The position numbers were made by a program, and so were the translations under genes. A model generated the notes under the pieces. The model did not search any database, was not told the origin of the DNA, and saw only the letters and a list, made by a program, of their open reading frames with translations. This document shows positions 1 to 32,000 of a DNA stretch of 32,000 nucleotides, in pieces (the first letter of the stretch is position 1; every line of letters begins with the position of its first letter). The stretch covers positions 270,001 to 302,000 of the forward strand of contig NW_008806283.1 in the NCBI RefSeq assembly GCF_000400465.1. Reading direction: 5' to 3'. Source of the DNA: Wallemia ichthyophaga EXF-994 (Eukaryota; Fungi; Basidiomycota).

Positions 1-3000
1 AGTAACAAGTGAGAGATTACCAGCCAAATTTTGAGCCATCAAATGGGCAGCAGCTTGCATCTTGGTTTCGTCACCCTCCATAGCGAAATCCTTGACGATC
101 AACTCTCTTGTAGAAAGTGAAGCGATGGTAACTGAGCGCTCGACAACAGGTGCAATGATTTCCTTAATAGCTCTATCAATAGCAATATGCATCATCCTCT
201 GTAAATGTGCGTTATTTGCGAAGATTGGGTTCGATGAATCAAAGACCAAGTATTGTGAAATGTTTGGAACTGCAGCGATCAACTCTGGTGCAAGGTTTTG
301 TTGAGTACGCTCTTCGTGTTGAAGTAATGGCGACTCTGGTGCAACATTTTGTTGGGCGTTTCCATTTGCTGCGATTTGTTGTTGTAATTGTAATTGTTGC
401 TGTTGTTGTGCTGCGGCTGCTGCTTGCTGTTGCAACAAGGTTGCTTGGACACGATCGTTTGAAGCACCAGCCATCTGTAATCTTTCCAATTCTGATGTAA
501 GGACATTTGCACCTGATGCACCTGGAGCTGTAGGTGCGTGGGGAGCGACATCCTTTGCTGGGCGATTTTTGACGACGTTCGTTGGCTCAATGTCCTTGAT
601 CTCGATACCTAGACTCTTGCAAAGTACCTCGATCTCAAACTTTAAGTTCAATTTGAGGTCTGCAACGACGTAGAGTTCAACAAGGAGCTTGAGAACTGCC
701 ATCAACCATGGATTTGGTGGCACAAAGACTCTGCTACGAGAACATTGCTCCAAGACTTTGCAAACGAATGGAATAGCGACAATTAACTTGTTTGTATCAA
801 AGCCTTCCAATAATAACTCCTTAAATGAAATGTTACGATGGCGAATTGGCTTGTCTTTGGCAAGTGTCAAGCCACCCAACCACGAACCGAGGTTTTTCAA
901 GTGCGAACGATCAGTGGAGTTGCTGACCGTCTTGTCTTCATTGAGAAGCTCACGAACTTTGATATAAGTCTCGCGAAGAACATGACGAACAAGCTCGCTT
1001 TCATTAATAGATTCCAGAAATTGCATGTAAAGGTTATGGTTGTTTGGCTCGATACTGACACGCTCCAGAACCAGATAGTGAGCGAACCATCTAGAGTATT
1101 CGGCCTTAAATCTTTCTCTCATCTCGCCCGACTTTGATGAAAAGTTGTTTGGAGCAAGATTGTTGACAATGAAAAGAATTCTGTCAGATGTCTCTTCATC
1201 TGGAACTGGGTAATCTTCGGCTTCATCGTGTCCCAAGTTGTCTGGCTTGACTGTGTTGAACGAAAGCTTGGAGGCTGGGGAGGAAATATCTAAACCACCA
1301 ATTGGGTTGCCACTTTGAGATCTTCTCACTTCATTGGAGTGCTCGACAGCTAATCTTAGGTAAAAGCCGAGGTCAGGGATTGTTTCGATTAGATGTCTGA
1401 TTGCTAGCAATGCTTGACAAACTTGAGGCCACTCTGGTAAACGTCTTTGGAATTGTGAGAGAGCCTGTACACCAAACCTAAATCTGTTGGTGTTTGGAAG
1501 CGACTGTAACGCCGTCAAGACATATCTAATAGCAATACCGAGTGGAATAAAGTCGATCACCTGAAATTGTATCAGTGAACCGAAGAGAATACCAGTAAGC
1601 GCCAATTCCGCTGCTGGGTATGTCTCATAATGCCTGTACTCCTCGAAAACGGTGTGAATCATGGCTGCAAACAACTCATGATCACGTGAATTGGTTGATT
1701 GCTTGCATTTCTCCAAGAAGACGATAACTTCATCCACACGCAGCTCGCCTGAGTACATACGATGGTAATAATCTTCCACTTGCCTGTCTAAGTCTGGAGA
1801 GAAGGTCGTAACTGATAATCCAGGCTCCTGTTCAGAGTGAGGGGTGAGGTTCATTAAGCGAGGCCAATATTGCAGGCAAAGGTTGCGAACTTCCTTGTAA
1901 TACTCAATGTCATCAGCCACTAATGGTAAGATTTCGGCGTTTGCACGTAAGACTCTTAAGAAAATGGCAACCGTTTGAACGTTGATATTAAGTTGATTGT
2001 TGACAGCACCAGTGTTAAGCTTGATCGCTTCAGCTTTTGCCTTGGAGTCAAGGAATTTCAAAGCGTCTCTAAAGAAAGAAATGACATGTAAAGTGACACC
2101 GTTCTGTAGCCACTTTTCCATGTTTAGATACTCTCTGCGACTGGCGAGTGCAGCCAAGTCAAATGCGAAAGTGACTGGCTTGATTTCAAGCACTTGGTCG
2201 AGGATCTGTAGCTCGTCAGTAGCTGCAAACTAATTAAATGAGCAAGTCACCTTTAGATCTTGAGCAACATCCAATATACGGGTGACGTTCATGTTGTTGT
2301 CTTGATAGAACTGCTTGAAGGCACTGAGTAGGAAGTTACGGTCGATCTGCCAAAGTCTAAGGAAAACGAGCTGGTGGGAAGGATTACCAGCGAGAAATAG
2401 CGCAAGGAGACGGGTGATTAGTTCAAGGTGGTAGTTTGACCATGGTTTCTGGAAATATAATTAGCGGAGGAGGGAGATGATGATAGAAAACCTACAGGCA
2501 ATTGAACCAAACCAAGAAGAATAATTTCACCGTGGGTTCTGCATCCTGTCTCTAACAAATCACGAGCCAAAACATTGATTGGTTCTGGACCATGATCTTG
2601 AAGCTTAGTGACGATATCTACCACATCAATGCAGTTCCAAAGAGAAGATTGTACGGTAGCGGCCATTGCCTTGATAGCAGGGCTAGAATGATTGACAAAA
2701 TCCACGGTGATAGCTTTTTTCGCTGAAAGAGCAGCGAAAGAGACTTGATCGTTGGAAAGTGAGAGCAAGCCCGCAACTGCGCTAATTTGAAGAGAAGGAT
2801 TAACCCAAGTGCCAACTAAACCCATCAAAGGAGATTCCTCACTAACTTGGTAAGATGGAGCTGAGAGGAGAATGTTTGCAAGAATGTTTGGAGTTGGTGG
2901 GGGGTTGTTAGGAGAGTCAAAGCCACGAATGATGAGTTTGTAAGAGGGTTTGGTTGGGTAGCTGTTTAGAATGCTCATAATAGTTGGTATATCAACGTTA

Positions 3001-3917
3001 TTTGACATGATACCTAATTGGCCGAGACAAGAAAATAACTCGGAAGCTCTGAGGTCTAAAGAGTCATTTTGTTGGCGAGTGGATGGCCAGCCAAATTTAA
3101 CAAACGCAGCTTCAACAAGCTTAACTGAAGTCCTCAATTCCAATGTGGACGACAGCTCAACCAACAAATGGGCTAAAGTTTTTGAAGGAGTGAGGTTGAT
3201 GAAGGGAATGACACGGTTTGCGATGAGAGCAGGCAAGGCAGATTTAAGCCTAGTTGAGAAGGCTAGAGTGAGTGACTGTATATGTGTCAAATCGAGATTG
3301 TTGTTGGATAAGAGCGTAATCAGGAGTATGATCAAGTCGGGGTTGTCATCCTCAACGAAGCTACCAGCGCCGATAATGAATTGCTTTGAAGCTTGATCGA
3401 CAAGCCAGCTATTGAGAATCAACTTTGATTGCTCGACCAAGTTTGAAGAGTGGGCGTCGAGGAGAGCTGTAACGATGACGAGAGACTCAATGAGTGGGAT
3501 TTCTAATTTGCTTATCAGATCATCCAAATTAATTCCCTCAAATTGCTCGTTATCCAAGCTATCCTTGACGTGTAAACTGAGCTGGAATCTACCGCCTAAT
3601 CTAATCAATTCAAATCGTAAAAGTTTAATCTGCGTTGGATTGTTCTCAATCCCTTTAAGCTGATTGATGTAGCTGAGTAGAAGTCGGCGTATAAAGTACA
3701 TTTGGTTATCTTGTCCATGCTGTTCGATGAGCTGAGGTAGCTATGTTAGATTGTACATTACTTCCATCCACTCCCCACTCACGCTCTTTATCTCAGAATA
3801 ATTCCTCTCCAAGTTGTCCTCCGTAATCGTTGACACCAAAAACACTATTTGTGCTTGGATTATTGGCTGTGGGTCTTTACGCGGGTTGCTGCTCGGTGAA
3901 TTTGGTGGTTCACTCAT
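1..3917 (-). CDS. NOT1: CCR4-NOT scaffold subunit Not1, 5' portion (continues beyond the window start)
   Basis: ATG at 3917 gives MSEPP...QAQIVFLVSTITEDNLERNYSEIKS|LIEQHG...YFIRRLL, the Not1 N-terminus. Introns at 3782-3732, 2495-2449 and 2250-2206. Downstream peptides FDLAALASRREYLNMEKWL and IDRAIKEIIAPVVERSVTIASLSTRELIVKDFAMEGDE are typical Not1 motifs. Confidence 0.95.
360..435 (-). repeat. CAA/CAG/GCA-rich low-complexity tract encoding QQQAAAAAQQQQQLQLQQQ in Not1
   Basis: Manual translation in the Not1 frame. Confidence 0.8.
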
Positions 3918-4289
3918 TCTCCTGCGTTTTCCTGCGTTTTCAATTTATTTATCTTTTTTCGTCGTCGTTGAGCTAAAGCACGCGGTTTTACTGAAATTCA
4001 AGCTCTACTTTAACAAATTTTTTGATTTATTTCAAGTAATTTGGTCTTTTATTATACAGCTAAGCCATTTCCTTTTCACTTGTCGCTTCTGTTGCTCTGG
4101 CGTGCGTCCGTCACGCTATCTTTGGCATTTCATTTTCACAATTTATTCATTTCTATTGACATATTCTTCATGTATCGTGTTATTTCACTCAAATATTTTC
4201 TTCTTTCCCTCTCTCTGGAAATATCCGCGCTAGATTGAATATCAGTTGAAGTTATCGCTGGCATAGAAATCGTGATGCACAGGCAACTT

Positions 4290-5300
4290 TTATACTTGCT
4301 GCAACAAATAGTGGATTCGGAGATTACTTCTTTTAATGCTGTCCAGGTCTACACGCTTAGTGCTGAAACGCGATTTGGTAGTTTGCTGACGCAGCTCGTC
4401 TACTCAGTGAAAAATGCTGGTTTCATCTTCTCGATCTTTTCTCATGGATCGACCTATTCCTTATGCTGACTGCCTTTGTCGTCATCTTCGAGCTCGAAGT
4501 TTGATGACGTGCTTCTTCTGTCGGTTGTGAACCATGGATCCTTGTTCGAGTGTTTCTCCTTCTCTTGTTCTTGATTCCAATGATTTGTACGAAACTTAAC
4601 GCGGTGCTTTGGAAGTTAAGCAAGTGAGCACATTCACTTTACCATACACACCTCGGCTCAAGCGACAGACAATGTGATTTTAAGTTTGCAAATAACAACT
4701 CTCTTGGGTAGAATCCATCGGAAGATACAAAATCTCATGCTCCGCTCCACTTTATATCCAGATATCCCAAAGGCGGAGGTGGATTTAAAGGGATTCAATT
4801 AATCCGAAACACATTTGCTGTTCTTTTTGTACATGTCATAAGCTACCTTGAACCTGCTTTGAATTTCATTTTGCAGGCAAATCCCACTTCAAGCAACATA
4901 CCAGCCAAGCAACGTCGGGTATATCCACCTCTCGAGAAACCAATTATGCAAATTCTGTTACCAATTCTGCCACTGAGTGAGATGGCATCGTTTGTGATTT
5001 AAAAGAGCTCGCCTGCAGTTCTCCATCAGGTAAGTATATGGCTGTCTGACGTGATGTCCCAAAACGCTACCCATAGCCATGTAGCTGATATCACTCAGCT
5101 GGTTGGCTACATTAGCGTACTTGTTAGTTGGGTACGTTTCTCACCCACTTTGATAGTACATGGTCGGCATTTCGGGCTCATCGTTTCCCACTTTCTAAAT
5201 TGAAGGAGAAGTTCTCTCAGGCTGCGTAGGTGAATTACCGCCGCTACTTATCGATTAACAAGAGAGACGAGTCAAAGCAAAAGCGGTTGACACGGGAATG
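4290..5300 (-). pseudogene. Decayed DUF2235 / Tle1-like alpha/beta-hydrolase (putative lipase) pseudogene
   Basis: Manual translation gives family motifs in the correct order: AFCFD; MYYQSG*ETY (family YYQxGVGTY, in-frame TGA at 5143-5141); LGHHVRQPYTYLMENC|RIGNRICIIGFSRGGYTRRCLAGMLLEVG; a frameshift near 4875; AYDMYKK; TAA near 4800; FKST; HRVKFRTNHWNQ. Boundaries are approximate. Confidence 0.75.
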
Positions 5301-6751
5301 CGAGCATTCACCGAGTAAGATAAATCACCGCGGCTGACCAAAGCGTTCCACGGGTAAGGAAAGTATATCTAATCAGAAAGGTGTGAATTGGATTGATTGA
5401 TGTTTTTCTATTTGGATTGCTCATGTTGACTTGCAATTTGCCTCATCTGGGTGTATATGTGGGGTAGCAATTAATAAAACTCTAGCACAAGCTGAATATA
5501 ACTACGCCTTTCTTAGTGTGATGTTATTCATTGCAGCTATGAAAGTACTTTAGAGCTCTCGTTATACGCTTAGACATGTATGCAACTGTTGCATATGTCC
5601 TTGGAAGTGTTTCCTTTACTTTTGCAAGTGCACTGCTAGGCAAACTTGATGTGATTCAAGTTTCATCACAATCTATGCTCGTCGTAATGAGAAGCGCATT
5701 ACCGCCTCTAACATCTCATTGTTCATTCATGTTATTAACTAGCGGTGCTAGACCGGTGTTTCCAATGTGATGAAACTTGAGACTACAATCTTAATAGTCG
5801 TAGTTCTAGTCTCCTAATCTAAAATTTCAATGCACATTTGGCAAACGTTATGATGATGATATAATGGTAAAAATTTAATTCTCACTTCCATGATTCTGGC
5901 TGACAAGTAAAAATTATGAGATTGAAAAACACAAATGCTTCACTCAATTGTGATGCGATGTCTGCGAACATTTTCGAAACCGTGAGCAGCACCGCTTAGA
6001 GTCTATTGATTGTGTCGCAATACACTGCTGATGTCACCAGTAGTACATATTTTCTTTCTATCTCTGGATAATTTTGTCAAAAATTCTGTACGAAATTGTG
6101 TACAAAGCTTAAATAAACTTTTTTATATTATGAATGTTTTGCATTTTTCCGATAGAATGGCTTTTGTGACGATGCCGCCAGCATCTTAATATTTCCCTTC
6201 AATTTGGCCAAATATAAGCAATTTTGTCATTAAATGAATCAAAGATGAACAATAATCTGTACCAAATCATTTAATTCAGCAATATTGACTTTTTTCTATG
6301 CTGCTGCCTTTGTCACAAGGGTATGACAGAGTGAGCTTAATTCACAACCAAATCCAAACCAAGCAAAGAGAAAAAGGAGAAATCAAGGACATATTTCTTC
6401 AGCATATACATATTCGAACCTTCTTTGCAGAGCTCGAAGACGACTACGAAATATTCGATTGGTGATACAATGATGTTGTCCTAACTTGTTATCTGTTTCA
6501 ATGCGGCGGATAGACTTACAAAGTTTGCCCTTCTCAGTTTAACGAGCTTTCTTATCGAGCCTTTGACTTTAATTGGGTAAATGTCTGTGTTCTAAAGTAT
6601 AATGTTATGGGACGGGTGCATGTTGACTCCAAGTGTTTTCGTAGAACCTCCTGCTTTCTCACGCTTCCTCACCTTCGATCATAGTCCTTTTCAGCCTTAC
6701 CTCAGTCACACCTCCGAGACAACTTCACTTAAGAACTAAAATCGGGGTACG

Positions 6752-6820
6752 GTGTCGGAGTCTAACCACAATTTGAAATTTTTAAGCGGAGTTCGGATTT
6801 TCACAGGATAACTCCGACAC
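6752..6820. repeat. Perfect 10-bp inverted repeat GTGTCGGAGT/ACTCCGACAC with a 49-nt spacer containing a third CGGAGT
   Basis: Read directly: arms at 6752-6761 and 6811-6820; CGGAGT also at 6787-6792. Confidence 0.8.
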
Positions 6821-6956
6821 TCTCCTTATCTGTTTTGAGAAATGATGACAACGTAAATAATTATTGTGTTGCAGTCATGAATCATACAAATTGAATAGAG
6901 ATGAGGCATATATAGAGCTTTAAAGGTAGTTAATCTAAAAATACATGATTATCCAG

Positions 6957-9158
6957 TTATTTTGCTTCTTCATCGACGATAGTGGTTCCTTTGAGACCCT
7001 TGAGTGCTTTCCTCTTGTTCTTGCGTAGTCGAACAGATTCGCGGACATTGAAACCATCGGCAAGCAGTGATTGTACATCTTCTAGGTGAAGCCCAGCTGT
7101 CTCTGGGTAGCAAAAAAGTAGGTACATCCACCCGCAGAAGACAAAGCCAGCGAACAAACCAAATGTTCCCGAAGGTGTAATACCCTTTTGCATGGAGAGA
7201 TAAGACTCTGAAATGATCAAGTTGCACGCCCAGTTTGTTGCGGTGCCAATACCAGTTCCAAGACCTCTGGTTTCTAAGGGAAACAGCTCGCTCATTGTCC
7301 ACGGTAAGTGGCCCAAACTTTAATGATGTCAGCCTGTTGCTTCTTTCTCCAAATGGCACGTACCCAATACCATAAGCCCCGACGTAGGCGACAAAGCCAA
7401 TAATTACAGCGACTTGCTTACCAGAATCGTATGTGACGGCAGGATCTTCAACCAATTGGAACCCGGTGTCTTTAGTGAGATAGTAAAGTGAGACAATCGC
7501 CCACACACAACCCAGGATAACGCCTGGCGCACTTAAATACACCATCTTGAACAATTAATAGAGTTCAAATGCGTTCATGACATTAGACTTACCAAAGGGC
7601 GACGGCCTGTCTTATCAACTAAAAACATGCCCAAGCTTGTAAAGACGAAATTAGCAGCAGCAATAATCAAGCCACCTAGAGGCGAGTTCTCGAATCCAAG
7701 CATCTGGAAGAGAGTGGGGCTGTGAATGTGAGAAAATGATCCTAAAGAATAGATTCTGGTGAAAAGTTTCACAAGAATCTTTTCACCGAAGCTATTCACT
7801 AGATCTATTTACTTACGCGAAATACATCAATCCGTTGAAACCTGACAATCTATCCTGAGTCAGCTATGCGATAAGATAAGGTAGATCGCTCAACTGTTGA
7901 GAGCTTAATTTGAAAGTCAGAAAAAGTCAGAATGAAAAATCGAACTGACGCCTGTAAAGTCATCGCGAGAGACAGAGCCCTAAGGTTCTTTGGTATAGTG
8001 AACAGTGACTTGAAGAGCTGCCATACAGTGTTTTCCCTCTTAACCTGTACGCTTTCATCGACGTTGGCGACGAGAATCTGCACAGTGTGAGTATGCGCGG
8101 CGAATAGCCAAGCTACTTACATCGTATTTGAGAGCCAGCTCTTCTTGTGTAGCCTGCTGATATACGCGAGCAAGCTACGTGTAAGCTTCTTCGTTGCGCT
8201 CCCGGGAGAGCAAATAACGGGGCGACTCCGGCAGGTAATGTACAGCAATGGCCTGGTATATTGCGGGCGCAGCGCCAATCACCAGCATAATGCGCCAGTT
8301 GTCCGGATCATTGAAGTTGATGAGACCAGCACCAATTCCGTACGCAATGACTTGGCCCAATGTGATTGTGACAGAGTTGATAGTGACGAGTGTGCCGCGC
8401 AGTTGAGGCGGGGAAATCTCACTAATGAAAAGTGGCCCAATACAACTGGAAAACCCTACCCCGAATCCCAAGATAAGGCGACCAACCGCGGCTTGAGCGA
8501 CCGAGTACGACGCACCAAAGACTACTGTACCAATACAGTAGCAGATATCACTGATGACGAGTACCCATTTGCGACCAATCCTGTCACTCAGAGCACCAGC
8601 GAAGAGGGAGCAAATGAATGCACCTGCCGTAGTCATAGCTGTGACTACCTCTGTGAGATGCATTAGCTCGAGCATACGGTGAAGGCAAGGTGAGCACATT
8701 GAGTGCAAATTTTTACCAACCTTTGTGATTCGAGGAGAGGGGCTCGTTATTCAAACTCGTACCAATAGAGACTGTAATACTACCGATAATACCAGTCTCA
8801 TAGCCTGCGCAGGGTTAGATGGGTCTGTTGAATGGGGAAGGTACGAACCGAACTGTGAGTCGTTAGGGTGATCTACCGGTGAAGAAAGGCACTCACCATA
8901 AATCCTGCAACGGCTGCCGTCACACAGACAAAGACAATGTATAAGGTCACCTACGCAACAACGTTAGTCTAAGTAGTGATTGCACACACGACGCACTTTC
9001 TCCTCCCCCTCTGCCATAACGATCTTGTCGTCGACGTCAACAAACTTCTTTGATTTGGGGTTGCTGTTGTCGACGTTCTCTACGTGCTCAGCGGCACCGT
9101 TGAACCGCCTTTTATCTTCCTCGGTGAATGGTTTCTTGTCTTCGGTGAATTTCGACAT
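6957..9158 (-). CDS. ITR1: MFS sugar-porter family transporter, myo-inositol transporter (Itr)-like, multi-exon
   Basis: ATG at 9158 (MSKFTEDK). Spliced peptides include AVAGFM|FG|YETG, LSDRIGRKWV, PLFISEISPPQLRG, LPESPRYL, VDKTGRR and SELFPLETRGLGTGIGTATNWACNL...PETAG. Numerous short GT-AG introns. Confidence 0.9.
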
Positions 9159-9262
9159 TAGAGAAAACAAAGATGAAGAAGACAGCCTATAAATAATGGC
9201 GTATCTAATTCATTCAGATGATTGATTGACACATCTGATCTGGCGGAAGACAGGCACATTGG

Positions 9263-9286
9263 TCCGCAATTTCCTCCGCAATTTCC
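9263..9286. promoter_or_regulatory. Tandem 12-mer TCCGCAATTTCC x2 within a CGG-triplet cluster upstream of the transporter; candidate Zn2Cys6 factor sites
   Basis: Perfect direct repeat at 9263-9274 and 9275-9286. Neighbouring CGGAAGA and CGGAGTA, and ATTTCCTCCG recurs near 9541. The regulatory role is inferred. Confidence 0.4.
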
Positions 9287-11130
9287 GGAGTAGACAAAGG
9301 AAGTGAAAAGCCGTGCAATAAGGTGACGAAATTCGCCTGGTAGTGGTATTCAAATGATAAAAAGCCTGTGTATGCCGCCCTCTGAATTTGGAAATGTCCG
9401 CCTTTCTCGCGTAGGTGCAGAAACTAGGGTTGGCATGTGCGTAAGTGGTTAGGTAAAAGATTAAGCTGTAGCATAGACCTGGTGCTATAAAAGTGCTGGG
9501 GCTCCTACGATTTACAAGAGGACTACCGGCAGGCAACCGAATTTCCTCCGATATATTCTCCAATGGATCGGAGCGCTGGAAGGGGAAAATAGAGCGCGTG
9601 AGCAGGATCAAGAGCATTAAGGGCTTTATCACATGCAGTCGGCATTTTTAGTACGCTCTATCGCAGTGCAGAATGTACCAGTTCTTCGGAAGCTAAGGAG
9701 GCAACAAGCTATCTTGAGAAGTGAAGGATTAGTGTAGAGAGTGAGCTGAGGAGCGAGAAGTCAATGCATTGAGCAAGCAAGTTAGACGATATGGATTGCT
9801 TGCTCTACCTGCAGATGCAACCAAGCAACTATACGACACACAGGGGTGGTTTAATCGAAGTGAGATTGTCTGGATTTAACAGCTTTTTTTGTTGATGTAA
9901 AACAATTGAGTTTTAGCAGAACATCGTGAATAATTTGACAAATCAAGACCCCATCGAAACCCCGAGAAGATGTCCATTTAGGGCGGATATGAGTATGAAT
10001 CGATTTACAAAGATATTAAAGTTATTTCTGGGTTCTTAGGCAAAACCACCGCTTGAAATATGCGTATGAGCTTTCTCTCAGCTCCCCTGCGTCTGTCTGG
10101 GTTCTTGAAACTCTTGGTCTTTTTTTGCTGCCACGAATAAACACCTTGCACCAAATGATTTCCGCAATTTTAATCAGCAAATCATCGGAATTTGATCGAG
10201 TTGATCAAAGATCTTTTATCTTGGGTCTTTATCTCTTGATGCAAAAAGACGTTTTACCTTCGGCTTGTGGTTCGCTGGATATGCCTGTGTTAACCATACA
10301 GTGCAATTAGGATTGCTTACGGCTGTCAAAACATTGTCGCCGTTTGAACTTTCTTCTCACTCCATCTAGCAAATCTGGTCAATCATCGAATGGAGAAAGT
10401 ACCTCGTTATACCACTAGTCATTTCATGTGCTTCTGTGCTGCCATCGCACTTAGCTGTTTTACTATATATCTCGAATTGCGTCGAGCAGCTAGACTAGAC
10501 TTCTAGCCAGGGTCAGATGAAAGTCACCTGTGTAAGCTTTTTTGTTTCGCTCCCGGGAGAATTAATAAACTTGATTATCAACATGAATGCTTTACAGTTC
10601 TTTTAAAAAAAGAGAGATTTACGCCCTAATAGCAAGCTATGAGCGCTTTATCAACGTTATTGATCCAGGCTTAGACTTGAAAGTCTGTCACTTCACGTGT
10701 GAGCCTATAAGTTTAATAAAGCCAGCTATAATTAGGATTGCTGCTCTTGAAAACTGCCCTTCATTTACGCAAACGCTCTGCTTATCGCCAAGCACGCTTC
10801 ACAATCATGGTCATGCAGTCATAAAACACGCGAATTGAAGAGACATTAGGCATAAACCAAGCCTAAATAAGCTGATTAATCTTAAAATCCTTTATTATAC
10901 TTCTTTGAGATCTAGTGTTTTGTGGCAGTTGTGAGTGAAACGCCGTAACCGTGGCCCTCGAGTGAGAATAGCTCGTTGCTCAAAAAGCACTTGTCTTGAG
11001 TATAAGGCTGCAATTAGCATTTAAATCGACAACATTCAGTAGTCAGCAGTCAATGCAGCATTAAAGTATAGCAATGGAATTACAAAGGAATATAAGTATG
11101 ATTAAGTAATTAGGTTGTTAGGTTATTCTA

Positions 11131-12462
11131 TTAGTCAAAGAAACATTCGAGCTTTCTCTCAAATTCTCTACCTGCATCTCTGTCAGCTTTCTTGAGGCTC
11201 TTGATTTTATGTCTCTGACGTCTATTGCTGCACATAAACAAAGGTCTATATTTGTTAGACCATAATACGAGGCGATTGACATAGCAGTTAACGTCGACGT
11301 TGACAATACGGAGATCGTGAAAGGGCGACAGGGCATTAGATGACGAAGCTCTGTCCCTGTTGTTTTGGTCCACCTGCGCGGCCGCATACGCCTTGCATTG
11401 GTTTGAGTCGCACAGCTTGAGCTGCTCCACATACTCATAGCCCTCTTTTGGGGCGACGCTAAATTCTCTCCTCTTCGCATCATCATCTACTGCCCGTAAG
11501 TAGCAGCTCTTGAGGTTATAGTGGCAGATGGAACATTTCTTGACGGTATGCGAGTCGTTCGAGACTAGGACAACATCAATACTGCGCTCGATGAGGGAAT
11601 TCACGATGGCGTGTCCCTAAAATAGATTTCAAGTCAGAAATCAAGGCACCGCATGAAACAAAACAACCCCACCTTCCCCTTCATCATGCTGTCGCCGACA
11701 ACAATGATGAGTTGCTTGGAGCTGGCTACGGGCCTATATGTTTTCTCTAATTTTCTCGCAAAGTCCTCGAGTGGACTGCCTAGATCGAACTTAGTTTTCT
11801 CGGTGATGTATGCACTGCTAGAGTAGAAGGAGCGCAGAATAGAGCTCTCGTAGTTAATTATACTCATATACAGCTCAGGACTTCTCAGACCAAGCTCTTC
11901 AGCTTCAATAGTCGCTATTCTGTCCTCACTAGCCTTCACCTTGTCAGACTTCATCCGCTCGATACGCTTCTCAAATGCCATCCTTCTCGTCTTCTTGGAG
12001 AGAGAAAACTTAAACTTTTCGGAACGGTTACGTGGATTGCTGTTTTCTGAACCCCCTACTATGCTGTCGGAGGCCTCATTCAAATGCAGGCTCACTGCAA
12101 AGTAATTGCCACGAACCTCAAACGCGACATCTTCTAATCTAAAAAGTGACATAGTTTGAAAGAAGATCGAGACTTTTTTACATGGTGCATGGCGGAAGTT
12201 GTGCTTTCAGGTACAGCACAGCGGAACGGTGAGGTTTGAGGGGTGCCGTAAGGTGTCTGAGGGGAATTTGAGAAGAGTTTGAAATGGCGCGTAGGAAATC
12301 ATGTAAAGAAATGTATATTAAGACAGTAACGGCATAAGTTACGTCCCGTCCAGCAGACAAACGATGACCCGGTTGTGTTGATTCAGTCGAAACGAATTTT
12401 ATAGAGAGCAATGAGTGCTTTGAGCACACTTCTTTCGCTGTCAAGTGCTTTGTACTGCGCAT
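11131..12462 (-). CDS. Intron-containing Fanzor/TnpB-like protein (split RuvC + zinc finger); 5' end uncertain
   Basis: ORFs 12178-12462, 11634-12152 and 11131-11604 join in frame via introns 12181-12139 (43 nt, GTAAAA..TTTTAG) and 11672-11617 (56 nt, GTGGGG..CTGAC..TTTTAG). Spliced protein: ...VAFEVRGNYFAV...LRSFYSS...KFD...FARKL...IIVVGDSMMKGK|GHAIVNSLIERSIDVVLVSNDSHTVKKCSIC...LKLCDSNQC...VNVDVNCYVN...RPLFMC. This follows the remembered Fanzor C-terminal order (viaxG...kg...vvlvdExxTSxxCxxC...CxxxxC...nRDxNaaxN...RPxf). Confidence 0.72.
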
Positions 12463-13146
12463 TCATTACGTCAGTCTTCTGGTTGAGCTGTTCTGTCTCG
12501 AGACGCAGTTGCCTCATATCACCCTCGATTTGTTTGCATTTCTAGATTGATATGCTGTTAGACTCGCAATGCAATGCGTCGTCCTTCCTCAGCATATCTA
12601 GCTCGGGCTTCTGCACCTAGATTGAGAGATTTTTTAATGCCACACGTTCCTGAAAGATAAACTGCCTTCATCAGTTGCCTCCACTGGCGAATCTGACCAT
12701 GACGTTTACAGATTGAGAATTTTTGTGAGTATCTGCGTTTGTGTCTATCTCTTCAATTTCCTCCACTTCCTCCAGCTTGTTTAGCCTATGATGTCGGGTG
12801 TAAGCCTTGATGGATGTGAAAACACCTTCATCTGACAGTTTTTATTGTGCTGATTCCCGAGTAGGGGATGTGTGAGAGGAGATACGAGCCAGTGATGGTG
12901 GAAAAATTATGGCATCTTTTGATTATGAAGGTTAAAAGAGCAATTATTTGCAGCTATCACAGGATCTCTTATAACGCTTCCTTGACTTAAAAAAAAAAAT
13001 TGAGACACACATACTGCAAAAACTTCATTTACAAGATGCAAACATCCTCAGCAACACAACTAACACAAATAACACAAAATAACGCTTAACAAGGTCATAT
13101 ATAATCATTCCCGATCACTCATAAATACTTCCCAAACAATCCCCCA

Positions 13147-14765
13147 TCACAACATAACCAACGCGATTCCAGAGCAATCTCTTCCTGATCCAATACCCCC
13201 ATTGATCTGCTTAGACAGCTTCCAGTTGAATATGTAGTAGTTGAGCAAGCCACTGCCTGGCTTAAACTTCTGATCGCTGATAAAGTGGTTGCTCTCCATT
13301 AAAGTAAGTGTGTTGAACACATCGAAGCCGGTGCTCTTAGACACGCGCAGGATAGCTTCGACGAGTCTATTCAATCTCTCGCCTACTCTTGACCTCTTCG
13401 CCACTTCTAGTTTTCTCGGGAAGACTGTGGTGGATGACGACCTCCAATCATCCGGCAAAGCCTTTTCTGTAGCGTAGTAGAACATGTAAGCGGCGTCAAG
13501 GATTGGATGCTTATCATTCCCGACGACGGTGCTAGGAAGGGAGTAAAAGGAGATAAAGTCGGTGATGAGTTTGGTCTGTGGATCCTCGACGACATAAGCC
13601 CATACCACCTGCTTCTCTCTCATTGGCTTGCCGTCAATGTACTCGCCCTCACCGCGCCCGCTGAGGAAGGTATGTCTGACCTCCTCTTGGCTGAAAATCG
13701 GGGCGAGTTCGAATCTCGACAGGTAGGCTTTGAGGAGGGCAGTGACGCCGGCGACGTCCTTCTCTTCCATCTCCCTGAAACCTTCCGGCTGCGGCCTGGT
13801 TGGGGAATTGGCTGGTATATCGCTAGCTTTGGCCATCTTCTCGATCGACATGCCCGGCTGGGGCTGAGAGAAGCCCGTGTCTACCAGTTTCGGCACGTTG
13901 ATCGGTCTGTGAAAGTACTGACAGGTGGATATGATACCCGGGAGAACATTTCCACCCGTGTAAGTTGCTTGATAGACACCTTTGAGATTGCACCTGCGCG
14001 TCACCTCCTTAATGAGCACCGGGGCGAGCCTCTTGGAGCGCAGCTTTTTGTGCACGCAGAGGAAATTGACTTCGGATGTGTTTAGCGTGCGCTTGTTGAC
14101 GTCGATAGTCATAGGCACGGCGCCTATGAAGGCTACAAGTTTGCGCTTACCGGAAGCGACACGCACACCGACATGCCAGCTCTTTTGATATCCCGGTGGC
14201 TTGAGTGCCCATGCGATGAATTCGGCAGAGTAGTTGAATCGCAGTGTAGCGTCATCGTCTTCGACGTAGTTGAGACAAAGAAGTTCTCTGACATCTTCGA
14301 GCTGCGACGAGTGTCAGAGGGAGTGAACACACTACACACTTCACTGACCTCTTGCGCATTGTCAAGATCGACGTCAACCCATTCGTACTCCTTGGGCAGC
14401 GGCAGAGGCACTTTGCTGAACTTTTCGACGTCGACGGTGGGATCGATGGGACCGTCTTGGCTGCCTTCTTGGGGGAGAGCGACGGGCTGTGTGCTCCAGA
14501 ATTTGTGTTGACCCATGTCCTTCTTGTTGCCTTGGCCGACGCCAGAAGAGCCAGCAAGAACTTCAGAGATGTTCATCTGGGTGAGTAGCTGCCTCACGCT
14601 ATCCTTGTCGAGGCCATTGGTATCTTCGTTGTTGCTGAGTTGTTGTTGAATAGCTTTGAGCGGGTTGATCGGCACTTTGTCGCTCTTCTTGTCTGTGTAT
14701 TATTGTCAGGAGGTTGTTGAGATGTATTCCAAATTCCCACCGTCTTTGCGATTATTTTCCGACAT
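13147..14765 (-). CDS. NMT1: Glycylpeptide N-myristoyltransferase
   Basis: ATG at 14765 with two short introns. Motifs HKFWSTQPV, LNYVEDDD..RFNYS, EVNFLCVHKKLRSKRLAPVLIKEVTRR, FDVFNTL, KFKPGSGLLNYYIFNW and C-terminal IALVML. Confidence 0.97.
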
Positions 14766-15047
14766 GATGGATTGGGTTTGAGAGGGTAAATTGCACAAGA
14801 ATACGCGTAGAATGGATTTGAAGTGAAATGAGTAGCACATATATACAGCATACGTTCCGTACAACCATAGAACACTGTTCATCTCTCGATAGAGATTAAT
14901 TTATATCTGCCATGTATGACAAAGGTGAGGGGAGTGTGTATTGGGATTATGAGCGAATAAACACTACAAAACCCATTAAACTCCTCATGCCCCTCGAATC
15001 CACTGCAATTTTAAAGCGAAAATAAATTTTGTCTGATTCTTCAATTG

Positions 15048-16908
15048 ATGCTCCCAGCCTTGCGTCGCATCACCCAAATAAAAAGACCTTTAAATCTAAT
15101 AAACAGGCAATTGAGCATGTCAGAAAGCGCAAACCTCCACAAGGACGATGTCACCGGTGAGATGATTTCAAAAACAGAGCTCAAGAGAAGAATCAAGGTT
15201 AGAGACGCCGAAGCTAAGAAGGCATCCAAGCCAAAGCCTGTTGTGAGCGAGAAGAAGGAGAAGCAAGAGGAGGCTGAGCTGTCACCAAATGTGGGTGTCT
15301 GTGTGCCATTCCACCCACCTAACTCAAATCCCACAGCAATACTACGAAATTCGTTCCAGGGCAATTCAAAAGCTCAGGGAATCCAAGGACCCGGATCCTT
15401 ACCCTCACAAGTTCCACGTTGAGCTTTCTCTCGGTGGTTTCATCAACAAGTACGATTCCAGAGTACAAAACGGTGAATCTGTCAAGGAGGAAGTCGTCAC
15501 CGTCGCTGGTAGGTTGCACAACATCAGAGCCAGCTCTTCAAAGCTCATTTTCTACGACTTGCACGGCGATGGCACTAAAATTCAAATCATGGCAAACGCC
15601 GCTGAAGCTGACGGTCAAGATTTCACCCAGGCACACGAAATTCTTGCAAGAGGTGACATTGTCGGCGTCAAGGGTTACGCTGCACGCACCAAAAAAGGCG
15701 AACTTTCAATTGTCCCAAAGCAGGTACAACTGCTCACTCCAAACCTTCACCAACTCCCTAAAGAGCACTACGGTTTCAAGGACCAAGAGCAGCGCTACAG
15801 AAAGCGTTACCTCGATCTCATCCTCAACAGAAACGTCAGGGACGTCTTTGTCACCCGTGCAAAGATTATCAACTACCTCCGTAGATTCTTAGACAACCTC
15901 GGTTTCTTGGAAGTTGAGACACCTATGATGAACATGATTGCTGGTGGTGCCACTGCCAAACCATTCGTCACTCACCACAACGATCTCAAATTGGACTTGT
16001 TCATGAGAGTCGCTCCAGAGCTCTACTTGAAGGAATTGGTTGTTGGTGGTTTAGATAGAGTCTATGAAATTGGCCGTGTTTTCAGAAATGAGGGTATCGA
16101 CTTGACTCACAACCCTGAGTTCACCATTGCCGAGTTCTATATGGCGTACGCTGACATGTATGATCTCATGGACCTCACTGAGTCACTCTACTCTGGTCTC
16201 GTCAAGCACATTACTGGCGGTTACAAGGTCACCTACCACCCAGATGGAAAGGGTGAAGGTAAGAAGGAGTATGAGATTGACTTTAGCACACCATGGAAGA
16301 AATTCAATATGGTCGAAGAATTGGAAACTCAACTCAAGGTGAAATTCCCAGAAGATTTGGAGACAGATGAGGCAAACAAGTTCCTCTCTGATCTCTGTAT
16401 TAAGAATAACGTTGATTGCTCAGCACCACGCACGACTGCCAGACTTCTCGACAAGCTGGTAGGAGAGTATATAGAGTCACAATGTATCAACCCATCGTTC
16501 ATCATTGGTCATCCAAAGATCATGTCACCACTCGCCAAACGCGACAGAAAGCACCAATCACTTACAGAAAGATTTGAGGTATTTGTGGCGACAAAGGAGA
16601 TTGCCAATGCATACACTGAGCAAAACGATCCATTCAGCCAATTGGAATCATTCAAGGAGCAGATGAATCAAAAGGCAGCTGGTGACGATGAGGCACAAGA
16701 TGTTGATGAGACATTCATAAACGCACTCGAGCACGGATTACCACCAACAGGTGGATGGGGATGTGGAATTGACAGACTCGTAATGATGCTTACAGACTCT
16801 GCGAATATTAAAGAAGTCTTACTATTCCCAGCGAACAAGCCACTTCCGGGAACGAACGCTGCAGGAAATGTAGAAAACGCAGAGAATGCACCAAAAGCGA
16901 CAGCGTAA
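15048..16908 (+). CDS. KRS1: Lysyl-tRNA synthetase (class II); in-frame ATGs at 15048 and 15117
   Basis: Intron 15291-15336. Motifs [49 protein letters not shown] and [17 protein letters not shown]. Confidence 0.97.
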
Positions 16909-16985
16909 AGAATGGCAAGTAATTTAAATAAAAATGTAAATAAATTGATTTCAATTATGTGTTTTTATCGTTTAAATCTACAGTC

Positions 16986-18901
16986 ATGGACACATCAACA
17001 CCAGAAGAAGGCAAATTGAGTACAAAGTTGAGCAGCTGGGTCAATAATTCGCTTAGGCGCCATTCCACTATTGATAGGACTTTGCATTATTTATTAGATT
17101 CTGGTGGGAGCGGATATCAAGGTACTTCAGCTGAGGATGTAAGCTGGGTGCTAGGGGAAGTATACGAAACAGAGGAATCGTTTTTAAGTGATTTTCAGTC
17201 GCGTATTTGGTGTACTTATCGCTCAAATTTCACTCAAATCAATCAAAATGATCCAATGATGAGGGATCTCGGTTTAGATGGGTTATCGACCCATTCATAT
17301 GGACATACACCCAATCACGCGCCAACACCAACACCAACACCCAAATCAAGCCATTGGCTGTTGAGAGAGCGCACCTATAACTCAGATCAGGGCTGGGGAT
17401 GCATGCTTAGAACATCACAATCACTTCTCGCTAACACGCTTCAAATCCTTTCCCTAGGAAGGCACTGGAGAAGATCAAAATACTTGAACCTTTCCGATTA
17501 TTCTCAACGAAAAGAATACGTTAGACTGGTACGTCTGCTCATTTTATTCATGGACAGTCCTTCACCGTTATCGCCATTCTCTGTACATCGCATGGCAGTT
17601 GTCGGTAAAAGCTTGGGAAAGGAAATCGGAGAATGGTTTGGTCCATCCACAGCTGCACTCACTATTAGGTGGGTGAAGCTCACTTTAATGTTATGTCACA
17701 CTCCCACCTAATCACACACTGCAGACATCTCGTCAACAACCAGCACGATGTTGATTTGTCAGTCAGTGTGGCATCTGATTCAGTCATCTACAAGTCAGAT
17801 GTGTATCAAGCGTCAGGTGCAAGTACAGAATGGGGTCACAAACCTGTCCTCATCCTTGTTGGAATTCGATTAGGTTTGGATGGTGTACATCCACGCTACT
17901 ACGAAACTCTCAAAGCATTCTTAAGGATCAAGTCATGCGTCGGTATAGCAGGAGGCAGACCGAGCAGCAGCTACTATTTCTTTGGGTACCAATCAGACTC
18001 TCTGTTCTACGTAGATCCACATATGATCAAGCCAGCAATGACGACAAGGGTACCGCCGAGTGAAGCTGAGCTTAAAACTGAGATAGAGTCGTTGCTGCGG
18101 TGCAACAGTGCATCATCTGGTAGTACATCTGGTAGTACAAGTACATCCGACAAACAACCCGGCACGAAAAGTACACCGAGCACACCCAACACCACACCAA
18201 CAAAGCATCTATCCAAGAATGGTCATAGGCGAAGGAAAACGTCGATGATGTTGGGCGGAGTGACCAACAAGAATAGGAGAAGGTCATCATCTTCTGCTAC
18301 TCTAGGAGAGGAGGGGGAAATAGAGGATTGTTTGCCGTCTTCGAGCTCACAAAGCTCACAAGATGATAGTGTTGGTTGGAAGAAACTTTCACATTTTCCA
18401 TCGACATCCTCCCATTCGGTACCTCAGACAATACCAGAATCGTCATCGTCATCGTTTATAAAGGATATACCTAATTTGGATGAGTTAAGCGATAAGTGGT
18501 ACATAGATACGTACAGTGGATCAACGATATCATCGTACTTTTGCGATAAACCGCGCAAAATGAACATGAATCAGATGGATCCATCGATGCTACTAGGATT
18601 TGTAGTGAGAGATGGAGAAGAGTTTGATAGGTTTGTGAGGGAGGTGAGGGAGTTACCCCAGCAAATTTTCTCAGTTGCGGATGCACCGCGATCATTTGGA
18701 GATGATGAAGATGTACAGAGCATTAGTAGTAGTAGCAGTAGTAGTAACGTAGGTGCAAGTGTTGCACAAGCCCAGGACGAGGAGTGGAGCAACATCAGGA
18801 AGGAGAGTATGGAAGAAGAAGGGGCGGAGTTGGTAGATAGGATGAAATTAAGCGATAGAGGGAGTATGTCTAGTCTGGAAGACTGTTTGATATCGAGGTG
18901 A
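16986..18901 (+). CDS. ATG4: Cysteine protease Atg4 (peptidase C54)
   Basis: ATG at 16986; intron 17669-17724. Catalytic SDQGWGCMLR, GEWFGPS, GIAGGRPSSSYYFFG, YVDPH and MDPSMLLGF. Confidence 0.95.
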
Positions 18902-19205
18902 TGATATTGAGGGGCAATGTTGATGATATCAAAGTGATGATACCAAGTGAAGATACCAAATCAAGTCATGATAACATAATAATATGATTAGATATAACAT
19001 TACAATGTATTAATAGACATGTATTCTAATATTAAGTTAATTGAAATTAAAAATTTTTCATTTATTTTGAATCGGCGACTACGTCATGGTTGAGGCAATT
19101 TCGACGACAGCGTCTCTTCTTGCAACCGTCACCAACAAAGAAAAAGAAAAAGAAAAAGTGAGAAATTTTGATTGAGATTGAGATTTCAAATTAAAATGTT
19201 AGCAG

Positions 19206-20119
19206 ATGTCAAAACCAAATGAACAAGTTATTGAAGAGTTCAACAAAATTGTTAATATCACTGTAGAAGAATTAGAATCATTCCTTAATACGGAAGAATC
19301 TAAAAACGCTGGATGGGGCGAAGGAGATGAATCCGTTGGTCACAACTCGTGCGTATGAACCATTTAGCCTCTTTCATCGATTCAAATATCCACAGTGGAC
19401 GTCATATCGTGGATATACTCACCAAGAACCCAGAGAAAAAGCCTGAGAGCTACGATGAGGGAATGTTGGAGCACATGAGAAAGGTAGTCGCTTACTGTAA
19501 CCGCCATATTGCAGGAGAAATGCCTTCTTTAGAGTCAAAGAGTTTAGACGAAATTAAGCACTCAAAATCGTATCTCAGCTTGAAGAACTGGGGCCATGAT
19601 GTCCTCAAGTACCTCCAAAAAGAGGATAAACCTGCTGAAGAAGACAAGGAGAAGCCAGCAGATGATGAGAAGAGGGAGGATGGTACAGCAGAAGGAGAGA
19701 AGCAAGCCGAAAAGCAGGAAGATGCTCCTGCTTCTGCTGAAGAAGAAAAGAAGCAAGAAGATGCGCCTGCAGCTGAAGACAAGCAAGAGAACGGTCATGA
19801 GGAACCTGCCCAGGAAGAGAAAGAAGAACAACCAGCTGACGAGGCAGAAGACAAGTCAGACGATAAAGCAGATGATACTGAACAATTGGCTGCTGAAGAG
19901 GCTGCTGACGTACCGGATGCTGCACAAGCAGGTGATGACGCTCCTGCAGATGAGGAATTGGAAGATAACGCTGAAAAGCGCGGAGCGGATGCTTCGGAGC
20001 AAGAGTCACCACAAAAAGCACAGAAGACTGACAAGTCTGAGTCAGCACCAACAAGAAGGTCAGCAAGAGCAGCTAAGCAAGTTAAATCGTATAACGAAGA
20101 CGAGGAGGATGATGAGTAA
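19206..20119 (+). CDS. DUF3140-domain protein with a long acidic low-complexity tail
   Basis: ATG at 19206; intron 19349-19395. Peptide EFNKIVNITVEELESFL.TEES..AGW...ESVGHNS|GRHIV.IL...LEHMRKVVAYCNRH...SLKNWGHD matches my recollection of DUF3140. Confidence 0.8.
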
Positions 20120-20300
20120 GATGAGTATGGCTGACATACTCTACCGATTCAAATCCCCTACCAAATTCAACCGCGTCATCTATATATGTCCTAAATGTCC
20201 TAATTTATGCCGACTACTTGAGAAAAATTGAATTAAAATGTATGAAATATTTCTTTATTTTGTTTTTTGGTTCCTTGATTGAATTCTTTGAATAATTGCT

Positions 20301-21635
20301 TTACTTTTCCTTCAACACCATATCAGATCTACCCGGGCCAACACCGATAGATGTGACTGGTACACCTAAGTACTGTTCAATGAATTCGATATACTTGCGA
20401 GCATTTTCTGGTAAATCAAACCAAGTGCGACATTTTGATATGTCAGATTCCCATCCAGAAAGAGTGGCATATTCAACTTGAACGTTCTCAAGCAATTTAA
20501 GATCAGCTGGGAATGAATCCAATTTCTTTCCGTTGAGGTAGTAAGCAACGGCAATCTTTACCTCCTTGAGCTGATCGAGGACGTCCAACTTCGTGATGTT
20601 GATTTGAGTATATCCGTTGATTACATTAGAGTATTGCATCACAACCAAATCCAACCAGCCGGTACGTCTCCTTCTACCTGTAGTGACACCGTATTCAGCG
20701 CCAACTTCTTGGAGATGTACACCAACGTCGTTGAGTTGTTCAGATGGGAAAGGACCACCACCGACTCTGGTAGTGTAGGCTTTGACGACACCATACACCT
20801 CACCAACACGACCAGGAGGGATTCCCAAACCCGTGCAAACACCGCCAATGGAAGTTGAGGATGAAGTAACGAAAGGATAGGTACCAAAATCTATATCGAG
20901 CATGAGTGCGTTTGCACCTTCGACGAGGACCTTTTTGTTAGATTTGAAAGCGTTATGTATGAAAGCAACACCGTCTACGATATGTGGACGGAGACGATTA
21001 GCGAGTTCTTTATAACGTCTAATCTCAGCCTCAGTGTCATATTCAAAGTGACCATAACGCTTGAAGCGGCCTTCAACAATTTTACGGAATTTGTGCTCAA
21101 AGTCATCATCGTAGAGGTGGTGGATTCTCAAACCGGATCTTGAAGCTTTAGAGGAGTAAGCTGGACCAATACCCTTCTTAGTTGTACCGATTGAGGAGCC
21201 GCCAAGTTCGACCTCTTTAAGGCCATCGACGGTTTGATGGAAATCAAAGACAAGTTGAGCTCTGTCGCTGATAAAGAGCCTATCAGCGCAATTGAGGCCT
21301 TTATTTATAAGTTGCTGTAATTCATCGAAGAATGAAGGTACGTGTACAACGACACCGTTTCCAATCAGACCAACGCATTTCTCGTTGACTAAACCAGATG
21401 GAAGAAGGTGGAAATCGAATTTCTGCTTCTTTGGTCCATCTGCTGTAGGGAAGTCTTCTACAACGATTGTGTGTCCAGCATTGTTCCCGCCAGCACATCT
21501 AGCATCAACGTCTACATCGTGGGCGAGAATATCGACAAGCTTTCCTTTACCTTCATCTCCCCATTGGGCACCGAGAATGACATTCGCTTTAGCGTTTGCG
21601 AGATCCGGTTTTGCAGAGATGTCGGTGGTATTCAT
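20301..21635 (-). CDS. ADE12: Adenylosuccinate synthetase
   Basis: Intronless 444 aa ORF with [44 protein letters not shown] and TKLDVLD. Confidence 0.98.
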
Positions 21636-21862
21636 CAGAGGAGCATTGCGGTGAACGGATTGATTTTGTAGGGTGTAGAGGTGTCTGTTTAGTGTACTAT
21701 AGTGGTTACAGATGTTGTAGTGCCATATTATGGATTTGAGTGAAAACTTTCCCGGGATCCCGAGCCAAGAAGAGGAAGAGTGGGTGGGATGTGATAAGGG
21801 TTGTGGCGGCTATATAACCATAAAATCAGCGTAATTGCTGATACACACCTCTCAATAAAACA

Positions 21863-22861
21863 ATGACTAGACTTTTCCGGACAATTGAGCAGCTGAGGGA
21901 GTGGAGAGTGGAGCAGCTAATAAACAAGAATATCGTGGGTTTTGTTCCAACAATGGGAGCACTACACCAAGGACATTTGAAGCTCGGTGGGTTGAGTGGA
22001 TAGTTTACAGCTATTCTAACCACCCATTTAAGTTGAACAAAGCCTCAGAGAGTCGAATAAGACTGTTGTTTCAATATTCGTTAATCCAGCTCAGGTGGGT
22101 AGCTAGCCAATGGAATTTCACTTTTAAGTTTAGTTCAGTTCGCTCCACACGAAGATTTGGACACCTATCCAAGGACACTTGAAGGGGATCTAAGCCAGCT
22201 GAGGCGTTTATCTAATGACATCACCGTGTTCACCCCCTCTACAACTCAAATGTACCCCACTGGAATCGAGCAAGATACACACAAACAGACAGGCGCTTTC
22301 ATCGAAATGGCAAATCTGTCTGATAAAATGGAAGGCATCTCACGCCCAACTTTCTTCAGAGGCGTCGCAACTGTTGTCACTAAGCTGTTTAATGTGGTAC
22401 AGCCTGATTTAGCTTTTTTCGGACAAAAGGATATTCAACAAGCTTTGATTTTGCGGAGAATGTGTAAGGATTTACTGGTACAGTATCCTACACCGGCAAA
22501 CTTGAGGATTTCCCCTACTGCTCGAGATCCCGTCTCACACCTCGCTCTCTCTTCTCGCAATGCGTATTTGAGCGAGGAGCAGAGATCTCAAGTGGCACCA
22601 TTGCTTTACAAAGCTCTACAAGCAGGTAAACAGGCTTATGAAAGCGGCGTCACCTGTCGCCAGGACATCCTCCATGCCACCACCCAACACACCACCCACG
22701 CTCAACAGCAAGGTGCAAAGATGGATTATATACAGCTGAACGACGCGTCTTCTTTTGAAGTGGTCGATAGCGTGGGCAATAACGGCGCTATTCTCTCGGC
22801 TGCCATGTACGTCGGCAACACCCGGCTAATCGACAATGTCCTTCTTGGAATGAGTGTTTGA
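21863..22861 (+). CDS. PAN6: Pantoate-beta-alanine ligase (pantothenate synthetase)
   Basis: ATG at 21863: MTRLFRT...GFVPTMGALHQGHL. After two introns: SIFVNPAQ|FAPHEDLDTYPR, RPTFFRGVATVVTKLF, FFGQKD, LALSSRNAYL and RLIDN. Confidence 0.95.
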
Positions 22862-22915
22862 GATATTGTCAAGTGTTTAAATAATCATATGCATCATACG
22901 TATCACGTGTTCATA

Positions 22916-23386
22916 TTATATTCTCATCTTATTCTCCACAATCTCAATCCAGTAGCCGTCTGGGTCGAGGATAAATGCAATATTCCTCATCTTGCCATCT
23001 GTTAGACGCTTCTTCCAAGCTACTTTCTGCTCCTCAAAGTAATCACACGCGGCAACTATATCGGGCACCGTAATAGCAATATGTCCAAAGCCTCGGTAAG
23101 GCTCTGTGTTGCCATTCGCGTATGTCACATCCTGCGACTCAGTGCCGTGATTGTAAGTGAGCTCTAAGACGCCCTCTCTCGAGAACTTGCTAGCTTTCCT
23201 TTCCGACTCGCTTCCAGCGCCGTCGAAAGCGAGAAAGAAAAGTGTAAAATCGCCACCTTCGAACGAGTCGAGAAGGCTCATACCCAGAATGCGCGTGTAG
23301 AAATCAAGTGAGGCTTTGTAATTCTTCACTCTGTACATCGTGTGATTGAATTGGAAGCCTGATGTGGGATTGGAGTTTGTTGACAT
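22916..23386 (-). CDS. GLO1: Lactoylglutathione lyase (glyoxalase I), single-domain form
   Basis: FNHTMYRVK..KASLDFYTRILGM, LELTYNHGTE, GFGHIAI and FILDPDGYWIEI. Confidence 0.95.
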   Translation of the reverse strand: MSTNSNPTSGFQFNHTMYRVKNYKASLDFYTRILGMSLLDSFEGGDFTLFFLAFDGAGSESERKASKFSREGVLELTYNHGTESQDVTYANGNTEPYRGFGHIAITVPDIVAACDYFEEQKVAWKKRLTDGKMRNIAFILDPDGYWIEIVENKMRI

Positions 23387-23521
23387 TCTTCTTCACCGTG
23401 GCGATCCAAAAGATCCAGAAGCGGCAAAGCAAGATAAATTAAGAGTCAAATGACTGCTGCCCGCGTTCATTTGTACAGTTTAAGCTTTTTTTACGCATGC
23501 GCAGTTTCCACCGGCCATTCA

Positions 23522-23548
23522 TTTTACTCCTTTTACTCCTTTTACTCC
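23522..23548 (+). repeat. Tandem TTTTACTCC x3 in the GLO1/GH16 divergent intergenic region
   Basis: Read directly from the sequence. Confidence 0.75.
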
Positions 23549-23840
23549 GAGACAACAAAGAACGTCGCGGAGTATGCAGTGCTGCGACACACACTAAAAC
23601 CCTAATGCATCCAATTACCTCATTCGAACAACCTGGCGGAAAAGGAAAGTCAGACAAGTCAGACATGTGCGCGTTAGGAAGGTGGGAACGAAAGTCCGCA
23701 TAATTGGCATTAACTCGTTTCTAGACTTGATTGTAGTCTTGATAGGGGCTGAATACGATACGTAAATTCAGCAAGGGCGTAGTATAAAAGCCCATAAGAC
23801 ATCTTTTACTCAAAACCACACTACGCAAGACACAGAAAAA

Positions 23841-24956
23841 ATGCACCAGTCTCTCAATTATATCGCTCTGGCATTGCTTCTAGCAGTCCCCCAAACCCTA
23901 GCGCACACTTCACGCGCCACGGCTGCTGGATACACACTTAAGAATTCCTATGAAGGAGAGACATTTTTCGACGGCTTCACTTTCTTTATCTATGACGATC
24001 CAACGGCGTGAGTAGAAACATGGTTGCATACCGAATGACAATGCTAACGATGCTGCTACAGAGGAGCCGTAAAGTAAGCGGGTGAAAATATTCTACATCC
24101 CATCTAACACCCTCCACAGCTACGTCGACAAAGCGACAGCGTTCAGCAAGGGCCTAGCGGGGTATGATTCAGGCACTCCGTACATCCAGTTCGACAATTG
24201 GTCACAGCTGTCCGCGACTGGCGATGGCAAACGCGACTCTGTGCGCATCCAGAGCGACGACTCATGGAATGGGGGAGTTTTGACATTCGACGTAGCTCAA
24301 ATGCCCTATGGACTGGGCACATGGCCTGCTTTCTGGACGAACGGTCCCGACTGGCCCAATGGCGGGGAGCTCGATATTATCGAGGGAATCAACAACGATA
24401 CCTATAACCACGTCACTATACACACATATGACGGGTGCACTCAAAGCGGGACGGCGGCAGCCATCGGCGAGTACAGCTCAGAGACGCACGACTGCTCTGG
24501 CTTCACGCCCACCAATAGCGGATGTGGGTTTGAGGACCCCAATCCGAACAGCTATGGCGAGGGGCTGAATAACGGGGGCGGGGGTGTGTTTGCAACAGAG
24601 TGGGATGTTGACGCGGGAACTTTAAAGACGTGGTTCTTTCCGCGCCTCCTCATCCCCCAAGACATCCTTAACAACAGTCCCAACCCTCAAAATTGGGGTC
24701 AGCCAGTCTCGCACTTTGTTAGCGATAGTTGCGACTTGAGCACGTTTACGAATCATAGCATCATCCTTAATACCACTTTGTGTGGGTATTATGGTGGGTA
24801 AAGACATGATGTATCAAAGTATCAAAACTAACACTCCTGCCAGCTGGAAACAACTTCCCTAATGGTGGCCTGGAGGCATGCAATGAGTTCATCCGCGATC
24901 CATCTAATCTCCCTAACAACAAATGGGTCGTCAACTCAATCAGGGTGTACGAATAG
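23841..24956 (+). CDS. Secreted GH16 endo-1,3(4)-beta-glucanase (Lam16/MLG-type)
   Basis: Signal-like N-terminus MHQSLNYIALALLLAVP. Introns 24008-24061, 24074-24119 and one near 24794-24843. Motifs GTWPAFWT.G..WP.GGELDIIEG (catalytic ExDxxE), GGGVFATEW, LNTTLCG and WVVNSIRVYE. Confidence 0.93.
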
Positions 24957-25112
24957 AATGTGAATGGAGTACGCATGTGGTGTACATTTACCACATTCTA
25001 TTTTTCTATCTTTTCCTCTTTTTTCTCGTGTATAATTAGTAAAACAGAGTATTACATTCACCTTATTTCTCAAAGTAAAATACAAATCACCTTTGTTACA
25101 ATACGCCTCAGA

Positions 25113-27660
25113 CTAACCTTTCTTACCCGTGTGTGCAACTTTTGTCCAATTATCCTCCAAGAAGCGGGTTAGCCAGACGAAGAGTTCTTTGTAGGCGCCG
25201 CGGGTATGAATGGAGTGATTAGAGTCCGTGAAAGGTCTAAAAGCGAAGTCCTGCACGCCTTCTTGGGTGAGCAGATCGAGAAGGTGAGCGGAATGAGCAA
25301 AGTGTACGTTATCGTCACCAGTGCCATGAGCGAGGGCGAAGTTATGAAACTGGGAGACATTCCTGACAGCAGCATCAGCATAACCATGAGCATTAGCGTT
25401 TTGGTCTGGTGACGACATGTATCGTTCGGTGTAGATGCTATCGTACAGACGCCAATCGGTCACGGGCGCCACCGCCATAGCGAGGCTGAAAATATCGCTA
25501 GCGCCTTCCATGCATTTTGCAGTGAGATAGCCGCCATACGACCAACCCCACACGCCCATTCTTGTTGCATCCACGTATTCCTTTTGGGCGTAATAGCTCG
25601 CGAGTGCTCCCATATCATCCACTTCTACTTGACCCAATCTGTCAGTAACGACGTTGCGGTGACGCCGCCCACGCTTACCCGACCCGCGCACATCGACATG
25701 CACTACTATGTACCCGTGCACACTGGCCAGGTAGTCGCTCCACTGCACTCTGAATCGCTGATCCACCGCTTGCGAGTCGGGACCACCGTATACCTGGAAC
25801 AAGACGGGTCGTTTCTGTTTGTGGTGCTTGGCAGAATCGTCAAAATTCCCTGGTCGTACCTCGCGGATTTGTATCTCTGTCTCGTTGAGCGTGATCGTGT
25901 CGTAGTGGATCTGCGCCATGGCGTGCTGTTTGAGTGTGTTGTTGAGGGCTATGTTTTGCTCCACGCTGATGCTGACATCACTATCCACCGCGCGGATATC
26001 TTGCATTGGTACACGTGGTCCCTCGTAGTTGAGCGTGTAGAAGGAGGCGTCGGGATTGAAAGCCGCTGAGTACTTAGCGGGCACGCTCACGTCTGTGAGA
26101 TTTACTGGAGTTTCTATGGCAATGCTGTCGTTGTCGTCGTCCTTGCTGTCAATCGTGGGCAGGCTGACTGTAAGAATGTGCCTGTCAATCGGGGTCGGAT
26201 AGGCAGCGGAGAAGAAGACGTTTCTCTGCACCGCACTGACTGCCAACACACCTTCCACTTCCCATTGCCCGCCAGTAAGAAAGATGGGGAGCGAGGCGTT
26301 GCTGGAGGTGTAGAAGGCGATGTGGTTGTACCCCTGCTCGTTGGGGACTATATCGAGGTACGCACTACCTTCAAGCCCTTCCACCCCCTCCACGCCGCGG
26401 ATGGTCTGCTGGCAGTCAATCCATCCACCGTCGGAAGGTGAGATATCGCGCACAGTAACGCCCTCCACGTATTCGGCGTCTGGGGATATATGGGTGAAGT
26501 TGAAAAGGACAACAGACCCTTGGCGGGAAGAGCGATTGGTCTCTTTAACAAGAAGAGTTTTGCTGCTCGACCAAGCCACGTCTATAATGAGGCGATCGTC
26601 GCGTGTTTCAGGAAAGTTGAGGGTGTATGTGTGACTATTGACGAGGGAGTATACGCTGAGTTTTACTGTGGGGTTAGGAGTGCCAGGCTGAGGGTACTTT
26701 ATGCGTAACTGGGGTGTGTTAGTCTTGTTAGCTGTTCTTCTTGGATTAGAAACGCCTACACACATCCTCAGGGTACTGGGCAATGTTCTCGGCACTGTTC
26801 GTTGGATTGTAGATGGGGATTGAATATTCGCCAACTTTGGCTTCATCGAGGGTGAGATAAGCCAGCAAATCACTCGCGCTGTTCCACCAGGTTGCGTCGT
26901 GGGTGCTGAACACTTCCTCCTCATACACCCAGTCAGTGACACCGTTGAACGTGCTGTCTGTGCCCGTTTCTGTGATTCTGACAGACTGTGGAGGATCTTT
27001 CGAAACGTCGCGGGAATGTACGAGGTAGAGGTCGTTGGAGATGCAATAAACCAATGAATGGCCAGATGGGGACCATTTAGCGAGGGATATTGAGGGTGGA
27101 GATGTTAAGTCGTGTAGTGGGTGGGTTGAGTTTGATTCAATTGAATGAATGTGATAATTAGCGTAACTGGAATGTCTGAATTGTTGAAGGGTGTCTGATT
27201 TAAGGAGGATAAAGTTCAAATCAGGGCTAATTGTGAAGCTGTCCAAGTCGAGTGGATTTCCATCGATATCAAACACTTCTCCAGCCTTTACTAGAGTTTT
27301 AGTGGTGTTATCATTCAAATAAACCAATTCAATAGCCCCACTCTCGTCAGTACGCGTGTAAACACCATCGCCATCACCATTTATCCAACTAATATCACTC
27401 GTAAAACTCTCAAATGTCTCATCGAACAGTTTATCGAGTGTAAATGGCTGCTGTTTGGAGATTCCAATATGATGTTCGTATGTAAATCCGGCGATAGTGC
27501 CAAATACGCTTGAGATTATAGTGATTGATGTGAGAATAAAGGGGATTAACCAACGCCTTGGTGGCTGTTGGGGCTGTTGGGGCTGTTGCTGCTGCTCCTC
27601 GTCATAATCGTAGCCAATGCCATCATCTTGGTCATCGTGGTCATCGTAATCGTACTTCAT
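25113..27660 (-). CDS. Type II membrane dipeptidyl aminopeptidase (S9B, DPP4/Dap2/Ste13-like)
   Basis: ATG at 27660, acidic tail, then a TM helix. Motifs NGVTDWVYEEE, YPED|LRIKYPQPG (intron near 26762-26709), VYGGPDSQ, GVWGWSYGGY, YDSIYTERYM, HGTGDDNVHFAHS and FTDSNH. Confidence 0.95.
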
Positions 27661-27684
27661 AGTTGGTCGTTGCCTTCCAACAAA

Positions 27685-28731
27685 ATGCCCCACATCCTGT
27701 CTATCCAATCCCACGTCTCGTATGGCTATGTGGGTAACCGCGCAGCCACATTTCCACTCCAGCTGCTAGGCTGGGATGTAGATGCCGTCAACACTGTCAA
27801 CTACTCCAATCACGCTGGTTATCGGAATTTCACCGGCACAAAGGTGACACCTGCCGATCTCCACGGGATGTTGTCCACGCTGGAAGACAACGGGATGATG
27901 GGTCAGGAGTATATCCTCACTGGATACACCCCTGATGCACGATCACTCTCCATCGTAGAAGCATACATACAGCGAATCAAACAGGCCTCGCACGCTACAT
28001 ACCTCCTAGATCCGGTAATGGGGGATAACAATCGTCTTTACGTCGATAGCGACACAGTCCCCGTCTATAAATCCATGCTCAAGCTCGCGGATATCATCAC
28101 ACCGAATGGCTTCGAGGTGGAGTTGCTCACTGGTGTGGCACTCAACACGCGCGGAGACATTAAGAATGCGCTTGATGTGCTGCATAATTCATACGGGGTA
28201 CCTCATGTTGTCATCAGTTCGGTGGAGCTGGAGCTGGAGCCTGAGATTGGCGGTGGTAATACTAAGCCTGAGCATGGGGAAATAATCAAGCCTACCATAT
28301 TATCCACAATCATCAGCTCAAGCACCCTAAACAGCTTCAACAGCTTCAACAGCTTCAACACCTCAAACACACAAACTCGTATCCTCCAGTACCCCCTGAT
28401 TGAAGGGAATTTCAACGGCGTAGGCGACATCTTCTCAGCACTCCTCCTCGCTAATTGCGAATCGAGTGCGAGGAACGTGCGCGGCGTAATTGAGATAGAC
28501 ACTCTCACTTCAGCGACTGAGAAGACGGTGGGTAGTATACAGGCTGTACTTAACAACACTCGCAATTACGCGGCGTCAATACTCCCGGAGAACATCGATG
28601 ATATTGTCGAGAACGACCAGTCTAACTCATCACGCATCTGGCGTCAAAGGGTTCGAGAGTTGCGTTTGGTGCAGAGTCAGGATGAGATTAAAGCGCCGAG
28701 GATTCTTCATAGAGCAACAGAATTCGTTTAA
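27685..28731 (+). CDS. Pyridoxal kinase (PdxK/PdxY, Bud16/Bud17-like)
   Basis: ATG at 27685: MPHILSIQSHVSYGYVGNRAATFPLQLLGWDVDAVNTV.YSNHAGY; also LLDPVMGDN.RLYV, ITPNGFE and FNGVGDIFSALL. Confidence 0.95.
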   Translation: MPHILSIQSHVSYGYVGNRAATFPLQLLGWDVDAVNTVNYSNHAGYRNFTGTKVTPADLHGMLSTLEDNGMMGQEYILTGYTPDARSLSIVEAYIQRIKQASHATYLLDPVMGDNNRLYVDSDTVPVYKSMLKLADIITPNGFEVELLTGVALNTRGDIKNALDVLHNSYGVPHVVISSVELELEPEIGGGNTKPEHGEIIKPTILSTIISSSTLNSFNSFNSFNTSNTQTRILQYPLIEGNFNGVGDIFSALLLANCESSARNVRGVIEIDTLTSATEKTVGSIQAVLNNTRNYAASILPENIDDIVENDQSNSSRIWRQRVRELRLVQSQDEIKAPRILHRATEFV

Positions 28732-28910
28732 AGTAGAAAAGTAAACTGTGTAGACATACATATAGACTTAGACATAAGAATGGAATTTGCATATATACAT
28801 ATACAAACCCCCTCACACAAGAAATATACACGCTTTTTTTACATTGTGCTCTTTTACACTAACCTGATTTTCTACAACGGATGTATCTCCTTTAGGCTGC
28901 GAAGCGACCT

Positions 28911-30538
28911 CTAAAACCTCATGAAACGCTGATAGACAGAATTCTCAGTCTCGTCTACGTACTGGTAGCCGAGGTGATTGAGGGAAGTTTCGAAAGCCTG
29001 GGTGTCTGAAGGGGGGACCTGAATACCCGTGAGCACTTTGCTGACGTCTGTAAGGCAAGTTAGCCAAGCACACAACTAAACGCCCACTCACCTCCACCGA
29101 GATTCCTGTAGTGGAACAGCGAAATGTTCCAGTTGGGGTTGAGAGCGGTAAGGAATTTCCTGAGGGCGTTCGGGCGTTCAGGGAATTCGAACGCGATGAG
29201 GCGCTCATTGGTACACGATGACCTGCCTCCAATGAGATACCTCGCGTGAGATTTAGCGAGGTCATTATCGGATACATCGAGTGCGTCGAAGCCGAGACTG
29301 CGAATTTTGGTGATGACATTTGCGATCATAGACTGGCGCTCGGATGGGGCTAGCGAGCTGCTGGCCGAGGGGAGGGAGAAGGAGCAGAAGATAACGGCAT
29401 CCTGTGCATGTGCTGGTGGGTGATCATCCGCATAGCGATACACAAACTCCGTCACGGCGAGGGGATGGATGGCAGAGTGCAGCTTCACAAACATTCCAGG
29501 CTCGTCTGGAATAGTGATGCTCAACATACACTCCCTGCCCTCTCCGATAGACGCCCTCTCCGCTACAAAGCGCAATCTGTCGAAATTCATATTCGCTCCG
29601 CTGACAACGGCCACAAAAGTCTTTCCAGAGTTGAGCAGATTGTTCTCGTAGATATACGACTTGAGCGCGGCAACCGAGAGCGCACCTGCAGGTTCGGGGA
29701 TGGAGCGGGTGTCTTCAAAGACGTCTTTGATAGCTGCGCAGATAGCGTCGTTGTCGACGAGTTGGATGTGATCTATGAGTTGCTGGCAGATGCGGAAGGG
29801 TTCTTCGCCGACTATCCTAACGGCCGTACCATCACTAAACACACCAACATCGTCGAGCATCACCCTATGACCAGCTTTGATGGACCTGGACAGGGCATCG
29901 CCGTCCAACGTCTCAGCACCCATCATCTTGACATTATCGGGGGCTATGCGCTTGATATACTCGCTCATACCGCTAATCAAACCACCACCGCCGACGCTGC
30001 AAAAGACAGAGTCAACGTGGGACATGTCAATTTGGCGGGTGAGTTCGACGGCAGCAGTACCCTGGCCGGCGATGATGTAAGGATGGTCATAAGGAGGGAC
30101 GTAGGTGAGGTGGAGGTCGTGCGCGAGCCTGAAACATTCGGCTTTTGCATCATCAAAAGAGTCGCCGTGGAGGATGACCTTGGCGCCAAGCCTGTCGACG
30201 TTCTTCCACTTGATGGATGGAGTGTTCTTGGGCATGAGGATGGTGCAGGGGATATCAAGGTGTGAGCCAGCGAGAGCAACGCCCTGGGCGTGGTTTCCAG
30301 CAGAGCAAGTTATGACGCCTCTCCACCGATCCTGTGTGGGGATGTGGGCCATGAAGTTGTACGCGCCTCTGCATTTGAAAGAGAAGACAGGGTGGAGGTC
30401 TTCTCGCTTGAGGTGGATGTTGCAGCCGAGGCGATTTGAGAGGTTAGACGCCTTTGTGAGTGGCGTCTGCTGTAGAATATCATAGACCCGCGCATTTAAT
30501 ATCAATTTCAAATAATCCGTCTCCTGCGTGCCCGACAT
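28911..30538 (-). CDS. ILV1: Biosynthetic threonine dehydratase
   Basis: ATG at 30538: DYLKLILNARVY, LKREDLHPVFSFKCRGAYN (PLP lysine), SAGNHAQGV, SGANMNFDRLRFV and FEFPERPNAL. The last intron joins NLGG|DVSKVLTGIQVP, with stop at 28911. Confidence 0.96.
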
Positions 30539-30599
30539 GAATATTTTCTTTTTTGGTGGAAATTTAACCGTCGATAACGCTTGGAGGAAACCAACGACG

Positions 30600-31900
30600 A
30601 TGGCTGAAAAATTCCAAGTACCAAACGTTTCAATTAAGGAGTTGCTGGGTGCCATTCCGTGGGTTTCTCGTGGTCGCTGTATCCCCGCTAACACAGCCAC
30701 TCCAGCCCAGAATGTTTCCACCGCTCCGCGTTCAAGTCATCGCTATACGTCGTCCAAGACGTAATACTCTCAGCCATCCTCATCAAAGGCAGTTTCTATA
30801 TACCAATGATATCCCAAATGACTGACAGCCACTCACTCTCTCTTTTCATTTCTGCCTCGCTCTGGTCCCTCTTTTGGTTCGCTTTGGGCCTCGTTTGGAC
30901 TGGTTTGTGGGTCATTGCCCATGAATGCGGCCATCAAGCCTACTCCTCCCGCAAATCCATCAACAACTCTGTCGGTTTCGTCCTCCACTCCCTCCTCCTT
31001 GTCCCGTACCACAGCTGGAGAATTAGCCATGGAAAACACCACGCTGCCACCGGTCACATGTCTAGAGACCAGGTCTTTGTCCCTAAAACACGTGCTCAGA
31101 GAAATGGCCCTAAGCTCGACTATGAAGATGCTGATGAGAAAATTCTCACCGGTGTCGACATGCCTGAAGAAGAGCAGTTGAAGGTTTCTGAACTCCTCGA
31201 GGACGCTCCACTCGCCGTCTTTGTCAACCTCCTCCTCCAGCAGCTCATCGGCTGGCCAATGTACCTGGTTAGAAACGCTTCTGGTCAAAAGCACTATCCA
31301 AGAGGCACCAACCACTTCAACCCATCGTCTGCAATCTTTGACTCGCGTCATTTCTCCCAGATCATCGCTTCTGATTTGGGTATTGGCTTGGTTCTCGGCG
31401 GTCTCTACTATTGGGGTACACAGAGAGGTTTCACTGAGGTGGTCTCTTACTACCTCATTCCTTATCTCTGGGTAAACAACTGGCTTGTTTCCATCACTTT
31501 CCTCCAACACACTGACCCTGCTCTGCCTCACTACAGAGAGGGTATGTGGAACTTCCAAAGAGGTGCTCTCTGTACCATTGATCGCGTGTTCCTTGGACCT
31601 ATTGGTGCATACATCTTGCACGGTATCTGTGAAACTCACGTCGCTCACCACGTCTCATCAAAGATTCCACACTACAACGCATGGAAGGCAACTGATGCTT
31701 TAAAGGAGTACCTTGGACCACACTACCACTACTCAGACGACAACTTTATTGTGGCATTATACAAATCATACCGCGATTGCGTCTTTGTTGAAGATAAGGG
31801 TGATATTGTCTTTTACAAGGATGCTAGGGGTAGAGCTAGTCGTGTACCTGCAACGGATTCCAAGCAAGGATTCTCTGATTCTGGTATCGAATTGCAGTAA
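30600..31900 (+). CDS. FAD2: Delta-12 (omega-6) fatty acid desaturase
   Basis: ATG at 30600: P...IKELLGAIP|PECF, intron 30659-30705. Histidine boxes HECGH, HGKHH and HVAHH; also FLQHTDP.LPHY. Confidence 0.95.
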
Positions 31901-32000
31901 CTTTTTATTTCTCTGTCTTTTATTGGGTTTTGATGAATGATTTGTAAAGTTTTTGGTTTTATCTTATAAAAAAAAGTACACAATTGGTGTTTGTTGGTTA

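What the first reader, a model, noticed from the sequence alone, without database searches (positions are those of the whole stretch)
11131..12462. Hidden spliced Fanzor/TnpB-like RNA-guided nuclease gene in a compact fungal genome
Seen in sequence: three short, apparently unrelated ORFs are joined in frame by two canonical introns (12181-12139 and 11672-11617) into a protein of roughly 400 aa. It ends IIVVGDSMMKGKGHAIVNSLIERSIDVVLVSNDSHTVKKCSIC...CDSNQC...VNVDVNCYVN...RPLFM. Established knowledge: Fanzors (eukaryotic TnpB relatives, OMEGA nucleases) end with a helical bridge segment, a viaxG..kg segment, RuvC-II vdExxTS directly followed by a CxxC...CxxxxC zinc finger, and RuvC-III nRDxNaaxN...RP; some carry introns and NLSs. 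A basic tail, RRQRHKIKSLKK, could be an NLS. Inference: this is a Fanzor1-like gene, spliced and open across its C-terminal lobes, placed singly between housekeeping genes. I know of no description of one in this lineage but could not search.
Basis: partly seen in the sequence, partly recalled or inferred. Interest (0 to 1): 0.92.

Follow-up and report, generated by a model that had tools for sequence, protein, structure and literature searches.

The report
Domesticated half-Fanzor gene in Wallemia
A single-copy, conserved gene of the salt-loving fungus Wallemia ichthyophaga looks like the nuclease half of a Fanzor1 transposon enzyme that lost its guide-RNA and target-binding half, so it is probably a transposon gene recruited by the host and not a working RNA-guided nuclease.

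Summary
The window is Wallemia ichthyophaga. The gene is J056_000567, annotated "uncharacterized protein". The true product is 321 aa: exon 12152-11673, intron 11672-11617, exon 11616-11131. The proposed upstream exon and first intron fail, because that "intron" contains the conserved start codon.

Standard searches find nothing outside Wallemia (Pfam, PDB sequences, 1.84 billion representatives). A targeted test against real Fanzor1 (Fz1) proteins is positive:
- hhalign P 1.6e-5, and 8e-6 against fungal Fz1.
- Fz1 HMM scores 12-18 bits; 0 of 500 shuffles reach this.
- An independent AlphaFold model gives an RNase H-like fold, and Cas12 and giant-virus TnpB-like proteins are its best matches.

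The match covers only the RuvC+TNB (NUC) lobe. The roughly 300-aa REC/WED lobe is absent. So are inverted repeats, extra copies and a conserved ωRNA-like flank.

SpuFz1 E541 corresponds to Asp181 and D606 to Asp268. The RuvC-I aspartate is unresolved; it is Asn39 in the favoured alignment.

The gene is syntenic in two relatives, and dN/dS is about 0.1 in the one comparison where dS is not saturated.

Best reading: a domesticated, NUC-lobe-only Fz1 derivative. I found no published description of one.

The parts
11673..12152 (-). Coding exon 1 (residues 1-160), start ATG at 12152
   Evidence: ORF; spliced translation; start Met and the following codons are conserved in L001 and L002 with synonymous changes; identical to annotated EOR00757.1.
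11617..11672 (-). Intron, 56 nt, phase 0, GTGGGG...CTGAC...TTTTAG
   Evidence: orthologues have an intron at the same position (55 and 216 nt). The reading frame changes across it in L001. The NCBI gene model uses the same junction.
11131..11616 (-). Coding exon 2 (residues 161-321 plus stop codon 11131-11133)
   Evidence: Best of 729 six-frame segments of the window against the Fz1 HMM, E 5e-4.
12024..12104 (-). Residues 17-43, YFAVSLHLNEASDSIVGGSENSNPRNR: likely last WED-like hairpin plus the RuvC-I strand. Candidates for the RuvC-I acidic residue are N39 (Asp in L002), invariant E36, or H23.
   Evidence: AF2 strands 17-25, 30-37 and 46-50. Low-confidence hhalign pairs SNPRNR with IDPNKRD and AVSLHL with SVSxxL. 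MAFFT disagrees here. This segment alone is not significant.
11946..12017 (-). Residues 46-69, KFKFSLSKKTRRMAFEKRIERMKS: strand beta-3 plus a basic helix, nearly invariant (21 of 24 residues) in the four Wallemia sequences
   Evidence: Near-invariant block. Aligned to Fz1 RYTSNQR..SRRFAKERQRMK.
11685..11714 (-). Residues 147-156, QLIIVVGDSM: strand beta-4 plus a GD/GE motif, equivalent to Fz1 VxxGDWS
   Evidence: hhalign. G153 is a nearly invariant column across Wallemia plus 21 Fz1. Segment Q91-160 alone gives P 1.4e-3.
11524..11577 (-). Residues 174-191, DVVLVSNDSHTVKKCSIC: strand beta-5, Asp181 at the position of SpuFz1 catalytic E541, and the first CxxC of the TNB zinc finger
   Evidence: One orthologue hits NCBIfam NF040570 guided_TnpB here, E 0.14. 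Segment Q161-242 alone gives P 2.3e-3.
11395..11412 (-). Residues 229-234, CDSNQC: second cysteine pair of the zinc finger, equivalent to Fz1 CxNxxC
   Evidence: C229 and C234 are nearly invariant columns in A6; hhalign.
11269..11310 (-). Residues 263-276, RIVNVDVNCYVNRL: RuvC-III-like motif with Asp268 at the position of SpuFz1 D606 (RxWNRDxLxTxNML)
   Evidence: MAFFT A6 has N266 and N274 as nearly invariant columns. Extended hhalign. D606 lies in WNRD. Not significant as an isolated segment. HMMER instead paired NRD at residues 246-248.
11188..11226 (-). Residues 291-303, NRRQRHKIKSLKK: basic tail, possibly a nuclear localisation signal or a nucleic-acid contact
   Evidence: Sequence; conserved in L001 as NRRQRQKIKSFKK. 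The function is inferred only.
12192..12245 (-).
   Evidence: 87% identical to L002 and present in L001 with a 4-nt indel. Unique in the window. No conserved secondary structure.

Best explanation
The gene (W. ichthyophaga J056_000567; 321 aa; two exons) is a host-domesticated remnant of a fungal Fanzor1 (TnpB-superfamily) gene. It keeps only the NUC lobe.

Shown:
- Retained parts: possibly the last WED-like hairpin, the RuvC RNase H-like core with its basic helix, the four-cysteine TNB zinc finger, the RuvC-III-like helix, and a basic tail.
- Missing parts: the REC lobe (REC plus most of WED), transposon ends and an adjacent ωRNA-like flank.
- It sits at a fixed, syntenic, single-copy locus and evolves under purifying selection.

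Inferred:
- It can no longer be programmed by an ωRNA in the canonical Fanzor way.
- It works in the nucleus as a nucleic-acid-binding protein through the RuvC/TNB surface and the basic helix.
- Two of the three metal-binding positions still carry carboxylates (Asp181 for E541, Asp268 for D606). The first is Asn39 in W. ichthyophaga and Asp in one relative, with invariant Glu36 nearby.
- So either a weakened or altered Mg-dependent nuclease activity survives, or the site now only binds substrate. I put roughly even odds on these two.
- Any target choice must come from the protein itself or from a partner.
For: Homology to Fz1:
- hhalign of the Wallemia alignment against 21 Fz1 gives P 1.6e-5, probability 79%, score 47.4.
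- 60 column shuffles give mean 17.7, SD 3.5, maximum 29.3; the reversed alignment scores 21.4.
- Against fungal Fz1 only: P 8e-6 over 178 columns (Q44-242). Against the algal Fz1 subgroup: P 0.09.
- Two non-overlapping segments each hit colinear Fz1 regions, P 1.4e-3 and 2.3e-3.
- The Fz1 HMM scores the four Wallemia sequences (three lineages) at 12-18 bits, in one colinear stretch of about 165-225 residues. 0 of 500 shuffles per sequence reach this.
- The same HMM ranks the gene's two exons first and second among 729 six-frame segments of the window.
- MAFFT aligns them colinearly, with shared near-invariant E76, Y110, G153, C188, C191, L226, C229, C234, N266 and N274.

Independent of any Fz1 input:
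- The AF2 model has beta-beta-beta, helices, beta-alpha-beta topology.
- Its top PDB hit is a Cas12 (8iew, E 4e-3, probability 0.96), with other Cas12 and RNase H-fold proteins below.
- Top viral hits are 440-650-aa giant-virus proteins, one of them annotated 'Transposase' (which I read as TnpB/Fanzor-like), and a Cas12f1-like TNB protein.
- NCBIfam guided_TnpB hits the zinc-finger start in one orthologue.

Catalytic mapping: D383, E541 and D606 lie in IDPN, LDEYKTS and WNRD.

Loss of the REC lobe: Met1 aligns near Fz1 column 293. No other Fz1-like segment is in the window. A separate conserved gene lies upstream.

Domestication:
- dN/dS is 0.10 with dS about 2.
- Synteny with NMT and with the downstream gene.
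- One copy, no terminal repeats, no conserved 3' flank and no Rfam hit.
Against: - The homology is remote. Pfam, PDB sequences and HMMER over 1.84 billion representatives find nothing outside Wallemia.
- The Wallemia HMM against single Fz1 proteins is not significant.
- hhalign probability is only 79-84%.
- The N-terminal 90 and C-terminal 80 residues, which hold RuvC-I and RuvC-III, are not significant on their own.
- The RuvC-I alignment differs between methods.
- AF2 confidence is low: mean pLDDT 59, and the C-terminal half is below 50 without Fz1 sequences.
- The model that matches Fanzor structures best was built with Fz1 sequences in its alignment, so it is not an independent test.
- Only three lineages are available, one of them truncated.
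- No expression or biochemical data were available.
Confidence: 0.7

Rival explanations
1. One reading: a functional, intron-bearing Fanzor1 OMEGA nuclease that uses an ωRNA to cut DNA, present as a single copy.
For: Fz1-type motifs and the zinc finger are present and conserved. Carboxylates are kept at the E541 and D606 positions. In Fz1 the RuvC/TNB surface binds ωRNA stem-loop 1 (PMC11423790), and that surface is retained.
Against: - No REC lobe: the protein starts near Fz1 column 293, and no Fz1 N-terminal similarity exists anywhere in the window.
- The N-terminal Fz1 profile search returned no Wallemia protein.
- No terminal repeats, no extra copy, no conserved 3' flank, no Rfam family.
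- The position is syntenic in three lineages.
- The first exon and intron of the model are refuted.
Confidence: 0.05
2. Not Fanzor-derived: a Wallemia-specific orphan protein with an RNase H-like fold and a zinc ribbon, whose motif resemblance to Fz1 is chance or convergence.
For: - No hit in any large unbiased search.
- The reverse profile-to-sequence search is not significant.
- hhalign probability is below 90%.
- Foldseek E-values are only 1e-3 to 1e-4 with TM about 0.2-0.3.
- ParM, EndoV and RT RNase H also appear among the fold hits.
Against: - Several different tests all point to the TnpB/Cas12/Fanzor clade.
- They are colinear over about 165-225 residues.
- Shuffled controls never approach the real scores.
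- The match is specific to fungal Fz1.
- Genuine SpuFz1 is itself invisible to this Pfam copy, so the Pfam negative carries no weight.
Confidence: 0.13
3. Derived from another branch of the TnpB superfamily (Fanzor2, a giant-virus TnpB-like 'transposase', or a short viral TNB-domain protein) rather than from fungal Fanzor1, possibly acquired from a virus already in truncated form.
For: Without Fz1 input, the best fold hits are Cas12 and giant-virus proteins. These include a 301-aa baculovirus 'Cas12f1-like TNB domain-containing protein' of similar size.
Against: - The glutamate position in the xDExxTS motif, GDW-type beta-4, FYxxPxH and RxWNRD...GRP are Fz1 signatures, and they align.
- The profile match is to fungal Fz1 and not to the algal subgroup.
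- I did not build Fz2 or bacterial TnpB profiles, so this rival is weakened but not excluded.
Confidence: 0.08

Closest known systems
Fanzor1 of fungi (SpuFz1 of Spizellomyces punctatus, PpFz1 of Parasitella parasitica; PDB 9ceu, 9cf0, 9cf1)
   Same: - Colinear RuvC + TNB lobe: beta-3/basic helix (RYTSNQR..RRFAKERQRMK against KFKFSLSKKTRRMAFEKRIERMK), FYxxPxH, GD after beta-4, xD[ED]xxT..CxxC, CxNxxC, RxxNxDxxxxxNxL, RP.
- Variable insertion before the RuvC-III motif, as in several Fz1.
- Fungal host and an intron in the gene.
   Different: - 321 aa against 600-700 aa; no REC lobe.
- E541 is Asp. D383 is probably Asn or unresolved. The loop before beta-3 is shortened.
- No terminal repeats, no ωRNA-like flank, single syntenic copy under purifying selection.
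- Sequence identity is only about 15-22%.
Bacterial TnpB and Cas12f (e.g. PDB 8h1j; NCBIfam NF040570 guided_TnpB; Pfam PF07282 Cas12f1-like TNB)
   Same: RNase H-like RuvC core interrupted by a zinc-ribbon TNB domain. There is a weak NF040570 hit at the zinc-finger start in one orthologue, and Cas12 proteins are the top fold hits.
   Different: The canonical RuvC-II glutamate after beta-4 is replaced by the Fz1-type arrangement. No WED/REC domains and no guide RNA locus. Eukaryotic, with an intron.
TldR (TnpB-like nuclease-dead repressors) and other exapted TnpB/Cas12 (Cas12c/m, Cas12k)
   Same: A TnpB-family gene recruited to a host function, with changes at catalytic positions.
   Different: - Those keep WED/REC and a guide RNA and lose the nuclease. 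This one keeps the nuclease lobe and loses the guide- and target-binding lobe.
- All described cases are prokaryotic. The reviews I read (PMC13565253) list only Cas12 and TldR.
Short viral TNB-domain proteins (e.g. UniProt Q8JMD4, 301 aa, Mamestra configurata NPV-B)
   Same: Similar size, and a fold hit at E 0.04. Apparently a TnpB-like fragment outside a transposon.
   Different: Only a weak structural hit; I did not compare the sequences. Viral, not a conserved cellular gene.

Membership tests
Fanzor1 (Fz1) | Significant sequence-profile similarity to the Fz1 family | tested here: met
   For the NUC lobe only. hhalign P 1.6e-5 and 8e-6. Shuffled controls reach at most 29 against 47. Fz1 HMM scores 12-18 bits, and 0 of 500 shuffles per sequence reach this. 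The similarity is remote and would not survive a database-wide correction.
Fanzor1 (Fz1) | RuvC RNase H-like fold | tested here: met
   The AF2 model made without Fz1 sequences has beta-beta-beta, helices, beta-alpha-beta topology (pLDDT 70-92 over residues 17-175). Its best hits are Cas12 and giant-virus TnpB-like proteins. Overall confidence is low.
Fanzor1 (Fz1) | RuvC-I aspartate (SpuFz1 D383, motif IDPN) | tested here: inconclusive
   The alignment is ambiguous: N39 (Asp in L002) by hhalign, a gap by MAFFT, H23 by AF2 strand order. Invariant E36 lies at the end of the strand. No Asp sits at any candidate position in W. ichthyophaga.
Fanzor1 (Fz1) | Fz1-type RuvC-II glutamate in xDExxTS (SpuFz1 E541) | tested here: not met
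   Asp181 (ND-x-HT) in all four Wallemia sequences. The change is conservative and keeps a carboxylate.
Fanzor1 (Fz1) | RuvC-III aspartate (SpuFz1 D606, motif WNRD) | tested here: met
   Asp268 in RIVNVDVNCYVNRL; N266 and N274 are shared near-invariant columns. The motif match is visual and colinear, and not significant alone.
Fanzor1 (Fz1) | TNB zinc finger CxxC...CxxxxC inserted between RuvC-II and RuvC-III | tested here: met
   C188, C191, C229 and C234 are conserved and aligned to the Fz1 cysteines.
Fanzor1 (Fz1) | REC lobe (REC + WED) that holds the guide and reads the TAM | tested here: not met
   Met1 aligns near Fz1 column 293 of 637. No Fz1 N-terminal similarity in any frame of the window. 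A separate conserved gene lies upstream. The N-terminal Fz1 profile found no Wallemia protein.
Fanzor1 (Fz1) | ωRNA encoded at or after the 3' end of the gene | tested here: not met
   No conserved sequence in about 800 nt downstream between the window and L001. No Rfam family in the window. Small-RNA sequencing was not available.
Fanzor1 (Fz1) | Residence in a transposon (terminal repeats, multiple copies) | tested here: not met
   No flanking inverted or direct repeats beyond chance. One copy in the window. Same neighbours in relatives. Whole-genome copy number could not be tested.
Fanzor1 (Fz1) | RNA-guided DNA cleavage | not testable with these tools
   Needs biochemistry.
TldR-type domesticated TnpB | Retains WED/REC and an adjacent guide RNA, with RuvC inactivated or truncated; bacterial | tested here: not met
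   The opposite architecture: NUC lobe kept, REC lobe lost, no guide-like flank. Eukaryotic.

The most novel reading that the evidence does not exclude
This is the first exapted Fanzor of a eukaryote: a NUC-lobe-only protein that is still an active RuvC nuclease, or an RNA-associated factor using the retained stem-loop-1-binding RuvC/TNB surface. It would serve a host function in Wallemia, with targeting supplied in trans by a partner protein or RNA.
Probability: 0.25. Interest if true: 0.8.

Novelty: new variant of a known kind. Interest (0 to 1): 0.6.

Why it matters
Every described domestication of TnpB-family nucleases (Cas12, TldR, Cas12k, sigma-factor-associated Cas12f) is prokaryotic and keeps the RNA-guided targeting half. 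A eukaryotic host gene that kept only the RuvC/TNB cutting half of a Fanzor1, under purifying selection across a fungal genus, would be a different route of exaptation. It would also offer a natural minimal NUC lobe for studying what that lobe does without REC/WED.

The case also shows that Fanzor relatives can hide among 'hypothetical proteins'. Standard domain searches miss them: in the Pfam copy used here, genuine SpuFz1 gets no hit at all.

The claim rests on remote homology and needs structural or biochemical confirmation.

Tried and rejected
- Pfam-A on both gene models: no hit at E<=10. This is uninformative, because SpuFz1 P0005 also gets none.
- PDB sequence search, single sequence and profile: nothing relevant. 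One E 0.23 hit to phosphoribosyl-AMP cyclohydrolase was judged chance.
- Protein database searches with the full protein and with the C-terminal half: only Wallemia-type sequences.
- HMMER over 1.84 billion representatives: only the orthologue fragments.
- Two metagenome scans for more orthologues: none.
The read-through tails of P0002 and P0003 pollute alignment A2.
- Wallemia HMM against single Fz1 proteins: not significant.
- Isolated N-terminal and C-terminal segments against Fz1: not significant.
- The upstream conserved element as a structured or guide-like RNA: no conserved fold and no covariation; rejected.
- NRD at residues 246-248 as the RuvC-III motif (HMMER's choice): rejected. That stretch is variable and carries an indel in L001, whereas RIVNVDVNCYVNRL is invariant apart from one V/I change and aligns in both hhalign and MAFFT.
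- The second AF2 model with Fz1 sequences in its alignment, and its Fanzor top hits, are kept only as a consistency check.
- Literature: no paper combines Wallemia and Fanzor, and none names J056_000567. No eukaryotic domesticated Fanzor turned up.
Full report
**Organism and locus.** The window is from Wallemia ichthyophaga, a halophilic basidiomycete with a compact genome. The spliced product of the gene is identical to EOR00757.1 / J056_000567 of strain EXF-994, annotated 'uncharacterized protein'. Neighbouring genes are housekeeping: N-myristoyltransferase, a class II aminoacyl-tRNA synthetase, an Atg4-type peptidase, adenylosuccinate synthetase, a DPP-IV-type peptidase, threonine dehydratase and a fatty-acid desaturase.

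**Checking the observation.** Joining them gives an open 410-aa frame containing every quoted motif. Only the second intron survives comparison.

I recovered two orthologous loci:
- L001, a Logan contig, 72% protein identity.
- L002, an ENA metagenome scaffold, 56% identity, cut by the contig end.

Both have an intron at exactly the position of 11672-11617. It is phase 0, 55 and 216 nt long, has a CTGAC branch site, and has coding conservation on both sides. In L001 the reading frame shifts across it.

The first residues MSLFRL are conserved as MSLYRL and MTLRRL through synonymous codon changes.

Its only conserved stretch is a 54-nt DNA element with a 4-nt indel in L001. Its 5' part overlaps, in another frame, the conserved last exon of the upstream coiled-coil gene.

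The gene is therefore exon 12152-11673, intron 11672-11617, exon 11616-11131, giving 321 aa.

**Unbiased searches find nothing.**
- Pfam-A gives no family at E<=10.
- PDB sequences give none, and with a profile only one chance-level hit.
- The 5.8-billion-protein index returns only W. ichthyophaga alleles and the exon-wise ORF calls of L001 and L002.
- A profile HMMER scan of 1.84 billion representatives returns only those same fragments.
- Two metagenome scans added no orthologue.

At the sequence level this is a Wallemia-restricted orphan. The Pfam negative carries no weight, because genuine SpuFz1 (P0005) also gets no Pfam hit in this copy.

**Evidence obtained without any Fanzor input.** An AlphaFold2 model from Wallemia sequences only has low overall confidence (mean pLDDT 59), but reaches 70-92 over residues 17-175. 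Its topology is:
- strands 17-25, 30-37 and 46-50;
- a helical block 53-139;
- strand 147-152, helix 159-170, strand 174-181.

This is an RNase H-like arrangement with a helical insertion.

Foldseek against the PDB ranks a Cas12 first (8iew, E 4e-3, probability 0.96). Two more Cas12 proteins and other RNase H-fold proteins follow. Against predicted viral structures the best hits are 440-650-aa giant-virus proteins, one of them annotated 'Transposase' (probability 0.97-1.0, E 2e-4 to 4e-3), and a 'Cas12f1-like TNB domain-containing protein'. I read these giant-virus proteins as TnpB/Fanzor-like from their size and that annotation. NCBIfam's guided_TnpB model weakly hits residues 177-205 of the L002 orthologue at model positions 333-355 of 389, the start of the zinc finger (E 0.14). 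Each result is weak, but all point to the same clade.

**Targeted test against real Fanzor1.** I took N-terminal Fz1 fragments from Supplementary Table 5 of Saito et al. 2023 (PMC10432273). With them I retrieved 73 Fz1 proteins and aligned 21 full-length ones (A5).

Profile-profile comparison with the four-sequence Wallemia alignment:

| Test | Result |
|---|---|
| hhalign, Wallemia vs 21 Fz1 | probability 79%, P 1.6e-5, score 47.4 |
| Same, relaxed settings | colinear over Q3-323 vs Fz1 columns 293-634 |
| 60 column-shuffled queries | mean 17.7, SD 3.5, max 29.3 |
| Reversed query | 21.4 |
| Segment Q91-160 alone | P 1.4e-3, colinear region |
| Segment Q161-242 alone | P 2.3e-3, colinear region |
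| First 90 and last 80 residues alone | not significant |
| vs fungal/chytrid-type Fz1 only | P 8e-6, 178 columns, Q44-242 |
| vs GtFz1-like algal subgroup | P 0.09 |

An HMM of the 21 Fz1 scores the four Wallemia proteins at 12-18 bits, in a single colinear stretch of about 165-225 residues. Per-sequence E-values are 4e-8 to 2e-6, and 0 of 500 shuffles each reach these scores. Among 729 six-frame segments of the window it ranks exon 2 first (E 5e-4) and exon 1 second.

MAFFT also aligns the families colinearly. Shared near-invariant columns are E76, Y110, G153, C188, C191, L226, C229, C234, N266 and N274.

The reverse search, Wallemia HMM against single Fz1 proteins, is not significant. The relationship is remote. 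I put homology at about 85%.

**Motif map.** P0006 (SPPG_07727, 638 aa) carries D383 and N385 in IDPN, E541 in LDEYKTS and D606 in WNRD. D383, E541 and D606 are the published catalytic residues of SpuFz1, and N385 is a fourth metal ligand (PMC10432273; PMC11423790).

| Wallemia residues | Wallemia sequence | Fz1 equivalent |
|---|---|---|
| 46-69 | KFKFSLSKKTRRMAFEKRIERMKS | RYTSNQR...SRRFAKERQRMK |
| around 110 | FYSSSAY..EK | FYxxPxHxxxK |
| 151-156 | VVGDSM (GES in the two other lineages) | VxxGDWS |
| 178-191 | VSNDSHTVKKCSIC | LxDExxTSxxCPxC |
| 229-234 | CDSNQC | CxNxxC |
| 263-276 | RIVNVDVNCYVNRL | RxWNRDxLxTxNML |
| 283-287 | YRPLF | GRPxxF |

So E541 corresponds to Asp181 and D606 to Asp268. 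Several Fz1 also carry a variable insertion before the WNRD motif, as Wallemia does.

The RuvC-I position is unresolved:
- hhalign pairs SNPRNR (SDPRAR in L002) with IDPNKRD, which would make it Asn39 in W. ichthyophaga and Asp in L002.
- MAFFT leaves a gap there.
- The AF2 strand order would suggest His23.
- Glu36 at the strand end is invariant.

**What is missing.** Met1 aligns near column 293 of the Fz1 alignment. At most the last WED-like hairpin is retained (FEV..YFAVSLHL against FDGxIxTDGxSVSxxL). The REC domain and most of WED are absent.

According to Xu et al. 2024 (PMC11423790), the REC lobe clamps the TAM duplex and positions the guide. The NUC lobe (RuvC+TNB) carries the active site and binds ωRNA stem-loop 1.

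Further absences:
- No other frame of the window resembles the Fz1 N-terminal half.
- A distinct conserved gene lies directly upstream.
- The N-terminal Fz1 profile found no Wallemia protein.
- No terminal inverted or direct repeats beyond chance and no second copy.
- No conserved 3' flank and no Rfam family.

**Selection and synteny.** Between the window and L001, dN is 0.20 and dS about 2.0, so dN/dS is about 0.10. Against L002, synonymous sites are saturated. L002 has the N-myristoyltransferase gene upstream in the same order and orientation. L001 has the same downstream neighbour. This is a fixed host gene under purifying selection, not a decaying insertion.

**Interpretation.** The best-supported account is a domesticated fungal Fanzor1 reduced to its NUC lobe.

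Shown: the gene model, conservation, synteny, absence of the REC lobe and of transposon features, statistically supported similarity of residues about 44-242 to fungal Fz1, and an RNase H-like fold.

Inferred: the protein binds nucleic acid through the RuvC/TNB surface and the near-invariant basic helix. The basic tail NRRQRHKIKSLKK may direct it to the nucleus. It cannot use an ωRNA in the canonical way.

Whether it still cuts is open. Two carboxylates are in place and a third acidic residue is nearby. However, the favoured alignment gives Asn at the RuvC-I position in this species.

Rivals:
- A working RNA-guided Fanzor: about 5%.
- A chance or convergent resemblance: about 13%.
- Descent from another TnpB branch or a virus: about 8%.

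**Novelty.** I found no paper linking Wallemia and Fanzor, none naming this locus tag, and no description of a domesticated eukaryotic Fanzor. A 2026 review lists only Cas12 and TldR as domesticated forms. The known exaptations keep the guide-binding half and often lose catalysis. This one does the reverse. I rate it a new variant of a known kind, of moderate to high interest, limited by the remoteness of the homology.

**Caveats.**
- Only three lineages are available, and one is truncated before RuvC-III.
- The AF2 models have low confidence.
- The model whose top hits are the PpFz1 and SpuFz1 structures (E 1.5e-4 to 5.8e-4) was built with Fz1 sequences in its alignment. It is only a consistency check.
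- Whole-genome copy number, expression and activity could not be tested.

Noticed in passing
window 12192-12245 (-): A 54-nt non-coding element about 40 nt upstream of the start codon. It is 87% identical to the L002 orthologous locus although synonymous sites of the gene are saturated, and it is present in L001 with a 4-nt indel. It is unique in the window and has no conserved secondary structure. Probably a cis-regulatory site.
   Followed up: partly
window 12178-12183 (-); L001 about 1210-1215: A minimal start-stop upstream ORF (ATG TAA) lies between the conserved element and the main ATG. L001 has ATG TGA at the aligned position. This may be translational control.
   Followed up: no
window 11672 (-), exon 1/intron boundary: The real intron has a non-consensus 5' splice site, GTGGGG. 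The orthologues have GTTAGT and GTGAGT, preceded by four extra codons (FARK). W. ichthyophaga therefore appears to have lost 12 nt and shifted to a weaker donor site.
   Followed up: partly
window about 12383-12541 (-) and further upstream: A small coiled-coil gene lies between N-myristoyltransferase and the Fanzor-like gene. Its last exon is conserved in L001 (36% identity, E 7e-10), but it has no Pfam family and is poorly conserved in L002.
   Followed up: partly
protein P0005 (SpuFz1, SPPG_09423): A genuine, experimentally characterised Fanzor1 family member gets no Pfam-A hit at E<=0.01 in this library copy. Only the GtFz1-like Fz1 proteins hit PF07282. Domain-based annotation will therefore miss fungal Fz1 and its derivatives.
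   Followed up: yes
BFVD hit Q8JMD4: A 301-aa baculovirus 'Cas12f1-like TNB domain-containing protein' is a weak fold match (E 0.04) of similar size. It suggests that short TnpB-like proteins without a REC lobe may exist elsewhere.
   Followed up: no
cluster of P0001: W. ichthyophaga strains carry at least two alleles of this protein, differing at 6 of 321 residues (R14L, E85D, D174N, N194T, E221D, N253T). None of these touches the proposed metal-binding or cysteine positions.
   Followed up: no
window 12020-12033 and 12222-12235: The core of the upstream element (ACCGTTCCG) recurs inside the coding region at the codons for PRNRSE, as a 14-nt direct repeat at 86% identity. Probably chance.
   Followed up: no

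What the first reader, a model, noticed from the sequence alone, without database searches (positions are those of the whole stretch)
11250..12125. Apparent D->E and E->D substitutions in the RuvC triad: possibly a domesticated or non-cutting Fanzor
By eye, RuvC-I (xgiDpG) aligns with VAFEVRG, the Fanzor-type RuvC-II glutamate (vdExxTS) aligns with SNDSHT, and RuvC-III Asp is retained (VNVDVN). There is also a second RuvC-III-like string, NNRDRASSSN, just upstream. All four zinc-finger cysteines and the reading frame are intact. Inference: the protein may be an RNA-guided DNA binder or regulator, analogous to nuclease-dead TnpB-derived TldRs in bacteria, or a nuclease with a rewired active site. 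That would be a new kind of eukaryotic system.
Basis: inference. Interest (0 to 1): 0.72.

Follow-up and report, generated by a model that had tools for sequence, protein, structure and literature searches.

The report
Domesticated Fanzor1 nuclease-lobe gene in Wallemia
A small, conserved, single-copy gene of the salt-loving fungus Wallemia ichthyophaga descends from the cutting half of a Fanzor1 transposon nuclease. It has lost the guide-RNA/DNA-recognition half, so it looks like a host-domesticated remnant rather than a working RNA-guided enzyme.

Summary
The product is identical to W. ichthyophaga EXF-994 J056_000567. Pfam, NCBIfam, PDB sequence searches and a profile search of 1.84 billion proteins find nothing outside the family. 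The validated SpuFz1 also has no Pfam hit, so that silence says little.

A profile-profile comparison with 20 chytrid Fanzor1 RuvC regions is significant: E=5e-8, against at best 0.036 in 40 shuffles. It is colinear from beta3 through the zinc ribbon.

The gene sits between NMT1 and a transporter in several Wallemia lineages. The intron position is conserved, and pN/pS is 0.25-0.35 with synonymous sites saturated. It has no inverted repeats and no conserved 3' RNA.

It lacks the whole WED/REC half and most omegaRNA-contact residues. A RuvC-III Asp is kept (D248 or D268). VAFEVRG is probably not RuvC-I. No D-P-G/N motif exists here; the best candidates are N37/N39, which are Asp in some orthologues.

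Verdict: a domesticated Fanzor1 derivative is supported. An RNA-guided function is not.

The parts
11673..12152 (-). Exon 1 of gene X (aa 1-160): N-terminal beta strands, long helical insert, beta4 'LIIVVGDSM'
   Evidence: ORF and splice enumeration. Identical in length to the NCBI model P0001/P0052. The Fanzor1 HMM hits this ORF piece, E=0.08, HMM positions 227-293.
11617..11672 (-). 56-nt intron (GTGGGG...CTGAC...TTTTAG), phase 0
   Evidence: It is one of several GT..AG splices that give an open frame, chosen for its CTGAC branch site and TTTTAG acceptor. Its 321-aa product matches the NCBI model. An intron at the same position is present in L001 (55 nt) and L002 (216 nt).
11131..11616 (-). 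Exon 2 (aa 161-321 plus stop): beta5, D181, zinc ribbon, RuvC-III candidates, basic tail
   Evidence: Best hit of the Fanzor1 HMM among 940 six-frame pieces of the window, E=0.006, HMM positions 360-433.
12108..12128 (-).
   Evidence: MAFFT and global hhalign alignments. E12 is E/E/D/D across lineages. R14L is polymorphic within the species.
12024..12053 (-). GSENSNPRNR (aa 34-43), the best sequence-based candidate for RuvC-I (SpuFz1 I-D383-P-N385-K-R). N37 and N39 stand where Asp/Asn metal ligands would be
   Evidence: MAFFT and hhalign and ungapped profile sliding. Orthologues read AEDSNPR (L001) and AEDSDPR (W. hederae, L002). Not significant alone. An alternative from the AF2 strand pattern is N25/H23.
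11685..11711 (-). LIIVVGDSM (aa 148-156): beta4 with Gly at the canonical RuvC-II Glu position, as in Fanzors ('VVMGDWS')
   Evidence: hhalign. G153 is invariant. The Fanzor E-to-G/P substitution is described in PMC10530073.
11545..11571 (-). VLVSNDSHT (aa 176-184): beta5 and the alternative RuvC-II position. D181 replaces SpuFz1 E541
   Evidence: N180, D181, H183 and T184 are invariant in all lineages.
11395..11535 (-). Zinc ribbon (NUC/TNB-like): C188-x2-C191 ... C229-x4-C234
   Evidence: Aligned with Fanzor1 CPxC ... CxNxxC. All four Cys are invariant. The CCCC finger of SpuFz1 NUC is described in PMC10432273.
11335..11364 (-). NNRDRASSSN (aa 245-254): RuvC-III candidate 1 (D248), which alignment programs place opposite Fanzor1 'WNRD' (D606)
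   Evidence: The segment after it is indel-rich and variable (N254T within the species, 3-aa deletion in L001, D248->E in W. hederae).
11212..11325 (-).
   Evidence: 87% identity to L001 in aa 261-290. D268, N270, N274, L276, R284 and P285 are invariant. MAFFT aligns RP with Fanzor1 GRPxxFSR.
11188..11226 (-). NRRQRHKIKSLKK: conserved basic tail, possibly a nuclear localisation signal (inference only)
   Evidence: Conserved in L001 and W. hederae. No test done.
12192..12245 (-). Conserved non-coding block 40-90 nt upstream of the ATG. Probably a cis-regulatory or 5'UTR element; no link to gene X's function is shown
   Evidence: 87% identity over 55 nt to L002, although synonymous sites are saturated. 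Indels of 1 and 4 nt exclude coding. No conserved structure or covariation.

Best explanation
Gene X is a host-domesticated (exapted) descendant of a Fanzor1 element that keeps only the nuclease lobe: the RuvC fold plus the CCCC zinc ribbon. Shown: it is homologous to the Fanzor1 RuvC/NUC region. The WED/REC half is absent and there are no transposon ends. It is vertically inherited at one syntenic locus in Wallemia, with a conserved intron, under purifying selection. Inferred: because the lobe that reads the TAM and cradles the guide/target duplex is gone, and most omegaRNA-contact residues are replaced, it no longer works as a Fanzor-type RNA-guided nuclease. It most likely acts as a guide-independent nucleic-acid-binding protein, through the conserved basic helix KKTRRMAFEKRIERMK and the zinc ribbon. 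In W. ichthyophaga catalysis is probably weakened or lost at RuvC-I, where there is no D-P-G/N motif and Asn sits at the best candidate positions. The other two acidic positions are retained (D181; D248 or D268).
For: Homology: hhalign of the X family against 20 chytrid Fanzor1 RuvC regions gives probability 94.8%, E=5.1e-8, 201 colinear columns. With 5 X-family sequences the result is E=1.3e-7. Controls: reversed profiles give E=0.2, and 40 column shuffles give E of 0.036 or worse. Against SpuFz1 alone, E=5e-4. The Fanzor1 HMM ranks exon 2 and exon 1 first and second among 940 six-frame pieces of the window, in colinear order. An AF2 model built from X-family sequences only has a beta-beta-beta-alpha...beta-alpha-beta N-terminal half at pLDDT about 57-90 (block means over residues 11-180). 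Foldseek's best PDB hit is a Cas12 (E=8e-3). Its viral hits at E of about 4e-4 are giant-virus proteins, one of them named 'Transposase'; weaker hits include RuvC resolvases and a Cas12f1-like TNB protein.

Domestication: orthologues exist in W. ichthyophaga strains, W. hederae and two further lineages. NMT lies upstream and the transporter downstream. The intron position is conserved. pN/pS is 0.25 (95% bootstrap 0.19-0.31) and 0.35, with pS 0.70-0.83; the corrected dN/dS is about 0.09. There are no flanking inverted repeats and only one protein cluster per species.

Loss of guide machinery: the protein starts just upstream of the RuvC region, 11-38 residues before the candidate RuvC-I positions. 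No WED/REC match exists anywhere in the window. SpuFz1 omegaRNA contacts are replaced: W570, W596, R601, Y602, W603, R414, Q482, K483 become A, A, D, Q, N, M, G, S. The 3' flank is not conserved and Rfam finds nothing.
Against: No experiment and no expression data. AF2 confidence is low overall (pLDDT 57.7; 46.9 with a mixed alignment), so the active-site geometry is unknown. The RuvC-I position is unresolved: E12, N25/H23 or N37/N39. Three orthologous lineages carry Asp at position 37, and two of them also at 39, so the family may still be catalytic. Carboxylates are conserved at the other two sites, which is what one expects of an enzyme. SpuFz1's RuvC and NUC domains do contact omegaRNA stem-loop 1, so a different RNA partner is not excluded. 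A conserved 54-nt block upstream remains unexplained.
Confidence: 0.62

Rival explanations
1. X is an RNA-guided DNA binder or regulator, a eukaryotic analogue of bacterial TldR, guided by an RNA encoded nearby.
For: It descends from an RNA-guided nuclease. In SpuFz1 the RuvC and NUC domains contact omegaRNA stem-loop 1. R41, R201 and L226 stand at contact positions that are kept. A strongly conserved non-coding block lies just upstream.
Against: The WED and REC domains, which recognise the TAM and hold the heteroduplex, are absent. TldRs keep them (established knowledge of TldR). Most conserved aromatic and basic omegaRNA contacts are lost. There is no conserved 3' non-coding element. The 5' block shows no conserved fold or covariation. 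Rfam finds nothing.
Confidence: 0.1
2. X is still an active, guide-independent metal-dependent nuclease with a rewired active site (Asp for the alternative Glu; a different first ligand), used by the host, for example in structure-specific DNA or RNA processing.
For: Acidic residues are invariant or conservatively exchanged at D181 and D268, and D/E at 248. E36 is invariant. Asp is present at 37 (L001, W. hederae, L002) and at 39 (W. hederae, L002). Purifying selection acts on these blocks. The basic helix that contacts DNA in SpuFz1 is kept.
Against: In this genome the best RuvC-I candidates are Asn, and no D-P-G/N motif exists. A RuvC lobe without its REC/WED partner has no known activity in this family. 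No model is confident enough to show a formed site.
Confidence: 0.2
3. X is a decaying transposon fragment or pseudogene that gene callers happened to annotate.
For: It is truncated relative to Fanzor1, has no known-domain hit, and shows six non-synonymous against three synonymous differences between two W. ichthyophaga assemblies, the window and L003.
Against: The ORF is intact with a conserved intron in at least four lineages whose synonymous sites are saturated. pN/pS is 0.25-0.35 with confidence intervals far below 1. Flanks and intron are unalignable while the coding sequence is 56-72% identical at protein level.
Confidence: 0.03
4. The resemblance to Fanzor is chance. X is an unrelated orphan protein.
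For: There are no hits outside the family in Pfam, NCBIfam, PDB sequences or 1.84 billion representative proteins. Identity to Fanzor1 is only 18-23%.
Against: hhalign gives E=5e-8 against shuffles at 0.036 or worse. The alignment is colinear across about 200 residues and includes FYS, GD, (D/N)(E/D)xxT..C..C and Cx4C. The HMM picks both exons. Independent fold hits go to the RuvC/Cas12/TnpB class. The negative searches are uninformative because SpuFz1 itself has no Pfam hit.
Confidence: 0.05

Closest known systems
Fanzor1 (e.g. Spizellomyces punctatus SpuFz1, PDB 8GKH; Parasitella Fz1 9CF0; Guillardia Fz1 9CER)
   Same: Homologous RuvC plus zinc-ribbon (NUC) region, colinear over about 200 residues. 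Gly at the canonical RuvC-II Glu position. An acidic residue at the alternative RuvC-II position. CxxC...Cx4C finger. An 'NRD'/'D..N.L' RuvC-III motif and a C-terminal 'RP..F'.
   Different: X has no WED/REC half: 321 aa against 638. It has no D-P-G/N RuvC-I motif, and Asp replaces Glu541. Most omegaRNA contacts are replaced. It has no inverted repeats, no adjacent omegaRNA, is single-copy and syntenic, and carries a roughly 20-aa extra segment with a second RuvC-III-like motif.
TldR (TnpB-like nuclease-dead repressors) and other exapted TnpB/Cas12 relatives in bacteria
   Same: A TnpB-superfamily protein taken out of its transposon and kept by the host, with altered catalytic residues.
   Different: TldRs keep the guide-RNA and DNA-recognition domains and an adjacent guide RNA, and lose the nuclease. 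X does the opposite: it keeps the nuclease lobe and loses the recognition lobe. It is also eukaryotic.
Domesticated transposase-derived genes of eukaryotes (e.g. PGBD5, Kat1, PiggyMac)
   Same: Transposon-derived, single-copy, syntenic, under purifying selection, and without terminal repeats.
   Different: Those derive from DDE/DDD transposases. No host-domesticated Fanzor is named in a September 2026 OMEGA review, which lists only Cas12 and TldR as domesticated forms, nor in my other paper searches.

Membership tests
Fanzor1 (eukaryotic TnpB-like RNA-guided endonuclease) | Sequence homology to the Fanzor1 RuvC/NUC region | tested here: met
   hhalign E=5.1e-8, probability 94.8%; shuffled and reversed controls give E of 0.036 or worse. 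HMM hits on both exons.
Fanzor1 (eukaryotic TnpB-like RNA-guided endonuclease) | N-terminal WED and REC domains (TAM reading, guide/target channel) | tested here: not met
   The protein begins just upstream of the RuvC region, 11-38 residues before the candidate RuvC-I positions. The Fanzor1 HMM finds no N-terminal match anywhere in the 32-kb window. The upstream kilobase has no continuous ORF.
Fanzor1 (eukaryotic TnpB-like RNA-guided endonuclease) | RuvC-I Asp in a D-P-G/N motif (SpuFz1 D383, N385) | tested here: not met
   There is no D-P-G/N in the first 60 residues. Candidates are E12, N25 and N37/N39. The mapping is unresolved. W. hederae has S-D-P-R.
Fanzor1 (eukaryotic TnpB-like RNA-guided endonuclease) | Canonical RuvC-II Glu replaced by Gly/Pro, and an alternative Glu downstream (SpuFz1 E541) | tested here: inconclusive
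   Gly153 stands at the canonical position (met). The alternative position holds an invariant Asp181, not Glu.
Fanzor1 (eukaryotic TnpB-like RNA-guided endonuclease) | RuvC-III Asp (SpuFz1 D606) | tested here: met
   D248 is aligned by hhalign and MAFFT. D268 sits in an invariant D-V-N-x-Y-V-N-R-L block. Which of the two is the true equivalent is open.
Fanzor1 (eukaryotic TnpB-like RNA-guided endonuclease) | CCCC zinc finger in the NUC domain | tested here: met
   C188, C191, C229 and C234 are invariant and aligned with the Fanzor1 cysteines.
Fanzor1 (eukaryotic TnpB-like RNA-guided endonuclease) | Adjacent omegaRNA at the 3' end, inverted repeats, multicopy transposon context | tested here: not met
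   No flanking inverted repeats. No conserved 3' flank. No Rfam match. A single syntenic copy.
Fanzor1 (eukaryotic TnpB-like RNA-guided endonuclease) | RNA-guided DNA cleavage | not testable with these tools
   Needs biochemistry.
TldR-like nuclease-dead RNA-guided regulators | Retained guide-RNA/DNA-recognition domains with an adjacent guide RNA | tested here: not met
   WED/REC are absent. omegaRNA contacts are largely replaced. No structured conserved RNA lies nearby.
TldR-like nuclease-dead RNA-guided regulators | Loss of RuvC catalytic residues | tested here: inconclusive
   Two of three acidic positions are retained, and the first is unresolved.
Domesticated transposon-derived host gene | Syntenic orthologues in several species, purifying selection, no transposon hallmarks | tested here: met

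The most novel reading that the evidence does not exclude
Wallemia fungi keep a stand-alone Fanzor1 nuclease lobe as a host gene with a new activity. It could be a guide-independent nuclease with a D/N-D-D site. It could instead be a module that recruits a separate RNA or protein partner for targeting. Either would be the first host-domesticated Fanzor described in a eukaryote, and the mirror image of bacterial TldR, since the nuclease lobe is kept and the recognition lobe lost.
Probability: 0.25. Interest if true: 0.8.

Novelty: new variant of a known kind. Interest (0 to 1): 0.62.

Why it matters
Fanzors are known as transposon-borne RNA-guided nucleases. Exaptation of the TnpB superfamily has so far been documented in prokaryotes (Cas12, TldR, Cas12f-derived transcription factors). 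A vertically inherited, selected Fanzor1 derivative in a basidiomycete would show that eukaryotic hosts also recruit these proteins. It would also give a natural 'nuclease lobe only' variant for asking what the RuvC/NUC module can do without its guide-holding half. It further shows that standard domain libraries miss Fanzor1-type RuvC domains entirely, so other such derivatives may be hidden among orphan genes.

Tried and rejected
- Pfam, NCBIfam and PDB sequence searches with X or its family profile found nothing. A control showed that SpuFz1 itself has no Pfam hit.
- Two word-index searches and one exhaustive HMMER profile search of 1.84 billion proteins returned only the Wallemia family.
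- A JGI metagenome scan found no further orthologues.
- A second AF2 run with a mixed X plus Fanzor1 alignment gave a worse model (pLDDT 46.9). I did not use it.
- I tried to fix the RuvC-I register with local hhalign on the N-terminus (not significant), global hhalign, MAFFT and ungapped profile sliding. These point to residues 34-43 but without significance. The AF2 strand pattern suggests N25 instead.
- The upstream conserved block is not a structured RNA: no covariation, -4.6 kcal/mol.
- The upstream coiled-coil ORF is not a missing Fanzor N-terminus: no HMM hit, and Pfam gives only weak coiled-coil matches.
- Supplementary tables of two Fanzor papers gave truncated or no sequences. The full SpuFz1 sequence came from the GenBank-format supplement of PMC10432273.

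Full report
**1. What is at the coordinates**

The finding lies on the minus strand. Two ORFs in different frames (12152..11634 and 11604..11131) are joined by a 56-nt intron (11672..11617) with a CTGAC branch site and a TTTTAG acceptor. The product is 321 aa. It is 98% identical to 'hypothetical protein E3P81_01237 [Wallemia ichthyophaga]'. It is identical to the EXF-994 protein J056_000567, so the window is from W. ichthyophaga.

- VAFEVRG: aa 9-15
- SNDSHT: aa 179-184
- NNRDRASSSN: aa 245-254
- VNVDVN: aa 265-270
- Cysteines: 188, 191, 229, 234

**2. Standard searches are silent, and why that says little**

These searches found nothing:
- Pfam at E up to 10
- NCBIfam
- PDB sequences with the single protein or a family profile
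- Two word-index searches of 5.8 billion proteins
- An exhaustive HMMER profile search of 1.84 billion representatives, which returned only the Wallemia family

As a control, the experimentally validated SpuFz1 also has zero Pfam families at E up to 1. A chytrid Fanzor1 RuvC fragment reaches only E=0.016 for Cas12f1-like_TNB and 0.0035 for NCBIfam guided_TnpB. Library silence therefore does not argue against Fanzor1 ancestry.

**3. Homology to Fanzor1**

I took the SpuFz1 sequence (XP_016604940.1) from the GenBank-format supplement of Saito et al. 2023 (PMC10432273). I collected 45 chytrid homologues of its RuvC half and aligned 20 of them (A5).

Profile-profile comparison gave these results:
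- X family against SpuFz1 alone: E=5.3e-4.
- X family against A5: probability 94.8%, E=5.1e-8, score 62.2, 201 colinear columns.
- A richer X-family alignment: E=1.3e-7.
- Controls: reversed profiles score 17 (E=0.2). Forty column shuffles score at most 22.5 (E of 0.036 or worse).

MAFFT independently reproduces the same colinear alignment. The matched motifs are:

| X | SpuFz1 |
|---|---|
| FKFSLSKK | FRYTANQR |
| FEKRIERMK | FAKRREAMK |
| SFYSS | EFYSH |
| VVGDSM | VMGDWS |
| IDVVLVSNDSHTVKKCSIC | IDCFLLDEYKTSSVCPRC |
| LKLCDSNQC | LLGCTNPNC |
| NNRD | WNRD |
| KYRPLF | HGRPEVF |

A Fanzor1 HMM searched against all 940 six-frame pieces of the window ranks exon 2 first (E=0.006) and exon 1 second (E=0.08). 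They fall in colinear HMM order.

An AF2 model built only from X-family sequences is poor overall (pLDDT 57.7). Its N-terminal half is better (block means about 57-90 over residues 11-180) and has the beta-beta-beta-alpha...beta-alpha-beta order of an RNase-H/RuvC fold. Foldseek's best PDB hit is a Cas12 (E=8e-3), and no hit reaches 1e-3. In the viral library, four hits reach E of 1e-3 or better: the top one is a giant-virus Hsp70, the next three are giant-virus proteins, one of them named 'Transposase'. Weaker hits include RuvC resolvases and a Cas12f1-like TNB protein.

I conclude that X descends from the RuvC/NUC half of a Fanzor1.

**4. It is a host gene, not a transposon or a wreck**

Orthologues:
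- Many W. ichthyophaga strains
- W. hederae (TIA92546.1)
- A close relative of W. hederae (L002/P0057)
- A fourth lineage (L001, 72% identical)

Synteny is kept. NMT is upstream in L002 and L003. The MFS/sugar transporter is downstream in L003 and L001. The intron sits at the same codon in all lineages.

Synonymous sites are saturated (pS 0.70-0.83), while pN is 0.17-0.29. Uncorrected pN/pS is 0.25 (95% bootstrap 0.19-0.31) against L001 and 0.35 against L002. The corrected dN/dS is about 0.09. Introns and flanks do not align. There are no flanking inverted repeats, and Rfam finds nothing. NMT is 86.5% identical between the window and L002, against 56% for X. X therefore evolves fast but under constraint.

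**5. What has been lost**

SpuFz1 is 638 aa, and its first ~370 residues form the WED and REC domains. These recognise the TAM and, with RuvC, form the channel for the guide/target duplex (PMC10432273).

X starts just upstream of the RuvC region, 11-38 residues before the candidate RuvC-I positions. Nothing resembling the N-terminal half is encoded upstream or elsewhere in the window.

Most conserved SpuFz1 residues that contact the omegaRNA are replaced in X:
- W570 to A
- W596 to A
- R601 to D
- Y602 to Q
- W603 to N
- R414 to M
- Q482 to G
- K483 to S

R387, R564 and L583 are kept. No conserved non-coding element follows the stop codon. A Fanzor-type RNA-guided mechanism is therefore unlikely.

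**6. The catalytic positions**

SpuFz1 binds two Mg ions through D383, N385, E541 and D606.

- **E541.** It aligns with D181 in every method, and N-D-x-H-T is invariant in all lineages. The canonical RuvC-II position is Gly153, as in Fanzors.
- **D606.** hhalign and MAFFT align it with D248 in 'NNRD'. That segment is variable and indel-rich: N254T within the species, a 3-aa deletion in L001, and D->E in W. hederae. The two motifs are 20 residues apart and may be a duplication. Either way an Asp is present.
- **RuvC-I.** This is unresolved. Both place I-D-P-N-K-R opposite residues 34-43, GSENSNPRNR. This gives N37 or N39 at the Asp position in W. ichthyophaga. Orthologues read AEDSNPR and AEDSDPR. 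That N-terminal alignment is not significant alone and implies loss of beta2. The AF2 strand pattern would instead put invariant N25/H23 there.

Under all three mappings this genome lacks the D-P-G/N motif.

**7. Interpretation**

- **Shown:** Fanzor1 descent, truncation to the nuclease lobe, and domestication.
- **Inferred:** a guide-independent nucleic-acid-binding role, with catalysis weakened or lost at RuvC-I in this species.

A still-active rewired nuclease is the main rival, because carboxylates are conserved. A TldR-like RNA-guided binder is unlikely. Decay and chance resemblance are contradicted.

In the literature I could search, domesticated members of this superfamily are all prokaryotic (Cas12, TldR, Cas12f-derived factors). 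A September 2026 review of OMEGA systems lists no eukaryotic host-domesticated Fanzor.

**8. Limits**

- Only four or five lineages are available, and the AF2 models are low-confidence.
- There are no coordinates to inspect the active site.
- There are no expression or functional data.
- The taxon of L001 is unknown.
- The W. sebi complex could not be checked at genome level.

Noticed in passing
window 12192-12245 (minus strand), 40-90 nt upstream of the ATG of gene X: A roughly 54-nt non-coding block (CACCGTTCCGCTGTGCTGTACCTGAAAGCACA.ACTTCCGC) is 87% identical to the W. hederae-like locus L002 and is conserved in L001, although synonymous sites between these lineages are saturated. Indels of 1 and 4 nt rule out coding. 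No conserved fold or covariation was found. It is probably a promoter or 5'UTR element. The W. hederae gene model (TIA92546.1) reads through it as an N-terminal extension, which looks like an annotation artefact.
   Followed up: partly
window about 12390-12541 (minus strand), between NMT1 and gene X; L001 692-868: An unannotated short ORF with a heptad leucine pattern (…QLRLETEQLNQKTDVMNAQYKALDSERSVLKALIALYK) is conserved at protein level with L001 (39% over 59 aa, E=2e-11). Pfam gives only weak coiled-coil matches, and it has no similarity to the Fanzor N-terminus. It may be a small unannotated gene with introns.
   Followed up: partly
window 11257-11376 (minus strand), aa 241-280 of gene X: Two RuvC-III-like motifs, N-x-D-x5-N-x-L, lie exactly 20 residues apart (NNRDRASSSNAL and VNVDVNCYVNRL). 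This suggests an old internal duplication of the last RuvC helix. The first copy is variable and indel-rich; the second is invariant.
   Followed up: partly
gene X, window 11131-12152, compared with L003 (GCA_004918305.1): Between two W. ichthyophaga assemblies the gene differs at 9 nucleotides, 6 of them non-synonymous (R14L, E85D, D174N, N194T, E221D, N254T). The numbers are too small to test, but the ratio is higher than between species.
   Followed up: no
not in the window (control searches): The validated Fanzor1 SpuFz1 gets no Pfam-A family at E up to 1 in this Pfam copy. Most chytrid Fanzor1 RuvC fragments carry no precomputed Pfam domain. Fanzor1-type RuvC domains are effectively invisible to routine domain annotation.
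   Followed up: yes
window 13147-14675 (minus strand) and about 7990-9170 (minus strand): The neighbours are N-myristoyltransferase (86.5% identical to the W. hederae-like orthologue) and an MFS/sugar transporter. In the same-species locus L003, tRNA synthetase, ATG4-like peptidase C54, adenylosuccinate synthetase and CNOT1 lie beyond them. This is an ordinary housekeeping neighbourhood with no transposon genes.
   Followed up: partly
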